64,000 nt of DNA from Mayamaea pseudoterrestris (GCA_027923505.1 BROI01000016.1:434001-498000), one strand, 5' to 3'. Positions 1 through 64,000 are shown, counted from the first letter of the stretch. The notes: generated by a model not told the origin, from the letters alone. Numbers and translations are program-made.

Positions 1-278
1 CCCAAGTGACCACTTCATCCTTCACCAACAATTTTGCACCAACCGGTGGTGCCATTTACGCGTCGGGACAGTTTGAGCTGGAAAACAATGCCTTTAGTGG
101 CAACGCGGCGTCCGAAAGTGGAGCAAACTTGGCGGGTGATGCAAACCTTGCGGGATGCGGCAACGCAGGCTTGTCGGGAACGACGTCGTGTGAGTCGTCG
201 GCGCAAGCAATGGCAATATTTAGTGCTGCGTCGGTGATGGTTGGTGTACTGACGGCAGCTGCAGTGGTGGTACTATAG
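1..278 (+). CDS. 3' end of a surface protein with GGAI/FxxN beta-helix-type repeats and a C-terminal hydrophobic (GPI/TM) tail; partial
   Basis: FTNNFAPTGGAIY and FSGNAA motifs; hydrophobic C-terminus ending at TAG 276-278. Confidence 0.6.
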   Translation, partial: QVTTSSFTNNFAPTGGAIYASGQFELENNAFSGNAASESGANLAGDANLAGCGNAGLSGTTSCESSAQAMAIFSAASVMVGVLTAAAVVVL

Positions 279-804
279 ACTGTTTTGTTGGCGTGTCTTT
301 TGCTCCAAGAGCCATTGAAGTCATCGTGTCGCTAGGCATGGCTTGGCACCCAGAGTGTCTGGTCCTCTGCTTTCATAATCACAAAACGTATCGTACAATA
401 GTTTATGTTACTTATTCTGTACCTATGGTATTACAAATAATGCCGCAGTAGCTGGTCATTCAAGGGCCGCGTCACAACTTTCCCAGCGACTGGATGCAGT
501 GGAATAAATATAGCATGCATAGCAATAAAAAACGTTTGGATTGTACTGTGTTCATAATGTAGTCCAAAGTTATTGACTGTAAACACTTCAATACTGTAAC
601 TACCTGTTAGTATTCGTCGCGTCCGCGGTAACTAAATGGAGAAACGCTACGACACGATTAATCTTCGGCGATTGTCGGCCATGAGGATACAGACCGCTCT
701 GTCGTCTTTCCATTCATTTTACAGTCAGAAAATAGAAGTGAGAGTCATTGCCTATAAGGTCTGAGCCAGCCAGTCTCATCGATACGGACATTGAAAACGT
801 GACA

Positions 805-1995
805 ATGCGTCGCTCCATGATGCATGTTCTACAGCAGCATCCCATTGCAGCCACAAGTAATCTTGCCGTTACAGCTGCATATCATCGAAACCTTTCCAAT
901 TTTAGTCGCATGCTTGATCTGGGTGGAAGTCCGACGGACCATTCCACCAAGCTGGTGCGGACGGTGAACGCCAGCAAGAATAGCAAGATTCAAGCAGTTT
1001 GCTTTGACTTTGACGTCTTGACAATGAGTGACGACGAATCCATGCGCAGCCAAGTTGCAGCGTTGAAACAGAACGATACAAATACAAATAGTACAAGTAC
1101 AAAAGCAAAATCTACGATTCTCCCGGACATGCACTCGGTGCAGCAAGTCGCCAAGCTGCTGAACGTGAACCTCGACTCCTTGAGCGATCCGAGCAAGTCA
1201 GCAGGACGCGGCGACAAACTCTCCGCCAAGGAGGAGCGAGATTTGGAAAGAATGATAGGAGGATCATCCTCAGGAAAAGACGCAAGAGCAGCTGAATCGC
1301 AAAACAAACTAACAGGCCCCAAGAACTACAATCCATTTGACAGTGACATTCGTTCCAAGTATGCCGCAAAACTGGCGCAAAAGGGAGCTTCGCCATCGAC
1401 TTCAGCAGCAAGCGATTCAAGTCGCGGCGACGCGTCCTTTCACTTGGCCGCCCGCGCCGCCGCCGTGGCGGAAACATCCTCCTCGCCCGCTAGCAACCAC
1501 AAGTGGCTCGCGCAGACGGGGACGGGTGCACTGCTGCAGTATTTGACCAAGCGAAGCATTTTCCTCGCGTTACTTCCCAAACCAGTTGATAGTGATGAGA
1601 CAGCCGCAGCACTGTCCTTTCGTGACATGCAGGATTTTGCCAACCAAATCAAGTCGACGGTGGTCATTGACGTGTTGACGCAGCACAAGGGTGCCGGCGA
1701 CAAGGAGAATCAGCGGCAGCAATTATCATCGTCTAGTTCCATTGCTCAGCAACTACTCCAATCCACATTACATGACCTCAATTACGCTAAGGAGCCATCT
1801 AAAGTGTTAATGGTGAGCGATCGAGACGACTATTTAAAGGCCGCCAAAAATTTGTCATGCTTTACCTGTCGCATCCATCGCGCTGGCACGCCCCGCGGAA
1901 ACGTGTCGGCGCACTACACGGTGTCCAGTGTTTCCAAAGTGCAAGGAGTTGTGGATGAAATGAATGGGATCAGCTTTTCGGCACTGCGCCGGTGA
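805..1995 (+). CDS. HAD-superfamily hydrolase-like protein with a long low-complexity insertion
   Basis: Motif I-like AVCFDFD near the N-terminus and motif IV-like LMVSDRDDYLKAA near the C-terminus; first ATG at 805. Confidence 0.55.
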   Translation: MRRSMMHVLQQHPIAATSNLAVTAAYHRNLSNFSRMLDLGGSPTDHSTKLVRTVNASKNSKIQAVCFDFDVLTMSDDESMRSQVAALKQNDTNTNSTSTKAKSTILPDMHSVQQVAKLLNVNLDSLSDPSKSAGRGDKLSAKEERDLERMIGGSSSGKDARAAESQNKLTGPKNYNPFDSDIRSKYAAKLAQKGASPSTSAASDSSRGDASFHLAARAAAVAETSSSPASNHKWLAQTGTGALLQYLTKRSIFLALLPKPVDSDETAAALSFRDMQDFANQIKSTVVIDVLTQHKGAGDKENQRQQLSSSSSIAQQLLQSTLHDLNYAKEPSKVLMVSDRDDYLKAAKNLSCFTCRIHRAGTPRGNVSAHYTVSSVSKVQGVVDEMNGISFSALRR

Positions 1996-2250
1996 TGAAA
2001 CGAATTCTTTGCTATTTAACGCGGTTTGCTGTTTTTCGTTATGCAACGTGTTGCATCAGCTTTCGTAGGATGACCAACATAACATGGCACTCATAGGTTT
2101 GTATTTACAAAAATCTAATGTAGACCAAGTACGGCCAGCCACATCTGACCTAAATGTTTACTCATTGATTTTATGGGCCAGCCACTGCATAGGCGCTCTG
2201 AGTTGATTGATGTAAATAAAAACGCTTATCTATGGAAGTTAGGCGGGGAG

Positions 2251-2608
2251 GTGGTAGGATCAATGGTTTCACAAAGCCTGCAAAGGCATTTGCGCGCTCC
2301 GCGCGCACAAAGCCTGCCAACAGTAGACACAGTAAGTTGACACTGGCCTTTAAAGCAGCCATTTGATGGGTAGATGCTGACAACTTGTCTATGTGGCTGA
2401 AGAAGAGGCTAGGGATTGCAGTAATTGAGGTAATCATTGGCTCCAGTATGAGCATACTCCTGACAGTAAAGTAAAGCAATGCGTTTTGGAATAGCTAACA
2501 CGGTCATTGTGAGGGTCATTGCATGCGCCCAAATTGAAACGTCATGCAGTCGCAGCGGCAGTATCACACAATTAATCTCGTGATGCATGTCCGGATAGAT
2601 CCTACCAC
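2251..2608. mobile_element. ~358 bp non-coding element, copy 1 (MITE-like or LTR-like)
   Basis: Begins GTGGTAGGATC and ends GATCCTACCAC (11 bp inverted repeat); preceded by GGCGGGGAG; alignable along its length to copy 2. Confidence 0.7.
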
Positions 2609-2631
2609 AAACACATTCGCGGGGCGGGGAG

Positions 2632-2977
2632 GTGGTAGGATCAATGGTTTCACAAAGCCTGCAAAGACTTTTGCGCGCTCCGCGCGCACTAACACTGCCA
2701 AAGATTAGACACAGTGGCCTTCAAAGCAACCATTTGATGGGTTGATGCCATCAACGCTTGTCTAAATGGAATTAAAGAAGAGGCAGTAGATTGTAGTAAA
2801 TGAGTGGTAATCAAGGGTTTAAGAGCATACTACTAAAGTAAAGCAACGTGTTTTGGGATAGCTAACACAGTCATTGTGTGGGGTCATTGCATGCGTCAAA
2901 ACATCATGATGTCAAATCTGTCGCAGTGGCAGCCTTCCAATTAATGTCGTGAAGCATGTCCGGATATATCCTACCAC
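2632..2977. mobile_element. ~346 bp non-coding element, copy 2 (diverged tandem copy)
   Basis: GTGGTAGGAT...ATCCTACCAC termini, the same GGCGGGGAG prefix, and internal blocks shared with copy 1. Confidence 0.7.
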
Positions 2978-3055
2978 AATAAGAAAAACCTTATGATCGA
3001 GGGCCAGCCAAGGTTACCTCGGTCTACCACTCACGCTTATCCACGGATTTTCGTC

Positions 3056-4117
3056 TCATTGTAAATCATATCTTTCACGTTTGCTTTTAAATTCAGCGTC
3101 TTTCGCGACAATGTCATTGGAAGAGACACGAAGTGACTCGATGAGGAGGCTGGAGAGAAACAACGAACCTTGCTTTTGCAAAATTGTCGCGGCACGTTTG
3201 TCGTCAAGCATCAGCTTGTAATTGCATGACAACGGCTTGATGCAGCGCTCCTGTAGGCTGGAAAGCTTTGAGTGTTCTGGGTTCTTAACAAGACTAGCCT
3301 CGGCACTGAGCAGATCCAAGGCCGCGGTTGATTCGATAACAGGCAAAAGTGCTTCATTGGTAAGCTCACGAAATGTTGCGAGACTTAGTTCGTTTATCTG
3401 ACAAACAAATCCTATGATACAGCTGGCGTTAGCGTGTTTGTTGCCTTTCTTCAGCACATGAGCCCAAAACTGGGGCTCCGCGTATTCCACAATGGTATGC
3501 ACGCGCGGAAAAATGCCACAAATCATTGTAGCACAGAAATCCACCAAAACTCCAAGCACAACCTTGTTTCGTAGCGTATACGCTTGTTTGTAGTATGTGC
3601 CGCAATTATTCACGTGGAGACTATTCTTGATAAACGCCATTGTCTCATATCGAAGTGCGCCAATATCAAAATACTGAGCCAAACAGTGCAGAACCGTTGC
3701 TGATGTAGAGGTCAGAGAAACCTGCCTCTTGGAAACATCTTGGTATATAAAGTCAAGCATAGTCGGAAAGGCTTCTGCCAAGACCTGCTCCAATTCTATC
3801 TGACTCGTTCGCGTGGAAGACTCACGAAAATCTGACTCGATTCGACAGACACGCTGAAAGTAGCCACTGCTGCGGAGTCCATAGGTGAGTACATTACGAT
3901 GGACATGATACTCGACAACCGTTGCATCTTTATTCTTGTTTTTGGTGATGATGCGAATGGTCCAGTCGCTGTGGCTGACATGAGGATCGAGTCGCCAGTC
4001 GAGAAACATGGCGCCATCTTCTTCACCTGTCGCTTGGTGAGGAGGTTGCATGTCAGACGCTCCCAGCTCCTCGTAGTAATCGTCGTCCACAGGCTTTCCA
4101 GTATCACTTTCCGACAT
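3056..4117 (-). CDS. BTB/POZ-domain protein
   Basis: SDWTIRI...YHVHRNVL...SGYF...AFPTMLDFIY pattern typical of a BTB domain; intact 353 aa ORF. Confidence 0.8.
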   Translation of the reverse strand: MSESDTGKPVDDDYYEELGASDMQPPHQATGEEDGAMFLDWRLDPHVSHSDWTIRIITKNKNKDATVVEYHVHRNVLTYGLRSSGYFQRVCRIESDFRESSTRTSQIELEQVLAEAFPTMLDFIYQDVSKRQVSLTSTSATVLHCLAQYFDIGALRYETMAFIKNSLHVNNCGTYYKQAYTLRNKVVLGVLVDFCATMICGIFPRVHTIVEYAEPQFWAHVLKKGNKHANASCIIGFVCQINELSLATFRELTNEALLPVIESTAALDLLSAEASLVKNPEHSKLSSLQERCIKPLSCNYKLMLDDKRAATILQKQGSLFLSSLLIESLRVSSNDIVAKDAEFKSKRERYDLQ

Positions 4118-4348
4118 GTTGCCAATTTTTTACTAGTAAGTATATTGCGTCAAGTCCTACTGATCGCTTGATTGCTCGTTTGAGAGAAATGGAACTTGCG
4201 CAGAAGTTTTTACGAAATTGGCGAAGTCACGCTGGCGCGCAATTGTCCGTTGGAGTACCGCTATGACAGTTGGGGTCACATCGAAATTTTGTTCTTCGCC
4301 GACCATGACGAAAATGACTTTCGCCATACTTCAACATCCAAGCATAGA

Positions 4349-5761
4349 ATGAGGTCTGCTACAAAGATAAGGGACGCTATTATACTTATCTGCTTGTTTC
4401 CATGGCAATATTCTCTGGCACAAACCTTTATTGATGACGATTCCATCGATTATGTCGGTTGCTTTGCAGACCTTGCTGCGTCCGATGCCAATGGCGACGG
4501 CGTCTTGACCCTTAAAGAGTACGAAACCTTTTTGCAAGCCTACAGTATACGGGCCTGTCATAACATGACCATGACGACTGCCGAGCCGGAGCAATATTTG
4601 GATCAATTGTCTGCCTTCGAAACACTGTCTTGTTCTTGTCGCGTCATTCCAGGCAATCTTCCAACCTGCTGCCTCGGTGAAGCTGCCCGCATCAACATTG
4701 CTGGAGCAACATCTTCAAATGGCAGTAGCAGTATCAATGATGATTATGCCTTTTTACGCTCCATTTGCAAAGTTGTCGACGCAACCATTCCCGAGCCAAA
4801 ATGCCGATTATCCATCATTCCAACACCTGCTCCGTCCGTGACAGACAATGGTGGCACTACCCTTGTTCCATCAATAACTACCACGAGTGGTGACGGCGAA
4901 AGTGATACAAACGCTCCAACTCTTGATTCGTCAACTGCATCCGTTTCGCCCGCTGCTGCTCCGACAATCGCCATTCAACCAGTTGCAGCAGCAGTTCCAC
5001 CAAGTTCAACATCGGAGCCACCTGCTGCCACTGTCGCAACCAAAGCACCAAACACAGTTTCGTCTACTCCAACCAAAAGCATTGACTATGAAAGCTGCTA
5101 CATTGACATGCTGACGGCAGATACAGACTTTGACACGTTTATCAATGCTGACGAATACTTAGGCTTTCTGCAAGCCTACACGTTTCGAGTCTACTGCCAC
5201 GAACTTTTCAGTGACGAGCAACAAGACGAGTCGTCTGCCGATACCTTTGACAGTATTGCCTGCCTATGTGAGCAGGATGCTCCGTCGAGCTGCTGCAATG
5301 ACGTTAACGCCAAAATTGATACGACGGCCATTGTCGTGGCGAAGCGAACGCCCAAGCAAACCAAGTATTTGCAAACAGTCTGCCAACTGACCGACGACGC
5401 TGTCAAAAAGTATGACGAGTGTGCTGGAAGCAGCGGGGAAACAACAGATGGCCCTGCGGCTGTACCCACACCATCTAACATACTGGCCGAGCCGCCCGCC
5501 ATTGCTCCTCCAGCTGCTGAAACACCTTCAAAGGGAACCACCAAGGTTCCAACAGCAGCTGGTAAAACTCCTACTACAATAACTGTGACATCTCCTTCCA
5601 AAGAGACCGCTGCACCCGCGAAGAAGGTGACCAACGCAGCAACCATCACGGAAGAGTTTGCGGAACTAGTGGCGGAATCATCAGCAACGACGAGCAATTC
5701 GAAAACGACGGCAAACATGATACTGCTGCTTGTTGGCGTGCTGGCACTCTGCGTAGTTTAA
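4349..5761 (+). CDS. Secreted, probably GPI-anchored protein with two Cys-rich EF-hand-like modules and Pro/Thr-rich linkers
   Basis: Signal peptide (AIILICLFPWQYSLA); DANGDGVLTLKEY and DTDFDTFINADEY loops within repeated Cys patterns; hydrophobic C-terminus. Confidence 0.75.
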   Translation: MRSATKIRDAIILICLFPWQYSLAQTFIDDDSIDYVGCFADLAASDANGDGVLTLKEYETFLQAYSIRACHNMTMTTAEPEQYLDQLSAFETLSCSCRVIPGNLPTCCLGEAARINIAGATSSNGSSSINDDYAFLRSICKVVDATIPEPKCRLSIIPTPAPSVTDNGGTTLVPSITTTSGDGESDTNAPTLDSSTASVSPAAAPTIAIQPVAAAVPPSSTSEPPAATVATKAPNTVSSTPTKSIDYESCYIDMLTADTDFDTFINADEYLGFLQAYTFRVYCHELFSDEQQDESSADTFDSIACLCEQDAPSSCCNDVNAKIDTTAIVVAKRTPKQTKYLQTVCQLTDDAVKKYDECAGSSGETTDGPAAVPTPSNILAEPPAIAPPAAETPSKGTTKVPTAAGKTPTTITVTSPSKETAAPAKKVTNAATITEEFAELVAESSATTSNSKTTANMILLLVGVLALCVV

Positions 5762-6130
5762 GGAAGAAAGGACATGACGGCCAGGCATGTGCTTAATACA
5801 TCAGTCGACGGCACTAGGGGCACCGAATCAAGCAGCAGAGCAACATTGTCGACTCGTTTTGTACCGCGCTGTGAGTAGTCACAACGCCGACACGCATACC
5901 GCAGCATCTTCCCCAAAGGGATCTTCTATCGATAATACCAACGTTGTTCCTTAGAATAAACATGCCGCCAACATACTGTACCTAAGCGCAACATCTATTT
6001 ATTTATTACATATACGATAGCTAATGTGGAGTCGCAACACGACTCGAATTGGCGAGGCGCGGCAGACCATCAATCGAACATGCCGACGACCTCTCCCTCA
6101 CTGTATCGATAATTGACAGTAATATTTAAC

Positions 6131-7054
6131 ATGCAAATGACGAGAACTGCAGCACAAAAGCTTGTCACTCTGCGTGTATCTCCACGCCTTGGTGGGGACA
6201 GCAATCGTTACCGAAGTTTTTCGTCATCATCACCTTCAACCATCGGTCATCCATTGGCAGTTCCGGCGCCCGACGACTGCGACATTGTGAAAGGACCTTC
6301 CTTGCTACGAACGTCTGCTATACGACCTCGTCCATCATTGCTGCATTTACCAGGTCTGCGATCGTTGCCATTCTGGACGCAGTATGATGCCAAAGAAGGA
6401 GTCAATTTGGTGGCTTACCAGGATGCGTCCATCACTCGCGCCGTCGATCACCTGCAGTCACACTGGAAGACTATTTTAAGGGAATACCAAACCAAGGCAC
6501 CAACTCTCAGGAGTGACTACGAGACTGACACGGAACATTCGCTTCATCAAGGAACATGGGACTGGCATTCCTACATGACCAAGGGCAAGCTACGCGGCGA
6601 CTTTGCCACGCACTTTTCAACTACCTTTAACATACTGCAGACGCTTCGTGACGAGGGATTGCTGTTTGAAAAGACGCCGTTTGGGTATAGCTTTTTTTCG
6701 ACGCTGCATGCCAACTCTAGCATATCGGCGCATTATGCGCCCATGAACTTTCGAGTGCGACTGCACTTGCCATTGATTGTTCCAGCAGCGCCTTCCAAAG
6801 CAAATACATCTGCCAAATCTAAAGACACTAACTATCCAGCTTGTGGTATACGCGTCGGAAACACTGTTCGAGAATGGATACCAGGTCAAGCATTGGTGCT
6901 GGACGATGCGTTTGAGCACCAAGTTTGGAACGATACAGACCAGGAGCGCGTGCTGCTGTTGGTGGACCTTTGGCATCCCGACGTTTCAATGCAGGAGCGA
7001 CAGGAAATTGTGCAGCTCTTTGACCATGCCAAGGCGCAAGGATTCATGTCGTGA
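6131..7054 (+). CDS. Aspartyl/asparaginyl beta-hydroxylase family 2OG-Fe(II) dioxygenase
   Basis: FFSTL...ISAHYAPMNFRVRLHLPL and LDDAFEHQVWN...RVLLLVDLWHPD motifs. Confidence 0.88.
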   Translation: MQMTRTAAQKLVTLRVSPRLGGDSNRYRSFSSSSPSTIGHPLAVPAPDDCDIVKGPSLLRTSAIRPRPSLLHLPGLRSLPFWTQYDAKEGVNLVAYQDASITRAVDHLQSHWKTILREYQTKAPTLRSDYETDTEHSLHQGTWDWHSYMTKGKLRGDFATHFSTTFNILQTLRDEGLLFEKTPFGYSFFSTLHANSSISAHYAPMNFRVRLHLPLIVPAAPSKANTSAKSKDTNYPACGIRVGNTVREWIPGQALVLDDAFEHQVWNDTDQERVLLLVDLWHPDVSMQERQEIVQLFDHAKAQGFMS

Positions 7055-7465
7055 TGAATGGCGAATGGAAATGTGATTCTGTTGCTGCAGTAATCGGAAC
7101 ATGCTAAACGAAAAATATGCAAGCTAACCGCTCCAACTATACAATAGTTTGGATATTCTATATAACCTTCGATATACTGTCTGCTAGCTCTAAACGGGCT
7201 AAAATGAAGCAGATGTTGTCAAAGGCGGCGAGGCGGCTCAAGTAGAGTGATGTCGCACTAACTGTCGGACTGGTTATCGTTTCAACTGAGCTGCGAGCAA
7301 GCCGAGCCTCGCAAGGTCACATTTTCTAGCGCATCTCGCGATGCATGCGGCTGCCTCGATCGCTTTCAGCGATGACGCCCATAACATTCGAGTATCCTAC
7401 GCATACTTCGACGTTCACCGCGCCATGAGACTAGGAAAGAACTGCAGAAATTTCCTGAAAGAACC

Positions 7466-10075
7466 ATGATGAGACGTTTATGTGTGTTAGCAAGCGTCTT
7501 AGCACTCCATCATGGATCGGCTTCGGCAGAGTATTTGCGTGAACGGCGTAGCACAGGAGCGAAGACCTTTAAGGACGACATGGGTTCTTCAACGGATCAT
7601 CAGAGTACCTCTCATGCAATAGAAATGGAGCAGAAGGAACAATTGTCGAGAAGGCTCAAATTGATGGAAGCCAATCCGTTTGATTCATCTTACGATGATT
7701 TTGGTGACTGGGAAACATTTCTGAAAGATCAAATATCGAGCAGCATGAGCATGCCGACGGGAGCTCCTTCTCAACCATCCGCTACCGGTAGACCGACTCA
7801 AGCACCAGTACGAGGTAGTCCAGCTCCCCAGTCTCCGACGCCTCGTCCAACATTGCCAATCACATCAGCTCCGGTATCAGCTCAGCCGATTCTTGCGCCT
7901 GCATCAGCCCCACCGACGAGGCGTCCGACGAGACGTTCACCTCGACCGACTCTTCCACCTGTAGCAACTATTCAGCCGACCAATGCACCACAGACGGCCG
8001 GACCTGCGCCTACTTTGACTCCAGTATTGGTGCCGACGAGTATTCATCCGACGTCGGCGGCTCCAGTCATTACAACGCCAGCTCCAGTCATCGCTACTTC
8101 AGCGCCAGTCCTTACGACGAATGCACCTTCAGTAGCTCCCCCGACGCAAATTACCGCGTTGCCGACTCAAACTCCAATTACAGCAGCCCCAGTCGCCCCA
8201 TCTGCTGCACCATCTGGACAAGGCCCCAGCAACACGCTTCTCGACCTAATACAGTCGACTCCTCGCTACTCCCTATTTGCCCAGGCACTTCAACAATCCG
8301 ATCAAGCGACCATTGTTGATACGGAAGAGCTGACCGTCTTTGTACCACCTAATAGCGAAATGTCTAATCCATACATTACGGAAACGCTCCTCGGTGACCC
8401 CAACTATCGCCTGCACTTGACGAGTTTAGTCCGCAACCATTTGACGAATCAAGGTGTTTACACAACGGCAAACTTGACAAACGGATTGCTGTTGACAATG
8501 CTGGGCAACGAGCAAACGAATGTGACAATTGCAGCGAATGGAAGCATTGTACTTAACACGTTTGCCGCGCGACTGGGATACACGGGTGCTTCGTCGCTTC
8601 GGCGAACCGACGCGGTGGCGTCCAACGGTGTCCTGCACGAAGCTGGAGCCGTTTTGTATCCAGCGTGGTCCTTTTTGAATCTCATGGATTTGCTAGGATT
8701 GCTGGAGAGTAAGTTCAGTACCTTAATTGGGCTTTTGGAGTCGTCGGGACTGGCGCAAACGCTGCAAAACGCCAAGGATATTTCGCTCGTGGCTCCAACC
8801 AACGAGGCATTCGCCGCACTCCCACCGCAAGTCATAACACAACTATCCAATCCGGCAAATGTTGATCAGCTTACTCAAGTTCTTATGTATCATGTCATTC
8901 CTGGTGTCATTGACTTTGAGGAACTACCCACGGGTGAAACAATGTTTGCGACGGAGCAAGGAGAGGACGTGACGATTGGTCGACGACAGCGTCCGAATGG
9001 TTCGATCGATCTCTTTTTCAACGGAAACAGGTCGTCGCTATTCTATTTGACGCAATACAACATTGTCTATGAGTTGGACGCAGTCATGTTGCCGCCAAGT
9101 TACGCAGGAACACTTGCACCAACGTCGGCGCCCGCGCCGTCACCAGCTCCGACTCCAGGAGGTGCGACTCGTACGTTGGCGTCCATTATTGCAAGCAATC
9201 CCAACTATTCAACTCTGTTAGGATTGCTGAAAGACGGAGGTCTATTGACAACGCTGAATCAAACCAACAGTGGACCTTTCACTGTTTACGCTCCAACGAA
9301 TGACGCGTTTGATGCATTGGGGCAAACCTACCTCACTGCCCTGTCGACGGAAGGCTACTCGCTTCATCTTTCCAACCTTTTGTTGGATCACGTACAGAAT
9401 GAACGCGTCAGTACTGCGCAGCTCGTGGATGGACTGGTCCTTACCATGGCCAATGGATTAGCCGTGACCGTATCAAACGACGGAACATCCATTGAACTCA
9501 TCACATCGTCGGTCGAGTTGGGCGAAACGCCGGCCATTAACATTGTACCGCCCGAAGTGAATGCACTGAATGGAGTATTGCATCAAGTTGACAGCGTCAT
9601 TTTACCTGCTTGGTACTTTTTCAACACCTTGGAAGCCTTGGAGGCGCTGCCCGACACGTTTGGCAACCTGACAAGCTTAATTCAGCGAGCTGGGCTGACG
9701 AGTGTTTACTCCAACCTAGTGGGAAGAACCGTTGCAGCTCCAAACAACGCAGCGATTCAAGGTCTTCCAGCAGCTACCTTGGCCTTTCTGACGGATCGTA
9801 CTCGATTGCCAGAGCTGACTGACGTTCTAGTCTACCACGTGATTCAAAATCTTCTTCCGTTCCCAACTCTTCCCGTCGGTTCCTTTGACGCCAATACACT
9901 TCTCGGCGAAGACATTACAGTGACTGTCTCACAAAACGCGGCGGGTGGAAAGCTCTTGTCCTTCAACGGCATTTCAGGTGTCGGTCAAGGCTTTTTCCTG
10001 ACCAAGAACAATTTGATCTACGAGATTGGCGGCGTCCTCATTCCTCCCTCGTTGCAAAATGTCATTCCGATGTAA
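7466..10075 (+). CDS. Secreted fasciclin (four FAS1 domains) with a Pro/Thr-rich mucin-like stalk
   Basis: Signal peptide; FAS1 H1 motifs TVFVPPN, SLVAPTNEAF, TVYAPTNDAF, TVAAPNNAAI; H2 motifs NGVLHE and NGVLHQVDSVI. Confidence 0.92.
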   Translation: MMRRLCVLASVLALHHGSASAEYLRERRSTGAKTFKDDMGSSTDHQSTSHAIEMEQKEQLSRRLKLMEANPFDSSYDDFGDWETFLKDQISSSMSMPTGAPSQPSATGRPTQAPVRGSPAPQSPTPRPTLPITSAPVSAQPILAPASAPPTRRPTRRSPRPTLPPVATIQPTNAPQTAGPAPTLTPVLVPTSIHPTSAAPVITTPAPVIATSAPVLTTNAPSVAPPTQITALPTQTPITAAPVAPSAAPSGQGPSNTLLDLIQSTPRYSLFAQALQQSDQATIVDTEELTVFVPPNSEMSNPYITETLLGDPNYRLHLTSLVRNHLTNQGVYTTANLTNGLLLTMLGNEQTNVTIAANGSIVLNTFAARLGYTGASSLRRTDAVASNGVLHEAGAVLYPAWSFLNLMDLLGLLESKFSTLIGLLESSGLAQTLQNAKDISLVAPTNEAFAALPPQVITQLSNPANVDQLTQVLMYHVIPGVIDFEELPTGETMFATEQGEDVTIGRRQRPNGSIDLFFNGNRSSLFYLTQYNIVYELDAVMLPPSYAGTLAPTSAPAPSPAPTPGGATRTLASIIASNPNYSTLLGLLKDGGLLTTLNQTNSGPFTVYAPTNDAFDALGQTYLTALSTEGYSLHLSNLLLDHVQNERVSTAQLVDGLVLTMANGLAVTVSNDGTSIELITSSVELGETPAINIVPPEVNALNGVLHQVDSVILPAWYFFNTLEALEALPDTFGNLTSLIQRAGLTSVYSNLVGRTVAAPNNAAIQGLPAATLAFLTDRTRLPELTDVLVYHVIQNLLPFPTLPVGSFDANTLLGEDITVTVSQNAAGGKLLSFNGISGVGQGFFLTKNNLIYEIGGVLIPPSLQNVIPM

Positions 10076-10910
10076 AAAGGCGTTTCGGATCATTCTCATA
10101 TATATTCATAACACAAGTAGTTCATAACACAGAATAAGAATAAAGTATTTGTTAACACCGTGAGTGTCTGTGGTGTTCAATCTGGCAGATATTAGCTCTC
10201 TCGAAAGGCGGCTGACGGTGATGGCACTTTAGTACGCACACTTTCGTTCCTGGGCAACCTAACCACTTTTGGACTCTTTCTCGCTTGCAGTGCCAAATAC
10301 GCATATGACGAGACCGATCAATCGCCTTTCGACGCTCTAGCTACTCACTCGTATTGTAGTTATTGGTGGCGTTGATGGGTCTACTGTACCGCAAGAGTGC
10401 GGCGGCTCGGCGCTTCTACGTGACGCTGCTCGAAAAGCTACTCTTCCAAACACTGACTAAAAATCAAAGCTTGCTCAATCTTTGGCGATTTGTTACTGCT
10501 AAAAAAGAAAGTCGTAGCCTTGGTTAAGCTTTGCCGGTCGCGCGACGCTAGCGCGTGACATTGTCACTCATGGGCTACCCCGAGTCACACGAGTGTCAAA
10601 TCTCCATCCAAATGATCAGCATAGTCTGCGCTGTGTTGTATTCAACGTTTCTTGGTAGTATCATGGTAACAACAATAGTGCCAGGTACGTTCACATTACT
10701 TTTGTAGTTGAGAGCGACGAAATAATGACCCTGAAAGATTGTGTTCCATGCTGGACTGGCGCGCACTTTTCATTTTTAACCTACTCTGATTGGATCGCTT
10801 CAAAATGAGGCAATATAAAAGTGCACCGGCTCGCTCACCGAGGCAATACTAAAAATATCGACAAATAGTACCGTTGGCGATCGACTGAAAAATCAAAATC
10901 GTCCGCAACC

Positions 10911-12691
10911 ATGGGCAAATTTTCAAATGCTCCATCCATCGATATGAGAGTCAAGTCAAGGGCAGCAGCCATGCACACTTGGAACATGAAGCAATACGCT
11001 TCGCTAGTGTTGGTGAGTCTCCTTGCACTTCTTGGATGCATGGAGACTATTTACAATTACACGTCCGGAAATAACTTGAGCAGTCGAGGTGTGCTGTCGC
11101 TAGACGTTGTTCCAGCATCAAGTCTTCGACAAAATGTTCCAATCATGGAGCAGCAGCAGTTTAGTGTTAAAGAAGACTCTAAAATGACCGAGTCAAACGA
11201 ACAATCTACAGAAAAATTGACAGCAGAACAACCAAATGACAATTATAGCAACATCAGCAGGTATATAAGTCCGTTGGAAGAGTTTGGAATTGAGGAAGGT
11301 TCTTCATTACCAGCGCCACTCTCCGTCATTGAGCAGTATAAAGCTTGGCACAGTCAAGAAGCTTTGGAGCACGACGCCAATATTCAAAATCGAAACTTTA
11401 TCATTGCCTACTACCAAGCGCCATCCTCCGTCGGAAACTACTTGCACTACTTTACATCTGCCTTTTACTGGGGCCTGCTCACCAACCGCACCATTCTGTG
11501 GAAATACATGGACGTGGACACTTGCATTGACATTGTGCACAGTAGCAAAAACTACTTTAATGAACCTCGCTGCCGAGTGCCAAACACGACGCAAGCCGAC
11601 AGTGAAAAGGTGATTACGCGGGCGCCGTGGATTCCCGGCTACGACGAATGGAAGGAGCGGCTCAACTTGCCCGAGACGCACCATATTATACGAGACCATA
11701 CGCAGTGGCATAAAAAGGGCGGCGTCGTGATTGATGGTTTAAACGTGCATGTGGTGAGTGAAACTCCAGAGTGTCTGTTCATACTGTACTTGCTGCTGCT
11801 CGTTATCAAAAAACCACCTTTCTAAATCCATTTGCTGCTCTGCTTCAGAAAACGAGCAGCAGGTATTCCAAATTCGTCGACACTTACTACAAAAACGAGC
11901 GCGTCGTGGACATTCATCCATGGGCCTTTTTACGAATGGACTATCATTACTGGATGCCAGATATCATTGACCTTCAGCTGGAAACAGCCTACGCCAAGGA
12001 AACGATTCAACTACTCGGTGCATGGGGAAGTGACGTTTTGTTTGGAATCTTGTGGCGATACTCGTTTGACTACGCTTCCGACATTCGCACCTCAGTGGAA
12101 CGCCAAGCCGTCGTTCACCAGCAGGCGATTCTTGCCGACGAAGAGTCACTGAGCATTGCCATGCACTCGCGACACACGACACCAAGCGACAAGGGATGCG
12201 ACGTATCATTGGAGCAAGCCGGCTTTCGTGACATTTTGCGGCAGCACCGCCATCGAAACGATTTGTCGATTCGCGAGCAGGGGCGGGTGCCATCCGTTTG
12301 CCAGGTGACGCTACTTTCGGATCGAACGTGTACTATTGACAATATGAGGGATTGGCTGGAACATATGGGATGCAAGGCAGTCACGGTGGATCACGAAGTG
12401 AATGTTGGTACCCGCACCGAGCATGGGCCGTTTAGCGGGGCTGGCTTTTTCAAAGACATGCTACTAGCCGGACTTACTGTTCAAAATGGAATGATTGGCT
12501 CGTTGGAAACCTGGGATGGTGACCGATGGCGGTCGTCATCGGAGCTTGTGGAAGAGTCAGTTGCTTACATTCGGGCCATGCGCTACTACAAGGCAGGAAA
12601 GGATCCAAAAGATTTGCCGAAACTGTACTGGGCAACAGTTGTGAGGGGTAAGCGAAAATTTTACAAGCTTTCGGATACAAAAACAATTTGA
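10911..12691 (+). CDS. Type II membrane fucosyltransferase-like protein (GT37/GT23/GT11-like), paralog A; intron 11754-11848
   Basis: N-terminal TM; VGNYLHYFTSAFYWGLLTNRTILW and SIAMHSRH motifs; a GT..AG intron joins the two ORFs in frame. Confidence 0.65.
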
Positions 12692-12827
12692 TGTAGCGTG
12701 TTAACAGCCGCCTGTTGGTATTCGCACGACGCAGCGCTGATGTTCACCATGCGATGTAAATACACTAAACTCATATTCTTAACAAAGCTTAATGTTAATC
12801 TGTGACTGCTCACTAACGCGTCAATTC

Positions 12828-13279
12828 TCAATAAAAACCGTGCTGTTGCGTCTGGTTGTTTGGCTGCTGTCGCACATGCGGTTGCTGTCCCTGCGTTAGG
12901 TACGGAAGAGACGCATATTGTGAACTCTGCATCTGTTGCTGGTACATGAGCTGCTGCTGAGGTTGTCCAATTGTTAATTGCCCGGCGAGACCTCCGTATT
13001 GCTGCGTCTGTGCCAACGATGGCTGCATCTGCGTAGGTATACCGCTTCCATGAACCAATTGATTTGTTTGTTGCTGAATCGTTACATTCTGGTACACAAC
13101 CTGCTGCTGGCCATTAGGATCTTGATATCCAATATGTTGCTGACTGAAACCAGGAATGTGGGACTGCTGAGTGGAAGGGAAATTATTCGGTACAACGGGC
13201 TGCAAAATAACTGGCTGCCCTGTAATCGAGGTAGTAACATAGTATACTCGTCCAGTTGGATCGCTCACAGGATAGACCG

Positions 13280-13310
<31 letters not shown>

Positions 13311-16300
13311 AAACTGTTGTTGTTGTGGCTGCTGCTGCCCGAAAGCGCTAGATACTCCGTACAGCGGTTGCTGCGGGGATGCAAGTTGTTTAAATTGTGG
13401 AAGCTGCGTCGAATGTTGATGTTGTTGCAGATGGTGATATTGATTCTGCTGCGGTTGCAACATGGCATTGGCCGCTTGGTAGTGTTGGGCATCTGCTCCG
13501 TGTGTTTGGCCTGCGAGAGTTGCATAATGGCCTTGTTGGTTATAGTTCATACCACTGTTGGGGTCTGTCCTGATTGTGTTATGCGGAAACGATGTGTCTA
13601 ACGACCTCAGGGAAGAGGCGATGGATTGCGGAGCTTGCTGCGGTAGCCTAGACGGTGTCGACACGTAACTATTCTGGTCAAAAGGAGGTAGATCTGGAAG
13701 CTGCGAGCGCATGCCACTACTACGGTCTCCTGAATTGTATTTAAAAGACCCGATCGGCGTTGCCGAGCTTGCGCCAGGAACAATCCCCGGACGTTGTAGC
13801 GCGAAAGCGAAGTCGCCGCCAGTCGTAGATACCCTTCTCAAATCATCGTGCATCCCAAAACTTTGGGGGCCTGTTACAGTTTTCCACGGCTGGTATGATG
13901 GTGTCGTTTCCGCGGATATACTGGCAACTCCAAAAGAAGTGTTCCCGGCATGTACTCCATTTATATCTGAAAGGCTCGCAGAAACATGACCAATTTTCTG
14001 CGACTCTGCCGCCATCAATCGTTGTGAAAGCGAGTTGACACCCGAGTAAAGTTGATTGGGAGGCGAGTTGCGTCCATTGCTATTCACGGTGTTCCGTTGG
14101 GATAGAGTCTCTGTCATGGAGGTCCCTGACGAATTATTTACGCGAGAACGCCCTCGTTGATCGGTTTGATTACCCATCTGTGAGGACGGTCGACTACCCG
14201 CGCTGTGTCGTGCAGATTGTTGTTTCTCGCGCTGCCTTTGTACATTTAACAGTTTGCGACGGAGAATTGCCGGGTCCCAAGGCACTTGCCAGTAAACTCC
14301 TAAAATTAAATTCGCCTGGTTCTCCTCTTTTGAATCAGGCCGAGTTTCCGGCGTTGTCGTCAGTTCCGAGCAATTTCCAGTCAAAAACGGGTGCTGCATA
14401 ACTTGCAACGCCGTCATCCTTTTCCACGGATCAGGATCTAAAACGCCATACAGTAGGTGGATGAACGCCATAAGCAAATCTTTGTTCTCGTTTGGTCTGG
14501 CCTGTGCATGAAGGGCGATGATATCAACCAACTTCCGGCTTCTGAAGTATCGATGTCCAGGCTGCTTTTCCAACTTTTCCAGCCCTCCTTTCTTGCTTAC
14601 TTCGCTCTGCGATAATGAGCTTATATACTCTTGCTGAGTTTTGAGTCGCCATTGTGGAAGTGGAAGGGCACTTGGCGATGCACTGGCTGAAGACGTCCAA
14701 GGAGACGGCGTCCGGTTGTTAACTACACCGGTCGTCGGCATGGGCGATCCACGTTCCGAGTTTGGTGTTACGTTTGGTCTGTACTTGATATAGTATTTTG
14801 TCGACTTGGATCCTTGGTCCAACATCCAGTCGGGAAGTCCACCAATCATTTCCTGTATCCTACCAAGTTGATCGTGCTCATGACAGCCAGGCAAAATTGG
14901 CAAACCGAGAAAAAGCTCAGCAGCCACGCAACCGAGAGACCACATGTCTATGCCAGAATCGTACGGTAACCCAACCAATACCTCTGGGCATCGATAGAAC
15001 CGCGACTGTATGTACGTGTGTGCGGCGTGCCCTTCGAAACAAGCAGAGCCAAAATCGATGATCTTGATCTTATGTGCAGATTCTGACGACGAAGAATCTA
15101 GCCGATTCATACTTCTATCATTCATGCAGTTACTAGCGTGTGACGCACCATCATCGCCTAAAGCATAACTCGTCTCTGCCGCATCGTCGTGAGGCAAACT
15201 ACTTGTCGAATCGCCGGCATTCACCACCGACTGCGCCACGGCATCCGACACCAACAAAATATTTTCCGGCTTTAAATCACAATGCACGACTTGGTTCTGC
15301 GTCAAATCCTTAATGCCGCAAATGGCTTGACGCAAGATATTCCGCACCACTGCCAGCGGCAAGCCTCGAAACTGTCGCTTCTTCAACACTTCATATAAAT
15401 TCAATCCAAGCTTTTCAAATACGAGACACAGGTGATTCTTGTACATGAAAAAATATTCAAGACTAACCATGTAGTCGCGCTTGATTTGGTGCCGCTGGAG
15501 CGACCGAAACACGTCAATCTCCACCGTGGCTTGTCGCGTGTAGGCGGGCTTGTTCTTGACAATTTTGAGTGCATACAGACGATTGGTTTCCAAATGCAAG
15601 CACTCAAAGACTTGGGCAAAGGTGCCTTGGCCAAGGGCCGACTGTATATGAAACTCGGCGGATGTAGCAGCATGATGTACATTTTGTAGTGGCGCTGCTG
15701 CGTTGTTTAGTTCATCCAGCGTGTGTAGACTCTTTCGTGGCACGACAATCACGTCATGTTCGTATACAATCAAGTTTCCTTCCGCGTTATCGGAACCGTC
15801 GTTACATGTTGGTGCTGACGGTTGCGTCAAGCATGCTCCGCGTGGTCTCAATGGCGTGGATTGTTGTTGGTGTTGAAATATTATATTTTGTTGCTGCTGC
15901 TGCTGTATATTTTGCTGCTGCTGCGGCAAGGACTCCTTGGTACTAATCGACCCCGAGGGCGAACGATCAAGCGCATGCGAAGGGTTTCGAATGGACGGGG
16001 TCGACTCGTTCTGCGCCTCCATGACGGCGGACAGTAAACCAATGTTGATGTTATTGTTGTGTGGTTGTTGACTCGATGTTGCTGCTGCTCCATATGCATG
16101 CCGATTCTGCTGTTGACTAAATAAGCGCGCATTTTGATACTGCGTCAGTTGCTGCGCCAGCTGGTACTGAAGAAGGTCCTCGGATGTACCAGTCGTCATG
16201 GTTGCCATGGACTGCTGCGCCAGTGCTTGACGCGCTATCGGCGGCGGGGCAGTCTGCTCAAGTTTTTGATACAGTTGCTCCAAGTGCATGGTCAACTGGT

Positions 16301-16871
16301 TCGTCAAGTGTCGCTTGGGAGCATCTTGTCCATCTCCATCTTCTCCATGCCCATGATTATCTGGTAACGTGGATTGCTGTTGCTGCGAGCCGCCATCATG
16401 ATGTCCATGATCGGAATACTTGGTCTTGGCAACCTTGTGCGTTCGTTGCGGCGGCTGCTGCTGCTCATAGTCATGCGTCGTTGTCGTCGTCGCCTCGTCG
16501 CTAGAGCTACCGGTCGATGTTGCAATCGATTCAAAGGCGGATTTACTGGAAGGTCGTAGGCGTATTCGTCGCTTCGTAGTGACCGGTTGATCGCCGTGCG
16601 CCTGCAGCGACAGTCTCTGACCGAGCCGCCGAAAGGCTTCGTCCACGTGACTGCTCGCGACGGAGGCAGCTGCTGCATGCTGATGATGATGATTCGACGA
16701 CAGCAAGCTATTAGCGAGAGCGGATCGCTTGTGGTTGCTTGCCGTTGTCGACGACGACTGCGACTGCTGCTGATTGTTGTTCAATGACTGCGACTGCTTT
16801 TGCGAGGATCGCGCCGACGAGCCTTGACTCAGCGTTTCCAGCAAGTCCTTGCTGTCCAAAGTCAAATCCAT
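12828..16871 (-). CDS. YAK1: Yak1/DYRK-family dual-specificity protein kinase with Q-rich termini
   Basis: LGQGTFAQV, KIVKNKPAY, HCDLKPEN, DFGSAC, TYIQSRFYRCPE. Confidence 0.92.
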
Positions 16872-17604
16872 TGTTTTTAGTGGCTTCTACAGGGATCGAC
16901 GTGACGCTGGATCGCCAGTTCGATGCAGATGGTGCTTGCGCCGTTTCTGTCGACAGTCGTCTAGAGTCTAGATTCGTTGCTCCACAAGTAACTTGTTTCT
17001 CTTGGAGTTTTCGTTGCGCGAGTCGATAATCATGCAAACAGTTGTCTCTTGAGCAAAATACAATGGGGGGCTTGTTGCTGCGTTTCAGACTCTTACTGAT
17101 GGAACGATTCGGTAGTTCCAAGCGACGAAAAGTCGTCGGTGCAGTGCAATTGCTTCCAATCGAGAGAGAAGTGCGTTCAACAGCTCTCCAACGCTTGCGG
17201 GACCAAGCAACGTTTGCTGTTCTCCAATTAGCTACTGCTCGTTTAACATGTTATGACGCTTGCCATGGAGATAAATAAATTCAGGACGAATGGAGACGGT
17301 GGAGGAAGACAAAGGAACTGATGCAGATGGTGCGAGTGCTGACACGGCACCCTTTCGGAAGGGTTGCACCGCGACCAAAGTTGTCGTAGTGGTGCAAAAG
17401 CAGTGTCGTAGCGGGTTTAATTTTATGTCGCATAGGTTATGACCAAGCAAAAAACTCATCGTCACCATGGAGATTGCAAAACGTTGCCTCTACTAATTTC
17501 CGCAACATGCTAGCATTGGATGAAGTATCGCTGTATTTTTGAGAGTAGCTGGGAGCCGTGAGAAAAGAATCGCGCCAAAGTTTCCTTGATAAAACGCAGC
17601 TGAC

Positions 17605-19309
17605 ATGATGAGTCGTCGTCAAGCAGCAACAGCAACAAACGAATCAGCAAGCAAAAAACAGTCACTAGTACCATTGTCAATCCGTTTCAAAAGATATATA
17701 CTATTTAGCTGCATTGCTTGCTTGGGACTTCTGACGCTACTTGCTGCCTCCAATGTTGTAAAACAATACGCACTTTCATCCGTTTCTTCCTCGTCGTCTC
17801 AGCGGCAGGCGTCCGTTCTTTCCGGAGACAATGCATCAACATACTCGTTGCACAATCCCAATAGGCAAGACTCTTTCAAGTCTCTTTCAGCATACACGAG
17901 TCCACTCGACGAGTTTCCAAATTATTTGAATCTGCCACTGCCGCCGCCGCTGCAAGTCTTGGACCAGTATGTGACGTGGCACTCGCAGCAAGCCTTGGAG
18001 CGCGACGCCAACGTTCACCATCGCACCTTTATGATTGCGCAGTACCAGTGCCCCGTGTCGGCGGGCAACTGGATGCACTACTTCACGTCGGCCTTTTTAT
18101 GGGGAATGTGAGTATCATTGCAATGCGATTGAATTAATGGTTGCCAACCGCACTCTCACTCTCATTGTCTCGTATACTATCTTATTTCTATTCAGACTCA
18201 CCAACCGCACGATACTATGGAAGTACGTGACGAACGACGCTTGTCGAGACATTCGTCGCCGCTGGTTGTACCCCTTTCATCCGCAGCGGTGCAACGTTTC
18301 CAACAGCATGCAGGAATGTCACGAGATTTTGGAGCGCGCGCCATGGATTCCAAGCTACGATGAATGGAGCGAGAAACTGAATTTGACGGAGGACGATGTG
18401 TTCATGCTGCCGCTGGAGCATTCAAGCAAGCAGTGGAACGTGAAACATGCCGTAGTGCGACCGGTGGATGTTTCCTATCGCCACTATCCAGTGTTGGACA
18501 TTCACCCGTGGTCGTTTCTGCGACTGGATCATTTGATCTATGATGAAGACTTGCGGCAAAAGCAGCTAGCGACACCCTATGGGCGTGCAACGTTGAAGGA
18601 GTTGGCGAGATGGGGACCATCCTTTCTGTTTGGCTTATCGTGGCGGCACAGCTTTGACTATAGTCCGCGAATTCGCGAACGCGTCAAGCAGCACGCGGCG
18701 GTTGCCAAAACAATAGTAACGCAGAATGGAACAAATGTGACTCGTCGCAGCCCCCACGTCTTGACGATTGGGATTCATTCGCGTCACACTCGTTCCGACG
18801 ATGACGGCTGCAACGTGCGACTCGAGCAAGACTGCATGCGACAATTGCTCAACGAGTATCGGGCACAAACTAATGCACCGAATGGCACCAAGGTTCCTTG
18901 TCAAGTGACGTTGGCATCCGATCGAACATGCACGATTGACAAAATGTCAAACTGGTTGTCCAGCGAAACGCTTGGGTGCGCCGTCGTTGTGACGGAGCGC
19001 AGCAAGAACACTCCAGACTCGAGCATGCACGCCGTCTTTAACGAGCATGGCCCATTCAGTGGGAGTGGCTTCTTTCAGGACATGCTGCTGGCCGGCATGA
19101 CGGTGCGAGACGCAATGATTGGCTCGCTGGAGCCGACGGATGGACATCGCTGGAGGTCTTCCTCGGAGCTCATGGAGGAAGCCATTACCTATCAGCGAGA
19201 CATGGCTTATTGGCAGGCTGGCATGAATCCGGAGCGCATGCCAGAGCTTGTCGAGTGTACGTTGAAGCGCGGCATAAATGTGAAACGCTTAGCGAAACAA
19301 AAAGGGTAG
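17605..19309 (+). CDS. Type II membrane fucosyltransferase-like protein, paralog B; intron 18108-18195
   Basis: AGNWMHYFTSAFLWG/ILTNRTILW, IGIHSRH and EHGPFSGSGFF shared with paralog A; splicing restores the frame. Confidence 0.65.
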
Positions 19310-20677
19310 CTGCACTGCCATCGCCACAAGTGTAAAATGCCGTTGTGGCCGTCAATGGCATTTGTCGCCACAGGAAATTGCAGTATCATTACATGCCGAG
19401 AATGTAAACGAAACGACGCCGTACCGGTATAGATGTCGATGGTCACGTCATTGTTGGAACTGGAACTGATGGTGTCGATGCCTTGGCACCTTGGCAAATT
19501 GCGTTTATTCTGCAAAAAAGGCTCGAGGAGCTGCTCCGCTCCTTACGTTGTGCATTGACTAGCCATAAATGCTCATGCATGCCATTGACATGCATGTGCA
19601 GAAATGGGAGAACGCTGTTAGTCGTGGCGTCGAAGCGATGTTCTACTGTATGCTCGGCGAATTAAAGTGATCACAAGTTCTCCATTGCTTTGCTACAGAA
19701 CCTTGTGGCCATTTCAAGAGCTCAGCCAACTCTACTTTTGCGACGAGCAAGTATCGCACTTGACACTATTGCTCTGCTAAAGACTGATTCGCTAGTTTTT
19801 GAAATATTTTCTTTCTACTTGCGAGGTGGAGGGGTGTCCATTTAAGCAGAATGAGCGCTTGAATTCAATATCATGTTTGCTACGTACTAAAGAGTCGCTA
19901 TCATGAAGGCGCAGACATTAGACTGTTTGGGAGGTAATAATATTTGTCTCAGCACATGGCAAAAGATAATGGCGGGCTGGAGCTTTACCAGCTCTACCGG
20001 TACAACCCACTCATACGTTCACTGCACCCTGGCATTACTGTGACGTGGATCCATTCCTGATCCTATCTCCGGGTGTCACTGCTTATCCTGCAGACCCTCC
20101 CTACGCAGCCTGGACGCGATTCCAACGCGTGGCCTTATCTTTGGCCCATGGCGAGCTTCCAGCTCCAACCACTCCAGTACCTGCCGGATGATTTAGCAAG
20201 AGAGATAATAAATAAAGCCTGAAAAGAGAAACCGTCTACAAAAACATCAACACTACCGGTACACGCTGCCACAGCAGTCCTAATTTACAGCAAGCGCAAA
20301 ATAGAAAATAGACCTTAGTATTGTAGCAATTGTGGATTGCTTGATGCGGACTATGCCTGTGACGCATCTTTTACCCGCCCAAGAGTCGAAGACGCATGGT
20401 GCAACGCTTTTTGGGAGCGCAGCATTTTTTGACGCCGGACGGATCGATTGTGTTTCGCATGGCGAGTTGGTATCACCGGCATGAAGGCTCCCGGTCGCAC
20501 TGGAAGGCGTTAAAACGGATAGAGAAATTAAACGGATCGTGGTGCGGTAAGGTACAGTAACACTAGTGGTCGAACGAGACGTACTGCTAACTATATAACA
20601 GTTCAAACTCTTACTAAAGCTGACATGATTGCTGCTGATGCAATTGAACGACAAGAACTGCGTGCGTCGGCAGCGTT

Positions 20678-21808
20678 TCATATTCCATTCGCAACTCTTG
20701 CTGCCAACAAGGCATTCATACTCTCCATAACATGTTCATCCTGCTGAAAGGCTGGCCACTGGACGCTGACAAGGTTTGCATTGGCTTGTACCAGCTCCAA
20801 AACAGCCACGCTACGCGTCGCACGACGCTCCGTTGTCATGCGCCGGTAGTCGTCGACAAAATTGTCGGTAAACGTCATGTTCAAGCATGTGAGACGAGGA
20901 TGCGCATGCAACGATTTCATCAAGTTGATCCATTCCGCGTCACCTATGTCAAGATATGCAATCGAGAGTGATTCCAAGCTTTGATTGTTGGCGAAGCCAT
21001 GGAGGAGTGCATCCCACGCTTGTCCCATGAGCCAAAAGTGACAAGTCAAGTACAAATGTTTCAAACAGCATGTAGATGCAGGTGAATTCGTATCGTTGTC
21101 GTCTTTAGCGTCTTCAGTAATAGCAATTGCAGTAGTAGCAGCAGCTAGTCCTGGTCCAATGGCAAGCAAATCAGCTTGGGTGCAGCTAATTCGACAAGTT
21201 TTCATTCGCTCGGCTTGCCTTAAGGCTGCTCCAAAACCGTCATTCAAGACAGTCGACTGCTTACATTCCAATTCGGAAACGTGATTCATCAAGTGCATGG
21301 CCGTTTCCGTGCTCATGGATACAAAGTGTAGCCGCAGAGTCGTCAGCTTGGAAATGGTGGGCGTCGTAATGGAGGGAAGCAGCTGGCGAGGACTAGTGGC
21401 AAAGGCTTTGATGGTTACGTCAATAAAGGAACAGTGAGCATCTCGACTATTCTCTTGGCTTGTGGCAATGCATTCAAGAAGATTATTGAGTGGTTGTTCG
21501 GCGGCGTTGACGCTCGTCGCTGCGAGTTGCAGCGTAAGCGTGTCGTTGGCATTGTGACTCTCGGCGGGAACAGTCGAAGCAACGACAAGATCCAAAGTGT
21601 ACGTCAAGTTCATTGGCAAATCTTGATGATACGTTGTCATGCAGCAGTCAAGCGCGGGCGACAAAAAAGTAATCTTGTCGGCTGCAAACGAACGCAGGGC
21701 GGAGAATGAAACGGCAGTGACATCAGCCTTTGGTTTCAGGACGAAATAATGACTGTTTTCATCGGGATTTTCCTTGTCCACTCGTTCAAAGAGGTCATTA
21801 ACAGACAT
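20678..21808 (-). CDS. RNI-like leucine-rich repeat protein
   Basis: LxxLxL repeats (LKHLYL, LESLSI, LTCLNM); 376 aa ORF. Confidence 0.65.
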   Translation of the reverse strand: MSVNDLFERVDKENPDENSHYFVLKPKADVTAVSFSALRSFAADKITFLSPALDCCMTTYHQDLPMNLTYTLDLVVASTVPAESHNANDTLTLQLAATSVNAAEQPLNNLLECIATSQENSRDAHCSFIDVTIKAFATSPRQLLPSITTPTISKLTTLRLHFVSMSTETAMHLMNHVSELECKQSTVLNDGFGAALRQAERMKTCRISCTQADLLAIGPGLAAATTAIAITEDAKDDNDTNSPASTCCLKHLYLTCHFWLMGQAWDALLHGFANNQSLESLSIAYLDIGDAEWINLMKSLHAHPRLTCLNMTFTDNFVDDYRRMTTERRATRSVAVLELVQANANLVSVQWPAFQQDEHVMESMNALLAARVANGI

Positions 21809-21970
21809 TGCTGTTTACTAGTACCAGTACTGTAGTTTTGTTACCGGTAGTAGCTTCAAGCACGGACGAAGTGATGTGCAGGAGGCTGTCAAATGAGATG
21901 GTTCGATGCCTCGAATTGCGAGTGTGACAGTACCTTTGCGACATGAAAATTGTCTCATCAAGTCACGGTG

Positions 21971-23460
21971 CGATATCTGTTGTCAGGGAGAATTCTCGGC
22001 ACAGCTACCGGTACCGGTATGTAGAGGCAAGAGAGACAACAACACAGTAACAGGCTGCGGTAGTGTAGTTAACGTAAAGCAACATCAGCATGATCATCAA
22101 TGATCAAACGAATGGCAACCTGAATGCAACTAGGACGCTGACGGCAGCGCATAAAGCGCAAATGATTGTTCCGGAGCTTGCGAAACACGCATGGCACGAT
22201 GAATTCTTTGACCTAGAGACGGATTATGAAGTCATTGCCGTGTTTGGCCACAGTGCAGAGCTCTTTGCTGGAGCCAAGCGACTCAAGCTGATGCAACTTT
22301 TCAAGCGTTCCGTCGTGCTACTTGCCGTGTCACTCGTCATGGAACTGCTCTACGAAGGCTTGGCCAACGTGACTGGAATCCTTTTGGGCGTCTGTTTCAC
22401 CATGGCAACAACGATATGCCAAAGGAATCTTCCACATACGGCAGTCACGACGGCGGGGGTGGTGCATGTCGATGAAAAGGGTAAGTTGTATATTATAAAT
22501 TGCCAATGGAATGATGAATGTCGCATTCATCTTCGTTCGTATACTGATTTAACTACTAATCTACCTTCAGGAATCAAGTATTTCGTCTTTTTTAGCGACA
22601 TTATCAATGTTTCGCTTGGCCATTATGGTTTCATTGATTTGGTATTGCCTAGGAGGTTATCATTCTATCGCGTCCCGCGTCCGTTCTGCCTCCGCTACAT
22701 CGGCAAAGCCGCGCGTACGATATTGTCATTCAGGGAAAATTCTCGGCACAGGCTTGAGTCAAGAGGTAAGAGAGGCAACAACACAGTAAGAGACTGCGGT
22801 AGTGTAGTTAAACGTAAAAATATTAGAAGACAACGTTGACATGATGGTCAATGATCAAACGAATAGCAACCAGAATGCTACTGAGACACTGACGGCAGCG
22901 CAAGCGCAACTGATTGTTCCCGAGCTTGCGAAACACGCATGGCACGATGAATTCTTTGACCTAGAGACGGATTATGAAGTCATTGCCATGTTTGACCACA
23001 GCGCAGAGCTCTTTGCTGGAGCCAAGCGACTCGAGCTGATGCAACTTTTCAAGCGTTCCGTCGTGCTACTTGCCGTGTCACTCGTCATGGAACTGCTCTA
23101 CGAAGGCTTGGCCAACGTGACTGGAATCCTTTTGGGCGTCTGTTTCGCCATGGCGACAATGATATGCCAAAGGAATCTTCCACACACGGCTGTCACGACG
23201 GCTGGGGTGGTGCATGTCGATGAAAAGGGTAAGTGGTTCAGTGTGGCGCCAATGGAATGGCGAATGTCGCATTCATCTTGTTTCGTAGTATCCTCTCCTA
23301 ACAACCAACATACACTGGAGTCAAGCATTTTATTCCTTTCAGCGACATTACCAATGTTTCACTTGGGCATTATGGTTTCATTGATTTGGTGTTGCCTAGG
23401 AGGTTATCATTCTATCGCGTCCCGCGTCCGTTCTGCCTTCGCTACATCGGCGAAGCCGCG
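21971..23460 (+). repeat. Recent direct tandem duplication: ~21971-22713 and ~22718-23460
   Basis: Near-identical coding sequence and alignable upstream and intron sequence in both units. Confidence 0.92.
22090..22839 (+). CDS. Two-TM membrane protein, copy 1 (3'-truncated, with a chimeric C-terminus); intron 22481-22570
   Basis: Homology to copy 2 stops at 22713 and the ORF continues into duplicated upstream DNA. Confidence 0.65.
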   Translation: MIINDQTNGNLNATRTLTAAHKAQMIVPELAKHAWHDEFFDLETDYEVIAVFGHSAELFAGAKRLKLMQLFKRSVVLLAVSLVMELLYEGLANVTGILLGVCFTMATTICQRNLPHTAVTTAGVVHVDEKGKLYIINCQWNDECRIHLRSYTDLTTNLPSGIKYFVFFSDIINVSLGHYGFIDLVLPRRLSFYRVPRPFCLRYIGKAARTILSFRENSRHRLESRGKRGNNTVRDCGSVVKRKNIRRQR

Positions 23461-23643
23461 CCGACAAACGTTACCGCCATAAGCTCGATGAGCAGTCCAA
23501 TGAAACCACTAATGTTTCAACGAATTGTCTCGGTGCTCAAGGAGCATCATCACAAATGTAGTGCAGGAGATGAAGAGTCGTATCACACGAGCATGAGTCA
23601 TTCCTCGTCGCAAAATATGACGCCCCTTTGCCGACGGCACTGA
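22841..23643 (+). CDS. Two-TM membrane protein, copy 2; intron from 23229 with an altered acceptor (~23317-23320)
   Basis: Near-identical to copy 1; retains the family C-terminus (KPLMFQRIVSVLK). Confidence 0.65.
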
Positions 23644-23979
23644 CGAGGCCACCGCAAACCAGCATGTTCCTCCTATTCATGCATTTCAAGTATTTTGTAT
23701 GTTTTTGGATGTTAAGCTTGCAAGTACTTGTACTTGCAATAGCTCATTGTAAGCTACTGTAGATTTCTGCAAGTGCGCCATTTCCGATCAGTCTTGCATA
23801 ATAGAGTGGCACGATTGAAAACGCTTGCCGAGCTTTTTACCGGGCTTTTCACCGGGTTGAAGGCTTCGTTGCTTTGTTGGCCTTTTTGAATTCTTTTCGC
23901 AGATTCGTGGAGAGACAACTAAGGCAGGTATTGTGCACAAAAGAGCTGCCAGGTGAATACAATATTAATTGCTGCAATC

Positions 23980-24762
23980 ATGAACATTGAAAATGGAAAG
24001 CCCGACGAGAAATGGTCGAGCAAGCCGTCAGTCGTCGAAGCTCAAGCGATTGCGATTCCGGAGCATGCAAATGGCTCGCAGGACTGCTTGTTTGCTCACC
24101 AAACTACTACGCAGAGAATCATTGCCGTATTTGATCATAGTGAAGAAGTCTTTGCCCAAGTCGTACGTCGCAAGCAGAAGCGTCGGATGGCCGCCGGAGT
24201 TTTACTCTTTCTCGCCTTTTTCATATTGGTAATCGTTCTTTACTACCTCTGGATATTTCCATTCTGTGGTTTACTGGTTTGTTGGGCCGTCATTGCAAAA
24301 ATCAAACGCCAAATTACGATTCCACGCACGGCAGTGACAAGCGGTGGCGTCATACACTTCGATAAGAATGGTAAGCAGGCACAACTTTCACATTGTTCAT
24401 TGCAACGACGACTCGACTGAATGAAACCTTACATCACCCGTTATCCTCGATTTTTAGGAATCAAGTATTTCTTTCCTCTCGTCGATATTTTGAATATTGC
24501 GGGTACTGGACTTACAGTTAGTGGAGACGTTGCTTTGAAGCTTGACAAGGACGTCCGCGCCTACCAGGAGCACCTTTCGCGTCTCTCATGCACATGCCGA
24601 AGCAACCGCTGGCAGTATACAATTTCTGGCATGCAAGACCCTGTCTTGTTTCAAAAGACTGTCCTGGCGCTCAAGAAGCAGCGTGGCAATGCTGATGAGG
24701 GGAGCGAAGGGCCGGAAATTGCCGGCGCATTGGACAAGGACCATGGACTGGACATGGTGTGA
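23980..24762 (+). CDS. Two-TM membrane protein, diverged third paralog; intron 24371-24457
   Basis: IIAVFDHSEE, RTAVTSGGVIHFDKNG/IKYF and DPVLFQKTVLALK; same intron position as copies 1 and 2. Confidence 0.75.
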
Positions 24763-24834
24763 TTTTGTAGCCGAGTCAACGACGCCTTGACAGTGGTCAC
24801 TCTCTTATAAGTTACGTGTATAATGACACATAAT

Positions 24835-24910
24835 TGTGGTAGGATAATATATACTCGTACATGCTTCACGACATTAATTGGCATGCTGCTACTGCCGACA
24901 CAGATGACGT
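24835..24910 (-). mobile_element. Terminal fragment of the 2.25-2.98 kb element
   Basis: TGTGGTAGGAT...CATGCTTCACGACATTAATTGG matches the reverse complement of the right end of copy 2. Confidence 0.75.
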
Positions 24911-24930
24911 CAAGCCAAATCCGATTAGCC

Positions 24931-25810
24931 TTATAGAACAGTGAAAGCAAGTGCAGCAGTAGTCATCAAGGCAGCAGATGCAAATGATCCAAGAAAGGAT
25001 GCTCCAGAGTTGCCTCCGTCGCTTCCACTGCCACTTCCTCCACTGCCATTCAACGGCGATCCATTCTGCGGCGCACCACCTCCATTATCTTCTGGTGCAA
25101 CCGTCGGCGCAAGCACATCACTCAGCAAGTCACCCTCGAGTGTTGTGCATCGACAAGTTGCATATGTATAAGTGAAAATGTAGCTGCAAACATCATCGCG
25201 CTTGTACACGTTGCGTGTGTTGACCAATTTTTGAACACTTTCACAAGGGAATCGACGCATTGTTTCGGGCTCATCTGGATCGGGGCTGTTTTTATATAGT
25301 AGTGCATGATACATTTAGCATGAGTGAGACAATAAGTTCGTGATGTGGATCAATTGACCAGACGATGAATTTTATGCCTGTCTATATTCCACAGTCCACA
25401 ATCCACAACTTATTCGTCCACTCTACACGCTGCAATAAATTTACTTACAAATTGACAACTGCATTTGGTTCTCCAATCATATTATCAGTTCCTTCTCCAC
25501 AAATATTGCAATCCTCTCGTCCCAGGGACCGAGTTGGAGGAGGTGAAGTAGTCGGTGTCCGTGTCGAGTATGGTGCATCCGTGGTTGGTGACATTGTAGT
25601 CGGAGTCAATGTAGTTGTTGCTACCAATGTAGCAGCTGCTGTAGGAATAAGAGTTGTCTGAACGACTGTTCCAATGGCTGTAGGTACAAGTGTGCCTGGG
25701 AGTTGCGTGCCAGCAGGAGTTGGTGTGATCGTTTGTGCCGTGACAAAGAATGAGGCGAGGTTTGGAGTCAGCACCAGCAGCAAGGCTAATCTAGCAGTCA
25801 TGAATGTCAT
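24931..25810 (-). CDS. Small secreted, probably GPI-anchored Pro/Thr-rich protein with a Cys motif; intron donor at 25448, acceptor uncertain
   Basis: Signal peptide, PT-rich stalk, CNICGEG...C...C...CRC, Gly/Ser linker and hydrophobic tail. Confidence 0.7.
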
Positions 25811-26217
25811 TAAAAAATGTAATCACAGCCTACAAAAGTCTCTTGCCGTGACAATTTAAGATGGTTGTGCTTGCTCTTGTCGAGGAGCCGATGCAGTCAA
25901 CTCGCGGTTTCGAAAATGGTCATGGTCATCGCAAAATCTGCGAGACATTTTCGTTACCGCTACGACTCGGTTGCTGTACCGGTGCGATTCCGTTTTCGAC
26001 CGCATGCCATGCCAAGCACGCGACGTCCACAATCATGGCGGAGGCGCAATGAAAGGTCATCTATTTTCGTGTTTTTCAGTTCGTTCTAGTCGCGTTAGAT
26101 GAACCAATTGCTCATTACACTAAAGGAGAGTTTGTGAATAGCAGCTAAACATCGCAAGGCTTCAAGTCTGCTTCCCTGTGTGGTCTTGTCGGCAGTCGGC
26201 AGAAACGCAGAAACATC

Positions 26218-27399
26218 ATGCAACAATCGACCTTGCAGAATGGATCAGTTTCTCGCATCTATCCGTTCGAACAAGAAGTGAATGAATACGAAGACGAAAC
26301 AAGACTCAATAGAGTCAATAATGCAGCGCACGAGTCAGCATTGTCCTCGTCGTCTACCGACTCACCGACCATCAGCACGAACAACGACGAACACGGCACT
26401 CCGTCGAACGAAACATTACTGGGAACCGCCTTTCTATCCTTCATGAGTTTTGCACTTTTGGAAATAGTCTTTGCTTTGATTGCTGGGTCCCATGCCATGA
26501 TGGGAGATGGAGCGGCCATGACGGTCGACGCCATGACATACTTGCTCAACTACTATGCTGAACGGAGGAAGAAAAAGTTGCTTAACATTAATGTCAATGG
26601 TGAACAAGTAGAAGCAATGGCAAGAGAGTGCACTTTGCAGCAGCAGCGAACCAAGCGTAAGCAAGTACTTCAACTCGAAATAATTTCCCCCTTGCTGTCC
26701 GTCTCGGCGCTCATGGTCATTACTGTTTACGTCATGGGCCAAGCAATTCATACATTGCTGCTTGACTTGCATCGGAGTCGATCAGAGCAATTGAGTCCAA
26801 ATGTTGACTTGATGATGGCATTTAGCTTTTTGAACTTGGTTTTGGACTGCCTAAATGTTTACTGCTTTGCAAAGGCCAAGCATTTGCTAGGCTATGCGAC
26901 GGTTGAGCAACAAGAGTGGGAAGGTGTAAACGGTGATGATAATGTAATTCAAGTGAACAAGCTATCCAGTGCTGCAAGATCCATGGAAGGGCGCCGAAAA
27001 TACTCGCTCGTTTGCGCCGATGACGATTACAATGCCCACGAGAACGGATGTAGCATTAATGGTTTGAAAGCAGCGGATAAGTCACCAGAGATGCGTCACC
27101 AAAATTACCATGACTCGCACGAAGACGACCAACATGCCAATCTCAACATGTGCTCCGCATATACACACGTCTTTGCCGATACGCTACGTAGCATTGCTGT
27201 TCTGATTGCTGCCGCCGTTGCCAAGATTGTGCCTGGTGTTTCTTCGGAGGAGGCGGATGCCACGGCTGCAGTTTTCGTTTCAATTCTAATAGTGTTTTCG
27301 TTGGTGCCGCTATTTCAAGGATTGTGCATGAGCTGCTCGGAGGTCATGGCAATCAAGAGGCTTGAACGCCAGGAAGCTGCTAACTGTAGTCCAGGATGA
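26218..27399 (+). CDS. Cation diffusion facilitator (cation efflux, ZnT-like) transporter
   Basis: SHAMMGDGAAMTVD (TM2) and NLNMCSAYTHVFADTLRS (TM5); His/Asp-rich loop; about 6 TMs. Confidence 0.82.
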   Translation: MQQSTLQNGSVSRIYPFEQEVNEYEDETRLNRVNNAAHESALSSSSTDSPTISTNNDEHGTPSNETLLGTAFLSFMSFALLEIVFALIAGSHAMMGDGAAMTVDAMTYLLNYYAERRKKKLLNINVNGEQVEAMARECTLQQQRTKRKQVLQLEIISPLLSVSALMVITVYVMGQAIHTLLLDLHRSRSEQLSPNVDLMMAFSFLNLVLDCLNVYCFAKAKHLLGYATVEQQEWEGVNGDDNVIQVNKLSSAARSMEGRRKYSLVCADDDYNAHENGCSINGLKAADKSPEMRHQNYHDSHEDDQHANLNMCSAYTHVFADTLRSIAVLIAAAVAKIVPGVSSEEADATAAVFVSILIVFSLVPLFQGLCMSCSEVMAIKRLERQEAANCSPG

Positions 27400-27648
27400 T
27401 CACTTGAATTTGACCTTGATGGGGCCGACGTTATGAAGCTGACGATTCTTTGATGTAGTCGAAGGACAAACGGAGCTTATGGACCACAGCCAACATATTC
27501 GACGACTGTGTATCGTTCTACAGGCATTCTCAATTCAAGCTGCCCCAGCACAGCACGACGCGAGTGCTTTGTGGTCGGAATTAAAAACCATATACAGCAT
27601 TTACTGCTATCTAGTTATATGACGTTACTTGCCGTACATATTAGTTAT

Positions 27649-27733
27649 TGTGGTAGGATGTATCCGGACATGCTTCACGACATCATGTAGCTAAACAGTC
27701 GAAAGATTTACACCGCTGCGACATTGCATGACA
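27649..27733 (-). mobile_element. Terminal fragment of the 2.25-2.98 kb element
   Basis: TGTGGTAGGATGTATCCGGACATGCTTCACGAC...CCGCTGCGAC..TGCATGAC matches the reverse complement of the element's right end. Confidence 0.8.
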
Positions 27734-27886
27734 TCTTTTCCTCGATGGATCCATCAAACCGAAAGCCGATCCACCATGACGTACTGCAGTTTCTCCGGTG
27801 CGACTAAAAGCGAACAGAGACAGCTGCCGGAAAGCGAACAGTTGATGTTTCGAAACCACTTGACCTCATAAAAAGCCTTGGGTGCC

Positions 27887-29739
27887 ATGAATCATCGCTT
27901 TGGACTCACTGCAGTCGTCGTGATACTAGCCTCCTTCCAACATGAATGCCACGGTTTCCTCATCCCTGCATCGAGTAGACATCATCATCACCAGCAATAT
28001 GATTTCCACAGACTCTTCGCTAGCAGCAGCAGCGAGGACAAGTACGACTTGATCGTCGTCGGCGCCGGCGTGGCCGGCGTCCAAGCCGCCCTCATTGCCT
28101 CGCAGGCACCCTACCACAAAAAGGTGCTCGTGGTGGACGCTCCCTTCGCATCCGGCAAGCTCATGGTCAATGACGAAGATTTAAGCATTGGCGCTCCCAC
28201 GGGACTCTTCAGCAAGGCGCTCCGCGATACATCCAAAAAGGTGAACGTTCCAGCGCTCCGCGGCATTGGACTGCGCGAGGAAAGCGTTTGGAACGAAATC
28301 ATTAGCAGTTGCGTCGACTTGGCGCAGTCCAATGCGCAAGATATTCGGCGGCAACTGGCCTTTGCCAATGTTGATTTAATGGAAGGACTAGCGACATTTC
28401 CGGATGGAGGAGCGACGGATTCGTTGCTCGTCACGAGAGATAGTGTCATGCAAACGATACGAGCCGACAAGATTTTGTTGTGCACCGGCAGTCAACCCTT
28501 TCGGCCGAGTGGGATTCCCTTTGACGGCAAGCGCATCTTTGACAGTGACAGCATCAACGCAATATCATACTTGCCTCGATCAGTGGCTATTACGGGGAGT
28601 GGTATCATTGCAGTCGAGTTTGCCAAGATATTTAGGTATGTGCGAGTTGGATGGTATTTGACTTGAAACAAATATTCGTGATTCATCGCTCAACCAATCT
28701 TATAACGTTTCATGACAGAAATCTTGGCGCCGAGGTGACGCTCATCATTCGCGACAATGTTCCACGAAATGCGCTACAAAAGATTGGACTCGACAAGGAT
28801 GTTGCGGCGACACTGGTAGCCGACTTGATTCGATCAGGCATTCGCTTTGAGCGTGGCGCCCAAGTGAAATCGTTTGACATTCCAGAATCGGCCAAAGCTC
28901 CCATTAAAATTACCTTGGAGGCCAGTCGCGGATCACCGGAACTTGGTCATGGTCGCGCCACTGAAATCAAATGCGACGCCTATCTCGCCGCTGTTGGTCG
29001 CAAACCAAACACTGGAAGTCTCAACTTGGCGGCGGCCGGCATCAAAGTCGACGAGTACGGCGGCATTTTGGTGGGACCAAGTCTCGCCACGACGGCAACC
29101 AGTGGCAACGTGTTTGCGGCGGGCGACGTGTTGGGTCGTCCGTTCCTGGCGAGCACGGGAGTGGCGCAAGGCAAGGCGGCGGTGGCCTCCATGTTTGGTG
29201 ACGCCGTTTCGAGTCCGCAGTGCCGCGCCGACGACGAAACCTGCAACGATGACGGCGTTAGTGCGGCGGGGGTTTCGTTTGATCCCGCGTCTCTGGCGGC
29301 CAACCCGTTTGCCTTTCCCACGGGTGTGTGGAGCTCACCAGAGGTTAGCCAGTATGGTTTGACCTTGCAACATGCACTGGAAATGAATATTCCAGCCGGC
29401 GAAAGCATTGCTTTGTACGCAGAGTGCTTGAGAGGCCGCGTGTTTAGCCCCGATGGATTGTTGAAGCTTGTCTACAATAAAGAAAACGGAAGAATTATTG
29501 GCGTCCACATCTGTGGCGATGATGCATGTGAGCTTATACACTACGGAATGGAATTGGTCAAGGGGCAGACAACAATCAACACTTTGACGTCGAGCATGTT
29601 CAGTGCCGTCACCTACCATGAAATGTACAGAATCGCAGCCCAAGCTGCGTTGGATGAGGCTGGGGCAAGGAAACGTAGGGCCGCAGCCGGTAAAGCTCTA
29701 GCTGAACGGCATAGAAAGCAAAGAGCAAAGGACAACTAA
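27887..29739 (+). CDS. Soluble pyridine nucleotide transhydrogenase-like flavoprotein (SthA/UdhA-like), probably plastid-targeted; intron 28636-28718
   Basis: YDLIVVGAGVAG (FAD), SKALRD, GSGIIAVEFA, FAAGDV, IIGVHICGDDACELIHYG; signal peptide followed by G-FLIP. Confidence 0.78.
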
Positions 29740-29986
29740 ATAAACCTGGTATGGGTGAATTTAAGGTAGAAGGCGTGCTCGATTCAAAGGTGTAAAATGT
29801 CGCGGCAGCCACAGGATTGTGGCTTGTAAAACACGGAAAGCTAAGCGTGCACTGGAATTTTCTTGCATGAATAGATATCCTACCACTACCAGTGTAACAG
29901 ACATTAACATGACAAATATAGCTAAGCAGTACCCGCAGTAACTTAACAAACATGCGTACGACATTGGTCTCCGGATAGGAGTCCGA

Positions 29987-32900
29987 TTAAGAGGAGAATC
30001 GACCTTCCGTGTCGTAGGGATCGATCATGGCGTGCAAGTGTCGAATGGCGCATTCCGAAAACATGGTTCGGTCAAGGCCAGTTCCAGCGGAAGGCACGTT
30101 TGAAGACCGACCGTAGCCTCCTTCCAACACTGATACCACTCTTCCTTGACAGCAAATGTCGGCGACTTCCAAAATCTTGCGCGTCGTCCAAGCATAGTCC
30201 TGTGGTTCAAGATCCAAACCAGGGCGCTCACCTCCCTTTTCGTGACGAGCGTTACCAACGTCTCCCTTTGCAGCGTCAAAACCAGCGCTGATGAGAATCA
30301 AGTCTGGATCAAAGGCTCGGAGTGCTGGCAGCAGACGGCTCTGAATCGCTTGTCGATATGCCAATCGACCAGTCAAGCCACCCGAAGCTCCTTGTCTTGG
30401 CAATAGAGTGCTTGTAGCCTGAGTCGATCCTGACTCACTGCCTCCGTCACTCACTTTAACATCACTGCCACGTGGAGTGTCGGTTTCTGATGCATCATCG
30501 TTAGAATCCGGCGATGATGACTTTTGCTTGCCGCGAGTATTGTGCTGACGTAGCGTGGATTGTGCCGAGCTGCTACCGGAAGACGATCTCCAAAGGGGAG
30601 TCAATGGGACATTGATTATGTTCAAGGCCAAATCGTCATCACTGCCAGTCCCTGGGTAAAACTTGTATTGCGTGTCGCCAGTTCGCTTCCGTTTATCGTT
30701 GTCGTACAAGTGAATTGAAAAAAAGAACAGCTTGTTTGGATCACGGCACCGGCGAACAATCTCCTCTGTGCCGTTTCCGTGATGGCAATCCAGATCTACA
30801 ATAGCACAGCGCTTGCAAAGTAAACGATCATCTGAAATGGCGTAAAGCGCGCCAGCCGCCACATTGTTAAAAATGCAAAAGCCGCACGACTCTCCGCCTT
30901 CTAATAAGCCACCGACGCCGGCGTGATGTCCTGGAGGCCTGACGACACAAAAAGCATTGCGGTTTCTGCCGACCAGGACACAATCGACAGCATGTTGCAC
31001 TGCACCAGCAGCTCTCCTTGCCGCCCTTAACGATCCAACACTAAAGGCTGTGTCAGAGTTGACATTCAGCTTCACTTTCGAATCGCTCATATTAATCATG
31101 GAGCGCTGTATATGAGGCGTAAAGGGAACTACGGGCGGCGAGCCAGTTTGATTGTCAACCGGAGCATCCTCTGACTCTTTCAGTTGGCGTTCAAGATCTT
31201 TGCTGAGCTGATTAACAAACGAAAGGTATTCCGTGCTGTGAATTCGACTTAGTAGATCCAGCTTTGCTCGATCAAAGTCGGTCGAAGCCGTAATTTCGTA
31301 CGGAAATACACCAGACGTTTCCGTCTCACCAGTCGGATCACTGGAAGGCAAAATGCGACGCATAATGGACTTGACTCGATCTGGAGCCTCCCAATCTGAC
31401 GTACTTTTGGGATGGTGCTCTAAACATTCTGGATGGTGCAGCACCAGAGTCTTGGATTGCAGCGAACGAAGAAATAAAATGGCTCTCGATTCTCGGCGGT
31501 CAAGGGCAGACAGTTTAACTGCCTTTTTCAGTTCAGTCTTACCGACCTTTTTCCCATTCGCTTCCTTGAATCGAAGGGATGCTAGCGAGTTCGGATCATC
31601 CAAAAAACCATCCGCAGCAACATCGACTGGCCTTCGAAAGTATTTATTCAGAACGGAAGGTCGCGCTCCATGAGTTAACAAAACTGTGGCAACATCAATG
31701 CCAACACGACCTGCTCGCAGCGCCCAGTGCAGCGGCGATTCGCCATCTTCATTCTTGGCTTCAAAGTTGCAATTCCTCATCACCAACTGCGTCGCAACTG
31801 CCTTGTCGCCGACTCGGGCTGCCCAGTGAAGAGCGTTATTTCCATGCGCGTCGATATTGTTTGGATTCGCACCAGCGTCAAGCAAATGTCGAATCATTGC
31901 ATTTGACACGTCGTAATTGTCGTGCGATAGCAATCCGAGGGCACTCGCCGAGTGCAATGGGAAGTAGCCTGCGGAATCTGGCTGGTTCAAAAATTCTACA
32001 TCGCTCGCTTCCCGTTGCAAACCATCCAAATCTAACCGCAGAATGGCCTTGTGCAACTCGGATCTAACAATATCGGGTGTATCGACGCATACTGGGTGCC
32101 TGCCCATCGGTTCCGTGGCAGCGGGAAAGCTCAAGGCAGTAGCCGCCGCCGCTGCATCACCATCGTCCAATCCAATCGTCGGCACAACACCATCGGCATC
32201 TTTAACATTGCCAACATTACGCTGCGCTCCCACGAGTGCATCTAGCTGCCCGTCCCACGGTGTTTGCGGCGACTCGTTGCCACGATGCCGCTTGAATGTG
32301 TCGACATCCATCAGGTGCGACGGATTGACAATCTGCAGCGACAGTCCCTTGCGCGCGGCTGCTAATGGCTGTTGTCCACTCGTTGCTGCATCGTTCAAGG
32401 GAGGCGCAGGCGCCTCCGCGTAGTAGTAGTCACGTTGCGCAGTTTCTTCGTCTTGTGGCAACGGTGGCGTGTCGCGTCCATCATCCATCAAATCGAGTGT
32501 TTCGTCATGTTCATCGTCGTTACTTGGTTGTTGCTGCTGACTTGACGCATTGCTAATGACACCGGCCAGCATGCGTGCAGCGGCAATCTCGGCCAGCTTG
32601 CGCTTGCCCGTGGCCGCCGGCGATGGTTCCGGAAAGGATGATGCGTTTGCCGACGGATCGGGCGCCACAATAGACATGCGCGCTTGCTGCTGTGGTCCGC
32701 CCCAGCCGTGAAACAGTTTCGGCGGTAACGTGTTACTATCCAATCCTCCCATGCGGGGTGGAGGCGGCATGTAGGCGGCTTCATTCGCGGCAGCTTGACT
32801 ATTGTTGTTATTGTTGAAATTGGAAATGACTTGGGCGGCCGATAGCGTGGCACTCGACGAGCGTCGACTCTGCTTTGGCAGGGGCAGCAGCGGCAAGGCA

Positions 32901-33754
32901 CTGCTAGTTGCACCAAACGGCGCCGACACTGCAGCAGCAAACGTACTACTACTCGCCGCCTTGGTGCTTGGCTTGCGCCGCCGGCCACTCGCCGAAACAC
33001 TGCTACCACCGACACCATACTCGCTTGCCGCTGCTGCACCATGACTATTTTTACTCGCCTGCTGCTGCTGCACCATGCGAATCATGTCATCCTCACTCGG
33101 AGATGCATTCGTACCACCACCACTATGTCCAGACTGCGCACTCTTGCCCATTTTCTGAAAGTACTTTTGCGCGTGCGTCCGCGTCTGCACCACGGTGCGC
33201 GTCTGCACGCGGGCCGCCACCTTTTTCCACTCCTTGCCAAACAGAGCGAGCCCCTCCAGAAAGGCTTCGTGCTCTTCCTTGGTCCACCGTCCAGTGTGCT
33301 CCGAGCCAGTGTCGCAAACGCTACTGTGCTTGTGGTAGCGGCGAGTTGTTGATGAATTTGGAGTTGGTACTGGTGGTGGAAGTGGGAGGGAAGTGTTGCT
33401 TGCAGTGTAACTTGTAGTGCCTGCTGCGGCTGCTAATGGAGTAAAACTTGTATTAAAAGCAGTCGCAGCTGCATGCATGGACGTTGGTCCCAGTGGCGGA
33501 GAATCCTGTCCTTCGCCGTCATCGTCCTCATCATCCTCATCAGTACCTTCCTCGTCGTCTTCATCTGTACCCTCGTCATCATCGCCATTTTCATAATCGT
33601 TTTCGTAAGTTGCAGCCGCGGCGAATAGGTGGCTGCTGTGGAGCAGCTTGGCGCGTCGACTGGGTGGCGATGACGATGATGTATGACTCTGCATTTGTTG
33701 CTGCTCACCGCCACTGCCATCCGTCAGGTCGAGAAACTGCGTATGCTGCGACAT
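29987..33754 (-). CDS. Fusion of a SHAQKYF-type MYB domain, ankyrin repeats and a class II-like histone deacetylase
   Basis: WTKEEHEAF...QTRTHAQKYF; GNNALHWAA and GESPLHWAL; RPPGHHA, GFCIFNNVA, DLDCHHGNGT, SAGFDA, LEGGY in one uninterrupted 1255 aa ORF. Confidence 0.93.
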   Translation of the reverse strand: MSQHTQFLDLTDGSGGEQQQMQSHTSSSSPPSRRAKLLHSSHLFAAAATYENDYENGDDDEGTDEDDEEGTDEDDEDDDGEGQDSPPLGPTSMHAAATAFNTSFTPLAAAAGTTSYTASNTSLPLPPPVPTPNSSTTRRYHKHSSVCDTGSEHTGRWTKEEHEAFLEGLALFGKEWKKVAARVQTRTVVQTRTHAQKYFQKMGKSAQSGHSGGGTNASPSEDDMIRMVQQQQASKNSHGAAAASEYGVGGSSVSASGRRRKPSTKAASSSTFAAAVSAPFGATSSALPLLPLPKQSRRSSSATLSAAQVISNFNNNNNSQAAANEAAYMPPPPRMGGLDSNTLPPKLFHGWGGPQQQARMSIVAPDPSANASSFPEPSPAATGKRKLAEIAAARMLAGVISNASSQQQQPSNDDEHDETLDLMDDGRDTPPLPQDEETAQRDYYYAEAPAPPLNDAATSGQQPLAAARKGLSLQIVNPSHLMDVDTFKRHRGNESPQTPWDGQLDALVGAQRNVGNVKDADGVVPTIGLDDGDAAAAATALSFPAATEPMGRHPVCVDTPDIVRSELHKAILRLDLDGLQREASDVEFLNQPDSAGYFPLHSASALGLLSHDNYDVSNAMIRHLLDAGANPNNIDAHGNNALHWAARVGDKAVATQLVMRNCNFEAKNEDGESPLHWALRAGRVGIDVATVLLTHGARPSVLNKYFRRPVDVAADGFLDDPNSLASLRFKEANGKKVGKTELKKAVKLSALDRRESRAILFLRSLQSKTLVLHHPECLEHHPKSTSDWEAPDRVKSIMRRILPSSDPTGETETSGVFPYEITASTDFDRAKLDLLSRIHSTEYLSFVNQLSKDLERQLKESEDAPVDNQTGSPPVVPFTPHIQRSMINMSDSKVKLNVNSDTAFSVGSLRAARRAAGAVQHAVDCVLVGRNRNAFCVVRPPGHHAGVGGLLEGGESCGFCIFNNVAAGALYAISDDRLLCKRCAIVDLDCHHGNGTEEIVRRCRDPNKLFFFSIHLYDNDKRKRTGDTQYKFYPGTGSDDDLALNIINVPLTPLWRSSSGSSSAQSTLRQHNTRGKQKSSSPDSNDDASETDTPRGSDVKVSDGGSESGSTQATSTLLPRQGASGGLTGRLAYRQAIQSRLLPALRAFDPDLILISAGFDAAKGDVGNARHEKGGERPGLDLEPQDYAWTTRKILEVADICCQGRVVSVLEGGYGRSSNVPSAGTGLDRTMFSECAIRHLHAMIDPYDTEGRFSS

Positions 33755-34447
33755 GATTTATTCGTATTCGTTGTTTCAGTGTTTGTTTGTGATTATAAAG
33801 AGATCCCGAAGCAGCAAGAATGCAAGAACCACTCGATGATTCGTGTGACGCCGTCTCGTGTCTTGATTTTTTGAAAAAGACCAGAAAGTATTAGTGAGAT
33901 GTAATGTTCAATGTCTTTGATTGAGACTACTACTATTGATTGTATATATTGTACTGTTTCAAGTAGCAACGATGAGGTACAAGCAGCGCTCAACGAGGTG
34001 CCATGGCAGCAGGTGTGACGTGACACTTTGTTCCACCGCGACCCGTATCTTGCGCGCGCCACAAAGATACTACCACAGCCTACGTAGAGAGTCACGTGGA
34101 AGGATCTCGACTCTTGACTCGCATGATAAGTTCTTACCTTGCTATTTATATATATACTTGTCTCGTTTTCGTTGATCCAAATCAAAGCTTTTTACAAAAC
34201 GAGACCTGTTTGCAATACAGCGCAATGATGGAGGAATCTCACTCCCAATGTCGCACCCAGCTTGGTCCGAATTCCACAACGATGGTTGGCCAAAATGACG
34301 GGGCATCCGATGTCTTTCATGAGGGTTCGAGTTAATATCGTTAGCTATCAGGCTGGTGTCTAGAGGTGCAGAAGAATTCACAGCAATATATTTAATAAAG
34401 AACGTATGACTATATAAACACCGATCAATTATTACTAATAGAACCTA

Positions 34448-35801
34448 TTAAGACTCACTCTTAGCAGCACTACTACCAGTACTCACGTTGACATTCTGGA
34501 CTTGCGCCTGCACTTGGCGCATTGCTTCCTCGAGCAGTTGCTTTTGCTGTTCGTAGTAGTCTTGCTCGAGCTGCTCGCGGCGGTCAAACTCTTGCTGCAG
34601 TCGGGTTTGCGCCGCCAGCTTTTCCTCCTGCAGTAGGGCAATTTGTTGCATGACGACAGCCAATGGTTCCAGTTTGTCTTGGTTGGCAAGGACTTGATTG
34701 TTCCAGTTGCCATTGAGTTGCTGCTGGAAGCGAGATGTTGCGGCGGCTGTATCAGAGTTGTCATCGCTTTCTTGTTGTAGTTGAGTCATGCTGCTACTAC
34801 TAGTAGATTCGCTGCCATTACCGTTCAACCAAGGATTGCTTGCGTCGCTCATTCCTGTTCCGGAAGTGTATTGCTCAAACTCTTGGTCAATAATGGCTTG
34901 CTCCTCAGGACTTAGTGTGGAATCGTTGCCCAGCACTGGAGGTGTTGCTGCGGATATATTCTCCGAGACGGATGCCAGTACAGTTTCAGCCACATTTTCT
35001 CCTGCACTACTCGCCATTGGCATTTCCAAATCTGGTACCCTGCCATCAAGCTCACTACTACTATTCTCCTCCTCCTCCAAAAGCACCTTTCTCTTGGCCT
35101 TTCGTCTAACAATCTTTTTCCCCGACGCCCCCACGGCCGCCACGGCTTCCACGGGCGACTCGCCCCGCGGCGACGTGACGGTGGTGCTAAAGGCATCCTC
35201 CTCCTGATCCACGTTGATGGTGCGCCGAAACGAAAAGGCGTCCGTCAATTCCTGCTGGGCCTTGCGAATCTCGTTAATCTGCAGCTGGTCCTCCATGTTG
35301 TTTTCAAACGTTTTCGTCAAATCGGTGCTGAACGAACGCACGTTTTGGACAAACTTGCCAATCTCCTTGACGACCTTGTATAAATCGGATGGACCGAGAA
35401 TGAAATAGCCAACGAGGAGGATTGTGAACTGCAAAAAGTGACGATGAAGAAAAGAGAGAATGTAGCAAATTAGTTGGAATGATTTCAGACGAGAAATTGG
35501 ACGGAATCAAGATCATTAAACTCACCAGCTCGGGTCCACCGATTCCAAGTATACCTCCATCGGATCCCATGAACATGTTCAATGACGTCGTTGATAATGT
35601 ACCCCTTGCTTTTGGCGATTGAATAGGACATACTATGCTGCTGCGTTGCTGTATGGTAAAGCTGCCTCGATAATGTATCAGTGGGCTAATGGATGTGAAT
35701 CCGCAAACTGCTTGCGGTTGCAGTAAAGCCGCAGCCATGATTGCAAATAGACAAGCGCCATGATTTCTTCTTCTCCGCCTTGATCGAGCAGTAACATTCA
35801 T
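34448..35801 (-). CDS. tatB: Plastid twin-arginine translocase subunit TatB/Hcf106-like; intron 35429-35525
   Basis: Bipartite presequence (VCG-FTS); spliced GILGIGGPEL/FTILLVGYFILGPSDLYKVVKEIGKFV TM plus amphipathic helix; long acidic tail. Confidence 0.8.
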
Positions 35802-36324
35802 AGTGATAGAGAAAAGGTGAACTAATAGATGAAAAAGGAGATTGACCTGCTGCTGTTGAAGTCGCTTTTCGATCATCCATCATCGTTCATGGAGGGTCTC
35901 GCGGCGCGGTGAGTGACGTTCGAACAATCCGTGTCGCACCAGTTACCGGTACGACTAATTATTTACTATTGCCTGCAAGTTACTGAGGTGGCAGTCGAAA
36001 ATGACTCATTAAAATGTCGCGACAAACGAGGGGCAATACATAAGCCACGACCACAGTCGTCCGAACACGAATGACTGACCGTCAAGGGCTATAATTTTGA
36101 CACTGGGCACGCAACGCGAAACACCTTTCACCAGCCGAAGGCGAAGAACAAGGCGATTGGTTGCGGTTTTCTCGCGTCTCACAAAATCGATCGACTCGAT
36201 GCTTCGACGACGGCTTTCGGCACTATATATCCCGTGACTGCTCGACTTCATTGCATCAAGTCAAGACAAGTCTTGATCATTGTGATTCATTCGCTGTCTC
36301 GCATCTCATCTGTGTCTCAAGACC

Positions 36325-38507
36325 ATGCCACCCAATCAACGAAACCATAGCAACACTTCCACCAGCAAACATCGTTCCATGACTTCCAACGATGACACTC
36401 ACTCCAACTACAACAACAATACTACATTCAGTTTCAAGGAAGACTACTGCTTCAACTGCTACATTACCACGAGCGAGATTGATCACTACCTGATGCAGTG
36501 CGGCAAGTGCCACTCCTTTTACTACTGCGGCATGGCGTGCTTCAACGCCCATTTGAGCGTGCACATGCAGTACTGCCAAACGGGCAAAATGAACTATCAG
36601 CCGGTGCGATATAGTAGTAGTAGTGGTAGTCTGAATGTGCAGCCGTCACAGCAACTGATCACGACGACGACGACAAGCAGCAAGGTTACGCGAACGCCAT
36701 CCAACGACTCGCTGCCACGTCGCAAACCAAGCGACAAACTATGGGCCGCCTTTCATGACTCGTCGTCATCTTCAAGCAGCAGCAGCAGCAGCAGCAGCAG
36801 TGACGACGAGTCGTCCATCTCCGGATACGAGTCGTCGTCGTCGTCGTCGTCGAGTTCTTCTTCTTCGAGCAGCAGTGACGACGATATCGCCGTGGAAACC
36901 ATCGAGGAGGAAGTCACCAACGACCGAGACTCGTCGCAGGATAGCAGCTGGTCGAATGACGAGCACGAGGCTGTCATTGTCAAAGTATCGACCGTTGATT
37001 TTGTCAAGGATGCAGCAACTGTTACTACTGAAACGACTTTAGTTGGAGCAGTCGACAACGACGAACGTGTCGAAACGCCGTCGGAAATTCAAATGGTTGC
37101 ACCAGAAGCCATTGACGACGCCAATGACTACGAGTACGACGAGGACTGCACGGGAGCCTACAGTCGCAACAAGAGCGCCAATGACTATGAGGACTACGAG
37201 GAAGCATATGTGAGCAAGGGTTGCGGACGCGTGGGTGGCACCGAGTGGATCGTCACGGAGGATGTGAAGCGTCGCCGCGGGAGTGCACTTGTGACCATGG
37301 CGCTGCCACCATGCGCGCCAGCAGTCGTAGGCCGCCGTCATTCCATTTGTGCGCCAATGCAAGCGGCGAGTGGTAGTAGTGATGCAAATGCCAAGCCAGC
37401 GTACCGAGTTCCGCTCAAGGCAACCAAGTATGATGAAGACGATGATCATGGCGACAACATTGCGATCGCATCTCGGTCGGACCAAGCCGGTGCCAAGATG
37501 AATGGCAGCAACAACATGAACCGCAGGTTTGCAATCTCGTTTAACAACGCCAACAACTCATCCACTCACAATGCCAATCACTCGCTCGGTAGTTCCACGC
37601 GCGTGTCGCCAGCCGAAGTTGACCGCATTCGTCGCAAGCAGCACCAAAACATGCGTCTCACGGCGCACGAAATGGTGGTGCTGCGGTGCCTTTCGCCGCA
37701 ACAGTACTCGCCCGATCGATTGAGCGGCGAGTCGTCGGAGAGTGCGTCGGAGAATGTGGATCTGCGGCACGTACATGTCAAGGAGCGAACGAAACCGCAG
37801 TTTGAAAAGCCGGAATGGTACGTGCAACTTGATTGCCGAATTTGTTCATGCTTGGTTTTCTTCGAGCAATCAAGTCTAATAATGCGCATTGTTTTACCAT
37901 TTCTGCTTGCAGGATGTCGCAAACTGCGCTTCTACGAGCTACCTCCAAAGGTGAGCGTGCCCGGAAGCAGGGAGACCTTCGTAAACATCGCGCTCCGAAA
38001 CCGGAAGAAGCTTGGGAGCAGCCCGAATGGACGCGAAGGGCGCCGCTGCGCACATCCTCTCGTGGAGCCCGGCTCAAGGCTGGCAACAGTTTGCGCAAGG
38101 AACGCAAGGGAAATGGTATCCAAGTGCTTGGTGACGACGACGCAACTCCAAAGGAACGTTCTGCTCCGCCACGTCGTTCCTCCAGGGATGGAATGCCACG
38201 AAAAGCGCCATCGTCTCGAAAACTTTTGGCTCGTACGTCTTCGTCATCATCCACTCGCACAACTTTGTCGCGCGCATCCTCCAAGGGCAGCACCAAGCGC
38301 GGCGGCGGCAAGCACAAGAGCGACAAGGCACCCGTCGCGGAGAACGTTCGAATTGAGAATGGACAAATCATGTGGGAGGCTCCAAAACTGCGAAGCACGG
38401 CGCGTGGGTCGCTCCTGCTGCGTCAAGAGAGTATTCGCAACTCCAAGTGCCTTGGAGCGCTGCGTGCGTCGGCGGATGCTGTCAAGAGCATGATTGGCAA
38501 TGAGTAG
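36325..38507 (+). CDS. MYND-type zinc-finger protein with a Ser/acidic low-complexity region and three C-terminal W..LR[AST] repeats; intron 37818-37912
   Basis: CFNC...CGKC...YYC...C...H...H...C; splicing joins KPEW/MSQ into the 37833-38507 frame. Confidence 0.7.
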
Positions 38508-39144
38508 GATTCGTCGTCCATTTGACGGAAGTAACAATTATTATAAGTTCTGCAGCTGCATAATGAGTTATGTTTTTTTGTTTGACTTGAGTAGATCTAC
38601 GTAATTATCCAAACTCAAGCACCTCGCTTACTGGTTAATGGCTGGTAGCGCGTATTGCACTGCTACTATTTTAAGTAAAGCAGTTCATTTTCAAATGAAA
38701 GGAGTTCCACATTCGGTTTGCGTCAGGCAGTGCTGTTTTGGTGGGAGCATTGGGCGAATTCAATTCGAAGTCATGGGCAATGGGCAAGACACGGAATATG
38801 ACCTGCTCGAGCCGCCTTGGCGGTTCATCTGTATGCATACCTTCCTCAATCATATTATCGTACGTGCAAGCATAGGCAGATTTGCTAGCAAGCCGAATTG
38901 CTTTGCCTCAAAGGCTCTGAAGGAAGGAAAACACTTCGTGCACTCGTTTCGAAAGTTCGAAGAAGTTACACAGCGGAATTTGTGAAGCGCGGCTCGCTCG
39001 CTCGCATCAGCCGCTGCGACAACGGAAAGGGCCCAACCGCTCATCGGTCATGAGAGCATTATCGCAGCGAAGCAGCAATCGTTACAACATCGTTGTCCCA
39101 TTGTCTCCTACGATTTCCCTTACCGGTAGTAAAGAGCAAGCAAA

Positions 39145-40596
39145 ATGGACGACATTGAATGGTTAGAGGGAGATACTCATGAAGAGCTAATTCAGAAGAT
39201 GATCGGCCGAGACGAATGGTCGATGGCAACACTTCATATCAATGTGGCGTTCGTGAATAATTTTTTGAGCCTTTGCGACGCAAGTTTAAACGAGACCATT
39301 CATGCTCTCCAGACGAGTTCTTGCATTTCGTGGCTCATGTTAAAAACTCTTCCTAACTTGCCGACGCGAAAGATGCTGCGACGCTTTAGAATCCTTTGCA
39401 CCACGCTGGGCAGCATGGCGGGCGTACGAACCATTCGCGTCGATTATAGAGCGATTTTTAGCATCACACATGTCGATATTTTGAAAGCCATGCCACATAT
39501 CAAGAATTTTCATCTTTGCTTCAGCGATACGGATGAGTTTACAATGTTTGAATTGAGCGAGGCTCTCCGGAATTGCACATGTCTTGAAAGCATAGATTTT
39601 AACATCCCACTCCCGTACTATCAGATGGTGTTACCATCGCTGCACGCTCTCACTTTCTTAAAAGCGATTGAACTCACTGGCGGATAAAGGGGATTGGTTT
39701 CACAAGATTCTGCTCAAGCCATTGCGGATGTCCTCGGTGTTGGTCGACAACTAGACTTGCAACTCGACAGTTTCAATTTCACTTTGGAAGGGGCGCAAAA
39801 TATATTTTGCCTAGCACTTGCCGCGTCGAGCGTTATCAGTATAACGCTACAAAGCTGTTTATTTACTGACCCTGTATCGCTGGTCAACGCAATTTCACAA
39901 CCCCAAGTTCAAAAGCTCTATTTATATCGCTGTGGCTTTCCAGGACACCAACATGACGAATTTCCAACCTTGCTTTCGCAACAAATCCCTCGCATGACTC
40001 ACATGCATAATTTGACTTATAAAGATTATTTGCCACTGGTTCAAAATGTTCGCGAAGATTTACTGCTTGCCAATGACCGCGCATTGGTTCGGGTTGGGAG
40101 GGCGGTCGCCCATTGTCATGAACTCCAGACATTAAATCTATCTTTCACGAAGCTCAGTCCCGAGTTAGACGAAGCGTTGGCTCTCTGCGTGGCTCCAGTC
40201 AATTCTCAGCTTACGTACATCAATATTGACTGCAGCTCTCTTGAGTCAGAGAATGATGTGCGATTGACCGAGTTGCCATTGTTTTTGAAGGCACTTGAAC
40301 GTAACTTTACAGTCACAAATATTTACCTCGAAACTGCCTATCGACACGGTGGACCAATTGATCCTTGGTGCCCCCACTTGAAGAAGAGCATTGAAACGCT
40401 TTGCCAACTAAATGTTGCTGGGCGCAAGTACATGGTGAAAGACGCTGGGGACGATGTCGCTGGATTGCAGATGCTAGGTGCTGTCAGTGACAACTTGGAC
40501 TGCTCCTTTTACCACCTGAGCCGTGAGAATCCGTCGCTTTGCCAGCAAGCCCGCACGCGCAAGCGTACACGCAATGACGGGTGCGTAATTAGTTGA
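39145..40596 (+). pseudogene. RNI-like LRR protein interrupted by an in-frame TAA at 39685-39687
   Basis: Two ORFs in the same frame separated by one stop; LRR pattern on both sides; C-terminal LNVAGRKY...LDCSFYHL.RENPSLC. Confidence 0.7.
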
Positions 40597-40987
40597 TTTT
40601 GCAGGGGATTGGAAAGGTTTGAGTGTGTTTGCATTAGAAGGAAAAGTATGCGTGTTGTAAAGAACTAACGGAGGATCTTTGTTGTTAAGCTGTTGAGTCC
40701 ACTGAACAAAGTGAGACACTGAACAAACTATGACATTTATGTGCGTATGATCTCGTGAGCGTTATGTCATAGCCGCTGTTCCATTTATAGATGATCTTAT
40801 TGTTGTAAGTATCGACTCTATATTGACAGCATAAGACAATTGTAGATTAGACCATAAGGAACAAGATTTTTTACTCGGGGCATCTGGACGTAGATTCCAG
40901 TACCGCAGCGACTTTGTGTCACACGTTTTCCAACCACGAAAACGCCTCATTTTTTCATCCATTTTTTCGAGTCAGCGTTATTCCACC

Positions 40988-42060
40988 ATGGCGACGAGAA
41001 GATTGACGCGCACTAGCAGACTGCTTTGCAGCAATGGCATTCAAAATTTAGTTACAAGACAGAAACATGTAGTACCAAATGCTCCTTCCGCATGCTTTTC
41101 CACTGCGACAGCATCAACGATGCGACTACCCGTCCTTACGCCACCCTTGCAGCAACTACCATCATCTGTCACTCCTCAAGATGCTCCCAATAACGGCCTT
41201 TTGAATCGCCTTTGGTCTAGATACTCGCTACGGGGACAGCAGGATCGCATTCACATGGCGGAAAGCCTCTTTCAGGCAGCGACGCGGCAGGCGAATGATC
41301 CGTGAGTAACACCATCTCAAGCTGGAATGAATTAAAAAATCGGCATGCTTTCAATGACTCACTTATTGAATCTTATGCTTCGTTATCCTCTCCTTGATCA
41401 TTTTGCAGTCGCTGGTTTGGTCCTGGCCGCATTCCTCGCGACTTTCGTCCCCGCCACGCAGTCCTGACCATGCACATTTGGTTCATTCACAAGCGCCTCA
41501 TTCTCGACACGATCAACAAGGATTATGCGTTAATGCTGCAGGAGGAACTGTTCAATATTCTTTGGGACGATACCACGTGTCGTATTCGACAGGCCGGAGT
41601 CAATGAACTCATGGTGAACAAGAACTTGCTGCAGGTGCAGCAGTACACCTTTCTGCACTTGACGCACTACGACCACGCCTTTTCGCCCGAACTCTTGGCG
41701 GATCCGGAGCAACGATTGAACGAGCTGCGCCAGTTGGTGTGGTACCACATTTTGGCCAAGGACGAGGAGGTGGAGTCGCGCATGGATCAGTTGGATCGCA
41801 TGGCGTGGTACATTGACGCGCAGTATCGCAACATGCTCATGGATTGGCCGTACGAGTACTACAAGCAAGGTAGACTGCAGTGGGTGGACTTGCCAGATTT
41901 TGAAAACATGCGTGACGCCAATGGCGAGTTGCTGCCGGAGAATCCAGTGCATCCGGACGATGTCCTGCCCGAGCACTGGGTCAAGAACATTACGAATCGT
42001 GGAGTTGAGTATTACTGGAACGAAGATACCAAGGAAAGCACGTGGGATCGACCAGTTTAA
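40988..42060 (+). CDS. CBP3: Cbp3/UQCC1 ubiquinol-cytochrome c reductase chaperone with a C-terminal WW-like domain; intron 41302-41408
   Basis: Mitochondrial-type presequence; DFRPRHAVLTMHIWFIHKRL...LQEELFNILWDD; LPEHW...GVEYYWNEDTKESTWDRP. Confidence 0.75.
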
Positions 42061-42679
42061 GTGCTATCGCAAATCTTGCTTGAGTCGGATACATTTATTC
42101 AAACTCGATGTGTATCAAATCGATTGTCACGGCGCCTCTGGAAATTGCGCCGGCGGTGGTTGGGCGGTCACTGGAGTACTAGTTAAAGGATTGATTCACA
42201 TGCCTTGGCGTATATCTTACGTAGGAGTATACGATAGTTGCACGTTTTGACGCTGTAATTCATGAGCAGCAGTCCTGCATGAGTCGTGAATGTTCCACTC
42301 GGCAAACGCACACCGGATGCTCGGCGACGAGCTGCTGCTACGACCAACAGTTCACACTGGTAGGTCATATCGCTGCCATTTTTTGCGACTCCATTCATGT
42401 ATTCGCGTATACTATACACCGCAATCTCATCCGAGCAAGGTTGCAGAAGTAACAAGGAATGACAAAGTTTTGGTGCTGTTGCTGAACGAAAATAGCTCTT
42501 GAGGCTAACGGACGAGCAAATATGCCAAATAAATAAACAATAATTCATGTATACAATAATATTTATACAGATCTATCGTTCTCGTTCCGTTATCTCGAAT
42601 CAAGTCTCCGTCACCGTCATTTCATATGTATCTGCTCGACCCGACTTGCTCGTTCGCATTCCTTCATTCATCCACTCAC

Positions 42680-43459
42680 TCATTCATCATTCGTTTCCGC
42701 CAATGCCAGTATGGTGAATCGCATTTCCGTCGGATCCAGTGGCATAATCTTGGTGCGAATATATTCGCAGGCAGTCTCGAGCAGTTTCTCGGGCGAGCAG
42801 GCCATGCGGCAATCCACGGGCCCGCCAACACTGACTCGTCCATCCAGTTCCATCAAGCGCTGATTGTCGCACACAAACGTGACAAAGTGCGTCTCCAAGT
42901 TTTCGTAGTCACTCAAGTCTTGACGCTGCGTCGCGCTTTGAGCAGACCGCGTCGCTTGCTCGTGCAGTTCCGCGAGCGTTTCGTCGGCTTCGAGTACTTG
43001 GGCGCGCTGCAAATTGGAAGCGGCCGACTGCATTTGCTTATCAAACTGCTTTAACCAGCTGTTTGCCATAATGTAGGGACGCGTCGCGTTCAACGTGGCA
43101 TGTAAGAGTGCCATGGTGCCGCAGGCGTTGCCGATGCGCTGGGGAATGTAAATCATGTGCGAGTCGCTGGAAGTACTGACGGCATGATCGTTGCGACTCT
43201 TCAACTTGTTCGTCAGTGGATATAAAAACACTACGGCATAGACGGGACGCGGCACCATGCCCAGTGCCCAATCCTCGGTACTGAACACGTCGTGCAGTGA
43301 CACCTGCGCCACGTTCAATCCAAGCTTGCCCAAATAGTCGTTGAGTAGCTGCGGATTGGACTCCAAGGGGAACCACTTGATGGACGTTTCATCTTTCATG
43401 GCGGATGATGCATCAGTCGCATCTTGGTTATTATTATCAGTAGCAGGAGTCGTTGACAT
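42680..43459 (-). CDS. Ubiquitin C-terminal hydrolase (peptidase C12, UCH-L3-like)
   Basis: WFPLESNP, QRIGNACGT (catalytic Cys), HFVTFV (His), ELDGR (Asp). Confidence 0.93.
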   Translation of the reverse strand: MSTTPATDNNNQDATDASSAMKDETSIKWFPLESNPQLLNDYLGKLGLNVAQVSLHDVFSTEDWALGMVPRPVYAVVFLYPLTNKLKSRNDHAVSTSSDSHMIYIPQRIGNACGTMALLHATLNATRPYIMANSWLKQFDKQMQSAASNLQRAQVLEADETLAELHEQATRSAQSATQRQDLSDYENLETHFVTFVCDNQRLMELDGRVSVGGPVDCRMACSPEKLLETACEYIRTKIMPLDPTEMRFTILALAETNDE

Positions 43460-43747
43460 TGTAGAGACGACGAGTCGATGAGATAATGCCGGAGCAAAGT
43501 CTCCATGGTCGAAATCAACGCGCGCCCATTGAGTACCGGTACGTCTCAGGAATACAATCCGTCCGTCCATCGTCCGAAGCGTGGGCCTAGCGACTAACTG
43601 GAACCTTGTAGACTATCCTCGTCGTACCAAAGTGCAACGTCATTGACTGAGCAGATATGTAAGGCTTGTGCATAAATTGATTATATGTGTCTACTAGTAT
43701 TATCATTTCCCTTATGTATCGGCGCTCTCAATAGTAGCTAAATTAGG

Positions 43748-45528
43748 CTAATATGCATGCATCAACAGCAATGAACTGCCAGCGGCAGCAATTGCCAGCA
43801 GGACGCTCATGCTTTTCCGACTCGTGGCCTTGGAACTATCCCGAATGGCGGAATTGTCTTGGTCCCAGTTGAATGGCGTAGGTTGCGCTGTTCGTCGCGG
43901 CAAAGCCGTATCCAAACTTAGCGGCGACAATGTGGGAGCGTCCGACGGAACGTCGCTCGCATCCGTGGTAAACGTCAAGGTGGGCACTTCCGTCACGTCG
44001 CGGCCGGAGCTAGTTTTGGAAGCAGTCGGCGTCAATGGAGCAACCGTTGGCTCCTGATACTAGTTGGCGACGTTGCGGGCGATGCAGTAACATCTGCGGC
44101 ATTGTCATTTCCGCCATCATCCAACAGTCCCACCTCGCAGCACTTGAGAAAGACTCCATTCGCCGTGGGGCAACATTCACCCTGCAGCTCGAGCGCAAAG
44201 CAGCGCTTGTAGGCGGAGCAAGTGGTCACGCCGTCAACGGCGTTCTTGGCTGTGGGCGACGACGCTGGTCGGCGCGTTGGAGCGGCTGTCGTTGGTGAGG
44301 TGGGAGCTCGTCCAGTGGGTGCTGCAGCAGGAGCAGCGGGTGTGGCCGTTGCCGTCGAAGTGGACGGAGCAAACGTGGTTGTAGAGAAAGCAGTCGGCGA
44401 TGGCGCTGGAACCGACGCAGTGGGCGTACTGTCACCTGCTGCACCAAGCTGAATGCTATATTCCACATTTGAATCTGGGCAGGTGAACACAAAGTCAACC
44501 AAGTAGTCCTTCAGCGTGAGATCCGAATTCAATAGTCCAAAGTGACTCTCCACACCATCCGTCGTCTGATCCTGCTCCGACCTCCAATCGTTGTCAATGC
44601 CTGTAAACCAATAGTAGTTCCAGTTTAGTTGCCTATCCATGCGGCAGTAAAAGTCCATCAAGTATTGCGCCTGGTTGGCTGGACTGGCAACGCTCGTTTG
44701 ATCACTGGTTCCATCCGATGGCCAGCCCGTTTCGCCCAAAATAAAGGACTTGCCGTTGGACTGCGCCAAAATGGGATCCATTTGCGCCTCCAGGTATGTT
44801 ACGGCAGCGTCAATGTCTTGCGACTCCCAGTATGGGAATGCTGGAACGATAATGGATTGAAGAGGGAAAGCGGTGAGATTCATGCGTCTGCATCATCTTG
44901 AACACCACCATCCTTGGCATCAATCTTTCAACTTACAATTCACCACCACTTGATCTCCAGCAAAGAGCTGCGGATACTGTATGTAAATATCATCAATGTC
45001 GCAGATTGATACCGGAATATCCGTCATGCCGCCATCCTGCATGACTTGCTTGACCTGATCAAAGTATTCCACCATGACATTTGCACTGACATCCTTGCGA
45101 TAGACGGCTTCCGAACCAACCGTCACGCCCACAATCGTCGACGAGTCAATCATGCCATTGTCCATCATGTTTTGCAGCGTCGCCACTTCCGCTGCAAAGA
45201 CTCCTTCGTCGTCCGACACCCACAGTCCCAGCAAGACTTGCATGTTCAACGTTTTTGCCGCTTGCACAACCTGCATTCCCTGGTTGCAGTCGGAGAGCGA
45301 CAGTATGCGGACGCGTTTCGTCAAACCACGCAAGGCTTGCAAGTCTTGCAGCACTTGATTGTCTGATTTACACTTTGTTGCGTCCCAGTCGGGTCCCTGG
45401 CGGTTGCTGTAGTTAATGCCGTATAGTTGGATTGGTTCGGCGGCGGAAGCGAATGCAGCAAGAGACGCGAGTAATATGCAAAATGGTAGTAAATGTAGCA
45501 GACTGCTGCTGCGAGATAACCTTGTCAT
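43748..45528 (-). CDS. GH17 beta-1,3-glucanase/glucanosyltransferase with PT-rich stalk, Cys module and GPI-like tail; intron 44841-44936; apparent frameshift near 44058
   Basis: Signal peptide, GINYS, VGSEAVYR, spliced VN/SFPYWE, LGETGWPS; the GPI-like tail lies in a different frame. Confidence 0.88.
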
Positions 45529-45944
45529 ATTTGCAAAAATGCTTTCAGTATGATGCAGTCTACTATTTCACAGCCTGATGAAACAATGACAACGCTATTG
45601 GCTGTTGCAAATGATGCGCTGATTGTTACTTTCTCCTTATGACTTGTCTGCAAGTTAACTAATAAGCAAATGATGAAGCTTCCTCGATTCGTCGAACGTC
45701 TCTCGACGAAATTGTGGAGCCGAATGGAGAAGAAAGCTTCCGGATTGCGTGACCCTCCATGGTTGCGACCAACAAGACTCGCGCGCGCGTGACGTGGTTT
45801 GAGAACCGGTACGATATGTAGCTTGACTGGCGCGCTGAGTTTCCGTTGAGATTTTGAATGTGGCGTGTCGGTTCGAACGACCATGACGAAAACCATGCAT
45901 GGCCAATAAAGTGAAGTCGCTGCTTTTTAGATATATACGAGAAC

Positions 45945-46996
45945 ATGACTACGTCATCCAAGCATGTCTTTTTGGTCAGTATCTTTGGAATATTTGGGCT
46001 AAATTTGGTTCGCTTTCGTTGGAACGTTGAGGAGCAACGTCGCGTTTCGCTCGCACCATCAGTGCTTCGTCCCTTGCAAGCGCCAAACGTTGACAAAATT
46101 GATGATACAACAATGGATATAATTAAGAACGAGTCTCTTGCAATAGAATCAAACAAACCAACATTTGTCATTGTCATGGGTTTGGAAGGAACGGGTCATC
46201 ACTTGCTGTCGGCGCTGCTGCGCGACTCGCCCACCATGCAAACCGTGCACCGCCTCGGCTTGCTCACCAACTTGAACCGGCTCCGCGGGTTCTTGCTGGG
46301 AGACGCGGGCATTATGTCGGCTCCCTGCCATGGTTCGTCGCAGCACGCATCCATCAGTGGCGCCGTTCGATTGGCCGTCAAGAATATGAAGAACATGACT
46401 CAAGTTGTTATCGAGCAGCAGCAACATTTGATCATTCCCATCAACGCCATGGGGTACGGCCCCATGGCCAGCTACCCCACGGCGCACGGCTGCAACCGCA
46501 TGAAGTATCCCTCGCTCGACTTTTTTTACGGCATTTGTTTCGCCGCGGAGGCAGACTGCCAGCATGTTTACTTGTCTCGTGAAGCGCAAGACATACTGGC
46601 GTCGACAACAATCAAGCGATCCTTCAATCCGTCCACGCTGGCGGCCATGCATTTGTACACGACGCACTTGCACGTGCTGCACGCGCAACTGTCGCGGTAT
46701 GCGAAATATACGTTGGCGTGTGTGGAACTGTATGAGAATGATGATGATGATGAAGATGGTTCCAACGAGACACGTCACAAACATCGACTCGATTCGATTG
46801 CGCAACTCTCTGGATGGGCCAACGACGCAGAGGCTTTTGCTAGTCATGTTTCCTCCATCTATCATCCACCACAACCAATGACGACGGACGAGCGAGACGC
46901 ACTTTTTCCGGCGGACGAAACCATGTTCATGCAACACTTTGAGCAGTTGAACCACGAGGTGCTGGAGCTGTGCCAAAGACAAGTGGCAAAGAACAT

Positions 46997-47047
<51 letters not shown>

Positions 47048-47054
47048 TGATTGA
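45945..47054 (+). CDS. Type II membrane sulfotransferase-like (P-loop fold) protein with C-terminal polyQ
   Basis: N-terminal TM; FVIVMGLEGTGHHLL (5'-PSB-like) and VYLSREAQDILAS (3'-PB-like). Confidence 0.55.
47001..47045 (+). repeat. Perfect (CAG)15 microsatellite encoding polyQ
   Basis: Directly visible in the sequence. Confidence 0.95.
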
Positions 47055-47621
47055 GTAAATTATAAGAAGCAGTTATTGGAGCTTGGCAGTCATTGACGAT
47101 GCTTGCATCTTGCGTCTTGCTCACCGCCTTGATGAGAATTCAGTGTTTGCCAGTGATCAAATGACCCTTTGATTGGTCAACAGAATATTCTGACTTGAGT
47201 CACAGCCGCCTCGGAAACGTTTTGCGCATGCTCCGACACGACGTTCCATGGCGCCGGTCGCAGAAGAAACGCTTGCGGATAAAAAGTCATTGACACTAAA
47301 GAGCGTCATACAGCTGAAAACGACAAGAAACGATGCGCCAGGGGTAATAGACAGTTTGAGCTGGCTATTTTTCATTTCCGGGATAATCCATCGCTGATCA
47401 CGTCACCCATCACTCCCAATGGCTTTGCGTGAATCGATAACAAGACGCAGGTGTGCAGACGGACATCGCCGCTGAATTTTGTGTACACGAATACATATAG
47501 ATATATTTTGAAGTCGCTTATCAATATTAAATGCAAAATTGTGGTTATTAACAGTAGATGCTTATCGTCATTCATTCAATTAGTTGTCACTTGTCGTTCA
47601 TTACTAGGTCATCAACATTCC

Positions 47622-47861
47622 TTACGATCCACTCTTGCTCGCCACATTCTGCGCATTCGTTTCGGCTTGGTTCAACTGGCCTAACCAGTACGAGTGGTCC
47701 GTGTTGGTAGGCGCTGTTGCTGCTGCTGCTGCAACTGCTGCGGGCGAAGGTGCTCCGTTTCCTCCCTGCTGCGGATTGGCAGCAATCCAGCCGCGCGGAT
47801 TCTCCTCGGCGTCGCGCAAGCGACCGAGCCAGTAGTTGTTATTGCTGCTTCCTTCCGTCAT
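47622..47861 (-). CDS. Putative 79 aa microprotein with a two-copy internal repeat
   Basis: NYWLGRLRDAEENP and SYWLGQLNQAETNA separated by a Gly/Ala linker. Confidence 0.55.
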   Translation of the reverse strand: MTEGSSNNNYWLGRLRDAEENPRGWIAANPQQGGNGAPSPAAVAAAAATAPTNTDHSYWLGQLNQAETNAQNVASKSGS

Positions 47862-48290
47862 GATGATTGTGAAAGAGTAGAGTAGTGTCGATTGGTATCG
47901 CATGCAAGTTTATTTTGTGAGCTGATGCAATGGACGAAGCCCAAAAATCAGCTTCCGACTGCAGTGATTGCTTTCGAAGCGTCGGAGCCAAAGGGCCTCA
48001 CACGTTTGGCGTTCTTCGGCACCCGTGACTCACAAGCGTGACACCGTTCATTCTTGTCACGTCAGCAGTTCGGTCATTTTCGAAACGTGCGTGACCATTC
48101 GAACGTTCGATCGACCATGGAGCATTCGCGTTGCTCGCAAGTGAGCTTGCTAATCGCGCAATGAAACAGGACACGACGAATAGATACAACCCATGTACGA
48201 CACTGAATGATTTGACTATAAACTGATAGCTTTGTGAGGTCAAGGAAGCATCAAGCAAATAGTAACAGTTAGCAAACGCAAGCATTGCGA

Positions 48291-49574
48291 ATGGCTCGCA
48301 TTCTACATGTCACATTGCGGCTCGCCGGAGTCTTGCTGCTTTTGGCGTCGCTGTCATGCATTTTCGTGACGGAGATTCACCGACAGCGGCTGCATCGGCA
48401 GCAGCTCGAGCAGGAAATTTCAAGTCTACAAACGATGCTGTCAAATTTCAAGTCTTTGATTGCCTACAACGAAACGCTACTAAAAGGACCATACGCACTG
48501 CCCCCACTATCCACCATTTTAAACGATGACGGCAGTGTCGTTGGTAATCCCCAAATTTTGCTGCAATTCGCCATTGTCGGTTTCGGCAAGTGCGGCACAT
48601 CCTCACTCATGCACTGGCTGGAAATGCACCCCGAGCTCCAAATGCTCAACCAGGAAGTCTGGGCATTGACGGGTCGCGATCCGGGTCGCTTGATTCGGCG
48701 GCTCCATAGAAAACTGCGGAACCCGCTGCAGCAGCGCGGCTACAAGTGTCCGGGCGACTTGCTGGCGCACTTTGTCATGGACTACTACCGCAACTACTGG
48801 CCGCAGACGAAACTGTTGGTCGGCGTGCGACATCCAATACACTGGTTTCAATCCTTGTACAATTTTCGCATACAAAATTTTAAAAATTTTGCGGAAATAC
48901 CGCATCCCAACAAGTTGATTGGGGTGTGTGAAAGCAAGTGGTCGCTCATTTGCATGGGACGTGGGTTCTTTGGGTATCACTTGATGAAGCTGGGAAAGCA
49001 GTATGCCAACGGTGTGCGCGAAACGTTGGCTTTGGAGCGAAACATGCTGGACTGGATGGGCGCGTCGAACAAGACGGACTTGTCAGTCGTTACGCCACTG
49101 CCGAACCAGTTGTTCATGTTTGAGATTCAGCAGCTGTCCGAGAAGAACTTGACGAGGCATATGCAGTTCAAGTCGGATATTCAGCATTACTTGAACTTGA
49201 CGCATCCATTGACGGATACGGTGCACTTTAAACCAGGCATGGAGTGGCACGAAACACTCCAGCAGCGCAAGGATGCCTTGAAGATTGATATTTGCCAAGA
49301 TCAGTACCTTCCGGCACGATTGATCCTCATGCAAATGTCGCGCATGACGTCGGAATGGATACGAAACGTGTTTTTGGAGCTTCCTGGTGTTTTTGTTTCG
49401 TCCAAGGATCATGTGCGAAGCATTCTGGCGACGGAGTGGATGGTGGATCCGTGCGGTGACAAGGTGGATAGCGTTTCGGAGGCCGAACTTGATCGCATCA
49501 TGGTGGAAACGACGGGCCAGCCATTGGAGGGACTTGCGCTCACGAGGGCGCGATTCAAGGTCCTGACAGCTTGA
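48291..49574 (+). CDS. Type II membrane sulfotransferase (heparan-sulfate sulfotransferase-like fold)
   Basis: FAIVGFGKCGTSSL (5'-PSB) and KLLVGVRHPIHWFQSLYNF (3'-PB); N-terminal TM. Confidence 0.8.
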   Translation: MARILHVTLRLAGVLLLLASLSCIFVTEIHRQRLHRQQLEQEISSLQTMLSNFKSLIAYNETLLKGPYALPPLSTILNDDGSVVGNPQILLQFAIVGFGKCGTSSLMHWLEMHPELQMLNQEVWALTGRDPGRLIRRLHRKLRNPLQQRGYKCPGDLLAHFVMDYYRNYWPQTKLLVGVRHPIHWFQSLYNFRIQNFKNFAEIPHPNKLIGVCESKWSLICMGRGFFGYHLMKLGKQYANGVRETLALERNMLDWMGASNKTDLSVVTPLPNQLFMFEIQQLSEKNLTRHMQFKSDIQHYLNLTHPLTDTVHFKPGMEWHETLQQRKDALKIDICQDQYLPARLILMQMSRMTSEWIRNVFLELPGVFVSSKDHVRSILATEWMVDPCGDKVDSVSEAELDRIMVETTGQPLEGLALTRARFKVLTA

Positions 49575-49848
49575 TGAAACGTTTTGAATCTTTGCTGTGA
49601 ATACAAACTACCACAATAGGGTACAGCCTTGCTTGTCTCGACGAGAAACTGAAACTCGTCGATGGAGGCATGGTGTGCAGCGGCATCCGCCAGTTCCTTC
49701 CCTCGCTACTCGCCCGTTTCAACGACAATAGTCAGCAACAGCGGGTCTGAAAGGCTTCTAGAATAGGTTTATTAACTAATGGCATTGTTTATGTTTATTT
49801 TATATGGCTTTCAGACGAAATAAATTGCTCTGGTTGCATATCGCATGA

Positions 49849-51122
49849 CTACACCTGCTTTTGAATCGGTATAAAGCTCAGTAAGCCTCCCTTCTTTAAG
49901 GTAGCGGCCGCCGGTGAACCGCCCTTCAACACTCGAATCTCCTCCTGCAACTTTGCGACTTGAGAATTCTTGAGCATAACTTCGCTCTTGTGCAATCGCT
50001 CACGGTTCGTAATTGCCGCATTATGCTGCTGCTCCAAGTCTTGGATCTGCTTCTTGTGCGCATCCTCCTGCTCGTTCATTTTCGCCGTCAGCAGCGCAAT
50101 CTCGTTGAGCAGTTCAATCTCGACCATGGACTGCTCCTCGAGCAAACTGCGATTGACCTTGCCAAGCTCCTTCAAGCCCATTTCCCGTTTGCGCAGATTG
50201 TGCTCATGATGGAGTTCCAGCTCGGTATGCGCCAAAACCTGCAGTAGAGAAACAGAGTGAGAACAGAGGGCCATGCATATATAATGAAATTGCTTCCGAG
50301 TCTTATGTAACGTACCAAGTCACACTTTGTCGCGACGGCGCGACGAAGCTGCCCCGTCAAGTTCTCCAGCTCGACATTCTTTCGCTCAATGACATTCTTG
50401 AGGTTATCAATCTCGTCGTGCAGCTGCTGCATGTGGAGCCGATCATGTGCTCGCTCCAGCAAGTCGACGGTGGTGGCCGAGTCGTTGGAACGCACCGACT
50501 CGTCGTCGTCGTCGCCACTTTCCTCCTCCTCCGATTCATACTCTTCGTCGTCGTCATAATGTTCCTCCTCATTCGCATGCGCCATGGAGTGATAGGCTTG
50601 CTGGTCAAACTCGTTTCGTAGCGTTTCCACCCGATCCTCCTCCTTTTTTTCCTCCTCGTAAAACGTCATGCGGTGACTCGCCGCTGCAGCGCGCTTGGCG
50701 ACTGGCATGGCAAGTTTCGGCTCGTAGTGGTGCTTTGATAAGTTCTTGTGCGGCGGCTCCTCGTAGCTTTCGTCGGAATAGCTGCCGTCGTTGGTGTCGT
50801 CCTGACTGGCTTGGTCGTCGTCGAGCATGCTGCCACCGTCGTCCTCGAGAATTTCGTCGAGCAGCGTATCGTCGTCGTCTCGATTCGTCAAGTCTGTGAG
50901 CAATACAAAAAGGACGTGATGAGAATTACTTCATGTACAATACGTTGCGCCACTCGTTTTTCGTTTTGCACCAAAGCAGCAGTTGCGCGACGCACCGTCG
51001 GAAAGGTTAATGACGGAATGACTGTCAAAATCGCAGGCTACGGTGCGCGGGGATACCGGGTCCGCCAGTAGGTCGGGAAAGCCGCCGGGAGTCAACTTGA
51101 TGTGGCGTGATTTGGTTGTCAT
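49849..51122 (-). CDS. Acidic coiled-coil protein of unknown function; predicted introns 50894-50995 and 50239-50315
   Basis: GT..AG introns join three ORFs in frame; D/E-rich N-terminal half and heptad-rich C-terminal half. Confidence 0.65.
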
Positions 51123-51455
51123 GGTAAACTGGACTGGTACTATCTTTCTTGCAATCACTGTACTACTTGTCTGGAAGAAGCGAATGAAAGTGAATGTGGT
51201 TGGGTTTGTGCGAGTCGTCCATGCTCATTCGTGCCGAGTCGTCTGGCACACATTTTGAAGTGGCCGGCTGGCTCGTTCGAAAGACTCGCCACGCGACTCA
51301 ACGCGCACGCTGAGAACCAGTGCGACAAAGTGTGACTGCACTTTGTGAAAACGCACCGCGAGCGAGTGGAAAGCCTTTATGCCGAAGAAGCGAGGGTATG
51401 CTCTGCTCATTCATGTAACACTCCAAGAAAACTAAATTGGCGCTTGGAAGCAACC

Positions 51456-52805
51456 ATGATGGTTTCATTGCCATCGTTGCGTTACTTGGTGGCTGCTGGA
51501 GTCTGTTTCGTCTGCCTGATCCAGATTGGTTTCCAGTCATTCCGGCCGAGCTTTTCACGATTAGACATTTCTGCAGTCCAGTCAGTTCAACGACGAAACC
51601 TGACAGTCCCACTTCGTCCGGCGTGTTTGGAAATTATCAGCAAGGCAAACTTGACAGACACTACTTATGTGAATGTGGCTGGCAATCTCACGGAGCATCC
51701 TCACGTGGGAGCTGTCGATGCTTTTGGCAAGCCTGGCTACGTTCACGACGTGACGGCCCTCCGTCGCAATCCTCCTCCTTCCAATTTTACCGACGAATAC
51801 ATTGCCGAACAATGCCAAGTACAAGATGACGACTACAAGATGCTCAAGCAACGAGTTTCTGTTGATATGGACTATGAAAACGAAAGGCTACGCTCCGGCG
51901 AGCGTCGGCCACGAATTTTGTGCATGATTTACACGTACACGCCGAGCCACTCGCGCATCAAGAATATACGAGAAACGTGGGGGTGCGTGTTGATACTTTG
52001 CATTTGTCAAGCAACTGTCTTGTTATTCGAATCCTCATACTCATTCTCCTCCTTCTTCGTTATGCGCAGTCCAAAGTGCGACGGCTTTTTCGCCGCATCA
52101 GATTCGGCGGATCCTTTCGTCGACAGCGTCAACCTGACGCACCAGGGGCCGGAATCAATGAACAACATGTGGCAAAAGGTGCGAAGCATGTGGAGCTACG
52201 CCTATGACAATTTCTATGAATCGTACGATTGGTTCCACATTGGAGGTGACGACTTGTTTTTAATTGTGGAAAACTTGCGTCGGTACTTGGAGAGCGACGA
52301 GATTCAAGCGGCGCAAAATGGAGGCTTGTTTATTTCAAATGGACCGGAACGAATGCAAGTTCCATTGTATTTGGGAAAACGGTTCCGGTTTGGTGGCAGA
52401 ATACGCACCATTTTCAACACTGGAGGTCCTGGTTACACGCTGAATCGGGCGGCGCTCAAGTTGCTGGTCGTTGACGGACTGCCCCACCACTATGTCCACG
52501 ACGTGACTTCCGCCGAAGATATACGCATCGCCCGCGTGTTTGAAAAGCTTGGTGTGTATCCATACGAAACCAGGGACGAAAATGGTGGCGAGCGATACCA
52601 TCATTACTCTCCCGCCTTTCATTACGACTTTCGACTGAACAAAATCAGCTGGCTGTCGACGGTCATGATTGATCCACTCGAGGGACTGAACCACAGCTCA
52701 CCGCATAGCGTGGCGTTTCATTACGTCAAGGATGATGACATGAGGCGAGCCTATTCACTACTGTATCATGACTGTCCTGCCGACAACACTGTGGACAAGC
52801 GATAG
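51456..52805 (+). CDS. Core-1 beta-1,3-galactosyltransferase-like protein (GT31, C1GalT1-like); in-frame intron 51983-52069
   Basis: RILCMIYT, IRETWG/PKCDGF, NMWQKVRSMW, YDWFHIGGDDLFLIVENLR, GGPGY, AED, VAFHYV. Confidence 0.88.
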   Translation: MMVSLPSLRYLVAAGVCFVCLIQIGFQSFRPSFSRLDISAVQSVQRRNLTVPLRPACLEIISKANLTDTTYVNVAGNLTEHPHVGAVDAFGKPGYVHDVTALRRNPPPSNFTDEYIAEQCQVQDDDYKMLKQRVSVDMDYENERLRSGERRPRILCMIYTYTPSHSRIKNIRETWGCVLILCICQATVLLFESSYSFSSFFVMRSPKCDGFFAASDSADPFVDSVNLTHQGPESMNNMWQKVRSMWSYAYDNFYESYDWFHIGGDDLFLIVENLRRYLESDEIQAAQNGGLFISNGPERMQVPLYLGKRFRFGGRIRTIFNTGGPGYTLNRAALKLLVVDGLPHHYVHDVTSAEDIRIARVFEKLGVYPYETRDENGGERYHHYSPAFHYDFRLNKISWLSTVMIDPLEGLNHSSPHSVAFHYVKDDDMRRAYSLLYHDCPADNTVDKR

Positions 52806-53110
52806 CACATGTCAGAAATGTTTTTGATATGATTTTGATTGACTTTTGCTACCGTTTATACCGTTTTAGGACGGAATTGTTACAAGGCGTAGTGTCTCGA
52901 ACAAACGCTTTTCATTTACATAAGCTACCGTGGTTATGCCTACCTTCTGACGCGGACACGACAGGGACAACGTGAGCTTACTGTAGATACCATTTTAATC
53001 AACAGCATAAATGAAGTTTAAGTATACATTTCTATTAGTAGCAAGGTCTATGCGCTGCCAGACGGGCGTCGTCGTGCAGAAGATTTTATCGGAACGGGCT
53101 CTATGGATCA

Positions 53111-55005
53111 TCATTGGTCAATGACGGTTGGAGCCATGGTTGGTGCAGCCGATTGGTAGGCACCGCTGCAGCATTGCCGACTGGCAAGACATGAAAAGGC
53201 ATTCCTGTAGAAATGATAAGAATGTGGTGTGAGGAAGCAGACCACATGGCTTCATTTTGTACCTTATCGTAGCTTACTTTGTTTGCAAAAATCCATAGTC
53301 GGTGTCGCTGTCATTAAGCGGAAGTGCTTCCGCCATAAGGCAGCTTTCGACTGCGTCGGCAGAGCAACGTGGACAATGCCGCCATATTTCGGCAATGGCA
53401 CCAGTCACAAAAGGCGTCGACATGCTCGTACCATCCATAATGGCATACCCGGTCATAGCTTGGATAGACACCAAATTTCCGTAGGATCCCATGTAGAGAC
53501 TAGTTGCATCTTCTGCGGTCATACCAATAACAGGTATATTTACTCCACTAGACTCACTGATTGCTCCGACAAGTATAGTGTTTGGAAGGTTGTTGTAGAT
53601 AATGGCAGCAACTCCGCCGCTCGCCTCGCAGTTAGCTGCCTTGACTTCAAAGGACGTTTCGCCTCGTTGAATGACGCATATATGGCCACCTGACCCTTCG
53701 CAAACATTCTTCCCAAAGTCGCTGCAAAAGACGAGCTGCCCAGCCATGCCCTCTGAGTCAGGCTGAATCGTGCCTACCATTGTTGCCGCCGTGTATGCTC
53801 CTTTTGGTCCAATAAGGACTGCCGCGTTGGTTGCATTTCCGGCAAATGTTGAAAGTATAGCCGAGCCGGGGGCAGCAATGTCCACCATACTATTATACTG
53901 AGAAAACTCGGAACGTTGCAGATTTGCATCGACAGATGCCACGGAAATCACAGAATCGTAGCTAGCTGGATCTAATGTCGGTTAAAAAGGCGCGGTTAGA
54001 TGCGATCCAGTTCGTCTAAACAATCAATGCTTCTCATTCCTTATAACACCCAACAAACTTACAATGATAGTCCGAGTTTCCGTCATTCCCAGCAGCGCTC
54101 ACCACAAGAATTCCCTGTTTTCGAATGACGGCAAAGTACTGCTCGGCGGTTCGTGACCGCGTCGATGATCCAAGGCTCATGTTAATGACTGTGGCACCAT
54201 TCTCCACGGCCCAATCCACCGCATCAATGACGGCTGAATTCTTGGAGCTGCCATCTTCACCAAAGATTTGCGCAAACATGTAGCAAACATTCTCCGTCAT
54301 GCCGACAATGCCAAGTTCATTGTTGCGACGGGCGGCGACAATGCCAAACACATGTGTTCCGTGCGGGTTGCGGGGCGTGCTCCACGTTTCGCCGTCGACG
54401 CCAAACTCACTGCCAATGCAATTGGTGTCATCGGCATTAATATCTCGACACGGCAAGTCGGGATGGTTAACGTCGGCACCGGAATCAATAATGGCAATCT
54501 TGATCGAGTTTGGATCATTGCAGGCGCCATACGTACGACTCGAATAGGCTTGATAGTTGGATGCTCCAGAGTCGCTTCCTTGCGACAGTGAAACACCATA
54601 TGGTACAATCTCGCTATTTACAGTGCTGCTGCTGTCCAGAAACACGTCAAAGTCTTGCTCGATGTAGTCAATGTCGTTTCGCCGCAGTAGCTTTTTGATT
54701 TGTCGCTTGGTCAGCGTGGCGCTCGCCGCGTTGACGCGCTTCAGTCCCTTGCCTCGCTCCTGCTTGGTGGCGGGTGCCGTTGCGTCGGGTAGACTTCTTT
54801 TTAAATTGTCCAAGGCGTGTTCGTCTTGATCCTGTTTCAAGCCGACAATGACATTGACGCGGCCAACTTCTGGCAAGCTGTGCAGAAATCGTTCCATGTG
54901 AGATTCGTCAAAATCATTGCCGCTGCCCAGCCGTCCCCATGCTGGTCTACCGATGCAAGCCAATGTCAGTAGTTGCAGCAAGTGATGGCACGTATTCGTC
55001 CTCAT
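53111..55005 (-). CDS. Secreted subtilisin (S8) protease with propeptide and PA domain; introns 53972-54062 and 53205-53277
   Basis: Catalytic triad IAIIDSG, HGTHVFG, GTSMSTP; oxyanion AAGND; PA motif IQRGETSFEVKA...GVAAIIYNN. Confidence 0.92.
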
Positions 55006-55632
55006 TGTCACACCAATTCAATTTGAATTAAAATGTGTGAGTCGCATGCACATACGAGTTTCGAAAATGTGAGGCAAAAATGGGCATGGCCAAAGATACC
55101 TTTCCGAAACCGAGATCCAACGCACGGTGCGCGAAACTGTGCGATATCATGACGTTTTCATTTATGAGGCTTACGTCATTCGATCATCCTTATACTCAGA
55201 GGCGTTCCAAAGAGGTCTTACCATCGTATCTACCGACCACCAAGGAGCATCAAATGTTCCGCCGTTCCACCATGGAACGAGTAAGCTCTGGCAACGTTTC
55301 GACGACCTTGCTACTTCTTTATGAAAGGACAAAGAGCGAGCATCAGAAAGGACGAGTGCGATTTTTGCTGCAGCCCGATTTGTCAATGAGCGGCTATTTG
55401 CGCTGACGCCTCTAGTTTGTTTTCAAGCATCTGCTCCACGTCCAATTCTTTACCACTGCACCTCATCAATCAATCACATACGTTTTTGTTTTTGTCATCA
55501 AATTAGTTACATCTCTGCACTGCCGCCTACTTCTATTCAAGCATCTCATCTTCCTTGTCCCGCTCGATTCCAATTCCCCTGCCAATAAAGTAAGCAAAAC
55601 AGCAATAACAATTCACATGCATTGGAAATAAA

Positions 55633-56466
55633 ATGCCATCATCCTTTGCCTTTCGCGCACTGCCTTCGCACAAACAGCTCGCGCGTCACGTGTTGGTGGG
55701 CATGGGTTCCGCCAGCGTTTGGCGGGGCGCCTGGTACATGTTGGACGACCACTTGTTTCCAGACGATCAAGCAAAGAGTGCGGCGGCGAGTCTCACGCTT
55801 GGCACGTTGGGCATGGCGGCGAGTCAGGGATTGGTGGCGCGCGCCGAACGAATGGCGGTTGCGTTGGCGGAGCGGACGGCGATCAAACGGACTGGTTTGA
55901 AGAGGACTGCTAGTGGTGCAGTGACAGCCGCATCATCCAAATGTCAGCATCATCAGCATCGGCCACGAGTGTTACTCGCCGCAGCTCGCTTCGGTGCACT
56001 CTACACAGTGGCATGGAGCGTCGTGTTGATATGGCGGGGCACCTGGCTCGGCTGGGATTTAATCTACGAGTCGCTCCATGCACCGGAGCAGCAGTGCGAG
56101 CGCGAGCCGCTTACTAATGCAACTACAACATCACCAACAATTATTAAAAGCACCGACGCTGGCCACTTGACCAGGAGCGGCTTGCTTTCGCATTTCACGG
56201 CCACTTGTCTCCTGCTGGCGTCGGGCTTGTTTGCCAGTGTCCTGGCGCCGCCGGCGGCGGCGAGCATTATCAGAGACACTTCCGTCAGGGGTCCGGCGCA
56301 GCGGCTGGCGCGTCAATTGTTTGCTAGTGGTAATCGTAGTAATAGCATTGTGGTGAGGCGAAACATGTTGTCGACAACGACGAGGAGGAGGCGGAACCAC
56401 GTGACGTCCAAGCTGCGGCGGAAGAATGCGTCTCTAATGGATGGTGCAATTCGCAAAAGATTTTGA
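55633..56466 (+). CDS. Membrane protein with two WRGxW motifs (Fuseless-like)
   Basis: VWRGAWYMLDD and IWRGTWLGWD adjacent to hydrophobic helices. Confidence 0.55.
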   Translation: MPSSFAFRALPSHKQLARHVLVGMGSASVWRGAWYMLDDHLFPDDQAKSAAASLTLGTLGMAASQGLVARAERMAVALAERTAIKRTGLKRTASGAVTAASSKCQHHQHRPRVLLAAARFGALYTVAWSVVLIWRGTWLGWDLIYESLHAPEQQCEREPLTNATTTSPTIIKSTDAGHLTRSGLLSHFTATCLLLASGLFASVLAPPAAASIIRDTSVRGPAQRLARQLFASGNRSNSIVVRRNMLSTTTRRRRNHVTSKLRRKNASLMDGAIRKRF

Positions 56467-56578
56467 TAAGCTAAAACATACTACACATTGCACAGCACTT
56501 ACATCTTTTACTTTAATGTCATCTAGTTTGTTATGATATATATACAAAACGAGGAGTACCTCGTTTACAAAAAATGTT

Positions 56579-56854
56579 CTACTTCTTGGCCAAGTTGCGC
56601 AGTGAGCGACGCACAGGGCTTGGAGCAGTCGCCGTCTCGACGGTACTTGTCCGCGAGTATGATCCAGTGTAGACGACTGGTTCATCTTCCGAGTCTTCAT
56701 TGACTGGTTCATCATTTGATTCGTCGTCGTTATCGTCATTATCATTGTCGTCGACCAGATCATGCTGCTGCTGCTGCTGCTGCTCACTGGTCGGCTCGTT
56801 GTCAGCGTCTTCCTGACCATCATCTTCGTCATCCTCCTGACCAATATCTTCCTG

Positions 56855-56899
<45 letters not shown>

Positions 56900-59298
56900 A
56901 TCATCCTTGCGCTCCGCCGCACTCGGAAGCCGCGCCAAAATCCAGCAAACGGCTCGATATAAAACGGGAACCTTGGCGTCTTTGTCGTCACCGTCGTCAT
57001 CATGATTATGACTCGCCAAAATGCCCAGCAGTGTCAAGTCGCGCTGCAACACGCCGTAAACCTTGGTGACAACCACCTTTAATGTCAGCGACCACCAAAC
57101 GACGAATAGAAAGATATTAATCAACGGAATCCACCAAAGTAGCGACGCCAACACGTTGAGTAGCATGGTGAGCAGCGTGTTGATAATCCAGTATTCCAGC
57201 GTCACCAGCATGGACCACTCGTGGTCGGCAGCGGCCACAATCGTTTGATCAACTGGATCCAGTGGCATGTTTAGTGCCGCTTTTTTATTGGCAGCAGCAG
57301 TAGTCGACGGACGTTTAATTTGACGAGTCTCGGCAACTACTCCTCGTCGCGCAGCACTCTCACGACACGCACTCACACTCTTGGCCAGTGGCAGCACCCA
57401 CTGCACGTACAAGACGGCCAACACCGAGCAACCAGGTAGAGGCAGCAGCAGCCACACACAAGGCAGCACCAACTGCTGCCCCTGCTGCAGCGCCAGTAAT
57501 AACCAGTCGCGCGTTTGCGGCGACACTATCCGCACCGTGGCCAAAACGTGCAGTATTGGCGTCGTGGGAGTGACAATGTATTTGTTCCAGGTTGCGGGCG
57601 AGACGACGGAGGAAACATTGTCAACCAGTTTTTCGTAAATGGGTTCCAGTGTGCGACGCAGCAGCTGCAGTGGTCGGCCATCCAAGTCTCCATGCCGCTG
57701 CTGCACCAATAGATATGGCATGACGTAGAGCCACACGTAACACAACAGCTCTAGCGTTTGCAGCAGTGCCGAGTAGCGTTTGGCAAGCTTGACGAGCTGC
57801 CATCCAAAAATTGGAACCGTTTGCAGCGCCAATATAGCGAGCGATACGCTCGCGTGCACCATCCAGTAGCAAATCCAAAAGTGCAAGCGATCGTCCAAAG
57901 ACCATTCGTCCGTGGCAGCGCTGGGAGTTGATGTACCAGTACTAGATTTTCGGCGCCCCGACTGGCTACTCAATGGATGCGTTCGTGCAAACATGGACAA
58001 GCCGGACCTGCGTCGAGCGGGTGTTTGAATCTCCGTACTATCCTTGCGCTTGCCCGAAGCTGCTGTAGTATTCTTCGTATCGCCGTCAACGCCGTCACTG
58101 CTTCTTGCCATCGACTTGCTATACATTTGCACATCATGCGCCAGCAACACGGAACAAACCAGTGGCAGCAGCTTACTCAAGCATGTTGTCAGCATGGTTT
58201 GCGTTGCCAAGTAGACCATGATTGACGGAAACAGTTGATGCAGAAACAAACACAGAATCCAAAATAGCACGTGAGGAATCAAGACTCCGCAAATGGACGA
58301 GACGCGACTAATGCGATGGACGGCGCGTGTGTAAATCTGTATTATTGAAGATGGTGAATCGTCGTATAGTTTTTGCGGATGAATGGGAGACATGGTGTTC
58401 GTCGTCATGGTGATTGGAGTGTTAGCAGCTGCAGGGTGAGATGACAATGGCGTAGAATCGTGTTGTTGCACACTCAACGACCCCAGGACAACGACTGGAC
58501 GATGCTTCGACTTGGCGCTGCTCCACGTTTGACGCAAACGCGGCGAGCAGTGACAAATCGTCGCCATAATACAGAGATACTTTTGCATTCACAATCGCAG
58601 GTCGCTCTTTCATGGCGACGAATGCCATCGGCACGACGGCGATCCAAAGCCATCATGAAAACTCCAACGCGCGACACCGTTGCATAAAACGTATTCGTGT
58701 CGCATGCGACTCGACGAGCTACCACGCGCCCAGCAAGCAAGCGACAGCAATAGTATACTCAGTCTCATCATGAACGTACCTGCACTAGCTTCAGTCGCGA
58801 CTGTTCGTATTTGCGAGACGCAGCCAATCGTCGGCGACTCGCCCACGTTTTGACTCGCCTAGTATACGTTTGTCGCATCAGCCACTTGCGCAAGTACCAC
58901 ACCAATACGAAACTTCCAACCGCGACTAATTCCATGCCAACGTGACGCGGCTCCAAGTGCAACTGCCAATGAATCAGTTTTTGCAAGTAAATTTGCAGCT
59001 GCTTTGCCGCCGTGTATGCCACTGGACCAGCCAGTTTCACAAGCGCATTCGAAACGAGCCGCCCCGCGATGAGCAGCAGCAAGCAGAATGGTTGCAACGT
59101 CATGATTACCAATCGACTCGTCGTGGACATGGCGCGATATACGTCGCTACTGGCCGTCCAAAGGGCGTCATTGTATTCGCCCACGGATGGAATGGAAAGT
59201 GCTGCTTTCGTTTGAAGTGCAGCGTCGACAAGTTTGGAAACGATTACGGCGTAGGACAGTGGCTGCTGCGGCGCATGTTCCAAGAGCACTTCGTTCAT
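56579..59298 (-). CDS. Multi-TM protein with TB2/DP1/HVA22-like segments and an acidic tail; predicted intron 58337-58779
   Basis: FWICYWMV...LELLCYVWL and LEYWII...WWIPL patterns; a phase-0 splice joins LVQ to IYT. Confidence 0.5.
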
Positions 59299-59580
59299 GG
59301 CAGATTGTGTATGTAGATTGGTTCTATCGTTAGCTTGCAGTCTTGTGTTACAATAATGACTGAGGAATGCAGCAGCGTGATGGATGGAGAATGGTCGCTT
59401 GTCGCGATTCGTCGCTACGCCGAGCTTGTTATGGTTTCGGGGTAAATGCAGACGTCATACTCGGGACTCATGCTCACGTTGGCTTCCACGTGTCACGCGC
59501 GCCAAGATCCTTCGCCTTGCGCAGCTCCACCCATGCATTTCCAAAAGCTGCATCCTCGCATCCAAACGAAATATACTAAA

Positions 59581-60020
59581 ATGTTTAGAACTAGAGTACG
59601 TGCCAATGGAATGCATTCAGAGTAGTATGAGCAATGTTATAATGGCTTGGTGGTTTAAAATTGAGAACTTGTTATACGCTCGTTTCACTCACTCGTTTCG
59701 TCCTGTATCTCTTCATCACATAGGCTCTTTGCCGCACACTGAAACCACTGGGCGACCGCGTCTTGGTGCGACGAGCCGCCAAGGAGACGCAAACGAGCGG
59801 CGGCATTTTTCTGCCCACCGACAAGACCAAGGACCCCAACGAGGGCACCGTCGTGGCGGCGGGACCGGGTGAGCGCGACGTGTCGGGTACGCTGCATGCG
59901 ACAACGTTGAGTGAAGGAGATGTTGTATTGCTTCCGGAATATGGAGGCTCCAAGGTCAAGATTGGTGATGATGAATTGTTCTTGTTTCGGGAGTCGGATA
60001 TTTTGGGAAAGTTTGAGTAA
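59581..60020 (+). CDS. HSP10: 10 kDa chaperonin (Cpn10/GroES), probably mitochondrial; intron 59596-59723
   Basis: MFRTR/ALCRTLKPLGDRVLV...TSGGIFLP...GTVVAAGPG...GDVVLLPEYGG...FRESDILG. Confidence 0.95.
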
Positions 60021-60169
60021 ATAATGGACATGGTAAAAGCTGAGGCCGCAGGAACGCAAGCATGTATACTTTGGAAAAGAGTAAATGGTTGCAGTAACAA
60101 CGATATTACACAACGGTAGAATTCTATTGGAAGGACAGGTAGAGTAGCGAGTCGTTAGGTAGTACAGCA

Positions 60170-61525
60170 TTACCATCGTTCGCCTCGTGGCATGTCTAAA
60201 TCGTCGTCGTCCAGACGCATGTCATTTCGTCCCTCGTTCCGCCGGCGATGATCATCGCTTCCAGCAGCAGCAGGTCTTCTTTCATTACTTCGTCTCCTAC
60301 TATCGTCATCCTCGCCAATATCATTGTTGCTGCTAGCCGATCGATTCTCTATGGCGTTCGACACTTGCCTGTAGACTAAGTTAAACGCCGCCACGATGCG
60401 ACGCCGCACTCCATGCTGTCGATCCAGAATCAGTAGCTTGTCCAACACCTTGCCGGCCACGACACCCAGCTTGCTCGTTAGATGCAGCTTGTCATTCACT
60501 TGGATCATTTCTCTTGACAGCGCTACAACGCGGGCGCCCATGCAGCGGCTCAAGTCGCCGCGCGCCGAGTCGAGCGTCGTGGATACACCCAGCAAACCGG
60601 CTCCCAGCAAGGCACCCATCCAGGTGGGAAGGAGCGGCAGGCTGCCACCGCAAACGGCGCCGACGAAGCACATGGCAATCAGCGTGTAGAGGGAATTGTA
60701 GTTCATGGCTGCGTCGTAGTCGTCCATTGCAACGTCATTATGATTCAATCTCATGTCGTCATGTATGATTCTCACTGGAAACCCCACGCGCGGCTGCATC
60801 TGGAGACTCGCTTTCAAGTGCGGCATGGTCGGATGCAATCTTCGCACACGCTTGGTGCGACGGAGCGTCAGCAGCAGCGCCAGTCCCAGCGCGCGCACCA
60901 ATTCGCCGTAGCTGTTGCGCAACCAAGATGCCAGTAGAAACAAGCATGACAGCGTCGTCACCAAGACGACATTGGACTTTTGGAGCAGCGAGTGGCTCAA
61001 TGCTTGCCCTAATCCAGCGCCAACGAGTAGACAAGCAGCTGCCAGCGTCAATCGTCCGGTGCGTGTGGACATTTGCCGTGTGAAAGCGTCCTGCCGCGGC
61101 GAAACGTACAATGGACCGTTTCTGGAGTCGTGCAAATGAGCCATAGTTGCTTGTTCATCCATGTCGGGACGCATGGTGACTGGAAGCTCGTCGTCATGAT
61201 CGGTGGCTGCTTTGACATTCGAGGCTTCCGTCTCGCTCCGTTGCTGAAACTCGTAGTGAATCGGCGTCAGCGGACGAGGCGGCGGAGGCGGCGGCGGCGG
61301 CGGCAGTCTTGATGGATCGCCATGCTGCTCCACTGGACGCTGTTGCTCATAAACTGGCGGTCCTTGTCGTTTGTCATGAGCATTATAACGAGGAATTGAT
61401 GTTTGTCGATGGCTTTGTTCATTGCTCGTCCAGCCGATGCCAGTGGAGGAGCTGGAAGCACGCGCAGCTATTGTATACAGCGAAAGTAGCTGTAGTGATC
61501 TTCTGCATGTTCCATTTAGATGCAT
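60170..61525 (-). CDS. Signal-peptide-bearing multi-TM protein of unknown function
   Basis: 451 aa ORF with signal peptide, polyPro tract, two pairs of hydrophobic helices and a charged tail. Confidence 0.7.
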   Translation of the reverse strand: MHLNGTCRRSLQLLSLYTIAARASSSSTGIGWTSNEQSHRQTSIPRYNAHDKRQGPPVYEQQRPVEQHGDPSRLPPPPPPPPPRPLTPIHYEFQQRSETEASNVKAATDHDDELPVTMRPDMDEQATMAHLHDSRNGPLYVSPRQDAFTRQMSTRTGRLTLAAACLLVGAGLGQALSHSLLQKSNVVLVTTLSCLFLLASWLRNSYGELVRALGLALLLTLRRTKRVRRLHPTMPHLKASLQMQPRVGFPVRIIHDDMRLNHNDVAMDDYDAAMNYNSLYTLIAMCFVGAVCGGSLPLLPTWMGALLGAGLLGVSTTLDSARGDLSRCMGARVVALSREMIQVNDKLHLTSKLGVVAGKVLDKLLILDRQHGVRRRIVAAFNLVYRQVSNAIENRSASSNNDIGEDDDSRRRSNERRPAAAGSDDHRRRNEGRNDMRLDDDDLDMPRGERW

Positions 61526-61813
61526 TGTATTGTTTCGCTACGAACAACTCGGGCAGCGCGACGCGGCATCAATTTTGTCATGGTCGAGTTAACGATGGAA
61601 CCAGAAACGGCGCGGTTCCACAAACCATTACCGGTGCGATGTTCTTGTGCTTAACTTTTAACCGTAAGTCTTCGGCAGCCGCATCCGCCGACGACCGGCC
61701 TTCGAATGACTGCAATGGAGGGTTGCATACTTCCGTCAAGTATCAAGTGAATTTATATTTAAAATCAGGCTAATTTGATAGGTTAGATATAATAAATCAT
61801 TGATTGCATCATC

Positions 61814-64000
61814 ATGCCCATGACGGAGGAGGAAAAGCGTCGGCACGAGGAGTTTCGGAACCGGTGAGTTTACAAACGTTGGTGCAAGTAAATGTTCCTG
61901 TGAAAAAACATGCTGCACTAGATTCTACCAGAAGAAAGATCCATGAGTGACTACCGGTAATTTAAAAAGTGGATCAAAAATACATATTGGAGAAGGTTGA
62001 AATGATTCAGCCATATATCATGGAGCAACGAAAACGAAGCAGGAGTATTGCATCCCTCTTAGATTGCTTCAAAGATCCGACACAGTTGATGCCGTGGAGG
62101 GACCGAGCAATGAGGCCTCTTGAATTTTCGTTCAACAATTATGTGGGAAAATGCTTTACGAGAAGAAGGAACGTGTCGGCTTTCGGCATCATCTGTAGTG
62201 TTACCAAAGGATAGTCCATTCGTCGACCATTTTCACTCACTTTTTATTGCTTTCTTCCATCTCTTTTGTTACTCTTGCATCCAATCATGATAATTATTTA
62301 CTATGACAGACTCGTCGATGACGTTTTGGGCCAAGACACGAGCGACGCCGTGGCCATGGAGAAGGTGGTCATGCTCATTTGGTCCTTTCGGGATGATCCG
62401 GCGGTGGTCACATTCATGGCGCGGTTCATTGCCAAGGTTCGTCAAGAGAAGAATGTGAATATGATTATGAATGAAAAATGAGCGAGAAACAAGAAAGAAT
62501 CAAGCTGTAGCGATTGCTTTCATGCATTTGTATCCCAAGAAAAATTTCGTTTGCTGTTCACTGTTTCTCATTTATTTTCGCTCACTGCACACAGTTCTCC
62601 GGCTCACGTCACGTCTTTGACGGCATTGAATTCTACTTGCCGCAACTGGCGCACATGATTATACACTTGGAGGCAGACTGGGACGACGAAATATTGGAGC
62701 GATTCGCCTTGGTGATTGCGCAGCAGTCGGTGCACTTTTCGCTGCAACTCAACTGGATGCTCAAGGGGGCGCTCGAGGACTACCAACCCGAGTCGCCGAG
62801 CGCGCCGGGCATGTCCAACTGTAACTACAATCCGTTATACTACTCGCGCTGTCTAAAGCTGCTCAAGAACGTTGAGCGATGTGTTGTTTACGGCAAGCCG
62901 CGCGCGCAGGAGCTGCAGCGGTTGTACGAGATTGGCAAGATTACCAAGCAGGAAATTATGCTGCTGGAGCAGGCGGATCGGCGGTTCAATGCCTTGCAAA
63001 TTACCAGTGAGGAGGATGACGCGCGGCATTTTGAACGTGTCGATGGGTGGCTCTACATGGTGTTGCATGAGCCTGTCAAGCGCGGCATGGTGGTGGAGGA
63101 TGTGGCAACAAAGGATAGCAAGGACAAGGAGACGGCGAAGCAAACTGCGTCGAATGCAAAGTCGGACTACGTCTACGCCACTCTCGACAAGCATGTTCTG
63201 GAGATTAAAAAGCCAACCAGCGTGTGCAACTGCAGGGAGGAACTCAAACTAGATCGAGCAGTGGCACTGGAGCGAGCCGTCATTCAGGACGTTAAGAATC
63301 TTGGAATTCGCATCACGACGGCAAAAGGAACCGACTTGACGCTTCGTTGTTCGACGCAGGAGGAATATACGCTGTGGCTGCGTCGATTACGGGAGGAGGC
63401 GCAGGCGAGCAAACTTTTTGGTGCCAGTGGAAATCCGGCGAGTGAAAAGATTATGGACGAAGGCGCGTCACATCCGCTGTCAACGTCGTTGAAGGGAGAC
63501 TTGTCACCTGCCGAGTTGAACCGCTTCGAGTTTTTCCAGAATGAACGCAACTTTGTTGACGATTTGACGCGAATTGCGGAAGACTTGCGCTTTTGCGATC
63601 GAGCGCAACGAAAGATTGTGGCACCGTCGTTCATGGAAAAGTTAGTCATTCCGCCAAATGTTTATGTTCCGCTTTGTAATTCGTCAGACTATTGGCGACG
63701 AGCCGTGATGACTTTGCCACACGAGACTCGAGTCTTCAACACGAAGGAGCGTTGCCCTACCGTCATGCAATTTGTTGCCAAGCGGGGCGAAACGTTGGAA
63801 AATGGAGGGCGAATTGAACCGACAATTGATGTGGCAACGTACATGCACACTCATTTTGATGTCATTGCTGAAATGGACACGATAAAGGAAGTTGATAGTG
63901 GCGAAGAAAAGCAAACGGCGCCAGCGGCAGAAGAAACGACTGGAAGCGAGAAGAATGGCGGTGATCGCGAGTCGATGCACAGCCGATCAAACATTTGGCA
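61814..64000 (+). CDS. Phosphatidylinositol 4-kinase III-beta/Pik1-like, 5' part; predicted introns 61864-62309 and 62437-62594; runs off the window
   Basis: My translation from 62595 (absent from the ORF track): DGIEFYLPQLAHMII...SVHFSLQLNWML...FFQNERNFVDDLTRIAEDLR...VYVPL...ETRVFNTKERCP. Confidence 0.85.

Follow-up and report, generated by a model that had tools for sequence, protein, structure and literature searches.

On balance, the reading frame described here, which lies on the minus strand of the window (the whole 64,000-nucleotide stretch of Mayamaea pseudoterrestris DNA that was analysed), is a real gene and probably encodes a class II zinc-dependent lysine deacetylase with its DNA tether in the same chain. 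A Myb domain, ankyrin repeats and a histone deacetylase (HDAC) domain are truly joined in its one predicted protein. For the roles that go beyond this architecture, we infer that the protein is nuclear, binds specific DNA sequences, acts on histones and represses transcription. HDACs normally reach DNA through separate proteins. If one chain both reads DNA and carries an active deacetylase, it would provide a simple, directly testable model for erasing chromatin marks at chosen sites: one protein, one motif, one mark.

One reading frame for three domains

The coding sequence and the probable intron upstream of it are as follows.

29987..33754, minus strand: full coding sequence of 1255 codons and a stop codon (29987-29989), with its ATG at 33752-33754; coding part intron-free
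33862..34137, minus strand: probable intron of 276 nt in the 5'UTR, bounded by GT..AG (GTAAGAAC...AAATCAAG); one contig, run X2 only

In the minus-strand translation, an in-frame TAA at 33760-33758 stands directly 5' of the ATG (33754-33752), and 1255 stop-free codons would arise by chance with a probability of about 7e-27, taken as (61/64)^1255. Contigs of four public runs have no joint inside the frame between 29987 and 33754. In both flanking genes, contigs from runs X2, X3 and X4 pass over canonical introns (28633->28717; 35428->35526) and, because they do so, we take these runs, whose records do not state RNA, to contain RNA. A single contig from run X2 joins 33861 to 34138, with a shorter side of 43 letters. 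The coding part is thus uninterrupted, with a probable intron only in the 5'UTR, which bears out the single intron-free frame of the original prediction; the three domains that it had placed in that frame (Myb, ankyrin and HDAC) are all matched within the 1255 residues.

The fusion could still be a reading artefact, either of adjacent Myb and ankyrin-HDAC genes that happen to share a frame or of a gene expressed mainly from an internal start, as an isoform that lacks Myb. We consider this very improbable. No contig in the four public runs spans Myb to HDAC in this diatom, and none spans the whole frame (the longest listed pieces are about 1.4 kb). Myb-less ankyrin-HDAC models account for 16 of the 120 best database relatives, an Atlas cluster that is commonest in diatoms consists of 651-residue ankyrin-HDAC proteins, and the Phaeodactylum gene Phatr3_J4423 is given ankyrin and HDAC domains and no others in the part of the source available to us (PMC11492738). 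Against an artefact stand the 1255 stop-free codons, with conserved motifs inside the linker, and the presence of all three Pfam domains in 89 of the same 120 relatives, complete transcriptome open reading frames among them (MMETSP 'type:complete' P0008, P0018 and P0046). Moreover, the Myb-less rows nested among Myb-bearing ones in a 144-row tree are mostly short at the N-terminus, and every nested ankyrin-only row has just 0-130 residues ahead of the ankyrin domain, which is consistent with truncated models. A minor internal-start isoform is possible.

The Myb domain and the conserved linker motifs

The N-terminal half of the protein contains four features.

33704..33745, minus strand: N-terminal motif HTQFLDLTDGSGGE, residues 4-17 (alignment block 'Nterm')
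33143..33298, minus strand: SHAQKYF-class Myb domain, residues 153-204, three helices (Pfam PF00249, TIGR01557, AlphaFold2)
32561..32632, minus strand: linker motif m1, residues 375-398, in which PSPAA-x-GKRK precedes a short helix
32240..32347, minus strand: linker motif m2, residues 470-505, L-Q-I-V-N-P ... P-x-T-P-W-(D/E)-G

The Myb domain is recognized by Pfam (PF00249, Myb_DNA-binding, residues 155-199, E 1.9e-11, 44.3 bits against a cut-off of 24.4) and is modelled by AlphaFold2 with a pLDDT of 90-94. It also scores 37.0 bits with the NCBIfam model TIGR01557 (myb_SHAQKYF), above the cut-off of 29.3, and has THAQKYF at residues 193-199, so that its assignment to the SHAQKYF class stands. 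This motif, with Thr in place of Ser, lies in the third (recognition) helix, is helical in the model and is invariant across 34 aligned relatives, as are residues 190-200 as a whole. The most conserved 20-residue block of the entire protein is 181-200, with a mean column identity of 0.93 compared with 0.85-0.90 in the catalytic core. The domain is basic here (net charge +6, pI 10.2) and in all 34 aligned family members (net charge +5 to +11, pI 9.9-11.4). Because of this uniform basic charge and the near-invariant recognition helix, the domain looks, at the level of sequence, more like a DNA binder than an acidic SANT domain.

Myb-like domains of chromatin enzymes and co-repressors can be SANT-type binders of histone or enzyme. 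It is conceivable, although we think it unlikely, that the diatom domain is of this type and binds histone tails or nucleosomes, or positions or activates the deacetylase, with targeting left to partners on the linker motifs or ankyrin repeats. Among solved structures its second match is the Myb-like/SANT domain of KIAA1915 (2cu7, E 5.7e-11), and there are weaker matches to the SANT domains of REST corepressor 3 (CoREST, E 0.0022), NCoR2 (0.0072) and MIDEAS (0.049); in addition, the conserved motifs m1 and m2 suggest partners, and in thraustochytrids the same core is found with a PAH domain. However, canonical SANT domains present an acidic, non-DNA-binding surface, which the diatom domain lacks at its charge and pI, and the strongly basic character extends to all 34 members. 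The TIGR01557 cut-off is passed, the top solved match (6nvz, E 1.2e-16) is named 'Myb family DNA-binding protein shaqkyf family', and the recognition helix is the part of the protein that is most conserved, all of which argue for the DNA-binding reading.

The linker (residues ~210-548) is modelled with low confidence, with pLDDT mostly below 50. This agrees with its original description as a long disordered linker; two conserved short motifs nevertheless lie inside it. In the alignment, m1 has P377, S378, P379, A380, A381, G383, R385 and K386 invariant or at least 90% conserved, and its helix is modelled at residues 384-400 with a pLDDT of just ~63-65; we regard it as a candidate nuclear-localisation and partner-binding element. 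The corresponding positions of m2, each at least 90% conserved, are L473, I475, N477, P478, P496, T498, P499 and W500. Both motifs probably bind partners. Their conservation argues that partners are required and that the protein is not necessarily self-sufficient; together with the PAH domain of thraustochytrid relatives, m1 and m2 weaken the earlier idea of a repressor that targets itself without co-repressors. The N-terminal motif is common to many pennate and some centric diatom relatives and was detected by a custom HMM in 36 of 250 proteins.

The ankyrin-deacetylase module and its likely substrates

The C-terminal part of the protein has the following features.

31610..32077, minus strand: ankyrin-repeat domain, residues 560-715 (Pfam Ank_2/Ank 619-704; AlphaFold2)
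30005..31453, minus strand: class II histone/lysine deacetylase domain, residues 768-1250 (Pfam PF00850, PDB matches, Foldseek)
30923..30928, minus strand: tandem catalytic histidines H943-H944 (PPGHHA), aligned to HDAC6
30782..30796, minus strand: D987-L-D989-C-H991 (DLDCH), aligned to the HDAC6 D-x-D-x-H-H-G-N-G block
30275..30277, minus strand: D1160 (AGFDA), aligned to HDAC6
30113..30115, minus strand: Y1214 (EGGY), aligned to HDAC6
30383..30562, minus strand: Ser/Asp-rich insertion in the HDAC domain, ~60 residues (1065-1124), predicted disordered with pLDDT <50

In the AlphaFold2 model of residues 140-1255 (pTM 0.67), pLDDT reaches at least 90 in 544 of the 1116 residues and is mostly 87-98 from residue ~549 through the HDAC domain. 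The ankyrin repeats match Pfam Ank_2 (E 1.2e-11) and Ank (E 2.8e-11) over residues 619-704, and the paired helices at residues ~566-712 (pLDDT 94-98) are modelled as a stacked ankyrin fold, which a long predicted helix links without a break to the HDAC domain.

The HDAC domain matches Pfam Hist_deacetyl at residues 789-1217 (E 6.4e-58, 196.9 bits against a cut-off of 27.9), covering profile positions 3-285 of 298. Its PDB sequence matches are HDAC6, 5ji5, HDA15 and HDAC4, with HDAC10 also matched; the best single-domain match is 5ji5, a bacterial HDAC-superfamily protein (127.9 bits), and the HDAC6 domains come next. Foldseek retrieves class II HDAC structures with a probability of 1.00 (target TM 0.90 for 5ji5, 0.78 for HDA15 and 0.77 for HDAC6 CD2), which, with a pLDDT mostly above 90, supports the arginase/deacetylase fold. 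The catalytic motifs that had been called apparently intact from the sequence alone (GHH, D-C-H, GFD and EGGY) were all found by translation and aligned to HDAC6. In alignment A1 of 34 family members, conservation is at least 90% for every one of H943/H944, D987/D989/H991, D1160 and Y1214. We take D989, H991 and D1160 to be the three zinc ligands, D987 to be part of the monovalent-cation site and Y1214 to be the catalytic tyrosine. Active HDACs of the class I/IIb type are marked by tyrosine here, and class IIa enzymes have histidine. The top sequence and fold matches and the retained Y1214 place the predicted domain in class II (HDAC6/HDA15-like), and the intact catalytic residues predict a deacetylase that is apparently active.

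The Ser/Asp-rich insertion recurs, with variable length, at the same place in the transcriptome-derived relatives P0008 and P0013. Its interpretation as an intron was rejected, as a run X4 contig (30237-31104) crosses it without a joint.

HDAC6 acts largely on substrates other than histones, and HDAC10 deacetylates polyamines. Specificity for histones is not assured, because the best catalytic matches are bacterial 5ji5 and HDAC6, with HDAC10 also matched. The main substrates could instead be non-histone proteins (transcription factors or further proteins of the nucleus) or small molecules, for example acetyl-polyamines, with the Myb domain and ankyrin repeats serving localisation or substrate capture; we rate this as distinctly improbable. 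These catalytic relatives speak for it, as do the name 'acetoin utilization deacetylase AcuC-like enzyme' that one source gives to relatives and the general protein-binding nature of ankyrin repeats. However, the plant class II HDAC HDA15, which is nuclear, matches the structure equally well, and the fusion to Myb, or to PAH in thraustochytrids, points to chromatin and transcription.

In the mechanism that we favour for a DNA-tethered deacetylase, the N-terminal SHAQKYF-class Myb domain would dock the protein on DNA, presumably at a defined sequence element, to judge from the basic charge of the domain and the near-invariance of its recognition helix. The KRK-containing linker motif would be a likely nuclear signal, the two conserved short motifs would hold partners, and the flexibility of the ~350-residue linker would let the C-terminal module, in which ankyrin repeats and HDAC domain are packed as one rigid unit, reach nearby nucleosomes. 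There the module may deacetylate histone tails or other nearby chromatin proteins, so that local transcription falls.

Distribution of the family and comparison with known systems

Because many stramenopile algae and protists share its design, the triple fusion is, as judged from the sequences compared, an old stramenopile family and not a one-off. All three domains were found by custom HMMs in 43 of 150 representatives at 50% identity, and named bearers include diatoms, Triparma, Ectocarpus, a chrysophyte, Dinobryon, MAST-4 and Blastocystis. This retention speaks for selection on the fused form. The original prediction rightly guessed that the protein may already be annotated in other diatoms, where relatives carry automatic names; names given to relatives include "SHAQKYF class myb-like DNA-binding protein" and "histone deacetylase". 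The novelty that it saw in the Myb addition is weakened by how widespread the architecture is in stramenopiles, which it had itself named as grounds for withdrawing that novelty.

The thraustochytrid proteins (Hondaea fermentalgiana GBG27432.1 and a Thraustochytrium sp. LLF1b transcript) share the ankyrin-HDAC clade and the catalytic core. Unlike the diatom protein, they are without Myb and, according to custom HMMs, without m1 and m2; instead, three of the four clade members scanned have a C-terminal Sin3-type PAH domain, a co-repressor module that binds transcription factors. The ankyrin-HDAC core therefore does not need Myb. In a 47-row tree, all 21 Myb rows and 6 thraustochytrid-type rows fall on one side of a branch with an SH-aLRT of 95, and two changes suffice to explain the presence of Myb.

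We suggest, as a tentative extension that we think more likely wrong than right, that the family is an ancient modular one-chain stramenopile repressor, in which a rigid ankyrin-HDAC 'eraser' core is fused to lineage-specific targeting modules (Myb in ochrophytes, MAST-4 and Blastocystis; PAH in thraustochytrids), one cis-element and its regulon have been kept, and the linker motifs dock co-repressors. On this reading the near-invariant recognition helix would imply a single conserved cis-element. If so, one cis-element and one deacetylation-controlled regulon would have been kept across more than 12 named genera, with diatoms at one extreme and a protist of the gut at the other, and the conserved linker motifs would be docking sites to other co-repressors.

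The ankyrin-HDAC subclass is already published (PMC5499015), and the triple architecture is already visible in public databases. In the literature we found no paper mentioning a Myb fusion to ankyrin-HDAC and no report of DNA binding, activity, localisation or knockout for any family member. The family, which apparently nobody has studied, is present in Blastocystis as well as in ecologically dominant algae; it would offer a concrete candidate regulator for diatom and brown-alga epigenetics.

The fold and the full catalytic set, including the tyrosine, are shared with HDAC6, HDA15 and bacterial HDAC-like amidohydrolases. These have no Myb or ankyrin domains, whereas the diatom enzyme has its ~60-residue disordered insertion and, relative to HDAC6, a 6-residue insertion after the tandem histidines. 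KIAA1915 is presumably MYSM1, which deubiquitinates histone H2A and combines Myb-like/SANT, SWIRM and JAMM domains. It, too, joins a chromatin-modifying activity in one chain to a Myb-like domain, one that matches closely; it differs in being presumably a deubiquitinase and in having no ankyrin repeats, where the diatom protein has both these repeats and a deacetylase domain. The SANT/ELM2 co-repressors (CoREST, NCoR/SMRT and MIDEAS), which bind and activate class I HDACs, also pair a Myb-like three-helix domain with a deacetylase. Their pairing is non-covalent and of the SANT type, with SANT domains that bind histone or HDAC and not specific DNA, whereas the diatom protein has a basic domain of the SHAQKYF class in covalent linkage to its deacetylase.

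In architecture, the closest published group is the class II HDA-family deacetylases with N-terminal ankyrin repeats from algae and heterokonts, described in the part of the source available to us as a distinct phylogenetic subclass of unknown function (Uhrig et al. 2017, PMC5499015); the word 'Myb' has 0 occurrences in its main text. As far as that account goes, the likeness lies in ankyrin repeats ahead of a class II HDAC in a heterokont host, and the diatom protein adds, upstream, a Myb domain of the SHAQKYF class and the conserved linker motifs m1 and m2.

Its Myb domain resembles the CCA1/LHY/RVE clock factors at the level of the SHAQKYF class only. Arabidopsis CCA1/LHY are functionally linked with an LDL1/2-HDA6 complex, according to the portion of that report available to us (PMC6237806). 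On that evidence the pairing logic is the same, a SHAQKYF site reader with a histone deacetylase at target genes, but the plant components are separate proteins, whereas the diatom protein is one chain. HDA6 is a class I deacetylase, and the enzyme joined to the diatom Myb domain is predicted to be class II.

The reading frame and its transcripts

The gene is a single open reading frame (ORF) of 1,255 amino acids on the minus strand (window 29987..33754, standard code). An in-frame TAA (33760-33758) lies directly upstream of the ATG, so the coding region extends no further 5′ in this exon, and the probability of 1,255 codons without a stop is about 7e-27. The original prediction had placed a Myb domain, ankyrin repeats and a histone deacetylase (HDAC) in this one frame, and Pfam matches to all three are indeed present.

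Pfam domains of the studied protein
Residues 155-199: Myb_DNA-binding, E 1.9e-11
Residues 619-704: ankyrin repeats, E ~1e-11
Residues 789-1217: Hist_deacetyl, E 6.4e-58

The protein also exceeds the cut-off of the NCBIfam model for SHAQKYF-class Myb domains (37.0 versus 29.3 bits). Translation also located every signature motif that had been proposed: THAQKYF (193-199), PPGHHA (H943/H944), DLDCH (987-991), AGFDA (D1160) and EGGY (Y1214). The gene is real, and its Myb-ankyrin-HDAC architecture is confirmed and strongly conserved. Further ORFs of 103-184 amino acids overlap the region on either strand. The genes on either side (cation efflux, oxidoreductase, kinase, fasciclin, UCH, subtilase and others) are ordinary for a eukaryote and unrelated, and they show no clustering that would inform on function.

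We compared window positions 27000-37000 with contigs from four public sequencing runs (X1-X4), which come from one study and whose kind of data is not on record. In three of the runs (X2, X3 and X4), though not in X1, contigs jump over two stretches: 83 nt with GT..AG ends in the upstream neighbour (28633 joined to 28717) and 97 nt (35429-35525, GT..AG on the minus strand; 35428 joined to 35526). From these skips, X2, X3 and X4 appear to hold spliced RNA. The 97-nt skip connects two ORFs that lack a Pfam match and form an unannotated two-exon gene adjoining the HDAC gene.

Gene features around the reading frame
27872-29736, plus strand: upstream neighbour, a pyridine-nucleotide-disulphide oxidoreductase gene, two ORFs split by the 83-nt intron 28634-28716
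33862-34137, minus strand: probable 5′UTR intron of 276 nt, GT..AG; 33861 and 34138 adjoin in one X2 contig
34448-35296 and 35304-35876, minus-strand splice: ORFs of the unannotated two-exon gene

Within 29987-33754 the contigs of all four runs contain no joint, so the description of the ORF as intron-free holds for the coding part. The probable intron at 33862-34137 sits just 5′ of the start codon, although the coding part has none. Many positions differ between the contigs and the window, with roughly half of the contigs 95-99% identical, and several 3-nt indels occur in the low-complexity linker of the ORF (for example, at 32637, 32804 and 32928); these keep the frame and would reflect differences between alleles or strains.

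That the fusion is mis-read, or that a Myb-less isoform dominates, would be compatible with the fact that none of the listed X1-X4 contigs covers the span from Myb to HDAC (pieces of at most ~1.4 kb, in the part of the table seen). Full-length transcripts, transcript ends and expression levels are beyond the reach of these short contigs. All three domains are nevertheless found in complete transcriptome-derived ORFs of relatives (MMETSP entries P0008, P0018 and P0046), which support a single transcript for the fusion, although not as direct proof in M. pseudoterrestris. We consider both a mis-reading and a dominant Myb-less isoform very improbable.

Conservation and predicted structure

An alignment of 34 full-length members was used to profile conservation block by block. 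The best-conserved 20 residues of the protein form the Myb helix-3 block (181-200), with a mean column identity of 0.93, above the 0.85-0.90 of the catalytic blocks. All 34 members have a basic Myb domain (pI 9.9-11.4, net charge +5 to +11). Conservation of the linker between the Myb and ankyrin parts is poor in these members outside two motifs, m1 and m2. A third motif, near the N terminus, is common to many diatom relatives and absent from non-diatom members.

Conserved motifs outside the domains
Residues 4-17 (window 33704-33745, minus strand): N-terminal motif, H-T-Q-F-L-D-L-T-x-G-x-G-G-E
Residues 375-398: m1, PSPAA-x-GKRK core with a short helix after it
Residues 470-505: m2, L-Q-I-V-N-P ... 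P-x-T-P-W-D/E-G

We modelled residues 140-1255 with AlphaFold2 from an alignment of 91 sequences (mean pLDDT 70.7, pTM 0.67). The Myb domain is modelled with a pLDDT of 90-94. Values in the linker are mostly below 50 and rise to about 63-65 at m1. The disorder originally attributed to the linker thus fits most of its length but has to accommodate the conserved m1 and m2 within it. From residue ~549 to the C terminus, pLDDT is mostly 87-98; because these values are uniformly high, and given the pTM, we predict one rigid unit in which a long helix connects the ankyrin repeats to the HDAC domain. A Ser/Asp-rich insertion of ~60 residues in the HDAC region (1065-1124) is disordered in the model. 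We rejected the idea that this insertion is an unspliced intron, since it is present in transcriptome-derived relatives and is crossed by a contig of an intron-skipping run.

Foldseek aligned the model with class II deacetylases at target TM-scores of 0.90 (5ji5), 0.78 (HDA15) and 0.77 (HDAC6 CD2). By sequence, the top single-domain match of the catalytic domain is again 5ji5, a bacterial HDAC-superfamily protein (127.9 bits); HDA15 and HDAC6 domains come next at ~100 bits. The top solved match of the Myb region is 6nvz, a 'Myb family DNA-binding protein shaqkyf family' (E 1.2e-16), and the region also matches 2cu7, KIAA1915 (E 5.7e-11). The Myb domain could instead be of SANT type, with a role other than sequence-specific binding. 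It does match co-repressor SANT domains, but these matches, like those to c-Myb repeats, are far weaker, and we think this reading unlikely.

On balance, and with modest confidence, we favour a DNA-tethered class II lysine deacetylase. In this mechanism the Myb domain would sit on DNA, probably at a defined element, and the flexible linker would probably supply a nuclear signal together with motifs to which partners dock. The ankyrin-HDAC unit would then remove acetyl groups from nearby chromatin proteins, presumably with a repressive outcome.

Distribution and history of the family

We scored the 8,000 candidates sharing most words with the protein, which gave 470 relatives at E <=0.001. The Myb addition had been put forward as the notable part, yet 89 of the best 120 of these 470 (the studied protein included) match all three Pfam domains, Myb, ankyrin and HDAC; among the same 120, 16 lack Myb and 15 have Myb and ankyrin without an HDAC entry. 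Bearers of all three domains among the relatives listed include Fistulifera, Amphora, Epithemia, Pseudo-nitzschia, Cylindrotheca, Nitzschia, Thalassiosira and Skeletonema, as well as Triparma, Ectocarpus and a chrysophyte. Their database names were assigned automatically, as either 'SHAQKYF class myb-like DNA-binding protein' or 'histone deacetylase', and the guess that the architecture may already be annotated in other diatoms was correct.

An exhaustive HMMER search of 1.84 billion cluster representatives with residues 140-1255 returned 714 proteins at E <=1e-30, the best 150 of which we classified with purpose-built domain HMMs. Cluster look-ups, with domains confirmed by Pfam, added Myb-bearing members from MAST-4, Dinobryon and Blastocystis.

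Domain content of the best 150 of 714 HMMER matches
Myb + ankyrin + HDAC: 43
Ankyrin + HDAC, no Myb: 74
HDAC only: 28
Ankyrin only: 5

Many relatives that appear incomplete start or stop at query position 785-790 of 1116, which is protein residue ~924 (window ~30983-30985), inside the HDAC domain: at least 17 end there and several others begin. This shared breakpoint suggests that those genomes share a conserved intron, at which ORF-only gene calling has split the proteins, and the entries without HDAC that result from it do not look like truly HDAC-less proteins. The studied gene has no intron at this site. The Myb-ankyrin-HDAC protein is a member of an old, database-visible, apparently unstudied stramenopile family.

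In a FastTree phylogeny of 144 ankyrin-HDAC regions, a single group of 99 sequences (local support 84) takes in 79 of the 80 Myb-bearing ones. Ankyrin-only sequences in this group have 0-130 residues ahead of the ankyrin domain, and those with linker motifs but without Myb have as many as 443; either pattern would fit truncated models. We also analysed a 47-sequence subset (IQ-TREE quick search, LG+G4; midpoint root only, no AU test). A branch with SH-aLRT 95 separates 21 Myb-bearing and 6 thraustochytrid-type sequences from 20 ankyrin-only ones. In the former group a clade with support of 99 unites the ochrophytes to the exclusion of MAST-4 and Blastocystis; the thraustochytrid type groups with Blastocystis (support 85). 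Myb presence requires two changes on this midpoint-rooted tree, for which the simplest reading would be a single early gain followed by a loss on the way to the thraustochytrids.

Some thraustochytrid-type proteins combine ankyrin and HDAC with a C-terminal PAH (Sin3-type) domain and lack Myb: Hondaea fermentalgiana GBG27432.1, a Thraustochytrium sp. LLF1b transcript and one further relative. PAH is present in three of the four members scanned in this clade, with P0147 giving no hit.

PAH-bearing relatives (outside the window)
P0182, P0261, P0164: thraustochytrid type, PAH C-terminal, versus N-terminal Myb elsewhere

Different stramenopile lineages therefore combine one catalytic core with one or the other of two transcription-related modules, which supports a role in chromatin for the whole family. 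Substrates could still be mainly non-histone; beside the two modules we judge this improbable. The PAH swap and the conserved linker motifs also argue against the strongest form of the original prediction, an enzyme with no need of co-repressors; the DNA-tethered deacetylase that we favour would carry docking sites for partners.

Sin3-interaction-type helices follow the pattern hydrophobic-x-Ala/Val-Ala/Val-x-x-Leu, which the m1 helix matches. A complex prediction without alignments for m1 (residues 362-405) and the Hondaea PAH region as a stand-in scored 0.09 against a mark of 0.34, which speaks neither for nor against contact. When the thraustochytrid PAH region was used to look for Sin3 in diatoms, just two proteins came back, both ankyrin-HDAC-PAH.

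Comparison with known systems

We found no description of a Myb-ankyrin-HDAC protein in the main texts searched, which cover subscription journals only in small part. A 2008 survey of protist chromatin-protein architectures by Iyer et al. may mention one, and Rayko et al. are said to have treated diatom Myb families in 2010. The design is uncommon for HDACs and easily tested, and it is not unique to the M. pseudoterrestris genome.

A subclass of class II HDACs with ankyrin repeats is already in print for algae and heterokonts (PMC5499015), and its main text never mentions Myb, which the studied protein adds to this kind of enzyme. Phaeodactylum Phatr3_J4423, a possible orthologue, is described as having ankyrin and HDAC domains only (PMC11492738) and as up-regulated at high CO2 (PMC6340190). 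The functional analogues are SANT co-repressors with class I HDACs and plant CCA1/LHY with LDL1/2-HDA6 (PMC6237806); in both, the pairing is non-covalent, whereas here the Myb and HDAC domains share one chain.
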